Below, in pieces: positions 1 to 64,000 of a DNA stretch of 64,000 bases. Origin of the DNA: Infirmifilum sp. (GTDB taxonomy: Archaea > Thermoproteota > Thermoprotei > Thermofilales > Thermofilaceae). The position numbers and the translations under genes were made by a program. How positions within the stretch are numbered: the first letter of the stretch is position 1; the number at the start of each line of letters is the position of its first letter. The DNA lies in the NCBI GenBank assembly GCA_041287245.1, contig JBEULP010000117.1:256001-320000 (forward strand), written 5' to 3'. The notes beneath the pieces were generated by a model that was given only the letters and a program-made list of their open reading frames with translations, did no database searches and was not told the origin of the DNA.

Positions 1-19
1 TTTTTAGATGTTATAAGCT

Positions 20-1222
20 ATGAAGAGTATGGTCAATAGAAGGCTCTTAGTAGCCCTAGCCGTATTATACGTCCTCTACTTTTTAGTCTATGTTCACAGG
101 ACGATAACAGGAGTCCTAAAACCAGAATTGCAGGTTATTTCTGCTCAAACTGGCTTTGAATTGGCTCTACTCTCCTCCTTAATGGCCTCGGCATATTTTT
201 ATGCATACTCAGCTATGCAGCTCCCCGGCGGGGTTCTCGCCGACGCGCTGGGAGTTAGAAGATATGTTGCTCTCAGTGGAGGGGTTATGGCGCTAGGGGC
301 GCTTCTATTTTCATCAGCTGTCCCTACGCTCATGCTGATCGGCCGCTTCCTTATTGGAGGAGGAGCCGCAGCTGTCTACATCTCTATTCAAAGGGTTATA
401 GGCGTCTATGCTGAAAAAAAACGTGGGGGTCTCCTTACTGGTCTTGCTCTATCTGTTGGGAATCTAGGTGCATTATTTGCAACGGTTCCTGCAAGGTCGC
501 TGCTAGATGTTTTAGGCTTTTCAGAGTTTTTCTTCGTTCTTACGCTAGTATCGGTGGTTCTAGCGATCATACCACTTTACGCGATTAGTGATGAGGGGAT
601 AAGTAGCAAGGGAGTGGTGGAAGGGCTCAGGAAGGCCCTGAGACAGTTAAAAATTGTTGTGAAGTCATACCACTCATGGGCTGTTGCCCTTGCTTATACA
701 GGGACGTACTCGGCTGTACTTGCTTTTCAATCGTTTTGGGGTTATGAGTACATGCAGAAGTATTATGGTTTTTCAAAGGCGGAGGCAGCGGAAGCATTGT
801 TTTTCCTCGCACTTGCTTTTCTCATAAGTGTTCCTATTATAGGATATGTAAGTGACTCTCTTCTCAAGAAAAGAAAGCCTATACTTATAGCCGGCTGTTT
901 TCTCCACTCGTTAGCATGGTTTACAGCTGCTTTAGCTCCCAGCCTCGGTGTAACAAGGATGGGCATTTACCTATTTAGCTTCGTACTAGGCTTAATAGCT
1001 TCAACTCACATGGTGATATCTCCCATGTCACGGGAGGCATACCCACCAGAATTTTCAGGGACTACATTTGCCTTTGTAAACCTCATAGGTTTCCTGACAG
1101 TTGCTATCTACCAAAGCCTAGGAGTAGTATTCACAAATCCTCTTAATGTTCTCACCCTCTACGGAGTGATCGCCTTCATAACAGGAGTATTGGCCCTAAA
1201 AACAAAGGAAACTCTCAGTTAA
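20..1222 (+). CDS. MFS transporter
   Basis: About 12 hydrophobic segments; MFS motif A-like GVLADALGVRR and GYVSDSLLKKRK. Confidence 0.9.
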   Translation: MKSMVNRRLLVALAVLYVLYFLVYVHRTITGVLKPELQVISAQTGFELALLSSLMASAYFYAYSAMQLPGGVLADALGVRRYVALSGGVMALGALLFSSAVPTLMLIGRFLIGGGAAAVYISIQRVIGVYAEKKRGGLLTGLALSVGNLGALFATVPARSLLDVLGFSEFFFVLTLVSVVLAIIPLYAISDEGISSKGVVEGLRKALRQLKIVVKSYHSWAVALAYTGTYSAVLAFQSFWGYEYMQKYYGFSKAEAAEALFFLALAFLISVPIIGYVSDSLLKKRKPILIAGCFLHSLAWFTAALAPSLGVTRMGIYLFSFVLGLIASTHMVISPMSREAYPPEFSGTTFAFVNLIGFLTVAIYQSLGVVFTNPLNVLTLYGVIAFITGVLALKTKETLS

Positions 1223-1238
1223 AAAATAAAAATATTAT

Positions 1239-1883
1239 TCATGGGGTTTGTACAGCTCCGTACCAAGGCGTCCATTTGCCCCATGCGGGTATGTGTCCAA
1301 AGGTTGCGTTTACTCCTATATATAGGGCCACTAAGCCAGCGATAGCCAGCAAGGCTACTCCAAGCCAAGCTAGCATCTTGTTTTTCATGTTGAAGAAGAT
1401 TGGCGATAAGAGGACGGAAAGCCCTGTTAAGAAGTACATGGCAAAGGTGGCGTCAGGCTCCTTGGTTAAATGATAGTTGAGTATCGCTATTCCATGTACC
1501 ACGGGCAGGATTCCAATGAAGGCGAAGGGGATGGAGGTTAAAGCTATATTGATTCTAAGAAGTAATGAAAGGCCCAAAATAAGACAAGCCAGGCCGAATA
1601 TCGCCCAAGGATCCATTAGGACGATGTTATAGGGACCTGGAAATGGCCACGTGATCGTTGCCCAAATACCAGTTGCTAAGGCATATAAGCCTACTCCGAA
1701 GAAGAACACTCCATAGCCTCTATTTAGTTGTTCCAGGTCTCTCAGAGGCTTAATAAAGTTAAAGTAGATAAAGGTGGCGGTAGCGAGTAGGGTTGCGCCT
1801 AGTAGCATCAACCAAGTGTCTAGTGGATCTACCACAAGTAATGCAGCGGCAACATTAACTACTGAGAGGTGTTGCATCGTCAT
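1239..1883 (-). CDS. DUF981-like multi-pass membrane protein
   Basis: 6 TM segments; WPFPGPYNIVLMDP motif recalled from DUF981 proteins. Confidence 0.65.
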   Translation of the reverse strand: MTMQHLSVVNVAAALLVVDPLDTWLMLLGATLLATATFIYFNFIKPLRDLEQLNRGYGVFFFGVGLYALATGIWATITWPFPGPYNIVLMDPWAIFGLACLILGLSLLLRINIALTSIPFAFIGILPVVHGIAILNYHLTKEPDATFAMYFLTGLSVLLSPIFFNMKNKMLAWLGVALLAIAGLVALYIGVNATFGHIPAWGKWTPWYGAVQTP

Positions 1884-2221
1884 AGCAATAAATCATTATG
1901 TAAAGATTTAAATATAGTTCTCTTTTTTCCGTTTGAAAAAAAGCCTCTTAAGTTATTTCGGTTTTAAGAAAAAATTAGTAAGCGAATACAGCTATCTTGA
2001 AGCTGAAAAAGGAGAGTTAAAGCCAAAATGTAAAGCTTAACATGTAATTTTTGCTAGGCTGATGCAATTAGTGAGAATGCACTCTAAGGCAAGTTGAGAA
2101 TGTCGATCATTATCCAGGACAAGCCATGCGGTTAAGATGAGTGGGTGTATGATTTCCTTGCTCACGTTTCATGAACAGCAGAAACCAATAAGTATATACT
2201 TTGGCAAAACAGGTTACAATT

Positions 2222-2494
2222 ATGTACCTATCTAACCCTAATGTTGCCCCAATATACTCAATTGGTCTTGGCCCTACCGAGATATTACTACTTGCGATAA
2301 TAGCAATAATACTATTCGCACCTAGGAAAATACCCGAGCTTGCTAAGGCAATAAAAGAGTCAGCTGACATACTTAGAAAGGAGACGAGCGAGGATGAGGT
2401 TAGAAAGGATGAACCAGAAAAAGAGAAGCAATTAGAGAAGATTTCTGAAAAACTCAAGGATAAAGAGGAGAAGAATAAAAAGAGGTTATTCTAG
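2222..2494 (+). CDS. tatA: Twin-arginine translocase TatA/E family subunit
   Basis: GLGPTEILLLAIIAIILFAPRKIPELAKAI = TM + amphipathic helix, charged tail; ATG at 2222 preferred over TTG 2201. Confidence 0.88.
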   Translation: MYLSNPNVAPIYSIGLGPTEILLLAIIAIILFAPRKIPELAKAIKESADILRKETSEDEVRKDEPEKEKQLEKISEKLKDKEEKNKKRLF

Positions 2495-3225
2495 CTTGGC
2501 TTAGAACATACAGGGCAATCCTCTCTTCTCGAAACCTTTAAAACTTCAAATGAGCTCCTGGCACCATCAAAGATGAAGAGCCTGCCTATAGGTATTTCAC
2601 CATGTCCCGTAAGTATCTTCAAAGCCTCAAGGGCTTCTAGGGAGCCCAAGAAACCAGCTGTCGGCCCAGCGACTGGAAGATGTTTTTCTTCTTGGATATT
2701 TTCCGGGAAGATGCATCTGAGGCATGGGCCAGCGCGGGGGATAACGACCATTAACTGCCCGTAAAGTCCTCGAATAGCAGCATGTATCAATGGTTTACTC
2801 AGCTTGACGCAAGCTTCATTGATCAAAAACCTTGTCTTCCAGTTATCAAGACAGTCTACAACGATATCTGCTTCCCGTATGATTTCTAGAGCGTCGTCCA
2901 AGGTGTTGATGCGTTTATTGATAATATCTATCTTCACATCCGGGTTTAGTTTCCTTAGCTTGGCGAAAGCGCTTTCAACTTTAAACGAGCCTATATCGGA
3001 GGTCCAGTGTAAGAACTGTCTGTTAAGGTTGCTCAGCTCAACTTTTTCGGAGTCTATGAGTATTACTCTACCAACTCCAGCGGCTACTAGATAGGTCGCC
3101 ACGGGGGAGCCCAAGCCTCCCAGTCCAAATATAGCCACAGTGGACTTCTTCAACTTTTCCTGCGCCTCAACACCCCATACCCTGATTTGCCTATCATATC
3201 TTGTTAGCTCCTCATCTGTGAGCAT
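2491..3225 (-). CDS. ThiF/MoeB/E1-like adenylyltransferase
   Basis: RYDRQI, GLGGLG, SNLNRQ, two CxxC motifs (CLRC, CPVC). Confidence 0.93.
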   Translation of the reverse strand: MLTDEELTRYDRQIRVWGVEAQEKLKKSTVAIFGLGGLGSPVATYLVAAGVGRVILIDSEKVELSNLNRQFLHWTSDIGSFKVESAFAKLRKLNPDVKIDIINKRINTLDDALEIIREADIVVDCLDNWKTRFLINEACVKLSKPLIHAAIRGLYGQLMVVIPRAGPCLRCIFPENIQEEKHLPVAGPTAGFLGSLEALEALKILTGHGEIPIGRLFIFDGARSSFEVLKVSRREDCPVCSKPS

Positions 3226-3286
3226 GCAATCATTACTATTTTCTTTGGAAATAATTAATTTATTTCGGTATTGAAAGAGTATTTGT

Positions 3287-4030
3287 GTGAAGGCGGTAGC
3301 CGTAGTAGGGTTTAAAGACTCTGGAAAAACAACCGTCGCGGAGTTTCTCGTCAGGGAGTTAAGGTCCAGGGGCCTCCGGGTAGCTGCTATTAAACATGCG
3401 CACGGCGGGATAACACTTTATGACGACGATTCAAGCCGTCTCTTCAAGGCTGGCGCAGACATTGCCGTTGCGCTGGCAGATGGTGAGTCTGTTGAGCTGA
3501 AGAGAGGGAAGCAAAGCCTGTGGCAGTATCTTTCTCTTTTCAGAGGGTATGACTTTTTAGTTGTTGAGGGGTTTAAGAGTATATTTCCAGGCTCGCGAAT
3601 AGTAGTTGCGAGGGACGTAGATGAGGCAAAGCAGCTTTCAAGTCCTCTTGTAATAGCCTACACTGGTAGGGTAGCTGAAGAAGCCACAGAGTCCCCCTTT
3701 AATGCCCCCCTTGTAAACTTCTCCAGGGAGCCCGAAAAGCTTGTAAACATTGCTTTAGAGAAGTCCTTAGAACCGCTCCCAGGGCTCAACTGCGGTTTTT
3801 GTAAGTACGGGAGTTGTATGGCTTTAGCTGAGGCTATAGCTAAGGGTGAAGCGGGGCTGGGGGAGTGTGTTGTACTTAAGAGTAAGGTGAAGCTAGTTGT
3901 TGATGGTAAACCGGTGGAGCTGAATCCTTTTGTCCAAGATGTCTTTAAGAATGTAATGCTTGGCCTTGCGTCTTTACTGAAAGGCGTAGAGCCTAATCCA
4001 AGGAGACTGGAACTAACCGTTTCCTTATAA
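3287..4030 (+). CDS. mobB: Molybdopterin-guanine dinucleotide biosynthesis protein MobB with C-terminal Fe-S domain
   Basis: VVGFKDSGKTT, IKHAH, VEGFK; CGFCxYxSC...C cluster motif. Confidence 0.88.
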   Translation: MKAVAVVGFKDSGKTTVAEFLVRELRSRGLRVAAIKHAHGGITLYDDDSSRLFKAGADIAVALADGESVELKRGKQSLWQYLSLFRGYDFLVVEGFKSIFPGSRIVVARDVDEAKQLSSPLVIAYTGRVAEEATESPFNAPLVNFSREPEKLVNIALEKSLEPLPGLNCGFCKYGSCMALAEAIAKGEAGLGECVVLKSKVKLVVDGKPVELNPFVQDVFKNVMLGLASLLKGVEPNPRRLELTVSL

Positions 4031-4093
4031 ACTTACTGGGTATTCCGGTGAAGCGATTTTTATACTTCTACAACGCTCATAGAAAGAAGGATT

Positions 4094-5047
4094 ATGCTAC
4101 CTACAACTTTAGTGGGTAGTTTTCCGCTAGATTACTCGATAGCCAATATTAGGAAAACCCTTGAAGACCAGTTTAAGCTGGGAGTGACTTTCCCGGTGCT
4201 CCCTCAGCTTCGAGACTTCGTCTACATCTACCTTCAGCCCCTACTAGCTCAAGGAATAGTCCTGAAAGAGGGCCTGGGCTACCGCTTGGCGAAGGATATC
4301 AATGAAGCTGAAATTGAGGTCCCTGAGGATGTCTTAATAGCAGCTGACGTGGCCAGGGAGATGGGGTTGAAATACCGGGTCCCCATTACAGGACCCTTTA
4401 CTCTTGCTTCGAAGATAGCACTCCCTAATGGCAGGATCGGTGACATCTCCACATCTGCCGTTACAGAGAAGAAAACCTTAGAGTCTATTGTAGAATATAT
4501 GGGAAAGCTAGCCCGAAAAATCGACAGTGAAGTTAAAGGGCATCTCTACTGTGTGGATGAGCCGGTACTAGCAGTAATTGTCGGGTCTAGGAATATAATG
4601 TATGGTTACTCTCCTGAGTTTATTCACGACAAGCTGGACTACGTTCTAAGTAACTTGAGCGGGGAGATGAGAGGGATACATGTCTGCGGAAAACTTCCTC
4701 CTTTGCTGAAACAAATTTTACTAAATCTTCAGAACGCCGGTTTTCTCGACCACGAGCACAGTGATTTCCCCGCGAACAGGACGTATTATTCACGGGAAGA
4801 GCTCCTCAAAAGCTCGAAAAAACTTGGGTATGGTATAATCTCTCCAAGCAAGCCATCTGTCGAAAATAAGGAGATTGTGCTCTCCCTCGCAAAGGACGCT
4901 TATGACCGTTATGGCGACGCCATCGCGTTTTTCAAGCCTGACTGTGGCTTCGGTGGGCTTAAGGGTTATCTCGGGGGACGCGAATACGAGGAGATAGTCT
5001 TAGAAAAAATAAAACTGCTTGTAGAGGTCGCAGAGGAGGTGTCCTAG
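4094..5047 (+). CDS. Single-barrel MetE-like (cobalamin-independent methionine synthase II family) methyltransferase
   Basis: TTLVGSFP, ITGPFTLA, VDEP, HVCG and PDCGF zinc-ligand motifs. Confidence 0.75.
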   Translation: MLPTTLVGSFPLDYSIANIRKTLEDQFKLGVTFPVLPQLRDFVYIYLQPLLAQGIVLKEGLGYRLAKDINEAEIEVPEDVLIAADVAREMGLKYRVPITGPFTLASKIALPNGRIGDISTSAVTEKKTLESIVEYMGKLARKIDSEVKGHLYCVDEPVLAVIVGSRNIMYGYSPEFIHDKLDYVLSNLSGEMRGIHVCGKLPPLLKQILLNLQNAGFLDHEHSDFPANRTYYSREELLKSSKKLGYGIISPSKPSVENKEIVLSLAKDAYDRYGDAIAFFKPDCGFGGLKGYLGGREYEEIVLEKIKLLVEVAEEVS

Positions 5048-5739
5048 TGCAGCTCCTTGAGCTTGAGGAGCCTATTGTTTGTAGGATTGTCGGGAGGGTT
5101 AACAGGTTCGTCGTGGCTGTTCGAGCGGGAGGAGAGGAGAGCCTCGCCCATATAAACAATACGGGGAGACTTCTCGAATATATCAAAGGTGGAAAGACAG
5201 GCTACTGTCTACCGCATCGAGGGAAGACTCGCTATCGTTTGATAGCTGTTGAAGACATCGACGGTGCGGCTCTTATTGATACACAACTACAGATGAAGAG
5301 TTTCGAAGTAGCAGTACAAGGGAAAGTGCTTGAATGGGCTCAGTGCGACTTGATTTCAAGGTCCCCTGAGGTTGGAAGATCTAAGCTGGACTATCTTTTA
5401 AGGTGCCGGGGGAGGGAAACTTTCACCGAGCTTAAAAGTGCTGTTCTCAGACAGGGAGACTACGCGATGTACCCGGATTGCCCCACACCGAGGGGCAGGA
5501 GGCATATTATGGAGCTTATTGAGCTTTCCAGCTCCCGGGTTCGTACTTTACTGGTCTTCGTCGCAGGGTTAAGGGGGGTGAAAGCGTTCAAACCTAACAC
5601 AGAAGGAGACCCCGAGGTAGCAAGACTGTTAAAAAACGCCGTCTCGGCAGGGGTTGTTGTTAAGGGTTTCTCAATCTTCTATGACCCCAGCGGTTCTAGA
5701 ATACTTCTCGATAGAAAAAACCTTAGAATAGAGATATAA
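5047..5739 (+). CDS. sfsA: DNA/RNA nuclease SfsA
   Basis: RVNRF, HINNTGRLLE, ELKSA, YPDCPTPRGRRH. Confidence 0.93.
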   Translation: MQLLELEEPIVCRIVGRVNRFVVAVRAGGEESLAHINNTGRLLEYIKGGKTGYCLPHRGKTRYRLIAVEDIDGAALIDTQLQMKSFEVAVQGKVLEWAQCDLISRSPEVGRSKLDYLLRCRGRETFTELKSAVLRQGDYAMYPDCPTPRGRRHIMELIELSSSRVRTLLVFVAGLRGVKAFKPNTEGDPEVARLLKNAVSAGVVVKGFSIFYDPSGSRILLDRKNLRIEI

Positions 5740-5743
5740 AGTC

Positions 5744-7513
5744 TTAGGTTTTTTCAGCTATACATTTGATGAGATTCGCGTACTCCTTCTTAGCCGCCTC
5801 CATATACTCTCTACTCAGAAGACCATGAGGTGTAGGTACCTCGAAGATGCGTTTCGGAAACTCTACCTCATCCGGATTAAAGCCTTCGCGGATTTTTAGC
5901 TTATATTTTTCTCTCAATATTTTCCTGCCTAGCTCCTTCAAGTCATCGACTGTAAGATTTATTCCAAGGGGTTTCAACGCCTCGGATATTATCTCTGGCT
6001 TGTAGATTTCCCTAGCGAACAAGCATATGACCAGGCTAGTTAGAACCTGTCTCCAAGACTCCTCTTCATATAACGCTTTAACCAAATCGCTTGGTGAAAC
6101 ATCTTTCCCCAGAGTTTTCTGGTCTAAGGAATAGCCAGCGCTGTCCAAGTGGCTATGTCTGGCCCCGAAGGCATAGTTAAGGTATGCAGCGGGACCTGTG
6201 TGATAGCCAGCCATTTCGTTGCCGCTGAAAGATAAAGCGAAATCTTTTCCACCGAATTTTTCCGCTGCAAACCGCACACCTCTCGCCATAGCTTTATAGA
6301 GCTCCGTGGGTTGGTCTACGATTCTCTTAACGGCCTCTATATAGGAGGAATAGTTGCCCCAGTCGAGCTCTACACCATCGAGATCACTCTTTGATACTAG
6401 GCCCCGCTTGTACGCCTCGGTGGCCCAGGCTAGGACAACACCCGTGGACATGGCATCAAGTCCATAGGTTTCTACTATATCGATTAGTTTGAATAAACCC
6501 TCGGGCTCTCTAGCGCCAAGCATAGCGCCGAGAGCATAGATAGGCTCGTAGTCGTAGCCTATGAATGTTGTCTTATAAAAGTAGGGTTCCTCCTCGTATG
6601 GTTCTCTGAGCACTGCTAGGTGGATGCAAGCAACTGGGCAATGTGCACATGAGACCCTTCTACCTAAGTAGTGCTCAGCCAGGTATTCTCCCGATATTTT
6701 CTCGGCTGTGTCTAGGTAGCTCTGCTGAAGATTAAGGGAAGGTAGAGCTTTCAACGCATTCAATTGTAGCACGTTTACAGGAGTTCCTATCTCGTGGTAC
6801 TTCCTCATGAGCTGACTTTCAACGATCAGCTTGAATATCCTGTCGTAGACTTCGCGGTACGCCCTCTTGTCTACAACCGGTATTGAGGATCTCCCAGATA
6901 CCACTACGGCTTTAAGGCGTTTACTCCCGAAAACCGCGCCCAACCCCAACCTGCCGAAGTGCCTGTATGTCTCAGTGACAACACCAGCATAGCTCACCAT
7001 TTTCTCCCCAGCCCTTCCAATCCGCATTATAGTCCGCATACCTGACCCAGGCTCAACTTCCATCAGGATCCTACCCACAGTGTAGCTGCTAGTCATACCC
7101 CAGAGTGCTCGGGCATCACGGAAGTAGACTTTGTCTCCATGTATGGAAAGCCAAACTGGAAGGTCGCTTGCACCTTTAATCACGATTGCACCATATCCCG
7201 CGAGACGGATCGCTATGGCCGTCCTACCACCAGCGTGGCTTTCTCCCAGGTTTCCCGTGTGAGGGCTTTTGAAGAGGGCTACAGTTTTAGAAGCTGTGGG
7301 GTAGAGCGCGTTGAATGGGCCTGTGGCGAAAACAATAACGTTTTCTGGTCCTAGGGGATCGGCGTTTCTGGGAAGTTCTTCTTCGAGTAATTTGATAGCT
7401 ACGCCTGTCCCCCCTAGGTATTCCTCAAAAAGGTCGCTGCGATTCTCAACCCAGTATTTCTTGTTGGTTAGATCAATATACAGGACTCTGCCTAGACTAC
7501 TGATCACCGACAT
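5744..7513 (-). CDS. Tungsten-containing aldehyde:ferredoxin oxidoreductase family protein
   Basis: YLGGTG, KSPHTG, GRLGLGAVFGSKRLKA, CAHCPVAC, DYEP, GLDAMSTG; ATG 7513 preferred. Confidence 0.93.
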   Translation of the reverse strand: MSVISSLGRVLYIDLTNKKYWVENRSDLFEEYLGGTGVAIKLLEEELPRNADPLGPENVIVFATGPFNALYPTASKTVALFKSPHTGNLGESHAGGRTAIAIRLAGYGAIVIKGASDLPVWLSIHGDKVYFRDARALWGMTSSYTVGRILMEVEPGSGMRTIMRIGRAGEKMVSYAGVVTETYRHFGRLGLGAVFGSKRLKAVVVSGRSSIPVVDKRAYREVYDRIFKLIVESQLMRKYHEIGTPVNVLQLNALKALPSLNLQQSYLDTAEKISGEYLAEHYLGRRVSCAHCPVACIHLAVLREPYEEEPYFYKTTFIGYDYEPIYALGAMLGAREPEGLFKLIDIVETYGLDAMSTGVVLAWATEAYKRGLVSKSDLDGVELDWGNYSSYIEAVKRIVDQPTELYKAMARGVRFAAEKFGGKDFALSFSGNEMAGYHTGPAAYLNYAFGARHSHLDSAGYSLDQKTLGKDVSPSDLVKALYEEESWRQVLTSLVICLFAREIYKPEIISEALKPLGINLTVDDLKELGRKILREKYKLKIREGFNPDEVEFPKRIFEVPTPHGLLSREYMEAAKKEYANLIKCIAEKT

Positions 7514-7518
7514 ATGTT

Positions 7519-7914
7519 TCACCCTGAGAGAGATAAAACTCCGTAGGGGCAATAATTAGCGCAGTAGCCGCAATGAACGCATATGATTGGCTTATTAGTC
7601 TCATAATCCCATAGAACCGCACCGATTGGGCAAGCACGGGCACAGTTGCCGCAGCCTATACACTTAGAGGAATTGAGCAGTACACCCCCATCTTTACGCT
7701 TAACTAAAGCACCCGTCGGACAAGCGGCGGCACATGACGGCTCAGCACACCCCCTGCACACGACAACTTTAAAGCCTCTCTCTACGCCACCTATGCTTGA
7801 CACGTGTATTGCAGCCTTAGCAAGCCCGCCTTCCCCAAATCTACGCGAGCAAGCGAACATGCAAGACATGCATCCAACGCATTTCGCTACATCTTGGACG
7901 ACAAGTCTAGTCAC
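7519..7914 (-). CDS. Multi-[4Fe-4S] ferredoxin-like subunit of the adjacent AOR
   Basis: Four CxxC-based cluster motifs; 5 nt upstream of AOR. Confidence 0.9.
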   Translation of the reverse strand: MTRLVVQDVAKCVGCMSCMFACSRRFGEGGLAKAAIHVSSIGGVERGFKVVVCRGCAEPSCAAACPTGALVKRKDGGVLLNSSKCIGCGNCARACPIGAVLWDYETNKPIICVHCGYCANYCPYGVLSLSG

Positions 7915-8016
7915 GCCTTATTTTATCCACTCATAATATAATAGTTATCTTAGTTATCTTAAGAAGATCAGTTAAAAAAGAGATTTTTATAGACCTAGGT
8001 CGTAATATTATTACGT

Positions 8017-9144
8017 ATGAACACTTCTGAACACAAGGAGGAATTTTTAATCCCTCTTGTTTCGCTCCGAGATACGACTACAGTAAATGTGGCTGCTGAG
8101 AAAATGTGGGAAAACGAAGTGCCCGTGGTACCTGTCGTTGACGCTGAGAAGAAGTATATAGGGGTTGTCTCGATCTTCACCCTCCTCAAGACTAGGGTGC
8201 AGGGAAGCACCAAACTAAGAAGTCTCATTGAGAAAGCCCCTTTAGTGGAATTGCCAGCAGATCCGATATATGTGGCGAGGCTTTTGGCGCGGACGGGCCT
8301 TCCGGGGTTAGCTGTTTTAAAGGGGGGTGATGTGGCAGGAATAGTATCTGCGAGACGTGTTATCTATGCTCTAAAACTGGCTCCTAGGGTGCCGGCTAGG
8401 CACCTTATGTATCCTTTAGAGCCACTTGAGCCTGATGATAGTATTGAGAAGGCTAGAAAGATAATCGCACAAGTGGGGCTCAGGCTTTTGCCTGTTGCAA
8501 AGGATGGGAAGCTTTTAGGCGTTGTAAAAGTGTACGATCTCGTCAATTTTATATATAACACCCCTCTCCGCCGAGATCGTTTAGGGGAGGTAAAAGGAGA
8601 AGTAGAATACTTTCTAGACCAGCCTGTCTCGAAGATCATAACCTCCTCTCATAGGATAGTAAATGTTGATACTCTCCCCATAGTAGAAGATATCGCAGAA
8701 GGAGCTGTTATTGTAGACTCAAAACAAATGGTTGTGGGTGTTATTTCCCCATATATTTTCTTGAGGCGGTTACTATCACAACTGGAAGAGGCGAGACTCC
8801 CCGTAACGGTCGAAGGGGTAGACGAGCTTGACTTTGTAGAGCAAAACCTGATTACCCGTAAGGTGCTTGAGACAGCTAGAATAGTTGCCGAAAGAGCCAA
8901 TCTCCTGGAGTTATCAGTTGTCATAAAGTCTCGTGAAAAGACTGGGGATCGGCGTTGGTACGAGGTGAAAGTTTCTATAAAACTCGATAAAGGTGTGTAC
9001 TCGACCTCTTCTGCAGGCTGGAGCGCCTTCGAAGCTGTTTCTGAAGCTTTGGAGCTCGCGTATAAGAATTTTTCTAAGACGAAAGAGAAAAAGCGAGAGC
9101 GCAGAATTGATTTAGCAAGGCTACGGAAGAGTTTAGGCTTTTAG
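8017..9144 (+). CDS. CBS-domain protein with C-terminal HPF/RaiA-like domain (candidate ribosome hibernation factor)
   Basis: CBS repeats (VPVVD...GVVS; LPVAKDGKLLGVV); C-terminal ~115 aa shows HPF-like beta-alpha-beta-beta-beta-alpha pattern and basic tail. Confidence 0.72.
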   Translation: MNTSEHKEEFLIPLVSLRDTTTVNVAAEKMWENEVPVVPVVDAEKKYIGVVSIFTLLKTRVQGSTKLRSLIEKAPLVELPADPIYVARLLARTGLPGLAVLKGGDVAGIVSARRVIYALKLAPRVPARHLMYPLEPLEPDDSIEKARKIIAQVGLRLLPVAKDGKLLGVVKVYDLVNFIYNTPLRRDRLGEVKGEVEYFLDQPVSKIITSSHRIVNVDTLPIVEDIAEGAVIVDSKQMVVGVISPYIFLRRLLSQLEEARLPVTVEGVDELDFVEQNLITRKVLETARIVAERANLLELSVVIKSREKTGDRRWYEVKVSIKLDKGVYSTSSAGWSAFEAVSEALELAYKNFSKTKEKKRERRIDLARLRKSLGF

Positions 9145-9191
9145 CCTGGTTGAGGAAATAGATATTTAGGCTATTTTTCCTCTTTAAGCAT

Positions 9192-9839
9192 ATGGTTGAA
9201 ATTTTTCAGGATAGGCTACAGGCGGGACTGCTTCTCGGAGAAAAACTCCTTTCAACAAAGGAAGAGTGGGAAAAAACTGTAGTGTTAGGCATCCCAAGGG
9301 GAGGTGCAGTCACAGCATTAGGTGTTTCTAAGAAGCTTAAAGCTCCGCTAAGCATTATCGTCTCAAGGAAGCTCAGAGCCCCTGGGAACCCCGAGCTAGG
9401 CATAGGGGCTGTTAGTGAGCATGGAGCTCTATGGCTTAACCATGAAATAATAAGTCAACTAGGGGTAGGAGAAGAATACCTCCAGGCGGAAATATCTTTT
9501 CAGCAGAAACGCGTATCAGAATATATTGAGAAGTTCCGGGGAGGTCTTCCCCTCGACCTAAGCGGACATGATGCAATTATTGTCGACGACGGCGTCGCAA
9601 CCGGAGCTACTATTATAGCAGCAGCTATGGCCGCTAGAAAAGCTGGTGCCTCAAGGGTTATTGTAGCAACTCCTGTAATAGCCGAAGATGTAGTTGAAGT
9701 TGTGGCTAAATATTGCGATCTCCTTGTTTGGGTGTTAAAGCCTTTAATTCTCTATGCTGTCGGCATGTACTACAGCAACTTTTCAGAAGTAAAAGATGAG
9801 GAAGTCCTAAATATTCTCAATGTTTCCCATACTAGCTAA
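9192..9839 (+). CDS. Phosphoribosyltransferase-family protein
   Basis: IFQDRLQAG, GIPRGG, IIVDDGVATGAT PRPP loop. Confidence 0.9.
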   Translation: MVEIFQDRLQAGLLLGEKLLSTKEEWEKTVVLGIPRGGAVTALGVSKKLKAPLSIIVSRKLRAPGNPELGIGAVSEHGALWLNHEIISQLGVGEEYLQAEISFQQKRVSEYIEKFRGGLPLDLSGHDAIIVDDGVATGATIIAAAMAARKAGASRVIVATPVIAEDVVEVVAKYCDLLVWVLKPLILYAVGMYYSNFSEVKDEEVLNILNVSHTS

Positions 9840-9861
9840 TAAAATGCTGGACGTCTAGTCG

Positions 9862-10935
9862 CTAGACCCTAAGTATGTTATAGCCAGCGGCTTTTCTCAA
9901 CCGGTTCATTATCGTGAGACCCAACCCTCTCTCCTCGAACCCCTCTGCAATAATGTAATTGACAGAGCACTGATCCAAATACCTTAGAGCTCTGAAGAGG
10001 TTTTTAGCTACAACAAACAAGTTTTTCCTAGACCCTAAGCTTACCACAACGCCAAGCCCCTCATACTCCTTAGCCGTCTCGTCACTGCATAGTATTCCAA
10101 TACGAAGACCCCCTGAGGCTTTCTCCCGGGCAATTTCCCGCACTTTAAGCACTAGCCTTGAAAGATCATCATATCTCTCAGACTCGACGAGAATCATCTC
10201 TGCCCTAGGTGCGTAGTGCCTGTACCTGGTGCCCGGTGCAACAGCATGGCTTGCCTCACCAAGCCCCCGAGCAAACTCTGGGACAATTACTTTCACGCCT
10301 AGTGTTTCCTCTATTTGCTCGAGTGGAACAGCACCGGGCCTTAGAAGAACGGGGGGCCAAACCGTAATATCCAGGATTGTTGACTCGACCCCGTGTATAG
10401 TCTCTCCGGCATCTAATATCAAGTCTATTTCACCGTCAAAATCCTCGAAAACATGTTGGGCTGAAGTGGGGGAGGGTCTCCCAGACTTGTTTGCACTAGG
10501 CGCAGCTATAGGCTTTCCAAGCTCCTCTATTAAGCGAATAGCCACTGGGTGTGCCGGGATCCTGACTGCCACCTTAGGGAGCCTTGCGGTGATCTCCTCT
10601 AGAACATCTCTCCCCTTAGGCAAGATTAATGTAAGAGGACCAGGCCAAAACTTTTCTGCGAGTTTGAAAGCAATGGGGGGAGGGTTATCTGATACCTGTA
10701 GAAGCCACTCCTCAGAAACTATGTGAAGGATCAAGGGGTTGTCCGGGGGCCTTCCTTTAACCTTAAAGATCCTCAAAATCGCCTCCCTGTTGTCATAGGC
10801 TGCTCCAAGCCCGTAGACCGTTTCTGTTGGAAATGCGACTAGGCCGCCTCGAGCCAGTATCTCTGCTGCTTTTCTTATTTTATCAAAGTCCGGTCTTGCC
10901 GGGTCTACTTTAATTATGATAGGTTTCATTTTCAC
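9862..10935 (-). CDS. sua5: L-threonylcarbamoyladenylate synthase Sua5
   Basis: FPTETVYGL, KGRPPDNPLILH, APSANKSG, PGTRYRHYAP linker, SUA5 C-domain. Confidence 0.97.
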   Translation of the reverse strand: MKMKPIIIKVDPARPDFDKIRKAAEILARGGLVAFPTETVYGLGAAYDNREAILRIFKVKGRPPDNPLILHIVSEEWLLQVSDNPPPIAFKLAEKFWPGPLTLILPKGRDVLEEITARLPKVAVRIPAHPVAIRLIEELGKPIAAPSANKSGRPSPTSAQHVFEDFDGEIDLILDAGETIHGVESTILDITVWPPVLLRPGAVPLEQIEETLGVKVIVPEFARGLGEASHAVAPGTRYRHYAPRAEMILVESERYDDLSRLVLKVREIAREKASGGLRIGILCSDETAKEYEGLGVVVSLGSRKNLFVVAKNLFRALRYLDQCSVNYIIAEGFEERGLGLTIMNRLRKAAGYNILRV

Positions 10936-11109
10936 AATGCTTGCTTAATCTCTTCTTATTATATTCTTCTGGAACACCCGTTTAAGACTTTTCCAGTAAA
11001 CAAGTTAGTGGACTATTTTATAGGCTCTTTTATACGTAGACGGATCAAGTCTTGCTTTACACATCAAATTCGTTGAAAGTCGAATTTTTTAATAACAATC
11101 GTTATATAC

Positions 11110-11829
11110 ATGTTAGCCAAACTATGGACGATGATACAGGTAAACGAGATCATATATGCAGTGCTCCTCTTCGCATGGGTAATGTTTGTCGTTAGCATAA
11201 TAGCAAAGCTAACTTATGAGTTTTTCACAAAGAAAGGGGAAAGCCATAAGGTTGCCATTTATTACGCGAGAAAGGTAATCCACATCCTAGCAGGAGGTGT
11301 TGTAGCGCTCCTTATAGCTTTGTACCCATTATTCTCAACGCCGATCTTGCCATTCGCTCTGGGCCTTGTCCTTGCCCTTCTTACCTACTTACCTCATAAG
11401 ACGGGAAAACTGATGTACTGGTTCCAGGATCCTGAAAACATCTACGAAGTGGATTTTTGCATAATGTGGGCTATTTTCATAACTCTCGGGTGGTTCGCAG
11501 GGATACAGCTTGGATATAAAAACCCATTTCTTTTCGGAGCTCTCCCGCTTCTTTTCATGGCTGTTGGTGACGGCGTGACAGGAATCGTGCGAAATGCTTT
11601 GTTTAAAAGGAGGATAAAACACTGGAGCGGGAATCTCGCGATGTTTATAGTGAGTGCAGCGATGGCTATAGTTCTAGGATTCGGGATTTCAGGTATTCTT
11701 TCAGCTCTGGCGGCCAGTTTTGTGGAGAGGATTGAGTATCTTGGGAGCATAAAGCTTGACGACAATATTACAGTTCCTATAATATCCTTCTTAACACTTT
11801 ATTTGATACAGTTCACAGGAATATTCTGA
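11110..11829 (+). CDS. Dolichol/phytol-kinase-like CTP-dependent membrane kinase
   Basis: RKVIHI, GDGVTG, DDNITVP motifs; multi-TM. Confidence 0.75.
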   Translation: MLAKLWTMIQVNEIIYAVLLFAWVMFVVSIIAKLTYEFFTKKGESHKVAIYYARKVIHILAGGVVALLIALYPLFSTPILPFALGLVLALLTYLPHKTGKLMYWFQDPENIYEVDFCIMWAIFITLGWFAGIQLGYKNPFLFGALPLLFMAVGDGVTGIVRNALFKRRIKHWSGNLAMFIVSAAMAIVLGFGISGILSALAASFVERIEYLGSIKLDDNITVPIISFLTLYLIQFTGIF

Positions 11830-11972
11830 CGGCAAGCATCTTTACAGTATTTTTTAACTTAGGTTTAGGCATAGAAGAAATCTAAATTCTTAAACCAAAA
11901 TAGTTAGATTACCAAACCGTAAGATTTATAATTCACTATTTTGAATATACTAACGCTAAAAAGGTGGTTAGA

Positions 11973-12632
11973 ATGTCAGAAGGACGAATCCCTCTCTTAG
12001 GAGAAAAAATACCTGCACTGGAAGTAAAAACAACGCACGGCAAATTTATTCTCCCCGACGATTTTAAGGGCAAATGGGTTGTGCTTTTCAGCCACCCAGC
12101 TGACTTTACTCCTGTGTGCACTACAGAGTTTGTAGCATTCCAAAAAAGATTTGAGGAGTTCCAGAAACTAAACGTGCAGCTGATTGGCCTCAGCATTGAC
12201 CAAGTATTCAGCCACATAAAGTGGGTTGAGTGGATCAGGGAGAAGCTTGGTGTTGAAATAAAGTTTCCAATAATTGCTGACGACACGGGCGAGATAGCTA
12301 AAAAGCTCGGTATGATTCATGCTGCTAAGGGAACAAACACAGTTAGAGCTGTCTTCATAATTGATCCTAACGGCATACTGAGGGCTATTCTGTACTATCC
12401 ACAGGAACTGGGTAGAAACATAGATGAGATCATAAGAATGATAAAAGGACTACAGACCTCAGATAAATATGGCGTCGCGATTCCTGCTAACTGGCCCAAC
12501 AACGAGCTTGTTGGAGACCATGTGATTATATCTCCAGCGTCGGACGAGAAGACGGCGAAGGAACGGCTCGAGAAGGCGGCTAAGAAAGAGATCGAGTGCT
12601 ACGACTGGTGGTTCTGCCACAAGAAAATTTAA
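11973..12632 (+). CDS. Peroxiredoxin (archaeal Prx6-type)
   Basis: [13 protein letters not shown]-terminal CYDWWFC; ATG 11973 after GGTGG SD. Confidence 0.95.
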
Positions 12633-12660
12633 GATTTTTTTTGAAATATTTGTTTTTACT
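12633..12660 (+). terminator. Oligo-T tract after peroxiredoxin (archaeal terminator candidate)
   Basis: T8 run and further T runs directly after stop. Confidence 0.45.
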
Positions 12661-12713
12661 TTCACTTTATTCTCCTCGATTAATTTATATTCAACGTTCT
12701 ATTCTCATTTTTC

Positions 12714-14048
12714 GTGCCTGAATTCTCGGATTTGCTCTTAGAAGAAGTAAAAAATAAAAAAAGCGAAATTGAGCGGGTTCTCGCCGGTGGGGATTCAATC
12801 TTCAAGGAGTATGCAGAGCTTGTGAGTAAGAAGTGGAACCCGCTTCCAGCGCCAACCGTTGTACCCCGAAACATTTATGCTGTTGATAGTAGTAGCGGGG
12901 TAATCGAGCTTCGAGCAGGAGGCGTTCTCCTTGTTCTACGGAGTCTCGCTTTCTCAACACCACTGTCAACGCATAGAAAGCTTGGTGTTGAAGCTTTCTA
13001 TCCTCACAGCATACGCGACTTTGAAGAATACGTGAGGTTGGCTCGGGAGCACTACGAGCACAATGTCGCTTTAGACGCTTTAAACGAAAACCCTTCTTTT
13101 ATATTGCTTGACGGCTCCCTTTACGGAAGAATGATACATGTTCTGCGGGAGCTTGACCTTGAGGAGAGGGAGGATTTCCTCTTTGAGTACGTAAAAACTT
13201 ACAGTCAGTTTCTCAGGAAAGCCCTTGAGAATAAAGTGACAGTAATCGGGGTCAGCAAGGATTCAAGATCCACAATTTTCAAGGAGGAGTTACTGAAGGA
13301 GCAAGTGTTGCAGGAAGCCAGTAGGTTTGGGGCAGATACATCTGAATTGGCCGGGTTGTGGGGGAGTTTACGCCGGCGACCACGTGAGACAATAGAGAGT
13401 GTTAGACAAAAAGTACGGTCCGGCGAGCTCCCGGAAAGGATCTTAGAGTATTTTCTCCAGGCTAGGTCTCACATTCCTGATTCTAAAATCATCCTTCTTT
13501 CCGGGGTGGAGGAGGGATTCTCGACTCCTATCTTGTTGACTCTCTCTAAGATAATTGCTGGGCAATTTGACTTGGTGCTCAGTGAGGATGCTACCATGCA
13601 GATCCATAAATTGTCGAAGGTTTTTTCCAAAAGCTATGATGCTGACCCTGAGGAGTTTGAGGCGAGGGCTAGGGAGCTTATAGGGAACCTGAGAAGCTAT
13701 CCCCCGGTCGCGGTCTTCTATACTCTCTTGGGGCCGAATGATGACCCTATCAGAGTAGATGTCGTGAGCCATGAGCTTCAAGAGTTTTTGTTTTTAAAGG
13801 ATAGGCCGAGCCTTGAGTCTTTGCTTTTCATGCCCTCCATCATGGAAAAGGAAATGATCCCAATGACACTTTCTTTACTTCAAAGTCTCTATGCTGGGTA
13901 TAGAGGGTATAACGTGTTACTGCTCGAGGCGGATCGTAGGGTTAAAATCACTGTAGATACTTTGGAAACTTATAGGAAAATCATTATGAGGGAGCTTGAA
14001 CTTTTAGTTTTACATTCGAGGGGTGAGAGGCGTGTCCACTATCCTTAA
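12714..14048 (+). CDS. nurA: NurA-family 5'-3' nuclease
   Basis: YAVDSS, LLDGSL, GVSKDSRS, GYNVLLLEAD motifs; context. Confidence 0.88.
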   Translation: MPEFSDLLLEEVKNKKSEIERVLAGGDSIFKEYAELVSKKWNPLPAPTVVPRNIYAVDSSSGVIELRAGGVLLVLRSLAFSTPLSTHRKLGVEAFYPHSIRDFEEYVRLAREHYEHNVALDALNENPSFILLDGSLYGRMIHVLRELDLEEREDFLFEYVKTYSQFLRKALENKVTVIGVSKDSRSTIFKEELLKEQVLQEASRFGADTSELAGLWGSLRRRPRETIESVRQKVRSGELPERILEYFLQARSHIPDSKIILLSGVEEGFSTPILLTLSKIIAGQFDLVLSEDATMQIHKLSKVFSKSYDADPEEFEARARELIGNLRSYPPVAVFYTLLGPNDDPIRVDVVSHELQEFLFLKDRPSLESLLFMPSIMEKEMIPMTLSLLQSLYAGYRGYNVLLLEADRRVKITVDTLETYRKIIMRELELLVLHSRGERRVHYP

Positions 14049-15642
14049 ACCGATAGGTAGGATAGTCGAGAAGGCGACTCCGGAAAGTTTTGTCTTCGTG
14101 ACCAGCCGCGATGAACATCCTCAAAAATTCGAGTATGTGGTGGTTAAATCGAAAGAGTATGTAAACGGTGTTCTGCGGGAGGTTGATGTACTAGCCCAGG
14201 TCGTAGGTGTTGTTTCATCAAGTTCTGCCTTTAGCTCCGAATATGATTACGGCACGTTGGAGAGGGTTTATAGGGCTGGAATAGATGACTCGAACATTCT
14301 CTGCGAAGCTAGAACTCTCGGCTACCTCTTAGAGGAGAACGGGCGAATCACGGTTCTTTCACCACGTAGGGCACTTTTCCCGGGAAACACTGTTTACCTA
14401 GCCCCAGACCAGCTAGTTAGGGATTTTTTCTCTTATAACCCTGACGAAGGAATCCACATAGGCTTTTTGGTCTCAAGGCCTAATGTCCCTGTTTTCCTCA
14501 CGGTAAACGGCTTTAGAAGGCACGTGGCTGTGATTGCTCAGACAGGAGCTGGAAAATCTTACACCGTGGGTGTCATACTTGAAGAGCTTCTGCGCCTCGG
14601 AGGCACGGTTATTGTAATAGACCCTCACGCAGACTATGTTTTTCTCAGTAGGACGCGTGATATGAGAAGACATGATTTCTCCGACAGGATCCTTGTCTTT
14701 CGAAATCCAAATAGTACGGGGCGTTATTCGAGAGAACAGCTTGATAATGTCCACGAGCTTGTCTTCAGATTTTCAGAGCTTAGGGGCGATGATATTGCAA
14801 GAATAGCAGGGATTCCCGAAAAGTGGACAAACGTTAGGGGAGTCATTATTAAAGCTGTTAAGAATCTCCGAGCTAAGAATCCTGATTATAGGGCTTACGA
14901 CCTGATAAAAGAACTGGAAAACATGGCGGAAAGTGGCGAGAAGAAGTATCGTTTAGCGGCGCAGAGCGCAGTTAACCATCTGCGAAGAATCCTGAACTAC
15001 AGTGTATTCGGGGATAGGACAACTCCACTTAAAGATGAAATACTGAAACCTGGATATGTGTCAATCCTTGACCTTTCAGGGTTAAATGACTCGAGCCAAG
15101 ACTACATAGTTAGCAGGGTTCTCGAGGAGCTGTTCTCACTGAAATACGGGATGGAGTTCCCATACCCGGTCTTCGTGGTTATAGAGGAGGCTCACAGGTT
15201 TATCCCAAGCCAGAAACTTAGAAGGAGGACGATGTCCTCAGACATAATAAAGACAATCACAGCAGAGGGGAGAAAGTTTGGCGTTTTCTTGATACTGGTA
15301 ACTCAGAGGCCCAGTAAGATTGATTCTGACGCGTTAAGCCAGTGTAATAGCCAGATAATTTTACGTGTAACTAATCCCTTGGATCAAATAGCCGTTCAGG
15401 AGGCAAGCGAGAGGCTAGGTAAGGAGATGATGAGTGATCTCCCGGGTCTAAACGTGGGAGAGGCTGTAATAGTCGGTGAGCTTACACGCGTTCCAGTGAT
15501 CGTAAAGGTGCGCGAAAGGAGAACACGGGAAGGGGGTGCTGACATAGACCTTGTAGAAGAGTTACGGAAGACGCGTGAGGAGTTTATGCTTTCAGCATCG
15601 AAGACCCCGCCACCCTCTAAGGGCGTGTTTTCAGAGGTGTAG
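14023..15642 (+). CDS. herA: HerA DNA translocase/ATPase
   Basis: N-terminal HAS-barrel-like region, AQTGAGKS, VVIEEAH, EGRKFG, TQRPS; start may be GTG 14032. Confidence 0.92.
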   Translation: MRGVSTILKPIGRIVEKATPESFVFVTSRDEHPQKFEYVVVKSKEYVNGVLREVDVLAQVVGVVSSSSAFSSEYDYGTLERVYRAGIDDSNILCEARTLGYLLEENGRITVLSPRRALFPGNTVYLAPDQLVRDFFSYNPDEGIHIGFLVSRPNVPVFLTVNGFRRHVAVIAQTGAGKSYTVGVILEELLRLGGTVIVIDPHADYVFLSRTRDMRRHDFSDRILVFRNPNSTGRYSREQLDNVHELVFRFSELRGDDIARIAGIPEKWTNVRGVIIKAVKNLRAKNPDYRAYDLIKELENMAESGEKKYRLAAQSAVNHLRRILNYSVFGDRTTPLKDEILKPGYVSILDLSGLNDSSQDYIVSRVLEELFSLKYGMEFPYPVFVVIEEAHRFIPSQKLRRRTMSSDIIKTITAEGRKFGVFLILVTQRPSKIDSDALSQCNSQIILRVTNPLDQIAVQEASERLGKEMMSDLPGLNVGEAVIVGELTRVPVIVKVRERRTREGGADIDLVEELRKTREEFMLSASKTPPPSKGVFSEV

Positions 15643-15648
15643 AAACTG

Positions 15649-16815
15649 ATGGTTTTGAAAATAGTCCACACGGCTGATAATCACCTGGATCCAAAGCTCG
15701 GTTATCTGGGTTCAAAGGTTCAGGAGAGGAGGCAGGACTTCTACAAGTCGTTTCTTAGAGTTGTTGAGTATGTACTGGAGGTTAAACCTGATATTCTTCT
15801 AATCTCGGGGGATTTGTTTGACTCGATAAACCCGAGAAACCCAGTAAGGACGAATGTCCTGAAAGCCTTTCGGAGGATCTCCTCCGAAGGAGTTAGGATC
15901 TTCTTAATAGGAGGTAATCATGACATGCCGCGTTCTCAGGAGGAAGGCATGTCACCCCTCGGTGAGGTAGAGGCATCGGGTTACGCAACTTTTCTCTCAG
16001 ACCCGGCTGTCTTCCAGGTGGAGCACTTGAAGTTAGAGGGGTTTGATGTGGCGGTAGCAGGGCTCTCCTTTGACCCCACACTTGATACAAACGTAAACCC
16101 CCTGCGCGCTCGGAACCTCAGGATACCTATTGAGGGAGATATTAACATTGCGATGCTCCACTACAATTTTGCTGGATTTAGAATACCTCCCAGCTGGGCT
16201 GCGCCAACAATTACGCCTGAAGATATTCCCCCGGGGCTTCATTACCTGGCTTTGGGTCACCTGCACCAGTTCACGCACACTACCGTGAAGGGTGCTCACG
16301 TTGTATATCCCGGCAGTACTGAGCGTAGAAGCTTTAACGAGGAGAGCGACGAGAAGAAAGGCTTCGTCCACGCTGAAATCGACGGCTCGGGGGTCGTTCA
16401 TCTTAAGTTTATTGAGACTCCAACCCGCCCCATGAAAAGCTTCGAGCTGAGTTTGGATGATAAGATAGAAGACCCGATAGCCCATGTTGTGAGTTCAATT
16501 CCTTTTATAGACCCTAAAGCTCAAGTCAGAGTAAAGCTTAGGGGCTCCCTACCTCTTGAAAAGATCCGTCTATATAGTAAGGCTGAACTTGTAAAGAGGC
16601 TGGAAAATCGATTTTTCCACGTTACCATAGATGATTCGGAACTAAAATGTATCCTCCGGGAAGTTAGGATCTCAGGCGAAATAAGCTCCCCCCTGGACTC
16701 CTATAGGTCTTATTTCGAGGAAGCTCTTAAGAACGCCGTGGGAGAGGAAGCAGAAACCCTAAGGCTAGCGTTAGAGCTCGGAATGGCTGTCTTGCAGGAG
16801 GTGGGGGCATGGTAG
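15649..16815 (+). CDS. mre11: Mre11/SbcD-family nuclease
   Basis: HTADNHL, GDLFD, GNHD, LGHLH, YPGSTER. Confidence 0.93.
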   Translation: MVLKIVHTADNHLDPKLGYLGSKVQERRQDFYKSFLRVVEYVLEVKPDILLISGDLFDSINPRNPVRTNVLKAFRRISSEGVRIFLIGGNHDMPRSQEEGMSPLGEVEASGYATFLSDPAVFQVEHLKLEGFDVAVAGLSFDPTLDTNVNPLRARNLRIPIEGDINIAMLHYNFAGFRIPPSWAAPTITPEDIPPGLHYLALGHLHQFTHTTVKGAHVVYPGSTERRSFNEESDEKKGFVHAEIDGSGVVHLKFIETPTRPMKSFELSLDDKIEDPIAHVVSSIPFIDPKAQVRVKLRGSLPLEKIRLYSKAELVKRLENRFFHVTIDDSELKCILREVRISGEISSPLDSYRSYFEEALKNAVGEEAETLRLALELGMAVLQEVGAW

Positions 16816-19337
16816 TCATAAGAAGCCTTAAGGCGATAAACTTCAGGAGGCTAAACATCCCCGAGCCTCTCAACCTAGATAAGGGTATTTTCATTATCAG
16901 GGGTAGGAACGAGGCGGGAAAATCAACCTTTATAGAAGCAATCCTTTTCGGGCTCTACGGGGATCATCAAGTAATAGGGGATCTGCGAGGAAACCCCAGG
17001 CGAGGTTATGCTGAGGTCGTCAACCACAGGTCCCGTAAAGCCCTAGTGGAGGTTGAGTTCGAGGTAGACAATAGGAGGTACCGCGTGGCTCGAGAGCTGA
17101 TCAGGGATGGAGACTCGATAAAACAGGTTAATGCGAGGCTTGTTGAAATAACCGAGGGTTCTGAGAGGTTACTAGCAACAGGTGTCAAGCCTGTTAACGA
17201 CGAGGTGCATCGTATACTTAAGGTTTCATGGAAGGAGATGCTTACCACTAACATTGTTGCCCAAAAGGATCTGGAGCGCATTATTCATCTGAATAAGGGA
17301 GATAGGGAACAGATAATTAATCTCATGATGGGTCTAGAGAGCTACAACAGGGCTATTTCTAGCCTCGAAGATAGGAGAAGAGAGGCGAATAGAAAGAAGG
17401 AAGGACTGGCCGAGTTGTATGAAGAAAAAAGGAAAAGGGTAGAAGAGTTGAAACTTAAATTGGATGAACTCCCTGGATTACGTAGTGAACTTCAAAAGAT
17501 CGAGGAACAGCTTCCCGGACTCAGGGTTCGAGAGGAGCTTCTTAAGAAGGCCCTAGACTATCTCACAGCCCTCAGACAAGTGTTATTGAAGAAGAAAGAG
17601 TTGGAGCACCAGGAAGCCTCTCTCGAGGATCGTATTGTAGAAAAACAGGGTCAGCTCTCAGAGACTCAAAAACGCATTAATACGAACCTGAAGAGCTTAA
17701 GGGATATCGAATTGCTTTTGCCTCAGCTACTTGATAAAGATGGACATCTTAGGCAAGAATTACAGAAACTACGAGAGGAATATGACGCTAGAAGCCGACT
17801 TTTCAGCGATATTCAATCCTATAATGAGTATCGCACTAAGGAGTTGAAGAGGATTGAAGAGCTAGACCGTGAAATAAGGACAATAGAAGAGGAAGTCAGA
17901 CATCTGGAACAAAGCAAGGAGGAGATTACTCTACTCGAGAAAGAGAAATCAGCGCTTAAACAAGAGATTTCTACGCTGAAAATACCTTCATGGTCGAAGC
18001 TCGGCTTTCCTGCCCTTGGCGCCGGCGTTCTTGCCCTCCTTCTCATGCCTCAGACGGTCATTGTACCTATTGGCTTTCTTCTTGTAGGAGGGCTTCTCCT
18101 TTACCTTGGCTATAGAAAGAAAATAATGACGCAACAGGCGCTTCTAGCGAGAGCCAGCGCTGTCGAGGTTGAAATAAGCTCTAAGGCTGCTCTTGTCTCC
18201 AGATTAGACCGAGAAAAGAAAAGACTGGAGGATCTTGTAGCAGAAAAGGCAGAGCTTGAGAAGCACGTTAAGGATATCGAGGATAAAATAAGAGGGCTAG
18301 GTGGAAGAGAGTCTACGCTTCCCATAGAAGAAGCCCTTAATCTCTTAAAAAGGGAGTTAGAAAGGCAAAGGGAACAGATTGAGAGACTGGAAGGTGAAGA
18401 AAAAACGGTTCAGGCTAATATAGAGGTTTATTTAAAGGAGCAGAAAAGGCTCAAGGAGGAAACTGAGCAGTTACAGAAGAAGCTCTTGGAGATACAGCAA
18501 CAACTAAAGGAGCTGGAGGAGCGAAAAAGAAAGGTGGTCAGCGAGCTAAACGAGATTAAGATCCCCCCGCCGCCCTCCGAATTAAAGGCGAATGTTGAGT
18601 ATGTTGAGATTGCGTCAGAAGAGCAGGATTCCGAGTTGGTTGACCAGATATACGAGAAGCTTAACTGGGAGTACCATGATATTTCAGTTAAAAGAGCGGG
18701 ACTAGAGAAGGAAATAGGAAACCTCAGGAAGCGTATCGAGGAGACTGAGCTGCTTAGGCCCCAGCTAGAGCAGCTGCAAGGCGAGCTTGAAAAACTCGGT
18801 GGGGAATTGGCGGGATTAGAGAAGGAGTTAAAGGCTATAGATAAAGCCATCCGGGCTATGCAGGAGATCTCCCGTAAGAGACGCGAAGCCTTTGCGCCCA
18901 GTGTTGAGCAATATATAAGCTGGGTGATAGGCTATTTCACCAATGGTAGATACAAGGCAGTTAGGCTGCAACCTGACACGTATGACCTCGAGGTGTATGA
19001 TTCGGAAGCAGGTAGATGGCTCGTAAGAGATATATATTCCGGGGGGACTAATGATCAATTCCTCTTAGCCCTGAGAATCGCATTTACCTTGGCGCTCTTA
19101 CCTAGTGCGAAGGGCTCATATCCGAAGTTTCTCGTCCTGGACGAGCCTTTAGGTTCGTCTGACGCCGAGAGGCGAGAGAGGATAATAAGTTTCTTTACGG
19201 GCGAGCTTGTCAGGTTTTTCGACCAGGTTTTCCTTATAACTCACGTTGAGATAGAGGAGCCTCCCGGCGTTACAATTATTCAAATAGAAGACGGGAAGGT
19301 TGTCGGGGTTCACAGGTCTGTTCCAGAGGAATCATAG
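16809..19337 (+). CDS. rad50: Rad50/SbcC-like SMC ATPase with hydrophobic hairpin in place of zinc hook
   Basis: Walker A GRNEAGKST, signature YSGG, Walker B LVLDEP, ITH; long coiled coils; no Cys; hydrophobic aa ~395-435. Confidence 0.88.
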   Translation: MVVIRSLKAINFRRLNIPEPLNLDKGIFIIRGRNEAGKSTFIEAILFGLYGDHQVIGDLRGNPRRGYAEVVNHRSRKALVEVEFEVDNRRYRVARELIRDGDSIKQVNARLVEITEGSERLLATGVKPVNDEVHRILKVSWKEMLTTNIVAQKDLERIIHLNKGDREQIINLMMGLESYNRAISSLEDRRREANRKKEGLAELYEEKRKRVEELKLKLDELPGLRSELQKIEEQLPGLRVREELLKKALDYLTALRQVLLKKKELEHQEASLEDRIVEKQGQLSETQKRINTNLKSLRDIELLLPQLLDKDGHLRQELQKLREEYDARSRLFSDIQSYNEYRTKELKRIEELDREIRTIEEEVRHLEQSKEEITLLEKEKSALKQEISTLKIPSWSKLGFPALGAGVLALLLMPQTVIVPIGFLLVGGLLLYLGYRKKIMTQQALLARASAVEVEISSKAALVSRLDREKKRLEDLVAEKAELEKHVKDIEDKIRGLGGRESTLPIEEALNLLKRELERQREQIERLEGEEKTVQANIEVYLKEQKRLKEETEQLQKKLLEIQQQLKELEERKRKVVSELNEIKIPPPPSELKANVEYVEIASEEQDSELVDQIYEKLNWEYHDISVKRAGLEKEIGNLRKRIEETELLRPQLEQLQGELEKLGGELAGLEKELKAIDKAIRAMQEISRKRREAFAPSVEQYISWVIGYFTNGRYKAVRLQPDTYDLEVYDSEAGRWLVRDIYSGGTNDQFLLALRIAFTLALLPSAKGSYPKFLVLDEPLGSSDAERRERIISFFTGELVRFFDQVFLITHVEIEEPPGVTIIQIEDGKVVGVHRSVPEES

Positions 19338-19433
19338 GAAGATTTGATGAAGAACATATATGGCGTTATTCTGGAATCCCTTTTTTTCTCTTGGAGTAAA
19401 TTAAATAACATAGAGTATTTTCTCTCTAAATGT

Positions 19434-19883
19434 ATGAAGGTGGGGTTAGGATCTGACGACCTGTACCCCCTAGCGCTGTTTCTAGCTAAAGAGCTCGAGA
19501 AAAGAGGATTCGAAGTAGTTAAGGTCGGGGCTCTGGCAAAAGGCGCTCCATACCCCTGGCCAAGGGTTGGGTTGGAGGTAGGGAAGCTCGTAGCAGACGG
19601 GGTTGTTGATACTGGAATAGTAATCTGTTACACAGGAACCGGGGTGAGCATCGCAGCGAATAAGGTTAGGGGTGTGAGGGCTGCTCTGTGCCTGGACGCG
19701 AAAACAGCGAGGGGGGCTAGGCTTTGGAATGACGCCAATGTACTTGCCCTCAGTGCAAGGCTAGTTTCCGAAGAGCTAGCAAAGGAGATTCTTGATGAGT
19801 GGTTTAATACAAGGGAGATAGATCCCTCGGAGGTGGAGAATATAAACCTTCTCAAGAAAATGGATAGTGAGGGGAGTGTCTAG
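19434..19883 (+). CDS. RpiB/LacA/LacB-family sugar-phosphate isomerase
   Basis: GSDD, CYTGTGVSIAANKVRGVRAA, NDANVL; ATG 19434 about 27 nt after TTAAATA. Confidence 0.9.
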   Translation: MKVGLGSDDLYPLALFLAKELEKRGFEVVKVGALAKGAPYPWPRVGLEVGKLVADGVVDTGIVICYTGTGVSIAANKVRGVRAALCLDAKTARGARLWNDANVLALSARLVSEELAKEILDEWFNTREIDPSEVENINLLKKMDSEGSV

Positions 19884-20624
19884 GTGTTTAGGGGTCTTGT
19901 AAAGGACGAGAGAAGTCTATATGATGAATTCGAGGAGAAAACACCATATTGGGACTATAGAACGGACAACTTCGCCTCGATTACTTTGCGCGACAGCAAG
20001 GCAGTACTCTGCTCCGGCCCCACCGAAGCTCTCTACTACTCTAACGCTGAAATCTCTGACGGGAGATTCGACGACCTCCCGTGGCAGATGAAAACCTTCG
20101 AGGCAAAGGTTAGAATGACGGGGACGCACTTTGGCTCTGCCGGGTGGGGCTTCTGGAACCACTCGATGCAGTTCAATCTAAGCCGGCCTATCTGGTTTAT
20201 ACACCTACAAAGCCGTGGACCATACCTTTTCCAAGGGTTTTTTGCCCAGGCGGTGACGGGTTTTGTTCCCATTAAGATTTACAGGGGTTCACTAACAGCT
20301 CCTAGTTTGCTATCCAGGCTTACACGAGGAGCCATCGGTGTTACAATATATACCCATAAGCCTGTCCTTCAGGAGCTTGATCTGAGTTCCTGGCACGTAT
20401 ACAAGATAGAGTGGCAAGCAGATAGTGCAGCCTTTTACATTGACGGCAACCTCGTTGCAAAAATACCCATCCGCGACTCCAACTTTAAGGCTCGGGCTGA
20501 CGTTTGGATCGATAATGCCGTTTTCGGCTACAACCCTAAGGATGCAGGCCAAGTGTACAGGCACCTTACACAGGAAAACAGGGAAAAGAATTGCCTAGAG
20601 GTAGATTACATAAAGATTTTCTAG
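19884..20624 (+). CDS. GH16/concanavalin-fold-like protein, catalytic motif not evident
   Basis: FEAKVR, GWGFW, WHVYKIEWQADSAAFYIDG, EVDYIKI. Confidence 0.55.
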   Translation: MFRGLVKDERSLYDEFEEKTPYWDYRTDNFASITLRDSKAVLCSGPTEALYYSNAEISDGRFDDLPWQMKTFEAKVRMTGTHFGSAGWGFWNHSMQFNLSRPIWFIHLQSRGPYLFQGFFAQAVTGFVPIKIYRGSLTAPSLLSRLTRGAIGVTIYTHKPVLQELDLSSWHVYKIEWQADSAAFYIDGNLVAKIPIRDSNFKARADVWIDNAVFGYNPKDAGQVYRHLTQENREKNCLEVDYIKIF

Positions 20625-21295
20625 AAAGGTAGGAGGTATGGTATAACGGCTGCATAAAGAAGTGACGGCAGGCCATCCCCGACCTTTATTTTCCTTAATT
20701 CGAGAAGGTTTATTCCCACACCGAGGAGCAACACTCCTCCAGTGGCAGTGACCTCTGCTAATATGGTTTCTGGGAGCACAACCCCAGCATAGTGCCCAAG
20801 AATCGCTAGGGAACCCTGGAAAACGAAAAGGGGTAAGGCGCTAAAAAGAACACCGATTCCTAGGGACGACGCTAGCGCTATACTTGCTATGCCGTCCATT
20901 ATGGACTTTGCTAGGATTATGGAAGGGTCTCCCATTCCATCCCTTAATGAGCCTATTATAGTCATAGGTCCTACGCAAAAGGTTAGAAACGCACTAGTCA
21001 ATCCATTCACAAAGTTGCTATCTCCACGCGAGAGCCTGTTAGCCCAAGCTTCGAGTCTATCCTGTATTTTAAACGCGCTGCCGGTTGCTGCTCCGAGAAT
21101 TAGCGATAAGAGAAGCGATATTATTTTCTGGCTTTTAAGAGCCATATCTATTCCGAGAGAAAGGGTGAACAATCCTAATATAGCGGGTAATGCCTCGATT
21201 ATGTTTTTAGGAAGATTTTTCTTGAGTAAAAGGCCAAGAACCGATCCCGCAATCACGGAAATAGTGTTAACTATGGTTCCTAACACTACCACCAC
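20621..21295 (-). CDS. DUF554 family membrane protein
   Basis: GTIVN, FCVGPMTIIGS, AKSIMDG motifs. Confidence 0.85.
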   Translation of the reverse strand: MVVVLGTIVNTISVIAGSVLGLLLKKNLPKNIIEALPAILGLFTLSLGIDMALKSQKIISLLLSLILGAATGSAFKIQDRLEAWANRLSRGDSNFVNGLTSAFLTFCVGPMTIIGSLRDGMGDPSIILAKSIMDGIASIALASSLGIGVLFSALPLFVFQGSLAILGHYAGVVLPETILAEVTATGGVLLLGVGINLLELRKIKVGDGLPSLLYAAVIPYLLPF

Positions 21296-21529
21296 ATTTT
21301 GAGCTTGCTTATATTTTTCTCTCTTAAAAGATTATAATTTATTCAGGTGAAAAACGCGAAACTTGTAGAGTGAAAGTAAATCTGAACATGAGGCTTTCTC
21401 TCAATTAAACCTTTGTGAGTTTAAATCTCTCTCGGTCTAATTAGGACGAATATGCCCTTAAACGATACGATGTAGATGAAGATTAAAACCGAGCACTCAA
21501 TTGACGATAGATGACGGTGAGAGGTTAAG

Positions 21530-22516
21530 GTGGACGACGACTCATCGAGTAAACATCTTGTATCAAAGCTTCTAGGTTTACAGACCCCCCTTTATCGTCT
21601 TCACTCGATTACCAAGATTTTGCAACTTGATGATATACCTGTATACGTGAAATATGAAGGTGTAAACCCAACAGGAACGCATAAGGATAGGGCTGCCCGT
21701 GCCCACGTTGCAAAAGCTGTTGAGAACGAAATGAACACCATCACCGTGGGAACCTGTGGTAACTATGGAGTAGCCATCTCATACTTCGCCCAAGCAGCCG
21801 GTCTACGCTCGGTAATTTTCGTCCCGAGATCATATGAGAACAGCCGAGTAGAGGAGATGAAAAGATATGGAGCACAAATAGTATTAGTGGACGGCACCTA
21901 CGAGGAAGCTGTTGCCCTGAGTTCGCGGGCAGCCAGGGTAAACGGCTGGTATGATGCTAACCCCGGCGGTTACTCAGACAAGGTAAGCTTCGAGGCGTAC
22001 AGCTCCATAGCCCACGAAATAATCTATGAATTGGGGGATGCGCCTTACGCCGTCTCAATTCCTGTTGGAAACGGGACAACCCTTGTTGGCGTTTATCTAG
22101 GATTTCTAAAGGCATACAAGGAAGGTCTAGCCACTCGTATACCGAGGCTGGTCGCCGGAACGACCGTTTTAGGAAACCAGATTGCAGCCTCCTGGAAGGA
22201 TAGCTCTATTGAACCGGTGATTCTATCGCCTTCTTCTATTAAAGAAACACCTGTTAACGAGCCCCTTGTGTCGTACAAGTCTTTCAATGCCCTCGAAGCT
22301 TTGCAGGCCATTCGCTCCACTGATGGCAGCGTCTATGAGTTTAGCGATGAGGAAATGCTGGAGATGGCGCTTTTACTCCGCGCGGTCGAAAGAGTCGGGG
22401 TTTTGCCAGCCTCAGCAGCCTCTCTTCTAGCCTTGAGAAGCTTTAAAGCCGAGGAGGAAATTGAGGGTCCGCTGGTTGCGGTGATAACTGGAAGATGGAG
22501 AAAGATAAAGCACTAA
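21530..22516 (+). CDS. PLP-dependent fold-type II enzyme (threonine-synthase-like)
   Basis: KYEGVNPTGTHKDR, TCGNYG, PVGNGT, VITG. Confidence 0.88.
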   Translation: MDDDSSSKHLVSKLLGLQTPLYRLHSITKILQLDDIPVYVKYEGVNPTGTHKDRAARAHVAKAVENEMNTITVGTCGNYGVAISYFAQAAGLRSVIFVPRSYENSRVEEMKRYGAQIVLVDGTYEEAVALSSRAARVNGWYDANPGGYSDKVSFEAYSSIAHEIIYELGDAPYAVSIPVGNGTTLVGVYLGFLKAYKEGLATRIPRLVAGTTVLGNQIAASWKDSSIEPVILSPSSIKETPVNEPLVSYKSFNALEALQAIRSTDGSVYEFSDEEMLEMALLLRAVERVGVLPASAASLLALRSFKAEEEIEGPLVAVITGRWRKIKH

Positions 22517-23571
22517 TACTTGCCGAGGGGTTGTACGCTTCTACAGACGGGAAGACCGCTCACGGGCTTGTAAGGAAAAGCCTCAAGTATAAAATCGTAG
22601 GGGTTATCGACAGTACTCTCTCAGGCAGGGATGCCGGAGAGGTTTTAGACGGTAAGCCTCGAGGCATCAAAATATATTCTAATCTAAGCGAGGCCCTTCA
22701 AGAGCATCCCGACGTAAAATATCTTATCATAGGCGTGGCTACTCCGGGTGGAAAGTTACCCCCAGCTTACAGGAAGATAATTATGGAAGCGATTAAACAC
22801 GGCATCAGTATTGTTAACGGGCTTCACGAGTTCCTTAGTAACGACCCTGAAATAAGTAAGCTCGCATCCTCCAAAGGAGTAGAGCTTATTGATGTTAGAA
22901 AGATCTTCTACGAGACAAGGATCTTCTACACGGGTAAGATACGAGAAGTAAAAGCTTTAAAAATCGTTGTTATCGGGACGGACTCGGCTATAGGGAAACG
23001 TACAGTGGCACACATGATTACAGACGAGTTTAACGCTAGAGGCATTAAAGCCGTTTTTATCGGTACAGGCCAAACCGCGTGGATGCAAGGAGCAAAGTAT
23101 GTGTTCGTACTAGACTCGCTGGTAAACGACTTTATCCCTGGAGTATTAGAAGACACCGTTTGGCGGGCGTATACGGAGGAAAAACCCAAAGTGATCGTAG
23201 TTCCTGGCCAGGGTTCCCTTCTTCACCCTGTTTTTCCTGGAAGTTATGAAATACTTAATCTTCTAAGACCGGAGATTATTATTCTTCAGCATGCTCCCGG
23301 TAGGAAAACTCTTGACGGTTTCCCGGAATATGCCATGCCTCCTCTTGAAAAGTATTTCCGGCTTGTTGAATTAATAACAGACAGGCCGATTTTCGCAGTA
23401 ACCCTGAATACCGAGAGGCTCAGCGATGAGGAGGCTAGAAAGATTGCATTGGAGATTGAGAAAACCTACAATGTTCCAGTCGTAATACCTCTAAGTGAGG
23501 GTGTGGGACGCATAGTAGATCTAATTATGAAGAGTTACCCAGAGCTTGGTGAAGGTTCACGGCAAGCCTGA
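22495..23571 (+). CDS. DUF1611 family protein (DgcN-like D-Glu N-acetyltransferase)
   Basis: GKTAHGL, IGVATPGG, NGLH, GTDSAIGKRT, TGQT, GQGSLLHP, LQHAPGR. Confidence 0.88.
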   Translation: MEKDKALILAEGLYASTDGKTAHGLVRKSLKYKIVGVIDSTLSGRDAGEVLDGKPRGIKIYSNLSEALQEHPDVKYLIIGVATPGGKLPPAYRKIIMEAIKHGISIVNGLHEFLSNDPEISKLASSKGVELIDVRKIFYETRIFYTGKIREVKALKIVVIGTDSAIGKRTVAHMITDEFNARGIKAVFIGTGQTAWMQGAKYVFVLDSLVNDFIPGVLEDTVWRAYTEEKPKVIVVPGQGSLLHPVFPGSYEILNLLRPEIIILQHAPGRKTLDGFPEYAMPPLEKYFRLVELITDRPIFAVTLNTERLSDEEARKIALEIEKTYNVPVVIPLSEGVGRIVDLIMKSYPELGEGSRQA

Positions 23572-23600
23572 AGTGTTTTGACAAGATCGTCGTCGGCCCT

Positions 23601-24998
23601 GTGGTGGTTAAGCGGAGGTCTTTCCGTATAAACTACGAGCTACAAATGGAAGGGGTTCGAAAACAGTACACGCTTATAAACAGCTACCCTGAAGATGTTA
23701 ATATCAAAGGTGTGCATGAACTAGCCGTTCTTACCGGGATTATTCCGGCAATAAACTATGGGCTGTTTACAGATACTATTGAGATAAAAGCCCCCTTGCA
23801 CGAGCTCGACTACAAATACTTTCTAGACATGATGGATATCACCGCGAGAGATATTTTTGTAAATAGAATAATCAATAATACAGGGCTTATTCGAGAAGAG
23901 TATATACCAAGAGGGGAGATCGTTCCAGAGGATGCTAAACCTAAAGCTGAGGTTCAGGTAAGCGAGACCTTTACGGGTTCAGACCTGGATCTACAGCCAG
24001 ACTACAAGAAGTGTGTTGTAATGTCGTCAGGGGGCAAAGAAAGCCTCCTAACCTACGGTTTACTCGGCGAAGCGGGCTGCGACACATACCCTTATTTCGT
24101 CAACGAGTCCGGGAGACACTGGTTTACAGCTTTAACAGCCTACAAAGGGCTAGCATCGACAGATCCTAAAACCAGGAAGGTTTGGACAAATCTGGACAGG
24201 CTTTTTGCTTTCATCGAAAAAAACATGAAGATAGTTGTCCCCTACTATTGGAAGAAGAACAGAGAGATTTACCCTGTGCGTCTCTTCTGGTATGCCCATT
24301 ATATATTCTCTGTCCTCCCCCTCGGGTTGAAAAACAATATAGGCAACGTAACGATGGGAAATGAGTTTGACGACCCCACAGGCTTATCGTTTGAGTATAG
24401 AGGAATAAGACACTATTATGCCACATATGACCAATCCTTGGACTTCGACGACTACATGACAAGCTGGATGGCGCAAAGAGGGCTAAATATCAAACAGTGG
24501 TCCCCCCTCCGGCCCATCACACCTATAATTGTTCTCAGGATTCTCTTCAGACGATATGGAAGGCTAGCTGTATGGCAAACAAGTTGCCACTCAACACATA
24601 TTGAAAACGGAGTTGTAAAGCCCTGCGGCACATGCTTTAAGTGCAACGGGGTTCTTCTCATGATGCTGGCGGAAGGATTAGATCCCACTGTCATCAGATA
24701 TGAGAAGAGACATGTGGAGACACTACCCGAGAGATTAGAGAAGGGGCTTATAAGGCTAGAAGAATCGCTAGTTAAACACTCTTTGTACTTAATATCGGAG
24801 AGGGGGCTCTGGAGGCTCCCAGGAGCTCAACCCGTATGGCACGTGGAGATGATACACTTTGACAATATCAACTCCCGTCCCGATTTTATTCCTCACAAGG
24901 AGCTGCGAGAACACGTACTTGACATTTACGAGAAATATACCCGCGGTTATGTCAAACTCGTCGATGGTAAGTGGGTTGAAACGACCCGTCCGCCCTAA
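23601..24998 (+). CDS. PP-loop (adenine nucleotide alpha-hydrolase) protein, MurL/QueC-like; start possibly CTG 23568
   Basis: MSSGGKES PP-loop variant, GNE, WSPLR, TSCH...PCGTCFKC zinc motif; ~470 aa. Confidence 0.6.
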   Translation: MVVKRRSFRINYELQMEGVRKQYTLINSYPEDVNIKGVHELAVLTGIIPAINYGLFTDTIEIKAPLHELDYKYFLDMMDITARDIFVNRIINNTGLIREEYIPRGEIVPEDAKPKAEVQVSETFTGSDLDLQPDYKKCVVMSSGGKESLLTYGLLGEAGCDTYPYFVNESGRHWFTALTAYKGLASTDPKTRKVWTNLDRLFAFIEKNMKIVVPYYWKKNREIYPVRLFWYAHYIFSVLPLGLKNNIGNVTMGNEFDDPTGLSFEYRGIRHYYATYDQSLDFDDYMTSWMAQRGLNIKQWSPLRPITPIIVLRILFRRYGRLAVWQTSCHSTHIENGVVKPCGTCFKCNGVLLMMLAEGLDPTVIRYEKRHVETLPERLEKGLIRLEESLVKHSLYLISERGLWRLPGAQPVWHVEMIHFDNINSRPDFIPHKELREHVLDIYEKYTRGYVKLVDGKWVETTRPP

Positions 24999-25083
24999 AA
25001 CCCATGTAATCGGTTGTTAATGTACAAGCACCTGCCGAGATAATTTTGAAGATCGATTAACTGTTATAAATCTCCGGGACTCA

Positions 25084-25821
25084 TTACAAATTTACGATGA
25101 ACTCGTTATTGCTACGTGAAATCAAGACTTTCACGTTTGTGAGACCGAGTTTAGAAACCGTCTCTATCCATTTATCGGACAACGCTAAGACTGCCACGGC
25201 TCCTACTAGACGAGCTCTAGCCTGTTCAATCAGAGATTCCAGTGCGTTTAAGGACTGAAAGTCATTGACGATGCTCTTAACCACAAGCACCTTACTGTCT
25301 TTTTCAATACTATCCCTTGGGATGTGAAGGTAGATGATCTCGCCCCTTTCACCCGAGGTATAAGATGCTGTTAAAAGTTTCCCCCAGTTCCCGTAAGCTT
25401 TTTCAGAAGCGACGACAGCATCGGCGAGCAGCCATTCCGCTACGACAACAGCTAGACCTGTATTCCTTTCAGGATATGTCAAAACAACGTCGACTTCAGA
25501 GTCCGCGTAGTTTTTCCAGACAATATACCCTATGAGGTTGAGAACACGCGGGTTGAAGAGAAACCTCCACTCCTCGACAACTTGATTCTCACTTATTATA
25601 GCCTCTCTTAACGCTTTCTCAACAAGTTTCCTCTCACGAATAGCCTCCAGTATCTTCCTAGCCGTATGCTTCTCAGGAAACTGAGAGTAGCTGGTATACC
25701 TCCACAAAACTTGTGATGGAATGCCTAGAAACTCCTCTAATTCCTTGAATGTATATGCCTCCTTTAAACCATTTAAAAGTCTAGCAACTACGTACGAGCT
25801 TTCTTCGCCTTCACTAGACAT
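25084..25821 (-). CDS. HTH + PRTase-fold transcriptional regulator (PurR-like architecture)
   Basis: N-terminal YTFKELEEFLGIPSQVLWRY HTH; PRT-like C-domain with degenerate PRPP loop. Confidence 0.72.
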   Translation of the reverse strand: MSSEGEESSYVVARLLNGLKEAYTFKELEEFLGIPSQVLWRYTSYSQFPEKHTARKILEAIRERKLVEKALREAIISENQVVEEWRFLFNPRVLNLIGYIVWKNYADSEVDVVLTYPERNTGLAVVVAEWLLADAVVASEKAYGNWGKLLTASYTSGERGEIIYLHIPRDSIEKDSKVLVVKSIVNDFQSLNALESLIEQARARLVGAVAVLALSDKWIETVSKLGLTNVKVLISRSNNEFIVNL

Positions 25822-25876
25822 ATATGTTTTCTAAAACAGAAAAAGGATATTGTCATTTAAGTAGTTATTGTCCTTC

Positions 25877-26668
25877 TTATTTCTTTTCCTCCTCGCCTCT
25901 AAGGAGTTGTTCAAGCTCCTTCCTTGTTTCTTCTTGCAGCTTCTTAATTTCCTCAATTTTACTTCTTACCTTTTCAAGCCAATCCCTACTTGACTCTATG
26001 CCCTTGTGAACAAAGAAGGCAATCCCCTCGTTCCGACTCTTAAAAATCCCAGCCTCAACCAAAAGGTCAATCACGTTCAAGTCAGCCTGCGGCAATCTAA
26101 CAGAGGAAATAATTGTAGAGGGAGTTTTAGACCATAACCCAGAAAGTGCGTCACGAATAATCCTGTCTACCTCCCGTAGAGCCTCGTCGACAATACGCGC
26201 CTCTTCTTTAATAAACCTAATATTGCCCCCTTCCCCCGTTGAAACAGTAATAATGGGAGTTCTTCTTCTCTCTTGTTGCTCGCTCAAGGAATCCTTAAGC
26301 CTATCTATCACTTCTTCTATTCGGTCTTCAAGGTCTTCAACCATAGACTCGAAGTCATCTATTGCATCATCTATGTATTCCTCGAGGTTCTCATATGTGG
26401 ACTTATCCTCTGACTCCTTTAGTAGGCTCGAAGCATCCTCAAGAATTCCTCGTAATTTATTTTTCAGCTCCGCTTTTACGCTTTTCAGCTCCCGACGGGT
26501 TTTTCTAGCCTCAGCAAGCTGGGACGAAATTTCCTCGACCCTTTGAAGTGTTGTGCTGCTTGTCTCGAGTGAAGATATTTTTTCCGCGATTACAGATAGT
26601 TTCTGTTGTGCTTCCATGTAGATTTTTTCTGCCTCATCGATTAAACCTTGTATTGTAGCTGACTGCAT
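25877..26668 (-). CDS. Coiled-coil protein with C-terminal ribbon-helix-helix domain
   Basis: SSVRLPQADLNVIDLLVEAGIFKSRNEGI matches RHH pattern; acidic coiled coil N-terminal. Confidence 0.65.
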   Translation of the reverse strand: MQSATIQGLIDEAEKIYMEAQQKLSVIAEKISSLETSSTTLQRVEEISSQLAEARKTRRELKSVKAELKNKLRGILEDASSLLKESEDKSTYENLEEYIDDAIDDFESMVEDLEDRIEEVIDRLKDSLSEQQERRRTPIITVSTGEGGNIRFIKEEARIVDEALREVDRIIRDALSGLWSKTPSTIISSVRLPQADLNVIDLLVEAGIFKSRNEGIAFFVHKGIESSRDWLEKVRSKIEEIKKLQEETRKELEQLLRGEEEKK

Positions 26669-26870
26669 ATGTAATGTATCAATACAAATCTATTTAAATT
26701 TTTTACCGGGAAACACCCTTAACATGAGGAAAAAGTAGTGGAAGCGTACGTACAAGAAGAGTTTTTCGACGAGAGAAATGGGTGGAATATGGCAAAGGTG
26801 GAGATTCCACTTCATAATTATGGCAGGGTGTTCTTCAGAGTTGGAAAAAAATATATTGTCTCGGCTAGCT

Positions 26871-27146
26871 TCAAAGAAGGGAGATAATCTCTATCTCTAA
26901 TACAGGGATCATCTTTTCTTCAGCTTCCTCTCCAACTTCCTCGCTGTAAAGTTTGATTTCTCCATATTTTATCTTATTACCGGTCATTTTCTTAACGCTC
27001 TCCGCGATCCCAGCGGCTTTTGAGATATTGGGTCCTCGGGCTTTCAAAATTATTTTCTCCCTTCCCTTTTTGAGGAGGGTCAAAATTTCAACAATATAGC
27101 CACTAGCCGGCTTTTCACCTATGTAGATAATCTCCTGAGTAGACAT
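26871..27146 (-). CDS. alba: Alba-family DNA/RNA-binding protein
   Basis: IYIGEKP, ILKARGPNISKA, IPVLEIEI; 91 aa. Confidence 0.85.
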   Translation of the reverse strand: MSTQEIIYIGEKPASGYIVEILTLLKKGREKIILKARGPNISKAAGIAESVKKMTGNKIKYGEIKLYSEEVGEEAEEKMIPVLEIEIISLL

Positions 27147-27210
27147 TTCAACTCATTTGTTTTATTCAATCCAAATCTATATAATTTTCATGTTAGAAGC
27201 CCCCTGAGGT

Positions 27211-28056
27211 CTAGGAGAGTATAACTAGAAGCCCACCTGGCGTCTTTAAGGTTCTAATGAGACCCCGCTCCTCCAGTCTTCTAATACGTCTGAGGGCTGT
27301 AGTCGAGGGAAGGTCGAGAGCCTCCCTTATATCCTTTAAGTAGGCCTTCCCCCCGCTTTTCTTTAGAAAATCTATAATCTCTTCCTCCTCCTCGGATAGC
27401 ACCGTGTATTTTCTACGCCTAAATACGAACCACAGAACCACAACTAGGATCAGCAGTGCGGTAAAAACACCTGCAACCATCCATGTGAACCCTAATCCTA
27501 GGCCTCCAGGTGTGTTTTGAGTGTGCCCCGTCATCGTACTCATGCCTCCTCCTCCCTCTTCTGTAGATACCTCAAGCAGGCTCAGGGAGAGGTCTGAGTC
27601 GAGCCGCGTGTAGTGTAAAACCGTGAAGCCCCCTTGTTTATTAATGGCGTCTGGTAAGGGCTCGACCCCTAATATCACATAGTCGCTTGACAGGTAAACA
27701 TCTAGGCTTTGATTCCATGCGGGTATAAGAATGAGAGATGGGTCTCCTTCAAATATAGATACGAATGTTACGTTTATAGTATCTCCACCTCGTATTAACA
27801 CAACCAGCGTCGAGTTTGATAGGTTGTATAATGGGACACCCTCGTTCTGGCTGGAGATTATGAAGGATCGAATCTTTCCTACGAGATTAAGCGTGAAGAC
27901 TGTGTCTTCCTGAGAGGAAACTTGAATACTCCCCTGAATGTTTTTGCCAGCAGTGATGATTATCTTCTCCACCCCGGTTAGGGGCTGTGCAGCAGCAAGA
28001 AGAGGACTCAAAAGCAGCAACGCTAAATAAAAAATAATCATCTTCTTCAATTGCAC
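27211..28056 (-). CDS. Membrane-anchored winged-helix regulator (signal peptide, extracellular domain, TM, cytoplasmic wHTH)
   Basis: N-terminal signal, TM FTWMVAG...WFVF then RRRK, then LSEEEEEIIDFLKKSGG...LPSTTALRRIRRLEERGLI. Confidence 0.78.
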   Translation of the reverse strand: MQLKKMIIFYLALLLLSPLLAAAQPLTGVEKIIITAGKNIQGSIQVSSQEDTVFTLNLVGKIRSFIISSQNEGVPLYNLSNSTLVVLIRGGDTINVTFVSIFEGDPSLILIPAWNQSLDVYLSSDYVILGVEPLPDAINKQGGFTVLHYTRLDSDLSLSLLEVSTEEGGGGMSTMTGHTQNTPGGLGLGFTWMVAGVFTALLILVVVLWFVFRRRKYTVLSEEEEEIIDFLKKSGGKAYLKDIREALDLPSTTALRRIRRLEERGLIRTLKTPGGLLVILS

Positions 28057-28095
28057 ATATCCCTGAATAAGGGAGCTATATTTAAGCTTTAAAGG

Positions 28096-30003
28096 TTATT
28101 TCTTGAAGATGTTGGAGAGGAATCTAGCGATGCTGTCTAGGAAAAGGGCGATTCTAATGTAAAGATTTAGGATCCAATCCCGAAGTTCATCCCACAGGCT
28201 TTTGCTCGATGCAGGCTGTGGGCTTGGATTTGTCGAGGCAGTAGCGTTGGCTGGAGTTGACACGGGGCTAGACCCTTGTTGTAAGGCTAAAGAGGTGAAG
28301 TTTTGACCTTTGGCGAGGTCCACCACAAGGCTTCCTAGCTCTGTTGCTAGTTTGAGAAAAGTGAGCTTATCAGTATCAGTGCTGGAATATAGGCTCTGAT
28401 TGTAAAAGTACAGGCTGACGAGATTGTCTTGGTAGTTGGAGGCGATTTCCAACGCCCTCTTAGACGAGACGTCCACGTAAACAGGTGACCCGACTGCCTT
28501 CTCTTGGAAGTCAAGCATGGAGGCTTCTGCAAGCGCGATGCTTCTAGCAGCCGCTATTGCGGCAAGCAAATGATACCCGGAACTGTAAAGAGAGGCAGAG
28601 GCAGCGTAATAAGTATTGGAGAGATCTAGGGTTTGCGAGGAATAACCTGTCTGTGAAAGAACTGAATAAACGTATGGCCATGTGGATCGTGCTATCGAAA
28701 GATAGGTGCTAGCCTCTTTAGAAGCATCGATCGATCCACCTTGTGGGAGCCCCTCAAGCCAGAGTTGAGCCTCATCGAGTAATGCAGAGGCATATGCAAG
28801 GTTTTGAAGAGCTGTTTGCGGGTCAGTGTTCCAGGTAGAAGCTGAAGCATTGAAGAGCCGTGAAGCCCTTATAACAAGGTCTCCTGATATGACGAGATAG
28901 TTGAGTTCTAGGAAGTTTCTAGGATATATATTCTCAGTGAGCCTAGTGTAATTGGCTATCGCGTTTCGCAGGGCGCTAACCTGTGGATCAAGGCTCTTGC
29001 CCTGCGAATAGTCTATAAGAAGCCTAATCCATCTCGCTACGGCGATACCTGAGGTTAGAAGAGGTATTGTTCCAATATTTCTTGGGCTTTTCATAGCAGT
29101 GTCTATGTATGACGAGGCATAACTGTTAAGATAGTTGAGTAAAGCATTTTTTGTGAAGGAGGTCAGGGAGGATTGGTTAACATATGCTTTAGCCTGGGCG
29201 ACCTCACTAAGAGCCTCGCTCTCGAGGATGTCCCACACTCTTTGTATTTTCGCCCTAGCCTCAGTGCTCAGTGTAGGTTGAGCGAAGGTTTTAGGTGGAG
29301 TTTCATATTGGAAGAAGTAGTGGAGGGCATCTTGAATGGTTGAGATTTCGACGACGCGAAGGTTCCAGTTTTTCAAAGCATAGTCTGATAAGTTCAGAGT
29401 GACGGGTTGTGTGGAATACACTTGGAAGGGACCCACGCGGCGTACGACTACTTTATAAGTTGTTACGACGCTTTGCCCCGGAGGCACGAGAAATAGCTTT
29501 ACCCCACTGGACGACATGGCCTGTGCTTTCTCATATACCCCGCCCACAGGTCCCACTGTTCCGTCAGGTGAAATCATCCCCGTGACGGCAATAGTCCTGT
29601 TTATTGGTTTGCCAGTCAAAGCTGAATACACTGCTACTGCCATTGCTACTCCGGCACTCGGTCCTCCAATGATGACTGCGTCGCTCTTCACCTTGAAGTA
29701 AAAGTTATAGTTCTCAAACTTAACGCCTAAGATGTTACATATAACTCGCGTAGCAGTTGTAGCAGCCCCTTGGAAATCTTCCTGGGTTAGCGAGTAAGTC
29801 GATACGTAAACATCTCCCCACCCCCTAGTTACAAAAACGCTTATGTTTGTCGCTGACCCCACATAACCGGCATCTGTCTGGGACACGGCTGGAGCTAGGA
29901 TCCAAGCAGAGCCTACTATTTCCAGTTGGCTATCTGGCGCTGCTTGTAGAGACGGAGCAATGACAAGGAGAATTAAAATTCCTAACGCTAGTACCTTTCT
30001 CAT
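28096..30003 (-). CDS. Secreted Lon-type (S16-like) Ser-Lys dyad protease lacking AAA domain
   Basis: Signal peptide; GGPSAG, TGMISPDGTVGPVGGVYEK; long helical C-terminal region; ATG 30003 preferred. Confidence 0.85.
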   Translation of the reverse strand: MRKVLALGILILLVIAPSLQAAPDSQLEIVGSAWILAPAVSQTDAGYVGSATNISVFVTRGWGDVYVSTYSLTQEDFQGAATTATRVICNILGVKFENYNFYFKVKSDAVIIGGPSAGVAMAVAVYSALTGKPINRTIAVTGMISPDGTVGPVGGVYEKAQAMSSSGVKLFLVPPGQSVVTTYKVVVRRVGPFQVYSTQPVTLNLSDYALKNWNLRVVEISTIQDALHYFFQYETPPKTFAQPTLSTEARAKIQRVWDILESEALSEVAQAKAYVNQSSLTSFTKNALLNYLNSYASSYIDTAMKSPRNIGTIPLLTSGIAVARWIRLLIDYSQGKSLDPQVSALRNAIANYTRLTENIYPRNFLELNYLVISGDLVIRASRLFNASASTWNTDPQTALQNLAYASALLDEAQLWLEGLPQGGSIDASKEASTYLSIARSTWPYVYSVLSQTGYSSQTLDLSNTYYAASASLYSSGYHLLAAIAAARSIALAEASMLDFQEKAVGSPVYVDVSSKRALEIASNYQDNLVSLYFYNQSLYSSTDTDKLTFLKLATELGSLVVDLAKGQNFTSLALQQGSSPVSTPANATASTNPSPQPASSKSLWDELRDWILNLYIRIALFLDSIARFLSNIFKK

Positions 30004-30174
30004 ATGCTTATGGGCAAAAAGCAAATTTAAAAAAATTATGTATCTTCAGTCCTAACAATCTCCTGGGTCTTCGTTGTCTGCTAACGTCAAGGCCCGTCGA
30101 TTTTTACCTCTGCACATCCTTTTCCCTGGGAGACAAAACAGAAACTTTTAGAATATCTCTAAGACTTTTAATTA

Positions 30175-30235
30175 GAGGGATGAAGAGGGGACAAAGCGCG
30201 GCTGAAAGCTGACGAGACCGCTACAGGCCGACCTC
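30175..30235 (+). ncRNA. Box C/D guide sRNA (2'-O-methylation guide)
   Basis: GAGG/CCTC terminal stem; C box ATGAAGA 30180-30186; D' CTGA 30202-30205; C' TGACGA 30210-30215; D CCGA 30228-30231; 15- and 12-nt guides; intergenic. Confidence 0.75.
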
Positions 30236-30299
30236 GCTCAAAACACCTTTAATGTCCCCAAACAAAATTTTTAAATAATAAATAAAGGAACTTCAGCAT

Positions 30300-30632
30300 A
30301 TGGCTCAAACTTCTCTAGGGATAGACGAAAAGGTAGAAGGGGCTCTCTCATACCTCTTGTTTTTCGTATCTGGATTGATCATCTTTCTATTGGAGCAAAA
30401 AAGCACATTCGCTAGATTTCACGCGGCACAGTCAACTGTAACCTTTATCTCACTATTTATCCTCACACAGTTCTTCTCGATATTCTACTGGTGGCATTTC
30501 ATAGCATCACTGTTGATCCTACTCACACTAGTTCTCTGGATAGTTGGAATGGTGAAAGCATACCAGGGCGAATGGTATAAGTTCCCCCTGTTCGGGGACT
30601 TGGCCGCATCACTCCTAGGAATACGCATCTAA
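30300..30632 (+). CDS. DUF4870-like small membrane protein
   Basis: GALSY, FARFHAAQS, KAYQGEWYKFPLFG. Confidence 0.8.
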   Translation: MAQTSLGIDEKVEGALSYLLFFVSGLIIFLLEQKSTFARFHAAQSTVTFISLFILTQFFSIFYWWHFIASLLILLTLVLWIVGMVKAYQGEWYKFPLFGDLAASLLGIRI

Positions 30633-30785
30633 ATCTGTATTAGTATTCCAGACCCATTACACACCCGCTTGTTTCTAATAATCTTAATTCCCGCTAAGAA
30701 ACCAAAAGCTCAAGGTAAGGACTTTCAAGATTTTTTAATTAAACAAAAGCTATAAAGAAGCTTATTTAACAAAGAGAAATAATTT

Positions 30786-31865
30786 TTATGGTCTTGTCCT
30801 TTTTGCAGGAGCCCGGCAAGCGAACCTTGCCTGCAATATTAGCTCATTAAGTTCTTGGGCTGTCTGTATAACCTTTCCCTTGTCTCGGGTCTTTAAAGCC
30901 TCCGTTAAGGCATTAGCAGCGGATAAGAGTTGGTCTGCAAGTGTAGCGTTGCAGGGTCTTATAACGGTGGCTAGTTCCTGAGCAGTTTTAGCAAGATTGG
31001 CGACTCTCTCTGCTTTTGTTAGATACACAAGATACTCATGGTATTCAAACATTGCACTCCTAATCAGCCCTAAAGCCTCGGCATATTTTCCAGAGCTGAT
31101 GAGTTCCTGAATCTTGTTAAGCCATGTCTGAGACCAGTTTCTGAATTCCTCCGCGATTAGGGGGCTAGTTTTCTGAAGCTTCGCATACGTATTACTGAAT
31201 AAGGCCTGTAGGCGAGCGAGATCGCTTGAGACGTTTTTCTGGCGAAGTTCACGGGCAAGAGTAAATATGCTTCTCTCAGCTTCCTTGACTTTTTCCCATG
31301 CCTGATTGACAAGCTGAAGAGCAGTTGCAGTATCATTTGCCTTTAGTTTATCTGATGCCTGGTTTAGAAGGTTTTGCGCATCTGTAAGCAGGCTCGTTAT
31401 GTTAGAGACTTCGACGTTTTTCTGCTGGAATCTTAATGCCAGGTTTTGAATGGCTTTAATCTGGCTTTGAAGAGCCCTAATCTGAGCTTCGAGGCTGCGG
31501 CTAACAAGAGCTTTACGCGCTGAAATAACCTCAGGTACTAGTTTACGCGCTACATCCACGAGCTCTGTCCTTGCCTCCCGTAGGACTTTAAGGCTCTCGT
31601 TATAGTTGCCTGCGCTTGCAAGGTTAGACGCATCAGTGAGTAATGCTTTAGCAACGCTTAGTTGCTGTAAAAGTTCGTTCTGCTTAGTAGTGTTAGTCAC
31701 ACGGGACGTAATGAAGGCTTGAAGCCTATCGATCTCTTTGCTTAGAGCATTGATAAGGATCTGAATTTTCTCAGTTTGAGTAGACTGAGCTTGTATTATT
31801 GTAAACGGATAGAGCAGTAGGAGTGATAGCAGTAGTAGGGCAACTATGTTCTTCATTGTCATCAC
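30786..31865 (-). CDS. Secreted all-helical/coiled-coil hypothetical protein
   Basis: Signal peptide; repeated helical hairpin-like units (LLTDASNLASAGNY / LLTDAQNLLNQA / ELISSGKY). Confidence 0.7.
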   Translation of the reverse strand: MMTMKNIVALLLLSLLLLYPFTIIQAQSTQTEKIQILINALSKEIDRLQAFITSRVTNTTKQNELLQQLSVAKALLTDASNLASAGNYNESLKVLREARTELVDVARKLVPEVISARKALVSRSLEAQIRALQSQIKAIQNLALRFQQKNVEVSNITSLLTDAQNLLNQASDKLKANDTATALQLVNQAWEKVKEAERSIFTLARELRQKNVSSDLARLQALFSNTYAKLQKTSPLIAEEFRNWSQTWLNKIQELISSGKYAEALGLIRSAMFEYHEYLVYLTKAERVANLAKTAQELATVIRPCNATLADQLLSAANALTEALKTRDKGKVIQTAQELNELILQARFACRAPAKRTRP

Positions 31866-32129
31866 CGTTTTAGAAAACTCTCCGGGCGTTATTAAGGTTT
31901 GAAACGGTTTTCAGTGGAATTTTTGTTATTTACAAAAACAGAGATATTTTTAAGCTTTGTAAGTTTTGTGTGAAATAATGATAATGTTATAGGGTCTTCA
32001 CGAAAATCAACATAAGAAAAATTGAAAAACAAAGGTTACAAACTTTTGCCTCACTTCCAAGCTAAAGACATATTTTGCGAACAGAACACTAAGTTTACCT
32101 ATTAGACAAAATCTTCAACAAATGGTACT

Positions 32130-32609
32130 CTATATCTTTTCAATAACCTCCTTTATAAAGAGAGATTTCGCCAGCACGCTAAGTTTGTCCAGGCCTCTGT
32201 GTATTACAATCTTTCCACAATCAACTATCCTTAATACCTTTTCCTCAAACAACCTTGTATCGACGCTCGGGTCGAAGATGAGCTCATCGATACCTATAAG
32301 GAATATTGGCCCTGGAGCTTTCTCCAGATCCTCTCTTGAAATAACTAGCCTCTCCACATGTCTTATAAACACTGGTTTTCTCTTCAGGAGTTTTGAGGGC
32401 ATGATCTCAGCAATTAATCCAGGGGTATCCAACGGTAGGCCTGCAAGTTGCGGTCCAGCGTCTGCTAAGGCTATTATCAGCTTGAATGCCTGGGAAGCTA
32501 CAGCTCCAACACTAAGCCCCATTCTTCTTGCAAGATTGGAGATTCCGTCGTATGCTGAGGCGTCAACGCCTCTTATCATCACGTTTTTTACCTTTCCAGA
32601 CTCAGCCAT
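32130..32609 (-). CDS. Hypothetical protein with N-terminal RHH-like segment
   Basis: NVMIRGVDASAYDGISNLARRMGLSVG; overlaps upstream gene by 8 nt, GAGGTG SD. Confidence 0.6.
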   Translation of the reverse strand: MAESGKVKNVMIRGVDASAYDGISNLARRMGLSVGAVASQAFKLIIALADAGPQLAGLPLDTPGLIAEIMPSKLLKRKPVFIRHVERLVISREDLEKAPGPIFLIGIDELIFDPSVDTRLFEEKVLRIVDCGKIVIHRGLDKLSVLAKSLFIKEVIEKI

Positions 32610-34371
32610 TGGAGCTCACCTCCAAGGAACTAAGCCTTGTCTTTAGAGCTTTGATCCTATCTTCAAGTCCCGTAGCAGCATATTTCTCTACGTCATTTCT
32701 CTTGCGTAGTAGAGTAAAGTGGAAACCAGCTGCTACTAGTGCGAAGACGAGGGGCCAATAAGCTTGAACTCTGCTTGATGGGGTTTCCAGGGAAACATTC
32801 GAGACTTGGGGCTCGCTCCTCTTAAGTTTCACTAATGGGATAGCAATATAAACCACGTCGCTCATAAGGTCGGTTTTTAGTGAAATATTCCCGGTTGTTG
32901 AGACTACTTGCTGGGAGAATATAGTCTTGTTATACTGCAGAAAGCTTTCAGGATAAACTGGCGTGTCTAGAAGACGAGACATTTTCAAAAGGCTAGCATC
33001 GATAAGCTCAGCGGCCTGTCTGAGGCCTTTTGATAGTTCTTGGAGTTTTCCAGCTGCTTCGCGCAGCGTGCTCGACATTAGTCTCAGCTTGTTTGAAGCA
33101 AACCTAATGTTTTCTACACCAGCCGACAGCTGCGATTTAACAGATTTGTATTGATCTAGAAGGGTCTTAGCTTTGTCGAGTTCAGTCTGGAAGGAGTTTA
33201 ATTTGGATAGGGCATCTTTTACAATAGAGTATATATCAGAGGTTGAGACGTTAAGACGTGTTAGATTTAGAGTGTTTGAAAGGTTTTCAAGGCTCTTGTT
33301 AAGATTCGTAATGTTCCCCTGAAGCATAGAGAGAAGCTCCCTAGCTTTAACTATGACTTCAGAAGCGTTCTGGAGTGAACTCCTCAGTGAATCCTCAGCG
33401 TTGTTCATAAGTAAAACAGCCTGGGTTAGCTGTGCAGCAGCATTATCCATAGCTGATGCCGCGTCATCCGCTTGCCTAGCAGCGTTTTGAAGAATGTTTG
33501 CCTCTTCCTCGAAACCATCACTCAAGTTATACAGCAAGTCTCGAAGCTTCGTCACGTTCTCCTTGAAAGCCGTAATATTCCCTATGTTTTCCTGGAGGAG
33601 CTTCAACGTGAATGACCTGTACTTCTCGATTAGAGAAGCCTGAAGACGTGGATCCAAGCTTATAGTCACAGTCGGGGGAGGAACTAAAACCTCACCCCAG
33701 GGGTTCTCTCCTCTGACTTCGAATATTACGCTCAACGTGTAGGACCCGTTTATAAAGCCAGTCCACTGAAAAGAAACCTCAGTCCCGCTTTCGCGTAGGC
33801 TCTGAGGACTCATACTATAATCTATTGGATAGAGATACATGGGGTCCATACTCCAAGAAACCGAGATTGGAAGCTGCTGATTCCTGATGAGGTCATCAAA
33901 TGACTCTATGCGAATCGTGTAGTTTATTTCATGGGCCCTCAATGCTACAGCATAACAGTACCCCTTGGAGCAGTCAGGCTGAAGGGTTTTTCCATCCGCC
34001 TCTAAGATAACATCTACATGAAATAGATTTTTACCGTTTACACTATACTTCCAAGAGTCTCCGGTGTTGAGAATTACTCTGTTCCAAATAAGTCCCAGCC
34101 GCTCTCCATCAACAACAACCTTGGATGGCTGCGCATTTGCCACAACATTACCATTACACGCAAAAACCAGGTAGTCGGTGATGCTCCCGTTATAGGCAGA
34201 ATCGAATACAAGTGTCGTCGTTATCGTTGTATTTTCACCATAACCTGGTAAGACATCTTGTTCACGGAGGATTGTCTTCTTCACATTGACAACCCCGCTA
34301 GGCTCAGGGTAAACAGAGGGGACCAGTAGAAGGAATAATAAAAATGAGGCAATAGGAATTCTCACTCTCAT
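32602..34371 (-). CDS. Exported, C-terminally anchored protein with beta-rich N-domain and long coiled coil
   Basis: Signal peptide, ~230-aa heptad region rich in NxS/T, C-terminal TM and basic tail. Confidence 0.72.
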   Translation of the reverse strand: MRVRIPIASFLLFLLLVPSVYPEPSGVVNVKKTILREQDVLPGYGENTTITTTLVFDSAYNGSITDYLVFACNGNVVANAQPSKVVVDGERLGLIWNRVILNTGDSWKYSVNGKNLFHVDVILEADGKTLQPDCSKGYCYAVALRAHEINYTIRIESFDDLIRNQQLPISVSWSMDPMYLYPIDYSMSPQSLRESGTEVSFQWTGFINGSYTLSVIFEVRGENPWGEVLVPPPTVTISLDPRLQASLIEKYRSFTLKLLQENIGNITAFKENVTKLRDLLYNLSDGFEEEANILQNAARQADDAASAMDNAAAQLTQAVLLMNNAEDSLRSSLQNASEVIVKARELLSMLQGNITNLNKSLENLSNTLNLTRLNVSTSDIYSIVKDALSKLNSFQTELDKAKTLLDQYKSVKSQLSAGVENIRFASNKLRLMSSTLREAAGKLQELSKGLRQAAELIDASLLKMSRLLDTPVYPESFLQYNKTIFSQQVVSTTGNISLKTDLMSDVVYIAIPLVKLKRSEPQVSNVSLETPSSRVQAYWPLVFALVAAGFHFTLLRKRNDVEKYAATGLEDRIKALKTRLSSLEVSSNG

Positions 34372-34459
34372 AATATCACTGCAAGGGTAGTGTATATCAG
34401 ATATATAAATCTATCCTTATTTTTAATATTACTTTTCGACAATAAACGAATGAATTATC

Positions 34460-35350
34460 CTATGTATACTTCTCAAGCTTGCTTATACGGCGCTCCAGCG
34501 AACTGACTTCTGCCTCAAGCAGCGAATGATCAACCCTCTTTTCCTTGGCAGCTCTCTCCAATGCTTCTAGCTTTACTTTTAGCAACTCTATTTGCAGCTT
34601 TTTGATATCCTCAGCATTGCTCGATGTCTTAAGCTCCCTGACGATATCGATCAGTGTTCTTTTAGGCGGTTCCTCATATATCGCACCAGCCCTAATGTAG
34701 AAGATGCGCGTCGACAGCTCGGCTATTTCAGGATTGTGTGTTACTATGATTATGGTTTGCCCGAAAGCGTTGTTAAGCCATTTTACTAGTGAGAGTACCT
34801 TTGCCGCCGTGTCAACGTCCAGGCTACCTGTAGGCTCATCCATTAAAATAATATCAGGGTTGGGAGCCAACGCACGTGCAATAGCGACTCTCTGCTGTTG
34901 CCCGCCGCTAAGCTGGTTGGGGAACTTGTTCTCATGCCCCTTAAGCCCCACGATCTCGAGAATTCGTAACGCGATATTCGTCGCTTCCCTAACCGTGAAA
35001 ATACCTGTAAAGAGAAGGGGGAGCATCACGTTCTCAAGTGCTGTATAGTTACGTATCAAATTGAAAGATTGGAAGACAAAGCCTATTTTTCGTGCCCTGA
35101 CCTTTGTTAATTCCTCCTCGTTCATGTCGGTAATGTCAACTCCTCCAACGATTACTCGTCCACTTGTAGGCTTGTCCAGACCACCTGCTATCGAGAGAAG
35201 CGTGCTTTTCCCGCTTCCGGAGGGGCCCATTATAACGGCGAGTTCTCCCTCACTTATGGACAGGTTTATTCCCTTGAGTACCTCAATCTCCTCTGATGCT
35301 GTTTTATAGACTTTCCTTATCTCTTTAAGCTCCAAAGCGTATTCACTCAC
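34460..35350 (-). CDS. ABC ATPase, LolD/MacB family, with C-terminal helical extension
   Basis: [39 protein letters not shown]. Confidence 0.93.
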
Positions 35351-36503
35351 TTTTCAACACCTCAACAGGGCGAATCGAGGTAGCACGCCATACGGGGTAA
35401 ATAGACGAGACCGCACTGAGTAAAGTTGCCAAAACTACACCTAATGTCAACGTAAAAGGCTCCAGTATCAAAGGAGGATTAAGAAAACCGTAAGAAGCGA
35501 CGAGCTCGATGCCGAACTGGGCGCCCATTATCCCGAAGATAAGGCCTAAGACTCCCCCAGCTATTCCATAAACCAGTGCTTCCAGAATGAATATGAAAGC
35601 TACACTCCTCCTACTGGCTCCCTGTGTCCTCATAATAGCTATTTCGCGCTGGTGTTCCCGGACTGTAGAAGTTATCGTGCTAGTCGTCCCGAACACCGCT
35701 ACAGCAAGACCTACAAGAGTGGTCGAGAGAAGAAGACCCTCGATCAGAGACATAACTTTAAAGACTACTCCGATGACCTCTTCTCGTAACATAACCCTGG
35801 AGCCTGGATAAACTACGGAAATCAGATTCTTCACTGCCACGGGGTCAACACCATCCTCTACCTTGACAACCGCCATGCTGACATACCCAGGTCTTCCTAG
35901 AAGGTTTTGAGCTTCTCGAAGCGGGAGTATAATATACCCTCCAGCCGCTCCGATTTCCTCTATCTTCATAGTGACCTCGGCGATGCCTATTATTTCATAT
36001 CGTCTGAACGTTCCTCCGTAGGGGGGCTTTACGTCTACCTTGTCCCCGACTTTCAACCCTAATTTTTTCGCAAGACCGACGTCAGCTATCGCATAGGGTC
36101 CTGACAAGCTGTTAAACGCTGTACCATTTACGAACCCTGACACAACATTTTTAATATCCTCAGGTCTAACTCCAAGCACAAACACCGCATTTCTCCCGAT
36201 ATAGCCCGTTACAAGTATTGCAGGAGTGACGTCTTTTACACCTGGAAGCTTTCTTATCTCGTTTAGAACGTCCTCCGATACGTCGTATAAGCCTTGTCCA
36301 TACACAACAACCTCACCCGGGAGAACTTGTTCCACAATGTTCTGCGCAGCGATGTGGCTTCCAATGCTTAACATTCGCAAAGAAATAAAGGTTGCTACGC
36401 CGCTCGCAATCGCCAGTATCGTTAGTGTCGCAATGAGCTTCTTAAACAAGATATCCCTCTCTATGAATTTTAAAGCTACGAACAGTAAGCTGCTCTTAGA
36501 CAC
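35343..36503 (-). CDS. ABC permease, FtsX/MacB/LolE family
   Basis: TM-extracellular domain-3TM layout; [32 protein letters not shown]. Confidence 0.9.
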
Positions 36504-36525
36504 AATCCCTTGCTTGAATAAAGCA

Positions 36526-37380
36526 TTATTTTAAGGTATTCACCGAACCCTTCTCTTTTCTTAATCTAGTGATCTCTTCTACCGCCTCCTCAAGGGTCAA
36601 CACGTTCAACGGGATTCCTTTTTCCTTTAAGGCTAGTGAAAGCTGAACAATCTGCGGCGGTTTAATCGCAGCTTTTCTGAGAACATCTATGGAGTAGAGA
36701 ACCTCGCGCGTAGGCCCGTCTATTATTTTCTGCCCCTCAGAGATGAGCACGGTGCGCTCAGCTACTGCGGCTACAAACCTCATATCATGCGTGATGACTG
36801 CTATGGTAAAGCCCTCTCTGTTAAGCTGTTTCACAAGCCTCGCCAGTACGTGTCGACCCGCATGATCCTGTCCAGTTGTAGGCTCATCGAGAATGAGAAC
36901 CTTAGGCTTTAAGGCTAAAACCGCCGCCACGGTCAGGAGCTTCATCTTACCATAGTCGAGGTCGTAAGGGTTATAGTCTTCATACCCCTCTAAACCTACA
37001 AGACTTAAAGCCCACCTCACGCGGTCTTTGACTTCCTCCTCAGACAATCCCAGGTTTCTGGGCCCATAAGCGACTTCCTGGAAAACCCTGCTCTCGAAGA
37101 TTTGATGACTAGGATTCTGGAAGACATAGCCGACTCTTTTCACTATCTCATGAGAGGGCGTAACCTTAGTATCTAACCCCTCTACAAGTACAGTCCCCTT
37201 TGTAGGCTTTAGGAGCCCATTTAGGTTTTTAGCAAGTGTTGACTTTCCTCCCCCGTTCTGCCCGATAATAGCGACTAGTTCCCGCTCGCTTAACGCGAAG
37301 TTTATTCCTCTGAGAGCCCAGCTGTCTGAGCCGGGATACATGAACCACAAGTCCCTAGTTTCGACCAAGACGGACATCAC
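36526..37380 (-). CDS. ECF transporter ATPase (A' component)
   Basis: GQNGGGKST, VFQNP, EVAYGP, DEPTTGQD. Confidence 0.9.
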   Translation of the reverse strand: MMSVLVETRDLWFMYPGSDSWALRGINFALSERELVAIIGQNGGGKSTLAKNLNGLLKPTKGTVLVEGLDTKVTPSHEIVKRVGYVFQNPSHQIFESRVFQEVAYGPRNLGLSEEEVKDRVRWALSLVGLEGYEDYNPYDLDYGKMKLLTVAAVLALKPKVLILDEPTTGQDHAGRHVLARLVKQLNREGFTIAVITHDMRFVAAVAERTVLISEGQKIIDGPTREVLYSIDVLRKAAIKPPQIVQLSLALKEKGIPLNVLTLEEAVEEITRLRKEKGSVNTLK

Positions 37381-38243
37381 TCAACACCCATCAGCTCTGA
37401 GAATACCTTTATCGCCTCCTCCAGAGTGATAGGGTATTCTGCGTCGTTCCCTAGCTCTTTCCTCAAAGCGTAGGCGAGCTCCGTTACGCTGGGAGGATCT
37501 ATTCCAATCTCTTTAAGCCTTTCAACCTGGCTTAGAACACTCTTTGTAGGACCGTAGGCTATTGGCTGGCCGTTATATAACACCAGGGCCTTGTCAGCGA
37601 AGTATGCTATCTCCTCGATCTCGTGCTCTGCTATAATTATCGTTGAGCCCTCGCGGGCGAGCTTCTCAATGACGGAGAGAACCTCGAACTTTCCTATAGG
37701 GTCTAGTTGGGCGGTAGGCTCGTCCATAACGATAACTTCAGGCTTTAGAGCCAGTACCGTAGCTATCGCTAGCCTCTGCATCTGGCCGCCTGAAAGCTCA
37801 AATGGGGACCTTTTCTCAAGTCCAGTCAGGCCAACGTATCTAATAGCCTCCTCTACTCTCCTACGTATCTCCTCCTTGGGTTTTCCCAGCATCATAAGAC
37901 CGAATGCTACTTCTTCCCAAACGGTTAAGGCTAAGCCAGACATCTGGTCCTCCGGGTCCTGGAAAACAAGACCTACCTTTGTCGCCAAACTAGATACTGT
38001 AGAATTTAGTACCTCCTCGCCTTTTATCAAAACCCTACCTCCATACCTGCCGCCGTAGAAATGAGGGACCAGTCCATTCAGGGATTTGCATAGGGTTGAC
38101 TTTCCAGAGCCGTTTGGGCCAATAATCGCTAAAACCTCTCCCTTGTTAACCTCGAAGCTGACGTCCTTTAAAACAAAGTCTTTGCTTGTGGGGTAAGCAT
38201 AGGTGAGGTGTTCTACAACGACTACTTTCTCACTTTCCCTCAT
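37377..38243 (-). CDS. ECF transporter ATPase (A component)
   Basis: GPNGSGKST, VFQDPEDQ, LSGGQMQR, DEPTAQLD. Confidence 0.9.
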   Translation of the reverse strand: MRESEKVVVVEHLTYAYPTSKDFVLKDVSFEVNKGEVLAIIGPNGSGKSTLCKSLNGLVPHFYGGRYGGRVLIKGEEVLNSTVSSLATKVGLVFQDPEDQMSGLALTVWEEVAFGLMMLGKPKEEIRRRVEEAIRYVGLTGLEKRSPFELSGGQMQRLAIATVLALKPEVIVMDEPTAQLDPIGKFEVLSVIEKLAREGSTIIIAEHEIEEIAYFADKALVLYNGQPIAYGPTKSVLSQVERLKEIGIDPPSVTELAYALRKELGNDAEYPITLEEAIKVFSELMGVE

Positions 38244-38246
38244 CGG

Positions 38247-39092
38247 CTATCCACCCCAAACCCACGTCAAATGTGCTATAGGAGAGTAGCCTATAGTCAG
38301 GTAAACCCAGGCCAAGAGTAGCGTGGAAACAAGCATCGCCGCGAGAAAGAGGTAGTCGAGCTTTGAGAGGCTCGCCTCGTAGAGTAGTGTCTTCTTAACA
38401 GGTGCGCTAAATCCGCGGGATTCGAGAGCAATAGCTCTTATCTGCACCTTGTTCAGAGAGCTAAGCGTTAAGGGAATCACGATTGAAAGGTAGTTTTTGA
38501 TTTTAGCTATGAAGCCAACATCTGTCCTCAGTCCTCTAGCCACTTGTGCTTGAAGTATAGTCTCAGCCTCTCTCGCTAATAGTGGAATAAACTGGAAGGT
38601 TGCAACAACCATGTAAATGAGCTTGAAGGGAACCTTCATCTTAAATAATGTAGCCACGAGCTTAGCCTGATTCGTAGTCAGGAAGAAGAGGAGGGCAGTC
38701 GAAATAGCCACCGCTATCCTTAGAGGCCACGTGATACCCCACCCCAAACCCTCAAGATAGACTGGATAGTTAGCTCCAAATATGCTGATGTATCCTATTA
38801 TAGTTTTGTTCCAAGGGAATCCCAGAGGCAGGGATAGTATGGGCACGGCGAAGGCGATCCAGGGAACCACGATTATGAGTAGCGTTTGAAGAATAGGTTT
38901 TGCCACTCTGGCATAGAAAGCCATTGCTAAAGCAGCTGCAACGAAGATCAAGTTGATAAAGGGGTCGTAAAAGATATATACTATAAAGGTGGCCCAAAGG
39001 AAGAAGAGGAACTTGACACGCCCGTCTAAGCGTTGCACAAAAGTATCGACTTCTACCGCGCTCTTCTTTAGAAGCGAAACACCTACGGACAT
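38247..39092 (-). CDS. ecfT: ECF transporter transmembrane T component
   Basis: LDGRVK, AQVARG and ALESRG Ala-Arg-Gly motifs. Confidence 0.9.
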   Translation of the reverse strand: MSVGVSLLKKSAVEVDTFVQRLDGRVKFLFFLWATFIVYIFYDPFINLIFVAAALAMAFYARVAKPILQTLLIIVVPWIAFAVPILSLPLGFPWNKTIIGYISIFGANYPVYLEGLGWGITWPLRIAVAISTALLFFLTTNQAKLVATLFKMKVPFKLIYMVVATFQFIPLLAREAETILQAQVARGLRTDVGFIAKIKNYLSIVIPLTLSSLNKVQIRAIALESRGFSAPVKKTLLYEASLSKLDYLFLAAMLVSTLLLAWVYLTIGYSPIAHLTWVWGG

Positions 39093-39127
39093 AGGACTTT
39101 AACCTACAGGAAAAAAGCCTTGTTTAA

Positions 39128-39730
39128 TTATTTCGCGAGGATAAACCTCTTGGGGATGCGCTGGGCAATAATCACTGATATTACGAAACTTATGGGCTTG
39201 TCAATTATCTCGGTGAAAGCGTTTTGAGCATAGTTTGCAAGGACGAAGTTGTTTGTCGAGCTTAGCACCGCTGTGTAGACAGCTGCGGCTAAGGGCTTGT
39301 AGAGCGGCCCGCCGCCGAATATCAAGATTGATATTGCTGTTGTGAACATGGGATAGATAAGCCCATAGAGAACTATGGCTGCGATCCATGTCATGGGCTT
39401 TTTAAGATCCGTCCAGCCCATCTTCATCATAAAATACGCTATGAGAGCTATTGCCACGTTTGCAAAACCCCAAACCCAGCTTGGAAGCCCCCAGACTGTT
39501 AAAGCCATTATTATGTTGTACAGGAAACCACCGGCGGCTCCAACCCAGAAGCCTCCGATAAACGTTCCTAGGATCGTAGCCCAAGTGTCGCCCCAGATAG
39601 GCGCCTTTAGAGCCTCTACGATCACACCGCCAACGTAGTTTAAAGCAGCTATAGTCGGTATAAGGACGACAGCTATTATAGCTTTACCTGTTGGGGAGAT
39701 TTCTTTTATTTCTGAAGTCATGGTTTTCAA
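39128..39730 (-). CDS. ECF transporter substrate-binding S component (substrate unknown)
   Basis: ~200 aa multi-TM; first gene of S-T-A-A' operon. Confidence 0.8.
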   Translation of the reverse strand: MKTMTSEIKEISPTGKAIIAVVLIPTIAALNYVGGVIVEALKAPIWGDTWATILGTFIGGFWVGAAGGFLYNIIMALTVWGLPSWVWGFANVAIALIAYFMMKMGWTDLKKPMTWIAAIVLYGLIYPMFTTAISILIFGGGPLYKPLAAAVYTAVLSSTNNFVLANYAQNAFTEIIDKPISFVISVIIAQRIPKRFILAK

Positions 39731-39840
39731 TATTTTTAAGGATGGCTAGTTAATTAAGGTTTTGTCATGCATTAAATAGCAAGTTTCTGATTTTGGTATA
39801 GAGAATAACGTTATAACAGCGGGTTTTAGTTGTGTAGAAG

Positions 39841-40962
39841 GTGTTTATGAGAAAAAACCCGTTGCTTTACGTTGCGTCCTTTGCATTTATGATTGGTGTA
39901 GGATCTGTCGTTGCAACTCTTCCAGTGCTACTTAGAAACATGCACGCCGGTGAGGTTGAAGCGAGTTTAGCTGTTACGGTTTGGGGCCTGGTCTATCTTC
40001 TTTCTAACATACCCGCGGGGGTTCTAGCAGACAAGATAGGAGCAAACAGGATAATACCAGTTGCCTTTCTCCTAAATTTTCCAATCGGCCTATTGATGTA
40101 TTTTGGAAAAACCATCATAGACTATACAGTAGCGAGAGCTCTAGAGGGGTTTTTAGAGGCTCTGATCTGGACAGGAGTGATTGGTTTAGCTGTGAAGGAT
40201 GAGGAAAAGTCCAAGCTTATGGGTGTTAGTGGCGTGTATGCAGCAATAGCCTTGGGCTTTACCCTTGGGCCTGTCCTTTCTAGTATAATTGCCTCTATCT
40301 CACAAAGATTGCCTCTTCTTTTCTACTCAGCCGGCTCGTTTACAGCATTTATAGTTACCCTTCCGTTACTAAAGGCATCTCCTGTCAAGGTGTCAAAGCC
40401 CCCTATTAAGCTAAAATTAAACTTAGCAGCCTGGCTATCTCTTATGACGGCTTTTACAATAGGCTTAACCGAGAGCCTCATAGTGGTATACGCACCAGTA
40501 CTGGCATTTGAGAGTGGCTATATAGAATCACAGCTTATAGTCTCGATCTATTACCTCATGGGGCTCTTAGGGCAGATAAGCATACGTTTTCTACACAACC
40601 ATGTCATGATGGATCCTTACCTGCTCTCAGCACTCCTACTGTCAGGAATAGTAGCCCTAGGCTCACAAGGCCCCCTCATACCCATAGCAATAGGACTCCT
40701 AGGATTCTTTAACGCGCAGCTTAGCAGCAGAGCACAGGCTAAGGTAGCGGAACACATGCGGGGCGTCGAGTCCACGGGCGCGGGAATAACGAACTTCGCC
40801 TGGTCACTGGGCTATTTTCTAGGGGCTCCGCTCTACAGCGCGCTTAACCCCGGAACCTTCGAACCCCAAACTGCCGTGGGTGTCGTACTACTCGGGGTGC
40901 TCTGTTTTTACACTTCCTTATTCCTCAGAAACAGAAGGGGGGCTATCCGAGCGAATGCCTAA
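39841..40962 (+). CDS. MFS transporter
   Basis: GVLADKIG motif A, ARALEG, about 12 TM. Confidence 0.85.
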   Translation: MFMRKNPLLYVASFAFMIGVGSVVATLPVLLRNMHAGEVEASLAVTVWGLVYLLSNIPAGVLADKIGANRIIPVAFLLNFPIGLLMYFGKTIIDYTVARALEGFLEALIWTGVIGLAVKDEEKSKLMGVSGVYAAIALGFTLGPVLSSIIASISQRLPLLFYSAGSFTAFIVTLPLLKASPVKVSKPPIKLKLNLAAWLSLMTAFTIGLTESLIVVYAPVLAFESGYIESQLIVSIYYLMGLLGQISIRFLHNHVMMDPYLLSALLLSGIVALGSQGPLIPIAIGLLGFFNAQLSSRAQAKVAEHMRGVESTGAGITNFAWSLGYFLGAPLYSALNPGTFEPQTAVGVVLLGVLCFYTSLFLRNRRGAIRANA

Positions 40963-42151
40963 CCACGTAGTCGATGATTCTATCAATCTCAGACTTGAGG
41001 GATTGGGGGATCCCTGAGACTTCAGGGGTTAGGAAGCCTCTTATGAGAAGCGCTCTCGCCTCATCCTCGCTAAATCCCTTGGACATCAAATACTCTATCT
41101 TTTCACCTGCGATCGTTCCAATGGCGGCCTCGTGGGTGAGCTCGACCTCCTGTACGCGGGACGAGAGGATGGGGATGGCTTCAAGAGTTGACTTGTCGTC
41201 CATCAGAACGCCTAGGCACTCTATGTGGCCTTTTGTCTTTGTTGAGCGTGCCTCTATTTTAGCACGTGAATATATACTCGAGCCTCTAGCCGAAATGATC
41301 CGGGATACAAGCTCGGAGGAGGCTCGCTCGCCCTCTAAGACCGCTACACCACCGACATCATAGTAGCCTTCTCCGCTGCCTGCAATTACAGAGACAAGCT
41401 TCGCATGAGCATCTTCCCGCAGGAAGACCTTGGGGTCGGTCTGGAGGGACGCTACAGGGCTGTAGATCACATAATAGCTAATATACTGCCCCCCTTCATC
41501 CACATACACCGCTGTGCGGGGGCGCACATGGGTCCCCTCACCCCAGGAGTGCAGCATCGTGAAAATCAGTTTAGCGTTCTTCGCCACATAGAACTCTGAT
41601 ATCCCAATGTGTAGCCCCCCTCTCTTCCCATGGGGTACCAGGCATCCCGTAGTAACTATAGCCTCTGCCCCCTCATCCACATAGACAATGTTATGCGCAT
41701 GCTGAACTTCGTTTTCACCGGTAAAGAGGCTCAGGCATGTGTAGATAGGCCACGGTGTTTTTACATTTGGAGGTACGTAAATAAAATATCCCGTCTCTTT
41801 TCCGTAAAGATAGGTATGTGCTGTATATTTATCTGTGTCTGGAGGTATAAGCTTCCAGGCAAGCCTTCGCGCAAGCTCATTCCTCTCTAGTGCGCGGTTT
41901 AGAGGTTCAACGATAACGCCTATTCCTTTAAACTTCTCAGCCATTGCCTTTGCTAACGCCGTTTCCCCCCACTGGAAATAACTAAGCTGTTTGTAAGTGA
42001 CTCCAACCTTCTCCTCAATAGATCTTTCAAGGCCATCGGTGAAGCCCTCCTCCGTACTTAGAGGATTAGCTGACTTGTATATGGATAAGTCGATGTCAGG
42101 TCCATATGGTGCAGGCTTGTTTAGAGCCTTAAGCACAGAATCCTTATTCAT
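40943..42151 (-). CDS. sufB: SufB/SufD-family Fe-S scaffold (SmsB-like)
   Basis: GHIECLG, ELTHEAAIG, EYLMSKG; ATG 42151 overlapping sufC stop. Confidence 0.9.
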   Translation of the reverse strand: MNKDSVLKALNKPAPYGPDIDLSIYKSANPLSTEEGFTDGLERSIEEKVGVTYKQLSYFQWGETALAKAMAEKFKGIGVIVEPLNRALERNELARRLAWKLIPPDTDKYTAHTYLYGKETGYFIYVPPNVKTPWPIYTCLSLFTGENEVQHAHNIVYVDEGAEAIVTTGCLVPHGKRGGLHIGISEFYVAKNAKLIFTMLHSWGEGTHVRPRTAVYVDEGGQYISYYVIYSPVASLQTDPKVFLREDAHAKLVSVIAGSGEGYYDVGGVAVLEGERASSELVSRIISARGSSIYSRAKIEARSTKTKGHIECLGVLMDDKSTLEAIPILSSRVQEVELTHEAAIGTIAGEKIEYLMSKGFSEDEARALLIRGFLTPEVSGIPQSLKSEIDRIIDYVVRHSLG

Positions 42152-42872
42152 TGCAAACACCCTCAAACCCCTTCTCTTCAAGATTACTCAAAAGCTCTAG
42201 TGCATCTCCATCGCAGACCACGCGGCCTTCCCGTAGGATAAACCCACGGGCCGTCCTACCTATTTGCTCAGCTAAGAGTCTTGTATGTGTAACCACTACG
42301 ATTCCCGTGTTGAATTTCCCGGCAAGGAAGTTTAGAGTGCCGGCTATAAGCTTCACGCTGTCAACATCAACCCCGCTGTCAGGCTCGTCTAGCAAGGCAA
42401 ACCTCGGTTTAAGTAGCGCTGTAAAGAAGACTTCAACTCGTTTCCGCTCTCCTCCGCTAAATCCCTTAAATGCATCCCTGTTTAAAAGGTATTCAATGTC
42501 TAGCATCTCAGCTAGTTGCGATACCAGATCCTCGGATCCGAAGCGTTTAGCAATAAGTTCAGCTAGCCTTGAGACGGTAAGCCCCGTAAGCTCCGGGGGA
42601 ATCTGGTAAGATAGTACTACACCTTTTACAGCTCTCGAGTATGCTGGAAGCTGGGTAATATCTTCGCTGTCCAAGAGTATTTTCCCCCTGGTTATTCTTA
42701 CTCTAGGTAGGCCGGCTATAGCGGATAGAAGCGTTGTTTTTCCAGCGCCGTTCGGACCAAATAACAAGATTCTTTCACCGCTTCTAATTGTTAAACTTAC
42801 ATCTCTAACTATCTCGCTATGATCTATTGACGCTCCAAGATTTTCAACAGAAAGTGCTGAGCTATGGGTCAT
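42144..42872 (-). CDS. sufC: SufC-family ABC ATPase (SmsC-like)
   Basis: GPNGAGKTT, GFSGGERKR, LDEPDSGVD; C-terminal C-x19-C. Confidence 0.9.
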   Translation of the reverse strand: MTHSSALSVENLGASIDHSEIVRDVSLTIRSGERILLFGPNGAGKTTLLSAIAGLPRVRITRGKILLDSEDITQLPAYSRAVKGVVLSYQIPPELTGLTVSRLAELIAKRFGSEDLVSQLAEMLDIEYLLNRDAFKGFSGGERKRVEVFFTALLKPRFALLDEPDSGVDVDSVKLIAGTLNFLAGKFNTGIVVVTHTRLLAEQIGRTARGFILREGRVVCDGDALELLSNLEEKGFEGVCNE

Positions 42873-42993
42873 TCCTAGGATAAATTTAAGCAAGCTAGAT
42901 AAAGCTTATGCAAGTCTCTAGGGCGAAAATCGGTTGCAATCCTGCCCTTTATCGTCATAAGGAATAAATCTAAAAACCACGGGTTTAATACAT

Positions 42994-43788
42994 ATGGTTC
43001 TGGAAGTAAATCTCATAGGAAAAAAGGCGCTTGTCACTGGAGCGTCAAGCGGGATCGGATTAGGCGTAGCAAAGGTTTTTTCACTAGCGGGGGCGGATGT
43101 AGTAATACTTTCCAGAAGCTCGGAAAAGCTCGAGAATGCTTTAAGAGAAATTAAAAATTTCTCGGGTCGTGAGGCACAGGCTATTCAAGCCGATCTGACA
43201 AAGGAAGAGGATCTCGAAAGAGTTGTTCAATATTTAGAAGAGAAGTTCACCCCAGATATACTCTTCTACTCGACCGGTGGGCCAAAACCAGGAAGCTTCC
43301 TAGACTTCTCGATGCAGGACTGGGAAGAGGCTTTTCATTTATTGGTCTACCCCGCGATAAAACTTACGCGCCAGCTTTTACCGCATATGATCTCGAAGAA
43401 ATGGGGAAGGATAATATACCTTACAAGCCTCGCGATAAAGGAGCCTCTACCAAACCTAGCTTTAAGCAACGTTATTAGAATAAGCTTCGCCGGCCTTGTA
43501 AGGACTCTTGCTCGCGAAGTAGGCAAGCATGGCATCACTGTTAACGGCATAATGCCAGGCATAATTCAGACACAGCGCGTGGAGGAGATAGCTATTAGTA
43601 ACGCAAAAAAGGAAGGTATTTCCTACGAGGAATCCCTTAGAAGGCTGACTACCGATATCCCTGCAGGGCGTCTAGGCAAGCCTGAAGAGATAGGTTATAT
43701 AGCCGCATTCCTAGCCAGCGACTACGCCTCATACATCAATGGAGCTATGATCCCCGTAGACGGAGGAAGACAAGTATCAGTTTTCTAA
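42994..43788 (+). CDS. SDR-family oxidoreductase (atypical, S-N-x-x-R active-site variant)
   Basis: TGASSGIG, TGGPKPG, LSNVIR, NGIMPG, VDGG. Confidence 0.9.
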   Translation: MVLEVNLIGKKALVTGASSGIGLGVAKVFSLAGADVVILSRSSEKLENALREIKNFSGREAQAIQADLTKEEDLERVVQYLEEKFTPDILFYSTGGPKPGSFLDFSMQDWEEAFHLLVYPAIKLTRQLLPHMISKKWGRIIYLTSLAIKEPLPNLALSNVIRISFAGLVRTLAREVGKHGITVNGIMPGIIQTQRVEEIAISNAKKEGISYEESLRRLTTDIPAGRLGKPEEIGYIAAFLASDYASYINGAMIPVDGGRQVSVF

Positions 43789-43860
43789 ATTGACCTATGC
43801 ATAGCATTTAAATAATCTCGCTCAATGGCAACTCCATAAAAATGGAAAAGGTGAACCTTA

Positions 43861-44502
43861 TTGCCTCCACCACCCGAGGTCATCCCGCGCGCTTCAATGC
43901 TCTTCTTCTCATTAGATGTTGTATCTTTCCTAGCCTTGCTCATGCTTTGTTATTTCCTCTACAGAGCATTACTAATCAGTAAGATCAAGCTTTTCGCCTT
44001 CTTCTTTTTTGGCTTCGCAGCTCTTGCCGCTGGAGAATTTGCACATATCCTAGTACTCCTAACCGCTTTCACAACCGGGGCTAGCGGTTTAAGAATTCTC
44101 TTCTTAACTCACGCTATAGGCGTTATACCACAAATAGCAGAATCTATTGCTCTACTATTTATCGCCGCCGGATATACTCTCGAGACCAGATCTAAGTTAT
44201 TGGAGGTATTTGTACTTTTACAGTTTAGGCGCACCTGGTTCAGCGAATTCTATCTTACAAGCATCATAAACACTGCACTATTGGTTTACATAGTGATAAA
44301 CTCGCTTAGTGTATATTTTGCATCGAGGAAGAAACAAGCGAGTTTTCCAGCGATAGCTTTCTCGCTAATGCTACTCTCAAATGCTCTCTTAATACCCTCT
44401 CTTCTACTTGCAGACGAGCTCTTGTTCCTACTCTCGAAATTGCTACACATCCTGGGGCTCCTGGTGCTTATGCTCCTCGCAGTTGAGGTGTCGCGGGCTT
44501 GA
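43861..44502 (+). CDS. Multi-pass (6-7 TM) membrane protein, possible sensor
   Basis: Almost wholly hydrophobic helices; 4-nt overlap with downstream wHTH gene. Confidence 0.7.
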   Translation: MPPPPEVIPRASMLFFSLDVVSFLALLMLCYFLYRALLISKIKLFAFFFFGFAALAAGEFAHILVLLTAFTTGASGLRILFLTHAIGVIPQIAESIALLFIAAGYTLETRSKLLEVFVLLQFRRTWFSEFYLTSIINTALLVYIVINSLSVYFASRKKQASFPAIAFSLMLLSNALLIPSLLLADELLFLLSKLLHILGLLVLMLLAVEVSRA

Positions 44503-44774
44503 GCACTAGGAGATCCCGACTCCGAATGATAGCTGATATTCTTAGAGTTGTAGAGGAAAGCGGCGAGGCTAATATTACCAAAATTTTACTTGAAGCCAAT
44601 TTATCTTATTCTCGTCTATCAAAATACCTTGATGAGCTTGTAGCCAAGGGTTTTCTAGTCAAAGTATCAGATAGCAGAGAGGTGAAATTCAGGGTGACTA
44701 GGAAGGGGGTTGAGTTTTTAAGAGAGTTCAATAAGATTCAACAACTAGCCGAGGCTTTCGGCATTGAACTTTAA
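44499..44774 (+). CDS. Winged-helix transcriptional regulator (HTH_45-like)
   Basis: RRSRLRMIADIL, ANLSYSRLSKYLDEL, VTRKGVEFL. Confidence 0.88.
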   Translation: MSTRRSRLRMIADILRVVEESGEANITKILLEANLSYSRLSKYLDELVAKGFLVKVSDSREVKFRVTRKGVEFLREFNKIQQLAEAFGIEL

Positions 44775-44837
44775 ACTTTTATGTGACTAGACTTTTGGTT
44801 CATAATCCTTTTAATATAAAGAACATTTAGGTGTTCG

Positions 44838-46571
44838 ATGATCAACGAGAAAAGGCTACTCATAGCCGTATTAGTAGCTCTCCTAATGACGTTAACATCA
44901 GTAGCTTTTAGTGAAGGTGGAGTGGGTGTAGGAGGCGTCGTTATCGACGTCAACGGGAACCCGATACCTAACGTTCAGGTAGTGGTTTACGACGCTAACA
45001 ATGCCGTCGCAGGAACGACATCTACAGGAGCCGACGGGCATTTTATAATCTCTGTTCTTCCAGGATCATATACTGTCAAGCTATCGAAGCCTGGTTATGT
45101 GGACAAAACTGTACAGGTGACGGTGAGTAAAACGACGCTTTATGCCGATCTTGGCACAATTACGTTAGACTATAGTATTAAGATCTCTTTAACAACAGCC
45201 TTCCTTTCTGTTCCCATTCTGAATACTGTTACAATCCCTGTCGCGATAACAAACCAGGGGAGTTCGCCTGAAAACATCTCGATAGATATAGAGCCACAAT
45301 GTGGAATACAGGTAGCCATGCTTGCATCAGGCATAGCAGTTAGCGAGCTTAAGCTAAACCCAGGTGAGACACAAAGTCTTACCCTAAGCCTGTCTACTCC
45401 CTATCTTCCCTCTCAGGATTGCAAGGTTAAAATATTTTTTATTGGCTCGGTAGCTCTTGAAAGAGACATAACCCTTAAGATAGTGAACCAAACTCTAGGA
45501 ATATTATCAACACAGTTGACCTCCTTCCAGGTTAATCCAGGCTCAACTGTACAGTTGCAAATAAAAGTGACGAATCCGCTACCAAAAACCATTAGAACAG
45601 CACTTTCTCTAGAACTGCCACCCAACTGGGTTGGGAGTCTAACTAGCGGGTCACTGGTTGTCAACCAGTTAAGCCTGAACCCCGGCGAGACCGTTCAAAT
45701 ACAAATGAGTATTGGGGTTCCTAAGCAAGCACAGCCTGGTAACTATGTTGTGACCGTTATAGCTACCGGACTTTCTCCATATTTCATCGAGAAACTTCCA
45801 ATAAACATCGAAGTCGTCATCGGCAATCCTCTTCTTCGACTCGAAACGACAACTCCGCATGTGGATGTCTATGCAGGACAGACAGCTAAGTTTGGATTTA
45901 CTATTGAAAATCTAGGCGACGCTGACTGTGTAGCTGGATTTCAGGTACAAGGACTACCACAAGATTATCGTTGGAACATTGTCGACCAGCAGGGAAATGT
46001 TTTCTCACAAGTCTACCTGAAAGCTGGCGGTACACTAACATTATACCTTAGCGTGTTTGTTCCGCCTTTGGCTGAACCATCACTCATTTCCCTGAATCTG
46101 ATTGCTTCTGCAAACGCCTCTCGAGACTCGATTCCCTTAACGTTGGGTGTTTTGGGAAGGTATCAGCTTAGCTTTGTAACTCAAAACTTTTATATGGAGA
46201 TGACCCCGGGCTCGAATGGGACTTTCTCCGTACAGGTGAAGAACACCGGGTATAGTACGGTAACAAATGTAGCTTTAGGGGCATCAACATCAGCGAGTGG
46301 TTTTACAGTTTCTATAAGTCCAAGCTCTGTACCGATGTTAAAACCGGGGGATACAGCGACTTTTCAGGTATCAATATCCGTTGACCCTACAACGGATGCA
46401 GGTGATTATTACGTGACTCTACTTTTGAAAGGAGACAACATAGAGCCCCTGCAAAGGGATCTTCACGTATACGTAAGACCTGCTAATAGTCCCATTTATT
46501 ATATCGCCGGGGCTGCTCTATTACTTATAATTGGTGTTTTTCTAGCTTATAGAAAATTTGGTAGGAGGTGA
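44838..46571 (+). CDS. Exported NEW3/Ig-like repeat protein with carboxypeptidase-regulatory-like N-domain (COG1470-like)
   Basis: Signal peptide; repeated LNPGET/LKPGDT, PGNY/AGDY motifs; C-terminal TM + RKFGRR. Confidence 0.85.
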   Translation: MINEKRLLIAVLVALLMTLTSVAFSEGGVGVGGVVIDVNGNPIPNVQVVVYDANNAVAGTTSTGADGHFIISVLPGSYTVKLSKPGYVDKTVQVTVSKTTLYADLGTITLDYSIKISLTTAFLSVPILNTVTIPVAITNQGSSPENISIDIEPQCGIQVAMLASGIAVSELKLNPGETQSLTLSLSTPYLPSQDCKVKIFFIGSVALERDITLKIVNQTLGILSTQLTSFQVNPGSTVQLQIKVTNPLPKTIRTALSLELPPNWVGSLTSGSLVVNQLSLNPGETVQIQMSIGVPKQAQPGNYVVTVIATGLSPYFIEKLPINIEVVIGNPLLRLETTTPHVDVYAGQTAKFGFTIENLGDADCVAGFQVQGLPQDYRWNIVDQQGNVFSQVYLKAGGTLTLYLSVFVPPLAEPSLISLNLIASANASRDSIPLTLGVLGRYQLSFVTQNFYMEMTPGSNGTFSVQVKNTGYSTVTNVALGASTSASGFTVSISPSSVPMLKPGDTATFQVSISVDPTTDAGDYYVTLLLKGDNIEPLQRDLHVYVRPANSPIYYIAGAALLLIIGVFLAYRKFGRR

Positions 46572-46578
46572 GTTTGAT

Positions 46579-47523
46579 ATGGAATGGGCAGTTGAAACGG
46601 AAGGAATTGTGAAGATATATCGGGATAGAACAGGGGAGGTTAAAGCATTGGATAATGTGAACATAAGGGTTCCTCGAGGAGTACTCTTTGGTCTCTTCGG
46701 TCCCAACGGATCTGGAAAAACAACGTTAATATCAATACTTGTAGGCTTACAGCTTCCCACAGAAGGAACGGCGAGAGTTCTAGGCTTTGACAGCTTAAAG
46801 GAGTCGCTTGAGATTAGGAAGAGGGTCGGCTTACTACCTGAAAACTATGGTTTCTATGAGTATATGACGGCTTTCGAGAATCTCAGGTTCCTAGGGAGGT
46901 TGGACGGAATACCCGGATCAGAGCTAGATGAAAAAATTAACAAGGTATTAGATTTGGTAGGTCTAAAAGAACGAGCAAACACCAAGGTAAAGGCGTTTTC
47001 AAGAGGAATGACGCAGAGGCTTGCGCTGGCACAAGCTCTACTCAAGGATCCGGAGCTTCTTATTTTAGATGAACCTACTCTAGGACTTGACCCTCAGGGA
47101 ACAGCTACCTTCCGAGAACTAGTGTCCCAACTGGTAAAAGAGGGAAAAACCATATTGATTTCCACACACCTTTTACACGAGATCGGTTTTATCTGCACAC
47201 ACGCTGCTTTTATTCGTAAAGGAAAGATAGTGGCGCAAGGAAGTCTAGAGGAACTGGCAAAGCCCTACCGGGAGTCTAAGGGTTTCAGCTATGAAATAAC
47301 GGTACAGGGTAGCCCGGAGGATCTTCTAAAAGAGATTAGGAAGCTCCCTGAGGTGATCGAGGTTCGCCTAAAGAACAACACAATATACGTAAGAACCTCT
47401 AAAGACATGGGAACTGAGATGCGCAATCTAGCTGGTAAAATCCCAGTTAAGTCCTTTGTTGAACGCTCGCCAAGTTGGGATGAATTATATCAGTTTTATC
47501 ATGGGGGTGGTTGGGGTGAGTGA
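46579..47523 (+). CDS. ABC-2 type exporter ATPase
   Basis: GPNGSGKTT, FSRGMTQR, LDEPTLGLD; GGAGGTGA SD before ATG 46579. Confidence 0.92.
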   Translation: MEWAVETEGIVKIYRDRTGEVKALDNVNIRVPRGVLFGLFGPNGSGKTTLISILVGLQLPTEGTARVLGFDSLKESLEIRKRVGLLPENYGFYEYMTAFENLRFLGRLDGIPGSELDEKINKVLDLVGLKERANTKVKAFSRGMTQRLALAQALLKDPELLILDEPTLGLDPQGTATFRELVSQLVKEGKTILISTHLLHEIGFICTHAAFIRKGKIVAQGSLEELAKPYRESKGFSYEITVQGSPEDLLKEIRKLPEVIEVRLKNNTIYVRTSKDMGTEMRNLAGKIPVKSFVERSPSWDELYQFYHGGGWGE

Positions 47524-48460
47524 GAGAATTCTTGTTATAACTCGGAAAGAGTTATCGGAAAACTTCAAAAGCATGAGATACTGGGGCCTTATAGGCCTCT
47601 TCATACTTCTCTTCACAGCAATGTCGGCTGCGATAGGAAGCGCCATAAGAGGGCTAAGAATTCCGGGAATGGAGTTCGGCGGAGGTAGATTCGTAGTACA
47701 ACTTGCAACGAGCATATCAAACTCCATGTTATATATGGCGCCTCTACTTGGAATTGCACTTGGATTCGCGGCTATTGCAGCAGAGCGTGAGAAGGGGACT
47801 CTCCGACTTGTACTAGCTAGACCCATCTACAGAGATCAGGTTCTAAACGGTAAAATCCTAGCGGCTTTTATCCTCATCTTCTTTGCAATATTTACTTCAA
47901 CAGTTATAGCACTTCCAATATCCATTGCGCTGCATGGACTAACTGTTACCACGGATGATCTGGTAAGGCTGTTTATCAGCATGACCCCCTCTACACTTCT
48001 AGCCTTAGCTTACTATGCCCTTGCCCTCTTCGTCTCTGTACTCAGCGATAGATCAAGCCGAGCATTTCTCTATGCATTAATAGCTTGGATCTTCTTTACT
48101 TTCATACTACCAATAATCGCGTCCCTGATAGCACTTTCCATACTAGGACCTCCACCAGCCGTGTCTTTTAACTTCTCAGCCGCGGGTAATCGGAGCGCTA
48201 TTCCACCACAACTGTTGCAGTACGAGCAGAAATCAAGCCAAATAACGAGTAGCGTCCTCTTAATTTCTCCAAACAGCAGGTATACCTCTTTCATGAACGC
48301 CTTGTTCTCGAGGGCAAGACAAGGAACGAACACCTATTATACAAATCTACTGACAGTCTTTGCTACAAGGTGGATCGACTTAACTGTATTAATCGCCTAC
48401 GTAGTAGTCTTCATCGCACTATCATACATATTCTTCGTACGAAGACAAGAAGTAAGATAG
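47516..48460 (+). CDS. ABC-2 type exporter permease
   Basis: AIAAEREKGTLRLVLARPIYR...GK motif; GTG 47516 preferred. Confidence 0.9.
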   Translation: MSERILVITRKELSENFKSMRYWGLIGLFILLFTAMSAAIGSAIRGLRIPGMEFGGGRFVVQLATSISNSMLYMAPLLGIALGFAAIAAEREKGTLRLVLARPIYRDQVLNGKILAAFILIFFAIFTSTVIALPISIALHGLTVTTDDLVRLFISMTPSTLLALAYYALALFVSVLSDRSSRAFLYALIAWIFFTFILPIIASLIALSILGPPPAVSFNFSAAGNRSAIPPQLLQYEQKSSQITSSVLLISPNSRYTSFMNALFSRARQGTNTYYTNLLTVFATRWIDLTVLIAYVVVFIALSYIFFVRRQEVR

Positions 48461-48508
48461 CCTACTTCAAAAGAATCTTTTTCTGCTTTTAACCTTCATG
48501 TAAATCCT

Positions 48509-50380
48509 CTAGTATGAAGGTTTTTTAACCCTTGTCAGATAGGGCTTAGCAAAGTCTACTCCGAGTTCCGCTAAAGTTTCCTCCGTTGGAATACCCTCCT
48601 CATCCCAGCCCATAAACCTATAATACTCGGATCTCTCCCTGGCAAGCTCCGATGAGTCCACAGCCTTACCCTTAAAGGGCCCGGAGGGTAACGGCTCATA
48701 AAATCTTGCGGGTAGATCATCATCTCTCCCCGGCTGCCAGTAGACGTCCGGGCCTCCTAGTAGGATTGCTAGGCGCTGGAGTGTTAAGATTCTCTTCGCG
48801 TTTTTAGCCATCCAGGCCTCCTGTGTAATACCAAAACCAGTGATAGCCTCCAGGAATGAAAACATGAGGTCGTCGATAGCATTAAAGGCACATATTACAG
48901 CGGAGTCTGGAAAAGTCATCCAGAGCTCGCCCCAAGCTGAAGTGTAGGGTTTTCGCGGGGCGGATGTGTGGTCTCCACCTTGTGTACTCGTAGCATAGCC
49001 AAATGATGGGAGGTAATCTTTGCCACTTCTGACTCCATGTGCACCTATACCTATACCTTTCACGTGTACAGCGTAGCGTGTAGCATCGACGCCCTTCGTC
49101 TTACTAATCTTTAAGGCATATCTGAAGCTGCCTTCTGCCAGGTCTTTTCCAACCCCCTCCCTTTTAGCGATCAAGTTCATAAGCTGAGCGAAGGCCTCAG
49201 AGTCACCCCATTTTGGCTTTATTCCCCCCAGGTCATCCTCGCTTATGATACCCTTCTCATACAACTCGCCGACCAGGCCTAACAGGTTACCTGTCTGTAT
49301 TCCGCAGAGACCGAGATCGTCTGCGAGGGAAGATAAGTATATGCAGCTGCGAGGCTCAAAAATCCCGAGGTTTGGTCCAAGATACGCCTGGAGCTCATAG
49401 TCAGGGGTATCCGTAACCGCACCCTTCTGAGCACCCCTTCTCAGATACGAAATTTTCATACATGTAGTGGGGCACCCATAGTCGCCCCAGAACCTCTTAA
49501 CCCAGTGGGCTTCGAAGTTTTGTTGCCCCATAGCCCTGTTCTCGTGCCACTCTTCCTGCCAGTTACGAATGGGTTCGCTGCTGGTTATAGCCCCTGTAGC
49601 GAAGCCTCCAGCCCCTGTACCCCATTGCTTAAAGGTCGTCCTCTTATTAAGCCTCTTCCAGCTCTCATATATAAGGAGTCTAACCCAATCGGGATGCCTT
49701 GCCGGCGGCATTGGCCCAAATCCTTTCACAACCACTGCTTTGAGATACTTCGAGCCCATGACTGCTCCGTAGCCACCGTATCCGGCGGCGTGGGTGAGCT
49801 TTGCCATTACAGCTGCTGTTCGAACCAGGTTTTCCCCCGCGGGACCAATATACACAAAACTAGGCTCCTTAGTTAGCCCCTCACGGGCTAGCCTTTTTCT
49901 TTTAAGCTCGCTCCAAGTCTCCTTCATAAGCCTCGTATAGGTTTCACGCCCCGTAAGGCCCCACAGGTGGCTTGCACCACGAATTTCTACATGTTCGCCT
50001 TCAACGTAGAGATAAACTGGATCCTTTGCCTTTCCTCTGACGATTATACCATCGTAGCCGGCGGCTTTTAATTCTATGGCAACTTCAGAGGACAGGACGC
50101 TTCCGACAATCCCGTTACTTTGAGGGGACTTCCCAGATACCGCCAGCTTGACCCCCGGATAATAACCTGTGAGGGGCCCTGTCAGGAACAAGAGAAGATT
50201 GTCTTCGCCGAGCGGGTCTACGTGTTCCCATCTCTCGCCAAGCTCTCGCATTAAAATATATGTCGCGAGTCCACGGCCTCCCAGGTAGTCTTGGAGGGTT
50301 TTTTCATCTAAGAAATATTCTGATACTTTTTCTCGGGATAGGTCGACATCCAGTAACTTGCCATTATATCCATGAACCAT
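48509..50380 (-). CDS. Tungsten-containing oxidoreductase, AOR family (WOR5-like large subunit)
   Basis: YLGGRGL, KSPQS, GYGGYGAVMGSK, DYGCPTTC, PDYE, DDLGLCG. Confidence 0.9.
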   Translation of the reverse strand: MVHGYNGKLLDVDLSREKVSEYFLDEKTLQDYLGGRGLATYILMRELGERWEHVDPLGEDNLLLFLTGPLTGYYPGVKLAVSGKSPQSNGIVGSVLSSEVAIELKAAGYDGIIVRGKAKDPVYLYVEGEHVEIRGASHLWGLTGRETYTRLMKETWSELKRKRLAREGLTKEPSFVYIGPAGENLVRTAAVMAKLTHAAGYGGYGAVMGSKYLKAVVVKGFGPMPPARHPDWVRLLIYESWKRLNKRTTFKQWGTGAGGFATGAITSSEPIRNWQEEWHENRAMGQQNFEAHWVKRFWGDYGCPTTCMKISYLRRGAQKGAVTDTPDYELQAYLGPNLGIFEPRSCIYLSSLADDLGLCGIQTGNLLGLVGELYEKGIISEDDLGGIKPKWGDSEAFAQLMNLIAKREGVGKDLAEGSFRYALKISKTKGVDATRYAVHVKGIGIGAHGVRSGKDYLPSFGYATSTQGGDHTSAPRKPYTSAWGELWMTFPDSAVICAFNAIDDLMFSFLEAITGFGITQEAWMAKNAKRILTLQRLAILLGGPDVYWQPGRDDDLPARFYEPLPSGPFKGKAVDSSELARERSEYYRFMGWDEEGIPTEETLAELGVDFAKPYLTRVKKPSY

Positions 50381-50381
50381 T

Positions 50382-50894
50382 TTAAATCACCCACTCATCT
50401 CCATAGAGAGTTTCATACAACCTCTTAGAAACTTCTTCTGGGAAAGTCGAGTAAAGCTTGAAGGCTGTGCTTTCATATGGGACAATCCTTAAGGCGTAAT
50501 ACCCGGCATCCTGACAGGCCTTTACGCATTCAGGCTCTCCACCGCATAGGTCGCAAACCATAGCTTTTCTCGTCCGTGGATGTAGACGCATAACTTTCCC
50601 GGGGCATGCACGCACACAATCGCCGCAGCTTACGCATTTAGCCTCATCTACTAATACAGCTCCCGTAGTATTATCTGTCCTCAGAGCGCCATAAGAGCAG
50701 GCCTTAATGCAAGGGTAATCCCTGCATTGTGCGCACGTATGAGGGACATCCACCCCTGGGTATAGTTCGATTATCCTTATCCTGCTAGCCTCAGGCCAAA
50801 CGGTACCCTCGTGTTTCAAACTGCAGGAAACCTCACATAGGCGACAGCCCGAGCAGCGTAGCGGGTCCCGAAGAATAAAAATTGGCTCTACCAT
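50382..50894 (-). CDS. Multi-[4Fe-4S] small subunit of the adjacent oxidoreductase
   Basis: CSGCRLCEVSC, CAQCRDYPCIKAC, CVSCGDCVRACP, CDLCGGEPECVKAC; ATG 50894. Confidence 0.9.
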   Translation of the reverse strand: MVEPIFILRDPLRCSGCRLCEVSCSLKHEGTVWPEASRIRIIELYPGVDVPHTCAQCRDYPCIKACSYGALRTDNTTGAVLVDEAKCVSCGDCVRACPGKVMRLHPRTRKAMVCDLCGGEPECVKACQDAGYYALRIVPYESTAFKLYSTFPEEVSKRLYETLYGDEWVI

Positions 50895-51007
50895 AAGAGT
50901 TTGTTTAAAACCCAAAGAATTAAAGACTTGTTTAGTATTAGCGGGTATTACTACACTTTTACTAAACCTTTTTATAAGGGTAGACTCTTTTTTCTCATGC
51001 AAGGTAT

Positions 51008-51304
51008 ATGTGCTGGGGGGCTCCCGCAGTTGTCTTAGACATTAGTGGAGCAACAGCCAAAGTTGATTATGGAGACGGCATACCGAGAGAGGTTTTCATA
51101 GGAATATCTGAAGGCAAGCTTGAAAAGGGCGAGCTCGTGATGGTTCACGCTGGAGTTATCATTTCGAAGTTAACACCTGAGGGCGTTTTAGAGCAGATAA
51201 GCTTTATAAGAGAGGTTATAGGGGAGGAAGACACCCCCTGGACGCAGATGTATGAGAAGATTCTAAAACTCGCGGAAGAGCTAAGAGGGGGGAAACAGGT
51301 TTGA
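51008..51304 (+). CDS. hypC: Hydrogenase maturation chaperone HypC
   Basis: N-terminal MCWGAP, GELVMVHAG. Confidence 0.92.
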   Translation: MCWGAPAVVLDISGATAKVDYGDGIPREVFIGISEGKLEKGELVMVHAGVIISKLTPEGVLEQISFIREVIGEEDTPWTQMYEKILKLAEELRGGKQV

Positions 51305-52350
51305 GTAGCCTAGAGGCGCTCACCCTTGCACACGGTCAGGGTGGGGTTGAAACTCTCGAGCTTCTTCGACGCATGATATTTGGCCGCGTCGAGGAACAGC
51401 TTAAGAAGGTGCAGGGCGGGGTTGGGATTGATAAACCTGATGACGGCTCGCTTATTCCAATCGGGGAAGGAAAATTCATGGTGGTCACAGTTGATTCCTA
51501 TACGGTTAACCCGCCGTTTTTCCCGGGCGGGAACATAGGGAGTCTTGCAGCCTCGGGCTCTATCAACGACGTTGTAATGATGGGTGGAAGGCCAATAGCG
51601 ATGCTTGACTCTATTATAGCAGAGGAAGGCTTTCCCTTGAAGACGCTTGAGGAGATAATTAACTCTTTCATTGAGGTGCTCAGGCGAGAAAACATAGCGC
51701 TTATAGGGGGCGACTTTAAAGTCATGCCTAAGGGCCAGCTTGACAGGATAACTATAACCACGGTCGGGATCGGGGTAGCGGAACATCCAATCGTAGATGA
51801 GCCTAAGCCTGGTGATAAGCTTGTCGTGACAGACTTCGTGGGCGATCACGGGACTGTTATTCTCATGCATCAGATGGGGCTTGGTGAAGTAGAGGAAATA
51901 AAGAGCAGTCTCCTCAAGAGCGACTCGAAGCCACTTACCCCGCTGCTTCCACTGCTTGAAAAGTACCATGGCTACGTTCACGCAGCCCGAGACCCGACGC
52001 GTGGGGGTCTAGCAGGTGTGCTCAACGAGTGGGCAAAGGATTCCGGCCTAGTCATAGTCGTCAACGACGAGGACATGCCTGTGCGTGAACATGTAAGGCA
52101 CTACGCTGAGATGCTTGGGGTAGACCCAATATACCTGGCTAGCGAGGGCGTAGCGGTTCTCAGCGTGGCGCCTGAGGCGGCGCAAGACCTCCTGCGCGAT
52201 CTTCGTGCAAAAGGGTTTCCGAATGCACGAATAGTAGGCGAAGTAAGGGAAAGTGAAAAATACAAGGGGTATGTTCTCTCGAAAACTCTTGTCGGAGGGT
52301 ATAGGATAATAGAGCCTCCCCGAGGAGTACTTGTCCCCAGGATTTGTTAG
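51301..52350 (+). CDS. hypE: Hydrogenase maturation protein HypE
   Basis: LAHGQGG, DSYTVNPPFFPGGNIG, GGDFKV, RDPTRGG, C-terminal PRIC. Confidence 0.96.
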   Translation: MSSLEALTLAHGQGGVETLELLRRMIFGRVEEQLKKVQGGVGIDKPDDGSLIPIGEGKFMVVTVDSYTVNPPFFPGGNIGSLAASGSINDVVMMGGRPIAMLDSIIAEEGFPLKTLEEIINSFIEVLRRENIALIGGDFKVMPKGQLDRITITTVGIGVAEHPIVDEPKPGDKLVVTDFVGDHGTVILMHQMGLGEVEEIKSSLLKSDSKPLTPLLPLLEKYHGYVHAARDPTRGGLAGVLNEWAKDSGLVIVVNDEDMPVREHVRHYAEMLGVDPIYLASEGVAVLSVAPEAAQDLLRDLRAKGFPNARIVGEVRESEKYKGYVLSKTLVGGYRIIEPPRGVLVPRIC

Positions 52351-52955
52351 GTGATCTCAATTTGAAATCATTAAAGTTTTCAGGGATTAAGCTGAGAAGG
52401 ATAGGCTTAGCCGGGGTTCAGCTTGAGTTTCGAGATACGGCAATCTGTGTAGACGTGCTTGACGCCTCGCCTTGCGACGTAGCCCTATACACGCATAACC
52501 ACCCGAGGCACGCTCCAAGCCTCATGCCCGGTATACCGGTGTTTTCGCCTTTCGCCGGGAGGATTGTTTCTCCTGGGGAAGTTATAGAGTTAAGACAGGG
52601 GGTTAAGGTTGAAGCTGTAGATGCGTATAACCTTGGCTATAAAGGAGGGCCTATTCATCCAAAGGGAAGCGGGGTTGGCTTTTTACTGAGTTTTGACGAC
52701 AGCACCACTGTTTACCATATGGGTGACACTGATCTCGTTGAAGAGGCTCTACGGCTGCAGAACAAAGCCATAGGCGTTTTACTGGTTCCTGTAGGCGGCT
52801 CGGGCGTTATGAGTCCTGAGGAAGCCGCCGAGGCCGTGAAAACCCTGCGCCCTTCCATTGCAATCCCCGTTCACGAGGAAGACAGGTCGCAACTGAAAAT
52901 CTTCAAGAGGCTGTCTCAACCTTACACCCAGGTAGTATTGTTAGAGGCTGCGTAG
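52344..52955 (+). CDS. Metallo-beta-lactamase-fold hydrolase
   Basis: THNHPRH (variant of THxHxDH), AYN, HPKG, YHMGDT, AIPVH. Confidence 0.82.
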   Translation: MLGDLNLKSLKFSGIKLRRIGLAGVQLEFRDTAICVDVLDASPCDVALYTHNHPRHAPSLMPGIPVFSPFAGRIVSPGEVIELRQGVKVEAVDAYNLGYKGGPIHPKGSGVGFLLSFDDSTTVYHMGDTDLVEEALRLQNKAIGVLLVPVGGSGVMSPEEAAEAVKTLRPSIAIPVHEEDRSQLKIFKRLSQPYTQVVLLEAA

Positions 52956-52956
52956 G

Positions 52957-54816
52957 ATGAATCCCTCGCTAGAACGAATAATACCACCCTCGATGCGCTT
53001 CAAAGCCATCACAATCTACGAGTATAAGAGAGCCTACGAGAACAGTATCCGAAACCTCGACGCGCTGTGGAGCTCCGAGGCTTTAGCCCTAAGTTGGAGG
53101 AGAAAATGGGCGTCTACGAGGCAAGGCGACGGCCCATACACGAGGTGGTTCAGCGGGGGGTTGCTAAGCCCATACGAAAACATCGTAGCTAGACATAAAG
53201 ACACTGGTGTATGGGGCAAGGCTGCTATTATCCAGCTAGAGGAAAACGGGGATGCTGAAGCACTCACATTCTCGGGTCTAGACCATCTTATCTCCAAGAT
53301 ACACTGCGGCCTGAAGAACATGGGCTTGAGTGCTGGAGACTGGGTAGCTGTGTACAGCCCGCCGAATATTGAGAGCTTTGCATTTATGCTAGCTGCGATT
53401 AGAGCCGGTCTACCAGTCGAGCCAATCTTCACAGGTTTTAGCCCGCAAGAAATGTCGCGGAGGGTCTTAGCTAGAAAGGCTAGGGGGCTCTTCGTTACAG
53501 CTGAGTATACACGACGCGGGAAAACCATAGAGGTGGCAAAGGCTAGCGAGGACCAGCTTACTCGTCTAGCCGATTCAGGCGTTAAGGTCGTTATACATGG
53601 CGGGAAAACGGGCGGCAAGTACGTCGACTTCGCAGAACTCCTAAGCTACAAGTGTAACGCTGAGGACACTGTCGTCGAGTCCACTCACCCCCTTTTCGGA
53701 CTACACAGCGGATACGAGGAGGACTTTAAGCCGATAACCCATCCTACAGGAGGTTTCCTCGTACAGGCATACGCCACCTCGAGGTGGATAGGTCTAAGAC
53801 CAAGAGATACCGTCTTCTGCACAGTGTGGCCAGGTTGGATAACCGGGGTTACTTATCAGCTCTTCGGGCCCCTAATGTTAGGCTCAACCGTCCTCCTGTA
53901 TACAGGGGGGCCGGACTGGCCAAATTGGGGGATCTGGCTGGACATCATAGACTCCTTTTCGGTCACGCTTTTTATCACCACGAGTAGCGCGGTTCGACTT
54001 CTCTCAAAACAGGATCCGAGTCTTCTGAAGGGGAAGAACGACACACTGCGCGAAGTGATCATTACGGCTGAACCACTAGAGCCAGAGTATTGGCGTTGGA
54101 GCTACGACGTCCTTGGGTCTCTCCCATATCCAGTTATAGACTCTACGCCCGGCCGAGGAGGAACCATACCAGTTCTAAACATGTTTATCCAGAGCGAGGT
54201 TGGAACATTCCTCACAGGCAACCTTGTAAATTATACCTTTACTCATATAATACCCGGCTCTTCAGGCCCCCCTATCCCAGGGTTCGCTCTCGACGTTTTA
54301 GATGGGCAAGACAAGCCTATACGAGGCAAGCCCGGCAGGCTCGTGATAAAGGCGCCGTGGCCCTCAATCCCAATCGAGGCCCCAGCGGAGTTCTACTCGG
54401 CTTGGCGCAACAATTATTATGACACGGGTGACATCGCGATAATGAGTGAAGAATACTATATTTTCCCGCTGGGACGGGGCGACGGCGTCTTGAAAGTCAG
54501 TGGTTACCGCTTAAGCCCGGGTGCTCTTGAAAAAAACATAGCATCGCTTAGTGGTGTCGACTGGGTACTTGTAGCACCCCTCAGGAACCCTGAGAGGTTT
54601 GAGACGCCTATAGTCCTTTACCACGGGGATGTAAAAGAGGAAGAAATAACCCATATTGTACGTGAAAAAATAGGCCCCATAGCATCCCCCGGGAAGATAA
54701 TTAGTCTCCATGTAAAGCCTAGCATATCCCCTTCGCAAGCTCGAAAAGAAATAGCTGAGCTGCTTTACAAGGGTCTTGTAGAGGAAGCTGTGAAAAAACT
54801 TGAGTCCATAAAATAA
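52957..54816 (+). CDS. Acetyl-CoA-synthetase-like AMP-binding protein with degenerate catalytic motifs
   Basis: ACS-like N-terminus and GWITG, YDTGD, GRxDxVLKVSGYRL, but P-loop and A10 lysine motif altered. Confidence 0.8.
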   Translation: MNPSLERIIPPSMRFKAITIYEYKRAYENSIRNLDALWSSEALALSWRRKWASTRQGDGPYTRWFSGGLLSPYENIVARHKDTGVWGKAAIIQLEENGDAEALTFSGLDHLISKIHCGLKNMGLSAGDWVAVYSPPNIESFAFMLAAIRAGLPVEPIFTGFSPQEMSRRVLARKARGLFVTAEYTRRGKTIEVAKASEDQLTRLADSGVKVVIHGGKTGGKYVDFAELLSYKCNAEDTVVESTHPLFGLHSGYEEDFKPITHPTGGFLVQAYATSRWIGLRPRDTVFCTVWPGWITGVTYQLFGPLMLGSTVLLYTGGPDWPNWGIWLDIIDSFSVTLFITTSSAVRLLSKQDPSLLKGKNDTLREVIITAEPLEPEYWRWSYDVLGSLPYPVIDSTPGRGGTIPVLNMFIQSEVGTFLTGNLVNYTFTHIIPGSSGPPIPGFALDVLDGQDKPIRGKPGRLVIKAPWPSIPIEAPAEFYSAWRNNYYDTGDIAIMSEEYYIFPLGRGDGVLKVSGYRLSPGALEKNIASLSGVDWVLVAPLRNPERFETPIVLYHGDVKEEEITHIVREKIGPIASPGKIISLHVKPSISPSQARKEIAELLYKGLVEEAVKKLESIK

Positions 54817-54956
54817 CATTCAACAAGCAGCAAAGGATCCAATAATTTTTTCCGGGCTCAGTCGGGTAAGACCAGATATCATTGCAAACTTTTCTCAGAA
54901 ATTATCAACATGTTTTTATGATTCCTGATCATAGGCTTCACGCCAAGGTGAGAAAA

Positions 54957-55925
54957 ATGAAAACTCAAACTCAAATTCTAGTAGGCGAGAGCCTCCAACT
55001 CGATGTTTTCTCCTCCCTCTCAACCTCCGAGAAAAAACATGTTCTATCCATCTTCTCTGAAACCCTACGGGCTTTAACAACATCCTATCTCCAAAGGGGA
55101 TTCCTATGGCTACTACCCGTTATAACAAGTAAAGCTACAGACCCCCTATGGCCCGACCCTGGAGCAAGCATTGAAACTCGTCCTGAAATTGAAATCTACG
55201 GCGAAAAGGTAAAGCTTACACAGAGCATGATTCTGCACAAACAGGTTCTCGTAGCTTCAGGCTATGAAAAGATATTCGTACTCTCCCCGAACATACGCAT
55301 TGAAAAGCGTGAACGCGCCGCTACTGGAAGACACGCATACGAGTTCACGCAACTCGATTTTGAAGTAAAGGAGGCTAAACGAGAAGATATTTTTAAGCTC
55401 GTCGAGGGCGTCATATCAGAGCTTTTCGAGCATTTGGAGGACTGTTGCTTAAAACATTTCAAGGAGTTAGGGGTTGAGCTTGAAAAACCATCCACGCCGT
55501 TTAAGGTTTATCGGAGACAGGAGCTTGAAGAGACATATGGAAAAGACTGGGAGGCGCAGATCTCTCTTTCCAGTGATAATCCTGTCTGGATTATAGATAT
55601 CCCGCGAGAGTTCTACGACTTTGAGGACTTCACAACCGGGGAGTGGCGTAACTACGATCTTATACTCCCAGAAGGGTATGGAGAGGTCTTGTCCGGTGCT
55701 GAGCGGGAATGGCAATATGAGAAAATTGTATATAAAATGGGTAGAGACAGGGTTCCCCCGGACTCGTACAGGTACTACCTTGATCTCGCTAGAAAGGGTT
55801 TATTAGTTCCTAGCGCCGGAGCAGGCATCGGGGTCGAAAGGCTTGTTACTTGGCTGACTAAAAGATCTCATATTGCGGAAATCCAGGCGTTTCCACGCAT
55901 CCCAGGGCTTGTCACACCCTTTTAA
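54957..55925 (+). CDS. Archaeal asparagine synthetase A (AsnRS-related, no anticodon domain)
   Basis: TDPLWPDP, LTQSMILHKQ, SPNIRIE, GRHAYEFTQLDFE, GEVLSGAERE, GAGIGVERL; ATG 54957. Confidence 0.9.
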   Translation: MKTQTQILVGESLQLDVFSSLSTSEKKHVLSIFSETLRALTTSYLQRGFLWLLPVITSKATDPLWPDPGASIETRPEIEIYGEKVKLTQSMILHKQVLVASGYEKIFVLSPNIRIEKRERAATGRHAYEFTQLDFEVKEAKREDIFKLVEGVISELFEHLEDCCLKHFKELGVELEKPSTPFKVYRRQELEETYGKDWEAQISLSSDNPVWIIDIPREFYDFEDFTTGEWRNYDLILPEGYGEVLSGAEREWQYEKIVYKMGRDRVPPDSYRYYLDLARKGLLVPSAGAGIGVERLVTWLTKRSHIAEIQAFPRIPGLVTPF

Positions 55926-56590
55926 GCCTGCAAAAATACTTTAACTATTTTTTCTGGTATGTCCGTTATTATATAATCCACGCCAAGCTGCGCCAACCAT
56001 CTAGCCTTGGCTATATCGTTCACAACCCAGACAGCCACTTTATAACCTACAGAGCGCATCTCCTCAACTAACTCCTTATCCACGAACTCAATGTTTATGG
56101 ATAAACCGTCCGCACCAGCGAGCTCCACCTCTTTCACAGGGTTCGCCGGACGGTAGTCAACGTTACCAAGCATGGCAGTTATGCTGCTATAGCCTTCCTT
56201 GACTCTGCGGAGCATGTTATGGAAACCCGTGCTTACTATCACCTCCTTGACACCACTGGACAATGCTCTCTCGACCGCTTCTCTCTCGAACCCCCGGCTC
56301 TTAACATCGAGCCACACACCGGCTCTCCCATTGATTATTTTAAGGTACTCTTCAAGCGTTGAGGGCTTAAAGATAGGGTCTCTCCCATCTATGAGGAGAT
56401 AGCCGTAGCTCATTATAAGGCTTCTAACTCCTGTACCACCAACATGGAAACCATGTCTTACGACAAGATTTCCCCTGTCTTCCCTAACGTCAAACTCTAT
56501 GATCTTCAGGTTAAGTTCCAGGAATCTCAGCAGCAGGCTTTTCTTGTTAGCCTTATGTCCAACCACCACAGGCGTATGTGATGGCATCAT
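55922..56590 (-). CDS. Glycerophosphodiester phosphodiesterase-family protein
   Basis: VVGHKA, IEFDV, VVRH, WLDVK, VWVVND, GVDYIITD. Confidence 0.85.
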   Translation of the reverse strand: MMPSHTPVVVGHKANKKSLLLRFLELNLKIIEFDVREDRGNLVVRHGFHVGGTGVRSLIMSYGYLLIDGRDPIFKPSTLEEYLKIINGRAGVWLDVKSRGFEREAVERALSSGVKEVIVSTGFHNMLRRVKEGYSSITAMLGNVDYRPANPVKEVELAGADGLSINIEFVDKELVEEMRSVGYKVAVWVVNDIAKARWLAQLGVDYIITDIPEKIVKVFLQA

Positions 56591-56646
56591 ATTATGTGAA
56601 TGTCTTTGCCATAGATATGACTGTTATGTTCTAACGACTCGTATTT

Positions 56647-57540
56647 TTAGGAGAGGTCTAGTATATCCTTTAAAAGGACAATTATATTTTCTAGGTTTTT
56701 ATACACCTCGGTCGGCAAGCCTTTGCCGTTGTTTTCTAGTCTTTCTATAAGGTTTCGGTACAACGCGAGGATTTCTGAGCGTGAAGAGTCCTCGCCTCCG
56801 AGCGCTATTGATATAACGCTCCTCTGGAACCTCGAGAGAGCTTCATACATTCCAGGGTCGATCCTGCATTGGCAGGGGCTATTACGGATTAAAAGTTCAA
56901 GAAGATCTCCAATGTTCTCAAGATTTCTCACAATAACTCTAATGTCTACTAGTCGGAGTTTCTCTGAACTTGGAACAGAAGGATCTGAAACCCTGCTCCT
57001 AATTATCCTAACTGCAAGAAAGTATAGCCTGTCGATAATGTCTTCCATTGCGAGAATTTTATCCGTAGTGGAAACATCAGTTCTCTCAAACGCCTGAAAA
57101 ACCAGCTTCATCATGGCTAAGGTGATGGAGCTCATCCTCTGAACAATCGAGTAAAGATCATAGTCAGGCCTGATGAAGCATTGCAGTGTCACTAAACCCG
57201 TCTCTTCGCCTACGAGCTCTAAACCTAGGAGCAGCTGCTTTACACGTTCCGCTACACGCATAACCTCGTCGCGGCACTCCGGAGAAGTAGACACTTCTAT
57301 CACCTCATACCCTCGCAGGTACGCCGATATAATGCTACGATAAAGGTCGTCTCCACACCTGAGCCTTATCACCTTCTTCTCCTCATTCTTCTCCTCTCTG
57401 AAGGGTATGATATGTAATGAACCATCTTCTCCCACCGTTACGGCAACAACGCCGTTCTCGCCTACCCTATCGAGAACCCAGGTTTTAGGGAGCGCTACAT
57501 AAAAACTACCTCCAATCTTAACTATTCTCCGAGCTTCCAC
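56647..57540 (-). CDS. Archaeal PhoU-family regulator with N-terminal AbrB-like domain
   Basis: RRIVKIGGSFYVALPKTW, ISAYLRGY, EDIIDRLYF, LENIGD. Confidence 0.88.
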   Translation of the reverse strand: MEARRIVKIGGSFYVALPKTWVLDRVGENGVVAVTVGEDGSLHIIPFREEKNEEKKVIRLRCGDDLYRSIISAYLRGYEVIEVSTSPECRDEVMRVAERVKQLLLGLELVGEETGLVTLQCFIRPDYDLYSIVQRMSSITLAMMKLVFQAFERTDVSTTDKILAMEDIIDRLYFLAVRIIRSRVSDPSVPSSEKLRLVDIRVIVRNLENIGDLLELLIRNSPCQCRIDPGMYEALSRFQRSVISIALGGEDSSRSEILALYRNLIERLENNGKGLPTEVYKNLENIIVLLKDILDLS

Positions 57541-57649
57541 GTATACACAGTATTTAACTTGTTAAATAAATCTTACATTAGTTATGAGTGTTTAGTTGAG
57601 GATATGGTAGGAATAGGAAAGTATATTAGAGACAGATACCGGGGAAAAA

Positions 57650-58135
57650 TTGAGGCCCGTGCTAGAGCGGTGGAAATCTTCACTCCTGGTTTTTACTTTC
57701 CTACTCTATGTTTTAATTCTTCCACCGCTGGAAGTTCTCAGCAAGGTTTTCCAATATCCACGTGAAGGTGTCTTCATAATCATAAGAAGTCCCCGGGGGA
57801 TCCTTGTGCAGCCCAAAGCTCGGGGAGAAATCATACGTTTAGCCTTCATCTGGGGTTATCAGGCTGGTCTGAAACTCACCTCTCATGGACAGCTTCTTAA
57901 ATATGTGCTCTTCGGGGATAGTAAGGGCTATATCTTAAGCTTATCACTCTCGCTGAAAAGCTTTTTGGAGTCGAAGGGGTACAAAGTAAACGTAAAACTT
58001 CGAGAACTCCTGGGAGGTGAGATCACTGCGGTTATGGAGGTGAGAAGAAGAAACCTGTTTTTACAAATATATGATTTTATTAAATGTTTTCGAGGCTCCT
58101 CCAAAACTACTCTAGAGCAAACCCTAAGTGACTGA
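57650..58135 (+). CDS. Hypothetical protein (N-terminal hydrophobic segment)
   Basis: 161-aa ORF filling an otherwise empty gap; no motif recognised. Confidence 0.45.
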   Translation: MRPVLERWKSSLLVFTFLLYVLILPPLEVLSKVFQYPREGVFIIIRSPRGILVQPKARGEIIRLAFIWGYQAGLKLTSHGQLLKYVLFGDSKGYILSLSLSLKSFLESKGYKVNVKLRELLGGEITAVMEVRRRNLFLQIYDFIKCFRGSSKTTLEQTLSD

Positions 58136-58148
58136 GAAAACCCGTTTC

Positions 58149-58712
58149 TTAGGACTTTTTAACTATGTATATTTTCGAGCCGACAAGCTGGTTATTAGGT
58201 ATGAGTGCCAGTGTCCCATCGTCCTTCTTTATCAGCGAGAAAAGTGTAGATATATCCTCTATATACCCTTGTTCTCCAGCCACGTTGACGTAGTCTCCAA
58301 TTTTTACCGGCCTTACGAGTAATAGGAAGAGCCCAGCCATAGCCTGTCCCAGGATCTGTTGTGTAGCATAGCCTATTATCATTCCTATAAAGCCTCCTAG
58401 GGCAACCCCAGCCGCCCCACCCGCGGCACCCCCTGCTATACCAGCGGCGAGCGCGCCGATCCCCATTATTGTGAAAATGCTTTTAACAGCTGCGGCTGTG
58501 CTGTGAGGGTGGCGTAGGCGGAGCATCCAGTAAACAAGGGTTGAGAATGATTTTACGATCATGTAGCCGAAGAACAGTGCAAGACCTATGCCTATGTAGG
58601 TAGAATATGGGTCGATGATGGACTTGAATCCAGGTATAATTGAGGGTAGGGTTGCGAAAATAATAGCATTGACCAAGATGTATACAACTATCCACATTAT
58701 TAGCTTGAACAT
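58149..58712 (-). CDS. Small-conductance mechanosensitive channel MscS-family protein
   Basis: GYATQQILGQAMAG, RPVKIGDYV, IPNN; ATG 58712 preferred over 58928. Confidence 0.88.
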   Translation of the reverse strand: MFKLIMWIVVYILVNAIIFATLPSIIPGFKSIIDPYSTYIGIGLALFFGYMIVKSFSTLVYWMLRLRHPHSTAAAVKSIFTIMGIGALAAGIAGGAAGGAAGVALGGFIGMIIGYATQQILGQAMAGLFLLLVRPVKIGDYVNVAGEQGYIEDISTLFSLIKKDDGTLALIPNNQLVGSKIYIVKKS

Positions 58713-59048
58713 GCTATTTCTTATGTGAAGGGAGATATTTTCCTGTGACACGTGATAAAAAGGAGGTGTAAAATGTAAAGATTTTAGTTCAAACAATGAT
58801 ATTTCTAGTCGACAATAAGAAACATGGCTCAGCGGTCCGCTTGACGCAACCAAGTTCTGGTCTACATCTCTACGACGGTGCATCGACCATGGGTCTTCCC
58901 CTAGACAACTAGGCTCCTCCTTGGCCAAAGGTTATCTAGTGACCCTATACTGCGCCATAACCCTTATCTTTAAAAACTTGTACGGCGTAAGAGCCTAGTG
59001 TTATTGCAACGATAACAGTTTAATAACAGGATATGTTCTAAGATTGAT

Positions 59049-59741
59049 ATGAGGACTCTCTTAGTATTCACGTTTATTACTCTACTCATTGTACCGTTTG
59101 TGTCTGCACAGTGCATTGAACCCTTAGACGCTAGGGCGTTCGAGGTGGTGCTTAACTGTGGGCATGTGCTGGTTAACCCGTCGAAGCTTCAAGCGTGCAC
59201 GCAGGTGGCGCATATTAGCGAATACGTCTTTGCCTACAAGAGCGGCTATGACAAAAGATTTGCAGTCATTATAAGCCTCCAAGAACTACGAGGCTCCAAC
59301 TATAGGTACCCGTGTATCAGGATACAGTTCCTTAATGAATCACTAGCCGGGGTGAGCCGTGAAGATCTAAGGAGGGTTTTAGACATGGAACTGGACAGGT
59401 TGTGTAGTGAAGGCATACTTATAGGCTTAAACGAGAGTCTCAAGGCAAAGATATTAACATACGCCGATTTCGGACTTGCGGGTTGGGATAGGAGGCTTGT
59501 GTGGGACAACGGAGATTTTAAACCATTCAATGAATCTTCTCTATACTACCCCCCTAGAGGCTGTCTTGTGCCTCAAATATCCGACTATTCAACATTGCCG
59601 ACTTGGAGCGGCTCACAGGAAGCCACGGCTCTTTTACTCATTCTCCTCCTTCTCACAGGCCTACTTCTCCTCGTGGGAGTATACACGCTAAGGAGGAAAA
59701 ATTTATCTAGGAAGGCAAGCTCTATTAGTGGAGGAAAATGA
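59049..59741 (+). CDS. Exported Cys-containing protein with C-terminal membrane anchor
   Basis: Signal peptide, mature start AQCIEPLDARAFEVVLN, GLAGWDRRL, C-terminal TM + RRK. Confidence 0.7.
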   Translation: MRTLLVFTFITLLIVPFVSAQCIEPLDARAFEVVLNCGHVLVNPSKLQACTQVAHISEYVFAYKSGYDKRFAVIISLQELRGSNYRYPCIRIQFLNESLAGVSREDLRRVLDMELDRLCSEGILIGLNESLKAKILTYADFGLAGWDRRLVWDNGDFKPFNESSLYYPPRGCLVPQISDYSTLPTWSGSQEATALLLILLLLTGLLLLVGVYTLRRKNLSRKASSISGGK

Positions 59742-60253
59742 TAGAAGTTTTAGGGTTTTGGGACTCGGTTCTTTTCGTGTTAATAGGCGTTTTCACCGCC
59801 CTTTGGGGTACTCGCCTTGCCCGTCTAACAGCATCTCTTGTCTTTGGTTTTTCCCTAGGCTACATCTTTTACGCGTATACCACTCCTACCTTGAAGGCAA
59901 CCCTTACCCCTCTTGTTCTTTTTCTCCTCGGCTTTATTGTAGGTGGAATGATAGGCTTTGCAGCCTTCAAAATTGTAGTATCTCTCCTAACAGGATACAT
60001 ACTTACAGACCTCCTGGTAGCCACTGGTTATATTGCCAATAAAGAGACAGCTCTTGTGGTTCTCTCACTGGCCTTCGCGGCCATCTTATATGCATTAATG
60101 GATAAGATTCTAGCGTTTGGTTTTTCGGCTCTGGGAGCTGGATTAGTCTACATGGGACTGGCCTCCGCCGGAGTAAACCCTCAAATCTCCTTACTGGTTG
60201 GAGCTCTCCTCTTCATAATAGGCCTGGTAAACCAAACAAAAGGTCTCTTCTAA
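59738..60253 (+). CDS. DUF4203/TMEM198-like membrane protein
   Basis: 6 Gly-rich TM segments; ATGA overlap with upstream gene. Confidence 0.6.
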   Translation: MIEVLGFWDSVLFVLIGVFTALWGTRLARLTASLVFGFSLGYIFYAYTTPTLKATLTPLVLFLLGFIVGGMIGFAAFKIVVSLLTGYILTDLLVATGYIANKETALVVLSLAFAAILYALMDKILAFGFSALGAGLVYMGLASAGVNPQISLLVGALLFIIGLVNQTKGLF

Positions 60254-60427
60254 CGCGTCGAGTTAATCCCTGTGTGCCTTAAGGGGCTCTTTGAAACAAC
60301 ATAACGTTACGCCAATTAATTCTTTTAGTCCTGGGCTCGCAGGGGCAGCTCAGATTTATTCTCACGGCCCTGGGCACGCATGATTTCCTATGTAAAAATT
60401 TTTTAGAAAGTATTTTACTTTAAAGAT

Positions 60428-62224
60428 GTGAACACGAGTTATTCGAAGATAATTCCCAATGTGGAGGAGCTAACACCACAGCTTTTCCGAGAGACGTTTA
60501 AACGCATCGTCGAGTTAAAGACCCGAGCGGGGCTAAAAGCAATCTTAGACAACCCTTCGGATCTCCGTGAGAGGGCAAGACAATACGCCACCGAGTATAG
60601 CAACAATGCCCTCGGCTGGGCCAGCAACATATGGAGCAGATCGGCTGCAAACACTGTAATCATAAACAGCGACGACGAGCTTAAACCAGAGCACAAGCAA
60701 TTAATGCTTAGAGTCCTAGAGCATATCCTAGCCCAAGGTCCTCTGATAAAAGTGGATGGTTACTATGGTCGCCCGGGAACAAAGGTTCAAATGCACACCC
60801 GAGTATACGTCGACCCGCAGTTTCCAGACCTGGCGTACAGGTGGAAACAGCTTGTCTTTCCAGCCCCCTCCGACGGGCAGCCAGACGCCGAGCTTTTCGT
60901 GATACCTCACTACCTCGGCAACCCATTCATACCCGGCACGAACAGGTTAATGGCTATTCTAGTATTTCCGCACCACAACCTATCAATAATAACCCTCTCA
61001 AGCTATCAAGGCGAGATCAAGAAAGGCGCTCTAAGACACTGGATCTTCCACGCTTACAAGAAAGGTTGCACAGGTGAGCACGCCGCGCTTAGAGAATTCA
61101 CCGTGAAGACTGTGAACGAAGAGTGGAGAAGAATCACGCTCGTCATCTGGGGACTGACAGGCTCAGGGAAATCCACTCATGGCTTTTATACCTGGACAGA
61201 GAGAAACGCCCCAATCTACGTGGATAAATTCGGGGTCAACCCACTTGAGTACGTCAGGGATCAGAAGATTAGAAATGACGACATCGTTGCGATTTGTGAA
61301 GACCGTGTGTACGGCTCGGAGAGGGGTGCTTGGGTTAAAACAGAGGATCTTACCCCTGAGCAGGAGGCTATGTGGAAAGCTTGCATAAGCCCGAGAGCAC
61401 TTCACGAGAACACCGAGTTTGACAGCCAGGGACTCCCCAGCTTCGAGGGTGTTCTGTTCCAGTATTTCGGAATGCCTAACAGGAACGCCAGGTCTGTGGT
61501 CTATCTCGACGACACGGGCTACTTCGACGGCCAGGTCGACTCAGACGGTCCTATGAATACAGCCGTGTTCCTCTCCCCAGGATACTTCACAGACTATGCG
61601 TGGGTCAAGTTGAACACGCCGGAAATCATAGCCAAGGCTCTGGCCGACGGGAGGACCGTTGGTCACCCTGCACAGGCAAGGGAGCTCGTCGGTAAAGTCA
61701 GATTCGTCCCACGCTACTCGGAGTTTACCATAGGCGTTGGAGACGATGCCCATGTTATAAGGTTCTACGAGTTTCTGAGAAGGTGGGAAGAGAGGGGGCA
61801 CAAAGTAGATGTTTATATGTGGAATACTACTGGAAGGATTGTCGCCCAGTATAGATGGGGGGAAGTTAAGGTCGGCGACAGGACTCTTAAAATGCCTGAG
61901 CCGGTTCTACAGATGCGGGACGGGGTGCCTAAACCTGTCGGGGGAACGAGGCCGGCGATTGAGGAGACAGAGTTTTTCCTGCTTCAGGCCACCAGGGGCG
62001 CGGTTAAGTGGAAACCTCATCCCGTTTGGGGCGAGAGAGTACTTGTACCTGCGGAAGTACCAGGGATACCTTCGGATAGGCTGAGAGAGCTTGACCCCAC
62101 TAACTATCTCTCAATGGATGAGTTCCGGGAATTGCTATGGGCACAGGTGGAGTATAGCAAAATAGTGTTACAGCAGCTTGGGCTTAAACTGCCGGAGGAA
62201 ATCCTACACGCGATGGATTTCTAA
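60428..62224 (+). CDS. Phosphoenolpyruvate carboxykinase, divergent ATP-type-like
   Basis: YQGEIKKG, HAA, WGLTGSGKST, NDD, GSERGAWVKT, ENT, NAR. Confidence 0.8.
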   Translation: MNTSYSKIIPNVEELTPQLFRETFKRIVELKTRAGLKAILDNPSDLRERARQYATEYSNNALGWASNIWSRSAANTVIINSDDELKPEHKQLMLRVLEHILAQGPLIKVDGYYGRPGTKVQMHTRVYVDPQFPDLAYRWKQLVFPAPSDGQPDAELFVIPHYLGNPFIPGTNRLMAILVFPHHNLSIITLSSYQGEIKKGALRHWIFHAYKKGCTGEHAALREFTVKTVNEEWRRITLVIWGLTGSGKSTHGFYTWTERNAPIYVDKFGVNPLEYVRDQKIRNDDIVAICEDRVYGSERGAWVKTEDLTPEQEAMWKACISPRALHENTEFDSQGLPSFEGVLFQYFGMPNRNARSVVYLDDTGYFDGQVDSDGPMNTAVFLSPGYFTDYAWVKLNTPEIIAKALADGRTVGHPAQARELVGKVRFVPRYSEFTIGVGDDAHVIRFYEFLRRWEERGHKVDVYMWNTTGRIVAQYRWGEVKVGDRTLKMPEPVLQMRDGVPKPVGGTRPAIEETEFFLLQATRGAVKWKPHPVWGERVLVPAEVPGIPSDRLRELDPTNYLSMDEFRELLWAQVEYSKIVLQQLGLKLPEEILHAMDF

Positions 62225-62270
62225 TCTCGAAGAGAGAAATTTTAATGTTGGAATCAATCTACATAAAGAT

Positions 62271-62807
62271 ATGAAAGCGCGGGAACTAGCCTTAGCAAGC
62301 GTTATAGCAGCGCTCTACGCCATTACAGTCTACCTGTTCCCGATGATCTCTTTCCTCCTATGGCAGGTAAGAATCGCAGATGCCTTAATGCCTCTTTCGA
62401 TGACCCTAGGTTATCCTGCTGTTTTGGGTCTAACCATAGGGTGTTTTCTCGGAAACATCCTCGCCGCCCCCTGGGGCTCGTCTTTTCTTAACTTTTTAGA
62501 TGCAACCCTTGGGAGCCTCATAAACCTTGTAGCAGGGTGGTTAGGCTACAAGCTCGGCTACAGGGCGGAAAGAAGGAGGCGGGTAACTGTAGCCCTGGCA
62601 CAGGCGATAATCGTATCTGTGGGGGTTGGAAGTTACCTCAAGTACTTGCTGCTTTGGGCTTTTAACACGGACATCCCATTTCTAATATCGATTCTCGGAG
62701 TTCTCCCAGGCTCGTTAATTTCTATAGTGGTAGTGGGGCTTCCGCTTTCACTAGCTGTTCAAAGAGCACTGGAGGGTTCGGGTGAAAAGCTTTTTTCGAA
62801 GGTTTAA
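62271..62807 (+). CDS. QueT-family transporter (S-component-like)
   Basis: IAALYAIT, QVRIADAL, GLTIGCFLGN; ATG 62271. Confidence 0.82.
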   Translation: MKARELALASVIAALYAITVYLFPMISFLLWQVRIADALMPLSMTLGYPAVLGLTIGCFLGNILAAPWGSSFLNFLDATLGSLINLVAGWLGYKLGYRAERRRRVTVALAQAIIVSVGVGSYLKYLLLWAFNTDIPFLISILGVLPGSLISIVVVGLPLSLAVQRALEGSGEKLFSKV

Positions 62808-62873
62808 CAGTTGCTTCCTTGGATACCTGGGAAAAAGTAATGTTATTAGCCGTCTAAGGTTATCTGAGATGGT

Positions 62874-63734
62874 ATGTCTGTAATTGACTCTACAAGGCCT
62901 GTGCGTCTCTCTCTGATACCGAGGTATATCTTCCCGCTTTTAATAATGGGTAGCTGTGCCACAGGCATCATAAACGGTATTGCCCTATATATCCCCTTAA
63001 TTCTACTCGGTCTTTATTCCTTGTTTTCCCTGGAGCTGGGGTGGAGCGAAAGATTCTTTACACTCGGTTTTTATGTCTATGTGCTGGCACTTTATACTCT
63101 CGGCTTCTCAACGCTCATGGACGCTGTATTCCTAGCCTCCCTGATAGTGGCTCCGATAAACCTCGTTACAGTCGAGGTTGAAAGGCTTTTCTACGAGTAC
63201 CGTCTCACGCGGAGCTCTCTGGAAATCAGGGGCATAAGGCAAAACTCTTTTCTACCGCGTCTAACTGTTCAACATGTCCCCCTGTACCTTATCAATGAGG
63301 TTAAATTGGGCACGCCATTCCTTGCGCGTCTCTTCAAGCTAAAATACGTAAACGTCTATGTCTGCACGCCCACAGGCCCCCTTTCGCTGAGAGGGGTGAG
63401 TCAAGGCCCATTCCTCGAAACGCTTTCTCAATTGGTAAAAGAGGTTTCCTTACCTCACGTTACTAGCAAAACAGCAACGCTACACTCCGCCGGGAAAGGC
63501 TTTGATGTAAAGGGTTCCTTCGAACTTGAGTCTGCGCGCGAACCACTCGCAAGGTTCTACCAATTCCTGATGTACTTCACACATGCTTTCAACGCTACAC
63601 TCTCACTTTCCAGCGGCGACAGAGCCAACTGGGGGGACTCAACATATAAGCTTAAAAGCGCTGATGACACACTTGAACAAAAAGAAGGACAAAGAAAGGG
63701 AAAAATGAGAAACCGTATCGAGAGGTTGCTCTAG
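62874..63734 (+). CDS. Membrane protein with bacterial PH (bPH_2-like) domain
   Basis: 3-4 TM then YRLTRSSLEI...VPLYLINEV...FLARLF pattern. Confidence 0.55.
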   Translation: MSVIDSTRPVRLSLIPRYIFPLLIMGSCATGIINGIALYIPLILLGLYSLFSLELGWSERFFTLGFYVYVLALYTLGFSTLMDAVFLASLIVAPINLVTVEVERLFYEYRLTRSSLEIRGIRQNSFLPRLTVQHVPLYLINEVKLGTPFLARLFKLKYVNVYVCTPTGPLSLRGVSQGPFLETLSQLVKEVSLPHVTSKTATLHSAGKGFDVKGSFELESAREPLARFYQFLMYFTHAFNATLSLSSGDRANWGDSTYKLKSADDTLEQKEGQRKGKMRNRIERLL

Positions 63735-63746
63735 AGGTGAGGGCTC

Positions 63747-64000
63747 ACGTCAAACATCACCGATGAAAAGGTGAAAAAGGTCTTCGGAGAATACGCCGTG
63801 GACAAGCGTCTCACAAGAGTGAGTAATGTCAGCCGAATACCAGCCTTCATAGCCGAATTTCTAATAGGACAGTTATGCCCTAAGCCGAGTGGCAAGTGCT
63901 TAGAGGAGGTTGGACGCAAAGTAAACGAGCTCTATCCGGATCCGAGATCAAGGGAGCTCTTCCTAGGAAAGCTAAAGGAGGAGGGACAAATAAAACTGCT
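63747..64000 (+). CDS. BrxL-like (BREX Lon-like) protein N-terminus, truncated by window edge
   Basis: Manual translation: (T/M)SNITDEKVKKVFGEYAVDKRLTRVSNVSRIPAFIAEFLIGQLCPKPSGKCLEEVGRKVNELYPDPRSRELFLGKLKEEGQIKL; resembles recalled BrxL N-terminus; open to window end; first canonical start GTG 63771. Confidence 0.65.

Follow-up and report, generated by a model that had tools for sequence, protein, structure and literature searches.

Background

What does an archaeal DNA break resection operon do when its Rad50 carries a hydrophobic segment at the place of the zinc hook? The question is raised by four genes in a 64,000-nucleotide stretch of an Infirmifilum sp. contig (the window), which a first-pass annotation had read either as a lineage-specific, membrane-tethered repair machine or as a second, paralogous module acting on DNA ends that arrive at the membrane during infection, transfer or uptake. 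The standard herA/nurA/mre11/rad50 operon is known from Sulfolobus and Pyrococcus (PMC4351679, PMC3300031), and each of the four genes is reported to be essential in S. islandicus (PMC4351679).

Results and discussion

A probable resection operon of a separate clade

The four genes and the segment in question are arranged as follows:

12714..14048, forward strand: nurA, 444 aa, RNase H-fold nuclease; Pfam NurA 1.2e-19; D58, E115 and D133 present; Asp407 replaces the usual motif-III His
14023..15642, forward strand: herA, 539 aa, ATPase/translocase; Pfam DUF87/HerA 5e-41; NCBIfam NF040819 1e-66, below cut-off; Walker A and B present
15649..16815, forward strand: mre11, 388 aa; Pfam Metallophos 2e-11; phosphoesterase motifs intact; the sole Mre11 found in the genome
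16809..19337, forward strand: rad50, 842 aa, 0 Cys; ABC heads and long coiled coil; signature SGGTNDQ; Pfam AAA_23 3e-16
18000..18113, forward strand: Rad50 hairpin, predicted membrane anchor; residues 398-435, uncharged and hydrophobic, at the coiled-coil apex, the usual zinc hook site

The coordinates bear out the original description of four co-oriented reading frames that overlap or lie 6 nt apart: nurA and herA overlap by 26 nt, herA and mre11 are separated by 6 nt, and mre11 and rad50 overlap by 7 nt. The motifs said to be intact were likewise located in all four proteins, including DNH, GDLFD, GNHD, LH and GHLH in Mre11, Walker A and EEAH in HerA, and a canonical Walker A (GRNEAGKS), Q-loop, SGG, DEP and H-loop in Rad50. 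Scans for promoters and terminators of the operon, made with bacterial patterns on an archaeal host, gave matches at chance level.

The top NCBIfam models are repair families throughout (NurA_Pyro, helicase_HerA, Mre11_Sulfo and Rad50 PRK03918). The operon thus resembles the known one in its four families, single-operon organization, intact motifs and single copy. It differs in that the genes all belong to a separate clade, with every protein scoring far below the curated NCBIfam cut-offs of the known archaeal models (Rad50 reaches 130 bits against an equivalog cut-off of 700), in a Rad50 signature of SGGxxDQ as opposed to SGGE, in a hydrophobic hairpin where the known Rad50 has a CxxC hook, and in a NurA of about 440 aa with Asp for His. 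The closest named relatives of the Rad50 are from Infirmifilum (49-52%), followed by Thermofilum (about 40%).

The unusual NurA residue had been noticed from the start, although the GYNVLLLEAD stretch that ends with it was mistaken for the C-terminus; the Asp lies at position 407, with another 37 residues beyond it. The substitution itself stands. Asp407 occupies the alignment column in which hook-type NurA has its motif-III His; 43 of 45 clade rows have Asp in this column and 15 of the 16 others have His, one of the 16 being truncated. By alignment, then, Asp407 is a clade signature and not a defect. In P. furiosus NurA the second metal is bound by His411, and TtAgo and T. maritima NurA have an acidic residue at this position (PMC3300031), so that by analogy Asp407 would be compatible with activity. 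Comparison of this NurA with the sequences of solved structures gave no significant match.

A hydrophobic hairpin at the Rad50 apex

The claim of a hydrophobic segment in place of the hook proved correct: Rad50 contains no Cys, hence no CxxC, PF04423 is unmatched at the locus, and a run of 38 residues without D, E, K or R (398-435), flanked by K/R, is centred at 0.49 of the length. Hydropathy in a 19-residue window peaks at 2.27 over residues 400-436, and the same 37-residue hydropathy was reached in 2 of 2000 shuffles. In an AlphaFold model based on an alignment of 30 sequences, the chain turns back at residues 390-421, after helix 242-389 and before helix 422-463, and confidence at the tip is low (pLDDT 44-57 over residues 391-430); the top Foldseek match is Mre11-Rad50-Nbs1 (7zr1). 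On the basis of hydropathy we predict that the hairpin is a membrane anchor. As a run of 38 residues is on the short side for crossing the membrane twice, the hairpin may instead be a shallow re-entrant one.

The feature is shared by a large family. Among the 120 Rad50 homologues listed, a central hydrophobic peak is found in 114 and CxxC in five, with both together in none; among the best 150 Rad50 profile matches, the peak occurs in 145 and CxxC in 0. The median uncharged run in 112 CxxC-free homologues is 38 residues long and lies at mid-length, and its flanks hold about three K/R and fewer than one D/E per 10 residues on each side; uncharged runs in hook-type proteins span only 6-13 residues. 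Hydropathy is kept in the hairpin columns (1.91) without identity (0.28, equal to that of the coiled coil), as is expected of a lipid-facing segment. By a cut-off of our own, the hairpin is absent from three of 60 clade members and is thus not always required. The clade is old and widespread in archaea: at least 67 loci were found in species genomes of Bathyarchaeia, Asgard archaea, Nitrososphaerota, Dictyoglomota, Chloroflexota and others, and among the 67 loci listed the four genes stand in order at 25, with mre11-rad50 alone at many others. While the idea of a membrane-tethered repair machine therefore holds as a prediction, its description as lineage-specific does not, since the clade extends to Bathyarchaeia, Asgard archaea and bacteria.

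The nearest design precedent is the Bacillus pair SbcE (YhaN) and SbcF (YhaO). In the sections of the B. subtilis report consulted (PMC2811018), SbcE is a protein without CxxC, with a hydrophobic, insoluble central domain, that acts in both repair and competence. Like the Rad50 described here, it is an SbcC-like ATPase whose central domain is hydrophobic (in SbcE with proline), with an adjoining Mre11-like nuclease gene and a role in break repair. In contrast to the canonical GRNEAGKS, its Walker A is deviant; it is an extra system beside SbcC, whereas the present Mre11-Rad50 pair is sole and linked to NurA-HerA; and those sections do not term it a membrane protein, while our Rad50 is predicted to be anchored. 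Similarity searches returned PF13514 on Rad50 at 18.4 bits, against a cut-off of 22 and over the P-loop only, and weak matches only on two records. A profile built on the clade's bacterial members extended to hook-type Rad50/SbcC; none of the 120 matches listed is named YhaN, and matches on Priestia and Miltoncostaea plasmids were hook-type.

The same precedent bears on the alternative that the hairpin lies outside the membrane, as a soluble hydrophobic dimerization module or zinc-free clasp in an ordinary repair operon. The hook can be exchanged for other dimerization domains in yeast and B. subtilis, as stated in a review (PMC7752040), SbcE foci form on the nucleoid as well as at the poles (PMC2811018), and the apex of our model is poorly resolved. 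We nonetheless regard a soluble clasp as unlikely, because a 38-residue charge-free run with basic flanks and no conserved identity fits lipid contact better than a specific protein interface.

One resection set per genome

Whether a second, paralogous set exists elsewhere, as had been suggested, can be answered from the assembly (99.99% complete, 5.05% contaminated, 119 contigs): an HMM search found one Mre11. Three NurA genes are present, each adjoining a HerA-like gene, which gives two such pairs besides that of the operon; gene order suggests that the operon's NurA-HerA is the one that works with Mre11-Rad50. The candidate for a second, hook-bearing set, a protein with CPVC on contig C49, was rejected as Rad50 because its best model is arcadin-4, it adjoins crenactin and it has no neighbouring Mre11. 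It is the only hook-bearing SMC-like protein in the genome and the only Rad50-like one besides the operon Rad50, and the proposed second set thus finds no place in this genome. Being the sole set, the operon most likely does the break-resection job of the known families.

The same holds across the order. Mre11 was matched in 37 of 41 genomes at one locus each, after a second match in G018, a 40-residue piece at a contig end, had been discounted. These matches fall into 21 close ones (40-66% besides our own gene) and 16 distant ones (27-34%, full-length matches). Rad50 is hairpin-type in the 21 close-type genomes, clearly so in 20 (a contig end cuts it in G020); an adjoining Rad50 with a CPxC hook accompanies 14 of the 16 distant Mre11 genes, the tip being off the contig in G026 and G033. 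Both operons use the order nurA-herA-mre11-rad50, with all four genes in order in 18 of the 21 hairpin-type genomes, and in a survey of 120 genomes of the class the close type occurred in 21, all in this order. Hairpin and hook operons are mutually exclusive across the order, occurring together in 0 of 41 genomes, a count that co-occurrence could escape in that many genomes are fragmented and four (52-95% complete) gave no Mre11 match to this query. The Mre11 is likewise the only one in G001, G005, G006 and G007, four genomes of the genus that each consist of a single contig.

These counts also weigh on the proposal that the tether serves mainly DNA that crosses the membrane, processing imported DNA for recombination or destroying viral or plasmid DNA after injection, and takes part in chromosome repair as a secondary task. 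Several precedents speak for it. SbcE of B. subtilis, hookless and with a hydrophobic centre, moves to the uptake machinery at the cell pole, and cells that lack it are transformed less efficiently (PMC2811018); SbcCD is named as the ancestor of the Lamassu defence systems (PMC12663957); and the four-gene module appears to move horizontally (see below). However, the operon has no second set beside it and stands in for the housekeeping operon, and its surroundings offer little to suggest defence. PADLOC found nothing among the 11 flanking reading frames in the window, and across 17 genomes it matched 13 of 150 flank ORFs (of 164, 14 having been dropped, mostly as shadow-frame-like), mostly as partial ABC-ATPases and without a multi-gene system; we read the 13 as seven ABC-transporter ATPases, two small nucleotidyltransferases and four single others. 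On the operon proteins themselves, PADLOC gave partial ATPase similarities (LmuB 2e-40, HerA 2e-52) and one weak Mre11 match. Lamassu LmuB is comparable as an SMC-like ATPase that is hookless at times (PMC12663957), but LmuA, LmuC and the Sir2 partner of Lamassu and HerA anti-phage systems are missing here, the partners being Mre11 and NurA, and this HerA scores higher with repair models and has no defence neighbourhood. No CedB scored above cut-off in the genome, the hairpin was present in 0 of 45 viral loci and no plasmid record covered 80% of the query. A principal role in uptake or defence is therefore improbable, and the paralogue for such a purpose envisaged by the first-pass annotation is not supported, given the single Mre11, the mutual exclusion of the two types, the lack of PADLOC matches in the window flanks and the viral loci without the hairpin.

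Probable repeated displacement of the hook-type operon

In trees of Mre11 (80 rows), HerA (61), NurA (61) and Rad50 heads without the hairpin (74), all quick or FastTree runs with long branches, the hairpin-operon genes stand together, apart from the hook-type genes of the same order, and all four cluster with Bathyarchaeia, Asgard and some bacterial homologues; seven sequences with no matched Walker A were skipped in the Rad50 head tree, and two duplicate loci were left out of the trees. When named canonical proteins are added, the hook-type Rad50s of the order fall with those of Sulfolobus and Pyrodictiaceae (support 90-94) and the hairpin clade is separate (support 98). From this grouping, the hook type is likely the vertical orthologue in the order.

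In an RpoB phylogeny of 40 genomes, the hairpin state (21 rows) and the hook state (13 rows) interleave with five changes, and a single clade of hairpin genomes is rejected (p 3e-57). A four-gene operon tree (1706 columns, 19 genomes) in turn rejects the monophyly of one genus, g1 (p 1.6e-5), and of the family (p 5e-5), the groups having been named from taxonomy, but after the single-gene trees were known. Between G003 and G021, HerA is 93.6% identical, Rad50 52.3% and RpoB 65.3%, a mismatch that suggests either a partial transfer in the recent past or a binning error, and wrong binning may account for part of the apparent transfers between metagenome bins. The operon tree agrees with RpoB in four close relatives, whose flanks are common. 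One flank is common to both types, a convergent roadblock gene after rad50 that is 64% identical between G001 (hairpin) and G019 (hook). It gives no more than a hint of in-place replacement, the remaining cross-type flank matches being mostly 24-37% paralogues or shadow ORFs of operon genes.

Judged from these trees, the four genes have likely been transferred as a set from one related lineage to another, displacing the standard set several times. Differential loss, in which both operons were present at the root of the order and one or the other disappeared from each lineage, with the same biochemistry and no horizontal displacement, would suit the four concordant relatives and the age and spread of the clade in archaea, but is very unlikely given the rejected monophyly of genus and family, the HerA identity of G003 and G021 far above that of RpoB, and the retention of both operons in no genome. 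The original argument that a sole, vertically inherited set would speak against a specialized role thus applies by half: the set is sole, but operon and RpoB trees contradict its vertical inheritance.

A model for resection at the membrane

Taken together, the operon encodes the cell's only Mre11-Rad50, together with NurA and HerA, and is probably devoted to housekeeping resection of double-strand breaks, its Rad50 being predicted to be anchored in the cytoplasmic membrane by a hairpin that replaces the hook, in a module that likely displaced the hook operon several times. If it works as its known families do, the Mre11-Rad50 heads would locate DNA ends and trim them in a cycle powered by ATP, after which the ring of HerA and NurA would resect the 5' strand and so expose a 3' tail on which recombination can act. 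Basic on both flanks, the hairpin would enter the membrane from the cytoplasm so that both its ends face the cytoplasm, and with arms of about 210 residues the heads may be held as much as about 30 nm away from the membrane. Confinement to the membrane, and perhaps contact between hairpins, could keep the two arms together without zinc. The four genes would travel as one module, and the ancestral hook-type operon was likely displaced several times in the order. Thermofilum cells are very thin filaments, which would keep their DNA near the membrane, although the hairpin clade is not limited to Thermofilum.

A bolder version, which we find rather doubtful, holds that this mobile module carries out all break resection at the membrane, that paired hairpins form a lipid-embedded bundle replacing the hook, and that being first to meet incoming DNA is the advantage that has driven repeated displacement of an essential hook-type operon in archaea.

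Full-text searches gave no paper with a hairpin Rad50 described in its title or at the beginning of its abstract, and the ABC ATPase classification of Krishnan et al. 2020 or supplements may describe the clade. None was found in the consulted parts of PMC7752040, PMC13748450, PMC11946384, PMC9389158 and PMC12663957, nor in those of a 3C-seq preprint on T. adornatum (10.1101/2021.04.30.439615), which mentions two SMC-like proteins; the string 'archae' is absent from the text of PMC2811018. The present analysis adds the mutual exclusion of the two types, traced genome by genome, the clade formed by all four genes, tests of transfer and the Asp signature of NurA.

Conclusions

The only Rad50 of this cell lacks the zinc hook that a review terms absolutely conserved (PMC7752040). 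Sister genera that alternate between hook and hairpin operons provide a natural swap experiment on the purpose of the hook, and the hairpin form is carried by the named, cultured species Thermofilum pendens, T. adornatum, Infirmifilum uzonense and I. lucidum, in which it is testable. Should the anchor prove real, these cells would organize their break repair at the membrane, and the same clade is found in Asgard archaea and Bathyarchaeia.

Further NurA-HerA pairs and a hook-bearing SMC gene

Most genomes of the order encode two to three NurA proteins, and the window's own genome holds two additional NurA-HerA pairs together with a crenactin (Arcade) cluster:

L002:5985-8986, NurA-HerA pair without Mre11 or Rad50
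L003:1620-4257, NurA-HerA pair without Mre11 or Rad50
L001:7986-12592 (contig C49), crenactin, scoring above cut-off, and an arcadin-4-like SMC gene

The NurA proteins of both additional pairs retain His at the motif-III position, and a 1037-aa DEAH-type helicase is encoded close to the pair on contig C21. The arcadin-4-like protein (802 aa) has CPVC at mid-length and the signature LSDGQ; no other SMC-like protein with a hook was detected in the genome.

Operon surroundings and variant layouts within the order

Neighbouring genes and departures from the nurA-herA-mre11-rad50 arrangement were located as follows:

Window 19344-20624, RpiB/LacAB-family and GH16-like genes, closely 3' of rad50
L106:7694-8065 and L110:332-703, 123-aa gene between nurA and herA
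L109:1-10240, disrupted operon of genome G018
L132:7025-11422 and L134:2754-6916, third, long-branched herA-mre11-rad50 type of family f5 (G026, G033)

Three close relatives also have both 3' genes at the operon. Within the genus, six genomes carry a peroxiredoxin gene upstream of nurA. The 123-aa insert looks HEPN-like; the two genomes carrying it belong to different genera and have genes downstream in common as well. In G018, nurA is inverted and apart from the rest, and other genes intervene between herA and mre11. The family f5 type carries a 209-aa gene upstream in place of nurA, and its Rad50 tip falls outside the contig. One genome (G012; 92% complete, 10 contigs) gave no Mre11 or hairpin Rad50 match to these queries; its sister genome carries the operon, and the missing copy may reflect an assembly gap.

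Homologues outside the order

L190:143-10836, hook-type nurA-herA-mre11-rad50 of a 1.08-Mb Priestia megaterium plasmid, recA nearby

The gene order of this plasmid operon is identical to that of the archaeal operon. Within the hairpin clade, three members from Chloroflexota (L054, L073, L077) showed neither an above-cut-off hairpin nor CxxC at mid-length. An operon from a record labelled Nitrososphaerota (L034), whose Rad50 is shorter (708 aa), branches inside Thermofilaceae sequences, and represents a possible cross-order transfer.

Follow-up and report, generated by a model that had tools for sequence, protein, structure and literature searches.

A Rad50 without a zinc hook and with a predicted membrane-embedded hairpin at its coiled-coil apex in Infirmifilum and related archaea

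An intact nurA-herA-mre11-rad50 operon encodes a hook-less Rad50

The window, a stretch of 64,000 nucleotides from an Infirmifilum genome (G000), carries an intact nurA-herA-mre11-rad50 operon on the forward strand. The first gene encodes the 5'-3' nuclease NurA (12714..14048, +; 444 aa; Pfam NurA 71 bits, above the cut-off). It is followed by the gene for the HerA helicase/translocase (14023..15642, +; 539 aa; Pfam DUF87 142 bits), of a lineage that travels with the hairpin Rad50 described below, and by an mre11/sbcD-type nuclease gene (15649..16815, +; 388 aa; NCBIfam sbcD above the cut-off) whose product has its metal-binding motifs in place (ADNHL, GDLFD, GNHD, LHYN, and GHLH). The start of the last gene, rad50 (16809..19337, +), overlaps the stop of mre11; by sequence and by Pfam and NCBIfam matches, rad50 is coupled to mre11 and accompanied by herA and nurA. 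Translation and profile searches identify its product as a Rad50/SbcE-like ABC ATPase. Its closest named relatives are from Thermofilaceae, and close relatives are present in cultured Thermofilum pendens, T. adornatum, and Infirmifilum.

The rad50 frame reads through as 842 aa without an internal stop and contains no Cys, in agreement with the first-pass annotation, which had concluded that the protein cannot form a CxxC hook. Three of the 51 open frames of at least 700 aa in this genome also lack Cys; its absence is by itself weak evidence, and what counts is the missing CxxC and its replacement. The apex does not have the canonical CxxC zinc hook, and Rad50_zn_hook (PF04423) has no Pfam match in the protein or in the genome. 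The window mre11 is the single Mre11 match in G000, and the window Rad50 is the only Mre11-partnered Rad50 found there. A hidden hook-type Rad50 was excluded: the only other SMC-like match is an 804-aa frame (G000:C49) that contains CPVC, has arcadin-4 as its best-scoring model, and lies beside crenactin, two genes away, with no adjoining mre11.

The split ABC ATPase head is complete, with Walker A, Q-loop, signature, Walker B, D-loop, and H-loop. Walker A (GRNEAGKS, aa 32-39; 16902..16925, +) has the NE form that accompanies the hairpin, found in 118 of 120 representatives; G32, N34, E35, G37, K38, and S39 are invariant among 57 homologs. The C-terminal motifs (19035..19244, +) comprise YSGG (aa 743-746), the Walker B VLDEP (776-780), D785 of the D-loop, and H812 of the H-loop, with S744-G746, L777-P780, D785, and H812 invariant in the same homologs. 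Searched against PDB sequences, the family profile has archaeal Rad50 heads as its top matches (E 1e-52). The profile search that the annotation had proposed gave AAA_23 at 61 bits and a weak AAA_27 match, over the P-loop only (18.4 bits, cut-off 22). The top score with a curated Rad50 equivalog is 130 bits (cut-off 700); this is little informative, since hook-type relatives also fall below their cut-offs.

In the AlphaFold model a long coiled coil separates the two head halves (helices 177-388 and 418-710). The outgoing arm (aa 177-388; 17337..17972, +; helices 177-219, 221-232, and 242-388) would be about 30 nm long, assuming 0.15 nm per residue. The returning arm (aa 436-710; 18114..18938, +) has a proline-rich break at aa 581-607, in which P586 is nearly invariant among the 57 homologs.

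The apex is an uncharged two-helix hairpin

Between the arms, at the coiled-coil midpoint, lies an uncharged two-helix hairpin, predicted from composition and AlphaFold to be membrane-embedded (aa 398-435; 18000..18113, +). Its sequence is LGFPALGAGVLALLLMPQTVIVPIGFLLVGGLLLYLGY, followed by RKK, and the two hydrophobic helices, separated by the linker QT, had been quoted correctly in the annotation. These 38 residues are the sole stretch of at least 15 residues without D, E, K, or R in the protein. The top 38-residue Kyte-Doolittle mean, 1.84, was matched or exceeded in 14 of 10,000 shuffles. W395 and K391/K397 flank the hairpin upstream, as RKK does downstream. An AlphaFold model, another of the proposed checks, has a helix-turn-helix at the apex (helix 394-412, turn 413-417, helix from 418; pLDDT 75-87). 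The hydrophobic moment of the hairpin is 0.11-0.13, compared with 0.35 in the protein's own coiled coil, and lies among the values (0.02-0.26) obtained for helices in two strongly hydrophobic ORFs of the window. AlphaFold helices, hydropathy scales, and moments thus describe a pair of helices that lack charge and amphipathicity and have basic residues on either side. The helices are short, at 18-19 residues. An Atlas search with aa 340-500 returned only unnamed clusters and generic helical matches.

The hairpin is shared by a wide clade and excludes the hook

We found the hairpin in 112 of 117 homologs; four of the others have CxxC and no hairpin, and one is a fragment. Among full-length distant representatives (50% identity) it is present in 115 of 120, with a central CxxC in none, in a set that came from a profile containing the hairpin and so favours hairpin carriers; the homolog counts are also not independent, since the sequences are related. 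A head-only query is consistent with these numbers: of ten matches fetched from outside the order, seven strong ones have the hairpin, one is a fragment, and the two weakest have a CPTC hook. The longer the protein (618 to 1345 aa), the further along it the hairpin lies (r 0.97), and hairpin and hook never occur within one protein. On the sequences compared, the hairpin is a clade trait. A strong hairpin is missing from five members of the clade, of which three carry amphipathic-looking helices and two another insert; the feature is thus dispensable within the clade.

Across 57 aligned homologs, about 35 hairpin columns have almost no charged residue and average a hydropathy of +2.1, and they vary about as the arms do (mean top-residue share 0.37 vs 0.38). 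The ratio of K+R to D+E is 307:64 and 260:68 in the two flanks, compared with 9170:11202 in the arms. Small residues are kept at 406 (56/57) and 427 (51/57), and P414 is present in 33 of 53 homologs. In these respects the hairpin resembles membrane helices: all of its faces are hydrophobic, its sequence varies, and Lys/Arg residues border it.

Two apices might instead pack together in the cytoplasm as a hydrophobic four-helix bundle, a metal-free dimerisation module that does not involve the membrane. An unrelated dimer module can stand in for the hook, as the MukB hinge does in yeast (available text of PMC6969161), and some Lamassu LmuB proteins are described as altogether hook-less (available text of PMC12663957). 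The conserved small residues 406 and 427 show helix packing and fit a protein interface equally well; the amphipathic or other apices of the five clade members and the foci of SbcE on nucleoids described below also point this way. We nevertheless regard the bundle as quite unlikely. The helices are hydrophobic all round and nearly uncharged over some 35 columns, free to vary, and Lys/Arg-rich on both flanks against acidic arms. A four-helix bundle exposes about half of each helix to water, which normally selects polar residues.

Bacillus subtilis SbcE appears to belong to the hairpin clade

In a head-only tree of 55 rows, from which the apex was left out, 34 rows with the hairpin fall into a single clade of archaea and bacteria that includes B. 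subtilis SbcE (support 99/95). This tree, too, had been proposed in the annotation, and it bears out the kinship with YhaN/SbcE named there. The SbcE used, from the B. subtilis group (P0348), is 98% identical to P0350, which carries the NCBI name SbcE. Like the window Rad50, SbcE (YhaN) lacks CxxC, has an NE-type Walker A (GLNEAGKT vs GRNEAGKS) and a mid-length hydrophobic hairpin with K/R flanks, at about aa 466-502 in SbcE, and is encoded directly downstream of an SbcD-like nuclease, its partner SbcF/YhaO; there is also a C-terminal profile match at E 5e-45 with 18% identity. It differs in its SQG signature (SGG in the window Rad50), in a locus with no nurA-herA among the adjoining ORFs, and in AAA_27 score (98 bits, where the window Rad50 stays below cut-off); six deeper-branching hairpin relatives score 37-48 bits over nearly the whole of that model. 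The SbcE subclade is separate (100/100) and long-branched, and is thus a sister lineage rather than an orthologue of the window protein. With a pLDDT of 46, the AlphaFold model predicted from the SbcE sequence alone could not be used. The hairpin design appears, on these comparisons, to mark a wide, barely studied branch that includes SbcE.

According to the available text of PMC2811018, SbcE has at its centre a hydrophobic domain that is unique and insoluble; the text does not use the term "transmembrane", and it reports that in E. coli neither SbcE nor its central domain was soluble. The window Rad50 fits this description, with no CxxC and a hydrophobic centre containing a proline (P414) between two coiled coils. 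For competent cells, the same text describes nucleoid-associated and polar foci of SbcE-YFP and reports no membrane-wide signal; SbcE is an accessory system beside SbcCD.

SbcE also sits at the DNA-uptake pole of competent B. subtilis, and its loss cuts transformation 20-fold (available text of PMC2811018). The membrane-embedded hairpin could accordingly station the nuclease where outside DNA enters, in uptake, cell-to-cell exchange, or virus entry, rather than serve general chromosome repair. We consider this unlikely: SbcE works in break repair too (same text), and no uptake gene is found among the annotated neighbours in the window, although this genome has a CedD-like ATPase fragment (below cut-off). 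The distribution of the operon bears on the same question.

No Thermofilales genome examined has both the hairpin and the hook-type operon

Of 41 Thermofilales genomes, 21 have the hairpin operon, 14 have a hook-type operon, and none has both; exactly one Mre11 match was found in 37. The hairpin-operon Mre11 is the only one found in the 21 Thermofilales genomes and in five of five Asgard assemblies, whose completeness is unknown. Because it is the only Mre11 found in those genomes, the hairpin system presumably does the housekeeping there, which argues against a role confined to incoming DNA. In two of five other archaea tested (G065 and G200) it coexists with a second, more canonical Mre11, so the hairpin operon is not always the sole system; this coexistence, and the fact that the operon behaves like mobile accessory DNA, favour the uptake reading.

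The AU test rejects a tree that unites the window-type Rad50 and the Thermofilales hook Rad50 in one clade (p-AU 1e-115). Going by the gene trees, it is the whole four-gene operon, beyond the apex, that belongs to a lineage other than the hook-type operon of close relatives. A local apex swap in the resident Rad50 is excluded, since heads, Mre11, and HerA are all of another lineage. The gene trees point to horizontal transfer of the entire operon; the species tree was built with FastTree. A Roadblock gene directly follows rad50 in only one hairpin genome (G001) and likewise in two hook genomes (G016 and G019); it has three copies in G001 and lies elsewhere in six other genomes of the genus. 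This neighbour is suggestive at most of operon replacement at the same chromosomal site.

A model for a membrane-anchored Rad50

We think it probable that the uncharged hairpin replaces the zinc hook and lies in the cytoplasmic membrane, and that the nuclease-ATPase head on its coiled-coil stalks carries out ordinary break resection. Of the annotation's proposal that the head hangs from the membrane, composition, helix geometry, and flanking charge all fit; insertion itself we infer. The short helices, the five hairpin-poor clade members, the SbcE-YFP foci, the conserved small residues, and the long SbcE branch count against it.

In our model, the hairpin would insert with both arms cytoplasmic, either spanning the membrane or as a wedge, and the head would hang about 30 nm into the cytoplasm on two coiled-coil stalks. 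The membrane, with or without hairpin-hairpin contact, would hold both apices of Mre11(2)Rad50(2) and so take over the hook's task of closing the ring, since two membrane-fixed arms leave DNA no way through between them. ATP and a DNA end may then zip the arms into a rod-shaped cutting state, with HerA-NurA resecting next, such that the cell's ordinary break resection would likely be run from the membrane. The operon may have spread in Thermofilales partly by horizontal transfer, displacing the hook-type operon. All four genes, nurA, herA, mre11, and rad50, are reported as essential in Sulfolobus islandicus (available text of PMC4351679). This, the exchange of the hook for a MukB hinge in yeast, and the insolubility of SbcE in E. 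coli speak for the model.

A membrane hairpin might also do no more than tether chromosome loci or replication forks, with break resection independent of it. Rad50 is an SMC-like DNA binder, and T. adornatum, which has no canonical SMC, aligns its chromosome arms in an as yet unexplained way (available text of PMC11946384). We find a purely structural role very improbable, given that the gene is grouped with mre11, herA, and nurA in the order of the hook-type operon and that an SMC-like arcadin-4 candidate is encoded separately in this genome. We also considered whether the feature is linked to very thin cells; no confirming paper was found, and we do not count this link as evidence. Thermofilum cells are about 0.15-0.35 micrometres wide.

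If the membrane-anchored reading is true, break resection is tied to a place in the cell. As the only Rad50 found in whole archaeal genera, a membrane-anchored form would test whether the apex serves a specific dimer contact or just topological closure, and a membrane hairpin could explain why the "unique central domain" of SbcE is insoluble. We lean, with modest confidence, towards a broader proposal: beside the hinge and the zinc hook, the SMC/Rad50 superfamily would have a third apex type, a lipid-embedded hairpin with the membrane closing the ring. The sole Mre11-Rad50 of Thermofilum and its kin, and probably of some Asgard archaea, would be an integral membrane complex with resection confined to the envelope; its operon would have repeatedly displaced the hook-type operon by horizontal transfer, and SbcE would be its unrecognised, tractable bacterial member. 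Membership of SbcE would make the question testable at once in B. subtilis, and cultured Thermofilum/Infirmifilum relatives permit native fractionation.

Comparison with known systems

In the surveyed literature Rad50 is a soluble complex with arms joined through the zinc hook. No description of a membrane-anchored Rad50 was found in the literature searched, mostly outside subscription journals, nor by term look-ups in the available text of PMC12663957, PMC9389158, and bioRxiv 10.1101/2024.01.07.573240. Canonical archaeal Rad50 (Sulfolobus, Pyrococcus, hook-type Thermofilales) shares with the window protein the head motifs, the long antiparallel coiled coil, and the four genes. Gene order does not differ in hook-type operons; nurA lies upstream of herA there too, and nurA-herA-mre11-rad50 is the order in the hook-type relatives examined. 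The canonical protein has a CPxC hook that the window Rad50 lacks, and window proteins score well below hook-type relatives with Rad50_Sulf (85 vs 368 bits), Mre11_Sulfo (83 vs 280), and HerA_Thermprot (184 vs 524).

Arcadin-4 (Rkd4) and ASRP/ClsN likewise combine an SMC-like head with a coiled coil. The arcadin-4 candidate of this genome has CPVC, and ASRP has CxxC (available text of PMC9389158), unlike the window Rad50, which has neither a central CxxC nor a crenactin operon and scores 29 bits with the Rkd4 model; arcadin-4 falls outside the hairpin clade in the head tree, which was built without ASRP.

Bacterial dynamin-like proteins, atlastin, and mitofusin have a similar overall build, with an NTPase head on a helical stalk whose distal end bears a short hairpin that inserts into the membrane. 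These are membrane-remodelling GTPases, and the parallel with the window Rad50 is one of architecture, with no claim of homology.

A hydrophobic hairpin at the apex of a hook-less Rad50

The gene at 16809-19337 (forward strand) encodes an 842-aa protein with no cysteine, which bears out the first-pass annotation of an SMC ATPase unable to form a zinc hook. Almost halfway along (0.49 of its length) lies its sole long uncharged run, aa 398-435 (nt 18000-18113), with RKK directly after it; the hydrophobic pair that had been placed at ~395-435 is real, and 14 of 10,000 shuffles equaled its hydropathy. The head motifs form a full set and are invariant across an alignment of 57 homologs. An AlphaFold model built on this alignment (mean pLDDT 83.6, pTM 0.47), suggested earlier as a check, predicts a helix-turn-helix at the apex: a long helix up to residue 388, a second one over 394-412, a turn (413-417), and then a helix starting at 418 and continuing as the return arm.

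We consider it very probable that this hairpin is embedded in the membrane. Among the 57 homologs, the hairpin columns are as variable as the arms, yet hydrophobic at almost all positions; charge is nearly absent over ~35 columns, and a proline turn lies mid-hairpin. The hydrophobic moments of the two helices, 0.13 and 0.11, are below the 0.35 of the coiled coil in this protein and lie within the 0.02-0.26 obtained for helices in a pair of very hydrophobic window ORFs. Both flanks are basic (K+R to D+E, 307:64 and 260:68) and the arms slightly acidic; by the positive-inside rule, basic flanks mark the cytoplasmic side of membrane helices. In sequence terms, this hydrophobic, uncharged, K/R-flanked stretch looks like a pair of membrane helices that has both its ends in the cytoplasm. 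With a median uncharged run of 39 residues, the individual helices are short; they may form a narrow membrane span or a wedge within the membrane.

Against the membrane reading stand five clade members without a strong hairpin, described below, and conserved small residues at 406 and 427, which show close helix packing. Such packing could also belong to a soluble four-helix dimer at the apex, and PMC6969161 reports that an unrelated dimer module can stand in for the hook; given the nearly uncharged columns and basic flanks, we regard a soluble dimer as quite unlikely.

The hairpin is a family trait

Scoring as a hairpin any 36-residue window between the heads with mean Kyte-Doolittle hydropathy above 1.3, we found one in 112 of 117 homologs; four have CxxC without a hairpin and one is a fragment. 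A filter on length and motifs removed 30 of the 150 best representatives at 50% identity, leaving 120. In this set, which is biased toward hairpin proteins since the search profile includes the hairpin, 115 have the hairpin, 118 an NE Walker A, and none a central CxxC. Over protein lengths of 618 to 1345 aa, the position of the hairpin scales with size (r 0.97). A control query with the C-terminal head alone gave 30 matches in 401 genomes of the phylum, 17 of them outside the order. Ten of the 17 were retrieved. The seven strong ones are hairpin proteins, the two weakest carry a CPTC hook, and the remaining one is a fragment of 99 aa. Loci in named records add family members from Bathyarchaeia, Nitrososphaeria, Asgard archaea, Chloroflexota, Dictyoglomota, Caldisericota, and Armatimonadota, with rad50 mostly behind mre11 and often nurA-herA too.

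The five exceptions (loci L169:3809-7603 and L160:3803-7564; protein records P0323, P0331, and P0339) have neither a strong hairpin nor CxxC and carry an amphipathic-looking helix pair or other small insert, possibly additional kinds of apex. A 708-aa form (L140:3135-5300 and P0007-P0011), ~130 aa shorter, keeps the hairpin at its midpoint; its record is labelled Nitrososphaerota, yet it nests among Thermofilaceae operons. Two hairpin-type remnants, the C-terminal 99 aa at L190:7871-8167 (genome G049, at a locus lacking mre11) and a copy interrupted by four stops at G269:C4:42122-42535, are possible recent losses.

Most Thermofilales genomes carry either the hairpin or the hook

Among 41 Thermofilales genomes, many of them incomplete assemblies, 21 have the hairpin operon (its hairpin directly seen in 20; G020 is truncated by a contig end and was classed by similarity), 14 a hook-type operon with CPxC, and two a third, distant type, with no Mre11 found in four. 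Precisely one Mre11 occurs in each of the 37 genomes with a match. PF04423, a model that overlooks some hooks, matched in 15 genomes and in none of the 21 hairpin genomes. Genome G012 (92% complete, 10 contigs) gave no match to Mre11 or Rad50, although its congener G017 carries the hairpin operon. The third type (herA-mre11-rad50, family f5) lies at L050:5612-9419 (G026) and at L107:3384-6915 and L106:2-1582 (G033); G033 also has a Rad50 fragment with CPLC on a separate contig.

Both operon types share the order nurA-herA-mre11-rad50, and all their operon partners are of different lineage. Grouping the local hook and hairpin Rad50 in one clade was rejected (p-AU 1e-115). Three hook-type genomes (G016, G019, and G009) and one of the hairpin type have a Roadblock/LC7 gene at or near the rad50 3' end (L031:11033-11461, in G001; L058:3319-3708; L059:4661-5080; L042:4167-4565).

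A tree of RNA polymerase from 39 genomes (34 labelled; G010 and G028 omitted) requires the trait to have changed at least five times. In the operon tree the window's genus is divided (p-AU 2e-50), G011 stands apart from the rest of its family (p-AU 1.5e-6), and a Nitrososphaerota-labelled record is nested within the window's kin. The HerA, Mre11, and Rad50-head trees have broadly one shape, and these results support transfer of the operon as one unit. Part of the pattern may also stem from ancestral coexistence followed by reciprocal loss, since the hairpin operon occurs alongside a more canonical Mre11 in G065 and G200. There is a weak second Mre11 match in G125, one match each in G086 and G159, only one in all five Asgard assemblies (of unknown completeness), and a second SbcD-like gene in three of five bacterial genomes.

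In the window, nurA, herA, and mre11 precede rad50 on the same strand, overlapping or almost abutting; the nearest named homologs of the protein are from Infirmifilum and Thermofilum (40-52% identity), pointing to Thermofilaceae. Downstream of rad50 (19344-20624, forward strand) come genes for RpiB sugar-phosphate isomerase and a GH16-like protein, as in G005, G006, and G007. The window's genome (99.99% complete, 5% contamination) has one Mre11 and one other SMC-like match, an arcadin-4-like protein with a CPVC hook motif (L051:3986-6394, contig C49, reverse strand; best model arcadin-4, 263 bits, below cut-off), which lies within the crenactin operon, two genes from crenactin (L051:7312-8592, reverse strand). 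Such genes also adjoin crenactin in G012, G026, G028, and G029. Extra nurA-herA pairs without mre11 or rad50 lie at L186:3988-6998 (C21, reverse strand, followed by a DEAD/DEAH helicase) and L187:1551-4254 (C10, forward strand); most genomes of the order have two to three NurA matches. For a 347-aa HerA-family frame (L188:4149-5189, C61, forward strand), the top-scoring model is the DNA-translocating ATPase CedD (125 bits, below cut-off).

Comparison with SbcE and canonical complexes

Using a primer sequence printed in PMC2811018, we found a Bacillus locus in which an SbcD-like gene precedes the gene for a protein with 98% identity to a sequence that NCBI calls SbcE (YhaN). This protein carries GLNEAGKT and, halfway along, a hydrophobic stretch flanked by K. 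A tree built on 55 heads (320 columns, apex left out, LG+C20) places all 34 hairpin proteins including SbcE in a single clade with no hook proteins inside (99/95), in keeping with the likeness noted at first pass; the subclade that holds SbcE is long-branched, which makes SbcE a sister lineage whose placement is less certain than the support figure implies. A FastTree of 153 rows agrees (0.944).

PMC2811018 describes SbcE, known since 2009 as hook-less with a hydrophobic center, as lacking CxxC and having an insoluble, hydrophobic central domain. It also describes action in break repair and transformation, with foci on nucleoids and at the poles of competent cells. Transformation and polar foci would suit a membrane anchor serving the processing of incoming DNA, a reading that we think unlikely, SbcE also acting in break repair. 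A chromosome tether we think very unlikely. We found neither a membrane reading of SbcE nor an account of archaeal members in the literature covered, evolutionary papers among it; that coverage excluded subscription journals and database topology notes. This analysis adds the link to SbcE by tree, the finding of one operon type or the other across 41 genomes, and support for whole-operon transfer.

We favor, as reasonably likely, a mechanism in which the hairpins of both Rad50 copies would lodge in the membrane and so close the ring, direct contact between them being optional, while the heads, ~30 nm inside the cell, would cut ends and hand them to HerA-NurA. All four operon genes are essential in S. 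islandicus, according to PMC4351679. In canonical complexes, as PMC10418313 describes them, the hook links the two arms, and the ring becomes a rod on a DNA end.

Follow-up and report, generated by a model that had tools for sequence, protein, structure and literature searches.

Three genes lie close together on the forward strand of the window, i.e., the whole stretch of 64,000 nt analyzed here, from Infirmifilum sp. (Thermofilaceae; GCA_041287245.1, contig JBEULP010000117.1, positions 256,001–320,000 of the forward strand). Gene 1 (21530..22516, + strand, 328 aa) encodes a fold-type II PLP enzyme of the PRK06381 subfamily. It overlaps by 22 nt with gene 2 (22495..23571, + strand, 358 aa), encoding a DUF1611 protein. 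Gene 3 (23559..24998, + strand) encodes a predicted carboxylate-adenylating PP-loop/zinc enzyme of the QueC superfamily, with N- and C-terminal extensions (MurL/QatC-like architecture). The first canonical start codon of gene 3 is the GTG at 23601, where the first-pass annotation had placed the start. Since the homology of the gene continues upstream of this point, with matches from window position 23565 on, the true start is likely the ACG at 23559; the size of the product ranges accordingly from 465 aa (GTG) to 479 aa.

These genes form a single conserved operon common to many archaea. No description of it was found in the literature searched, including the main text of PMC13329287 and PMC13759103, and the operon appears to be unstudied so far. 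The tight linkage of the trio, noted already in the first-pass annotation, is borne out in other genomes: DUF1611 immediately precedes gene 3 in 102/103 loci, the PLP gene is present upstream in 77/81, and a GNAT gene, a fourth recurring member overlooked at that stage, is found downstream in 71/95, the loci behind these counts (103, 81, and 95) and those below (76 and 66) being partly redundant. This linkage is far above chance expectation. Among 133 genomes of the Thermococci-containing phylum, gene 3 was detected in 28, DUF1611 in 28, and both in 27; all nine sampled Thermofilaceae keep the genes.

Apart from the PLP enzyme, DUF1611, and GNATs (a second acetyltransferase is associated with the operon, making two in all), the recurring neighbors comprise an M14 peptidase and an Ala-Glu epimerase (within 3 kb in 13/76 loci) and an MFS transporter (upstream in 14/66 loci). 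Together with a D-Ala-D-Ala dipeptidase found in one locus, the latter three lend the surroundings a catabolic flavor. No linked deacylase was found in the archaeal loci examined, and the two creatininase-family genes of the Infirmifilum genome are both unlinked to the operon.

Gene 3 and its relatives in the QueC superfamily

Neither in Pfam nor in NCBIfam did the gene 3 product match any family (E ≤ 0.1). It carries, as the first-pass annotation described, the motifs SSGGKES (residues 142–148) and TSCH-x11-CGTCFKC (327–348); within its family, [SA]SGGK[ED]S is present in 80/91 sequences and SCH-x11-CGxCxKC in 89/91. The product belongs to the QueC superfamily, with a PP-loop and a four-cysteine zinc site on a QueC fold, for which ATP and zinc binding are predicted. 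The best-matching solved structures of its model are QatC (303 residues aligned, Z 13.9, rmsd 4.7, model residues 1–407 covered), QueC (Z 13.3–13.5), and Cap9 (Z 13.4), tied at Z 13.3–13.9, and a PDB sequence search with gene 3 or its profile yielded nothing significant. These proteins (PF06508 superfamily; 3bl5, 2pg3, 9nto, 9y02) have the same core, PP-loop, and four-cysteine zinc site, and QatC is alignable over the N-terminal extension of gene 3 as well. Still, SGGxDS is replaced by SGGKES in the window's product, and the spacing of its zinc motif, C-x12-CxxCxxC, differs from that of QueC, Cap9, and QatC. When modeled in isolation (pLDDT 90), the N-terminal domain displayed only a weak RNase H-like topology, an assignment dropped on account of its scores (Z ≤ 5.5, TM about 0.33).

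The canonical QueC motifs YxQxHxxE, VPxRN, and YPDC (PMC13329287) each occurred in 0/91 sequences of the family, and a separate, canonical QueC is encoded in 4/5 genomes tested; a canonical QueC or archaeosine role was rejected on these grounds. An anti-phage role of the QatC/Cap9 kind was rejected on context: neither que or qat genes nor, specifically, qatABD/CBASS genes are among the recurring neighbors of the operon.

MurL, similar in size to the gene 3 product, has been called the first epimerase to depend on ATP (PMC8788868); it uses ATP, releases AMP, and operates unidirectionally (PMC8788868, PMC5808125). The MurL-like character ascribed to gene 3 in the first-pass annotation stands as a distant kinship. 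MurL-domain clusters have 217/256 ESM Atlas features in common with gene 3 (feature score 0.96), and members of its family weakly resemble the MurL profile NF041275 in the PP-loop and zinc regions, scoring about 18–30 bits with it (cut-off 700 bits), while a sister family reaches up to 45 bits. The window's own product gave no match to this model at E ≤ 0.1. The models MurL_N (PF26299) and MurL_C (PF26298) did not come up in the Pfam scans (PF26299 is precomputed on 1/120 gene 3 homologs listed), and no MurL structure appeared among the fold-search matches. The earlier reading overlooked a rival function, amide ligation of the QatC/Cap9 type. The partners differ, too: MurD2 in the case of MurL, and the PLP enzyme, DUF1611, GNAT, and an amidohydrolase in the case of gene 3. 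A role in peptidoglycan synthesis was rejected, since Mur_ligase_M had no match in the Infirmifilum genome (99.99% complete), with 12/14 control genomes matching. Overall, the core of gene 3 is of the QueC type, its extensions resemble those of QatC, and its similarity to MurL is distant; it is neither MurL, QueC, nor QatC.

Homology searches returned 762 hits for the archaeal-type gene 3 and 2907 for its creatininase-fused form, the latter count possibly taking in more distant relatives. The creatininase-type amidohydrolase domain, present in 116 of the best 120 relatives of the protein P0137, supplies a candidate deacylase. DUF1611 and gene 3 are also found fused in one frame (P0138; L065/L070); a 1212-aa ORF in L007/L066 was rejected as a triple fusion, as the PLP gene sits in another frame. 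Searches of viral contigs found neither gene 3 nor its bacterial-type form nor the sister family; on plasmids, matches came solely via the creatininase domain.

Partner enzymes and the enolase-family epimerases

The gene 2 product displays the architecture of DgcN (Pfam DUF1611_N, E 8.7e-31, and DUF1611_C, E 3e-65), i.e., a Rossmann-like N domain and a P-loop domain with GTDSAIGKRT; its structural relatives are PDB 2g0t, 7xrj, and 2obn. With the DgcN model NF041892 it scored 166.7 bits vs. the cut-off of 480, and it is best described as a distant DgcN relative, predicted to be an N-acyltransferase. In the tree, the DUF1611 proteins linked to gene 3, including gene 2, formed a clade of their own (100/99), sister to the Orr-paired DUF1611 clade (100/98) and, for gene 2, far from DgcN. 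In line with the first-pass annotation, DUF1611 proteins of other loci do have racemases or epimerases as partners. Those without gene 3 adjoin DgcA or a dipeptide epimerase (4/5 Thermoproteota cases) or else an Orr-like racemase; in Pseudoalteromonas, DgcA directly follows DUF1611, in the slot held by gene 3 in the operon, and in Haloferax a D-aminoacylase is linked to DUF1611. Certain DUF1611 genes lie in biosynthetic settings, between ATP-grasp genes or inside an NRPS cluster.

The D-glutamate route formed by DgcN and DgcA (Yu et al. 2023, as reported in PMC12363236 and PMC10845958) resembles the operon in having DUF1611 directly followed by a candidate epimerase and, in some lineages, a linked hydrolase. 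Besides the separate clade and low DgcN score of gene 2, the differences include an enolase-family racemase in the slot where the operon has a predicted ATP-using PP-loop enzyme, the extra PLP enzyme and GNAT, and the lack of an adjacent dgcA. Given the score of gene 2 and the pairing of its sister clade with Orr-like racemases, specificity for glutamate, the substrate originally suggested, is not supported; the latter pairing and the second acetyltransferase hint at a diamino acid instead.

The window harbors no DgcA-like gene, as first noted and as found with the ORF list and a genome-wide MR_MLE search. All three matches of this search lie outside the window; the nearest, an Ala-Glu-epimerase/DgcA-like gene, is located ~10 kb beyond its left edge, about 32 kb from the operon on the contig. 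The idea that gene 3 replaces DgcA is only partly upheld. It holds in Thermococci, where 0/28 gene-3-bearing genomes of the phylum match the DgcA model at E ≤ 1e-10, but fails in Thermofilaceae, where such a gene co-occurs in 8/9 genomes (Infirmifilum included), and in the 13/76 loci where an Ala-Glu-epimerase-like gene lies beside the operon. Hence, a second epimerase may be redundant there.

The gene 1 product matches PALP (Pfam, E 7e-58) and, at 414 bits vs. the cut-off of 266, belongs to NCBIfam PRK06381 (NF004996). It has the PALP fold in common with ThrC, whose structures are its nearest solved ones (2zsj, 1uim; E about 1e-26), and with fold-type II racemases and lyases, but scored only 88 bits with the generic thrC model TIGR00260 (cut-off 167). 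The predicted Schiff-base residue is Lys52 within PTGTHKDR. The substrate loop reads T-C-G-N-Y, with a conserved Cys76 in place of the Thr of ThrC; Cys-Gly-Asn is present in 68/75 distinct PLP sequences from the loci. Cys76 presumably occupies the position of Ser84 in serine racemase. The latter residue is described as the re-face base (PMC6424897). In contrast to ThrC, this subfamily occurs solely beside gene 3 among the 133 genomes searched, where all 22 PRK06381 genes above the cut-off adjoin it. No homoserine dehydrogenase was found in the Infirmifilum genome by a search that matched 14/14 controls; on this, along with the TIGR00260 score, threonine biosynthesis was rejected, and the label “threonine synthase” of PRK06381 is probably wrong for gene 1.

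Possible roles of the operon

The reading that we tentatively prefer is salvage of a D-amino acid or of a peptide fragment bearing a D-residue. The DUF1611 protein (or the linked GNAT) would N-acylate the D-amino acid, the gene 3 enzyme would use ATP to adenylate the carboxyl and would invert the configuration at the alpha carbon, and an amidohydrolase would take the acyl group off, so that the product could be reused after the flip in handedness. These steps would build on directly established features, i.e., linkage, fusions, fold, conserved ATP/zinc motifs, and the racemase or epimerase partners of other DUF1611 clades. There is good support for the predicted ATP-dependent carboxylate activation by gene 3, because QueC and Cap9, described as making amides (PMC13329287, PMC13279940), perform it and it has been proposed for MurL. 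Net inversion has moderate support: the fusion of an ATP-spending activator with an amide hydrolase is easiest to understand if isomerization is the overall outcome. Activated N-acyl amino acids racemize readily via oxazolone. That genes of other DUF1611 clades adjoin racemases, whether known or predicted (DgcA/Ala-Glu epimerase, Orr-like), also supports a sequence of acylation, activation, inversion, and deacylation, and the MurL kinship and the catabolic surroundings are further points in favor. The direction counts against it, since MurL runs from L to D and the salvage needs D to L, as do the weakness of the MurL similarity, the best solved matches being QatC, QueC, and Cap9, the enolase-family epimerases in 8/9 Thermofilaceae and 13/76 loci, the biosynthetic settings of some DUF1611 genes, and the finding of no linked deacylase in the archaeal loci examined. 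More speculatively, the PLP enzyme might use Lys52 and Cys76 to racemize the free amino acid or to cleave it as a lyase specific for the D-form.

A serious, if less probable, rival is that the same genes carry out small-amide biosynthesis: formation of a non-standard amino acid by PLP-dependent beta-replacement, its acylation by DUF1611 and GNAT, and ligation or amidation of the carboxyl by gene 3, with the creatininase domain recycling or maturing the product (e.g., a stress solute or protein modification). The closeness of gene 3 to the solved folds of QatC, QueC, and Cap9 agrees with this, as do the ATP-grasp and NRPS settings of other DUF1611 genes and the resemblance of two acetyltransferases plus a PLP enzyme to a multi-step pathway; an epimerase is, moreover, often already at hand. 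However, glutamine amidotransferase, carrier, or ATP-grasp genes do not recur among the neighbors, the DUF1611 clades nearest gene 2 pair with racemases, and 9/9 Thermofilaceae keep the genes though the lineage is reported to rely on other organisms for key amino acids (PMC5823990).

It is improbable that heat-damaged peptides are the target, with gene 3 and the hydrolase repairing or opening their isopeptide or lactam bonds (by ATP-driven cyclization, then hydrolysis) and the PLP enzyme serving as the racemase or D-specific lyase. The conserved Cys just before Gly-Asn in the PLP loop would fit, as would a gene-3/methyltransferase fusion and the asparaginase_2/isoaspartyl-peptidase gene that 3 loci have close to the operon or to gene 3, but the peptidase link is rare, the fusion is a single case, and 4/81 loci lack an upstream PLP gene, with DUF1611 and gene 3 mostly retained. 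Direct replacement of DgcA by gene 3 in epimerizing N-acetyl-glutamate appears very unlikely: the slot after DUF1611 and the DgcA-free Thermococci-phylum genomes are in its favor, and the distance of gene 2 from DgcN and the co-occurring DgcA-like genes in Thermofilaceae and 13/76 loci tell against it.

Whether gene 3 proves an epimerase or a ligase, either outcome would give a function to three orphan subfamilies. Close members of the archaeal type number in the hundreds and matches to the creatininase-fused form in the thousands, yet the family of gene 3 lacks a family model, and it and the operon partners are mislabeled as QueC, creatininase, or threonine synthase; cultured Thermococcus species make the question testable. 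If N-acyl amino acids are inverted as in the preferred salvage, anaerobic peptide degraders would possess an added route of D-amino-acid turnover, and thermostable, small-substrate enzymes would become available for the study of adenylation-driven epimerization. It is conceivable, albeit doubtful, that gene 3 represents a second, large family of amino-acid epimerases, driven by ATP and working in one direction only. With DUF1611, the dedicated PLP enzyme, and the fused ring-opening amidohydrolase, it would then make up an undescribed deracemization pathway, through which archaea and bacteria of hot springs and sediments would turn D-amino acids from peptidoglycan or heat-aged peptides back to usable L-forms.

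The operon and its neighbourhood

The three linked ORFs of the first-pass annotation were all found on the plus strand: a PLP enzyme (gene 1, 21530–22516), a DUF1611 protein (gene 2, 22495–23571) and a PP-loop/Cys4 protein (gene 3, 23601–24998, read from a GTG). Together they form a real, ancient and uncharacterised operon, and a literature search found no description of it. Gene 1, a fold-type II PLP enzyme, passed the NCBIfam model PRK06381 (414 bits vs. a cut-off of 266) and fell below the generic thrC cut-off (88 vs. 167 bits). Gene 2 carries both DUF1611 domains and scored below the DgcN cut-off (167 vs. 480). In gene 3, the claimed motifs SSGGKES and TSCH-x11-CGTCFKC are present; Pfam and NCBIfam scans gave no match, and its homolog search returned Infirmifilum and Thermofilum as the nearest named homologs, which marks the window as Thermofilaceae-like. 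By membership, the operon is neither MurL, canonical QueC, QatC, DgcN-DgcA nor ThrC. Elsewhere in the window, a four-gene run (12714–19337) was read by eye as nurA-herA-mre11-rad50.

The conserved LKCFD motif of gene 3 lies upstream of the GTG and downstream of an in-frame stop, and there is no ATG, GTG or TTG between the two codons. Since an ACG at window positions 23559–23561 matches a site occupied by TTG in 5 and ACG in 2 of 13 related loci, the protein probably comprises 479 aa with a non-canonical ACG start; a GGTGA-like ribosome site directly precedes this ACG, and several Thermofilaceae loci have ACG or TTG there.

Conservation was assessed in 113 gene-3 loci (5 sister-family and 3 fragment loci not counted), whose sources include the best 80 of 402 metagenome matches, with near-duplicates that are not independent; neighbours were counted at loci with sufficient flank. 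The proposed conservation of the trio was borne out, DUF1611 standing immediately 5' of gene 3 in 102/103 loci and the PLP gene upstream in 77/81. A GNAT gene follows gene 3 in 71/95 loci, a count consistent with the locus maps; one GNAT panel query also matches the gene 3 end, and the distance rule should remove such matches. An MFS transporter lies upstream in 14/66 loci. The Thermococci-containing phylum was sampled with 133 genomes: 28 have gene 3 (E<1e-20; not all copies intact) and 28 have DUF1611, 27 being common to both sets, and all 22 PRK06381 genes above the cut-off adjoin gene 3. DUF1611 was found in 18 of 301 Thermoproteota genomes, 13 of which also have gene 3, in one case a fragment at a contig end; gene 3 has become detached from the PLP-DUF1611 pair in two Thermofilaceae genomes. 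Four genomes of the Thermococci-containing phylum (G352, G368, G370 and G410) carry broken or decaying copies; hence, the operon is dispensable there.

The fold and kinship of gene 3

The confident AlphaFold model of gene 3 (pLDDT 96) revealed a QueC-type core, for which QatC (Z 13.9, rmsd 4.7, 303 residues aligned, model 1–407), QueC (Z 13.3–13.5) and Cap9 (Z 13.4, rmsd 2.6) are tied as structural matches. The family is hallmarked by NE[SA]GxHW (91/91), Cys4 (89/91) and the PP-loop (80/91), and the QueC-specific motifs, as defined in PMC13329287, occur in 0/91 of its sequences. The window's whole genome harbors no canonical QueC (best PF06508 E 0.002); four other operon-bearing genomes do.

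The MurL kinship that had been suggested is real but distant: Atlas placed gene 3 with MurL-domain clusters (0.96; 28 of 30 matches within that set) and family members match the MurL model NF041275 weakly, and a sister family, found in DPANN, CPR and Bathyarchaeia and aligning to the gene-3 family at HHalign E 4e-43, scores higher with this model. In a quick tree of 47 rows, the archaeal and creatininase-fused forms are separated from the sister family by a 100-support branch. The latter, unnamed (L049–L053; alignment A4), bears the motifs FGKDS, GNExSC, FDQS and WCxxCSKC, with no DUF1611 linkage in the five loci examined. The creatininase domain is present in 116 of the best 120 relatives of the fusion protein P0137, all with intact PP-loop and Cys4; DUF1611 and gene 3 share a single frame in P0138 and one Conexivisphaera-like lineage. 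Four degenerate homologs (P0154, P0163, P0172, P0192), two still creatininase-fused, have lost the PP-loop, keep most zinc cysteines and are possibly pseudo-enzymes. The main texts of PMC13329287 and PMC13759103 contain no mention of DUF1611 or creatininase; the supplements might list members.

Partners of DUF1611 and the place of DgcA

In a DUF1611 tree of 44 rows, the gene-3-linked proteins form one clade (100/99), sister to an Orr-paired clade (100/98), with DgcN distant on a long branch. In 7 loci examined of 109 plasmid records, DUF1611 is partnered by an Orr-like PLP racemase in 3, by DgcA in 1 and by a dipeptide epimerase with a D-aminoacylase in 1, and lies within ATP-grasp or NRPS clusters in 2. 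These two, a Bacillus plasmid NRPS/P450 cluster and a Burkholderia plasmid locus with DUF1611 between two ATP-grasp genes (L139, L142), have no annotated racemase. In the five Thermoproteota genomes with DUF1611 and no gene 3, an Ala-Glu-epimerase-like gene is adjacent (3/5), one gene off (1/5) or not nearby (1/5); in the sole such genome of the Thermococci-containing phylum, an Orr-like racemase adjoins DUF1611. Thus, a racemase or epimerase usually, but not always, accompanies DUF1611, and gene 3 occupies that slot at the window operon.

The claim that gene 3 replaces DgcA stood in part. In the Thermococci-containing phylum, the DgcA model (E<=1e-10) detects 12/133 genomes and 0/28 of those with gene 3; since these genomes are kin, the result carries hardly more weight than a single observation. 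Conversely, 8/9 Thermofilaceae, including the window's genome, possess an Ala-Glu-epimerase-like gene elsewhere (230–262 bits vs. a cut-off of 500), and 13/76 gene-3 loci have one within 3 kb together with an M14 peptidase, KxK and DxD being intact in 9/9 checked. Hence, some lineages can do without the enolase-family enzyme, and in others it clusters with the operon; this would agree with it handling dipeptides upstream and gene 3 performing a different step. The window genome's Ala-D/L-Glu-epimerase/DgcA-like gene (L012, G000:C29:245113–246189, KxK and DxD motifs) lies ~10 kb left of the window, unlinked to the operon. At L102:4074–5429 and 12 similar loci, the 450-aa M14-like peptidase, identified by Atlas (0.98) with no Pfam or PDB sequence match, is paired with the epimerase and converges on the operon. 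An Asparaginase_2/isoaspartyl-peptidase gene lies a few kb from the operon or gene 3 in L039, L054 and L055 (two lineages). The window's genome also carries an OSBS/N-acylamino-acid-racemase-like gene (L013, G000:C29:28033–30083; TIGR01928 above cut-off) overlapping an upstream ORF, GNAT-like by eye; this is possibly a second acylate-racemise route.

Putative function

Threonine synthesis by gene 1 is unlikely because homoserine dehydrogenase is absent from the window's genome (the same search was positive in 14/14 control genomes) and four further PALP genes are present. The substrate-loop Cys-Gly-Asn is kept in 68/75 subfamily sequences, its Cys standing where ThrC has Thr, and we take this position to be equivalent to that of Ser84 in serine racemase. 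Ser84 is that enzyme's second base, according to PMC6424897. It is plausible, if weakly supported, that gene 1 would act as a racemase or D-specific lyase.

A PLP racemase coupled to isopeptide or lactam repair would agree with such a role of gene 1 and appears improbable overall; a strict replacement of DgcA acting on N-acetyl-Glu, to which the 0/28 and the 8/9 speak differently, is very improbable. Amide or peptide ligation within a biosynthetic route, a setting known from two of the plasmid loci, is rather unlikely but a serious rival.

The operon most resembles DgcN-DgcA in its logic, but with a MurL/QatC-type ATP enzyme. MurL consumes ATP, releases AMP and works one-way, with carboxylate adenylation proposed (PMC8788868, PMC5808125); such adenylation would fit the QueC core modelled for gene 3. 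The DgcN-DgcA route reportedly includes a deacetylase step, and N-acyl amino acids, once activated, racemise via oxazolone. The most likely reading, at slightly less than even chances, is that the operon salvages D-amino acids or D-residue peptide fragments, which would be acylated, activated with ATP, inverted and finally relieved of the acyl group.
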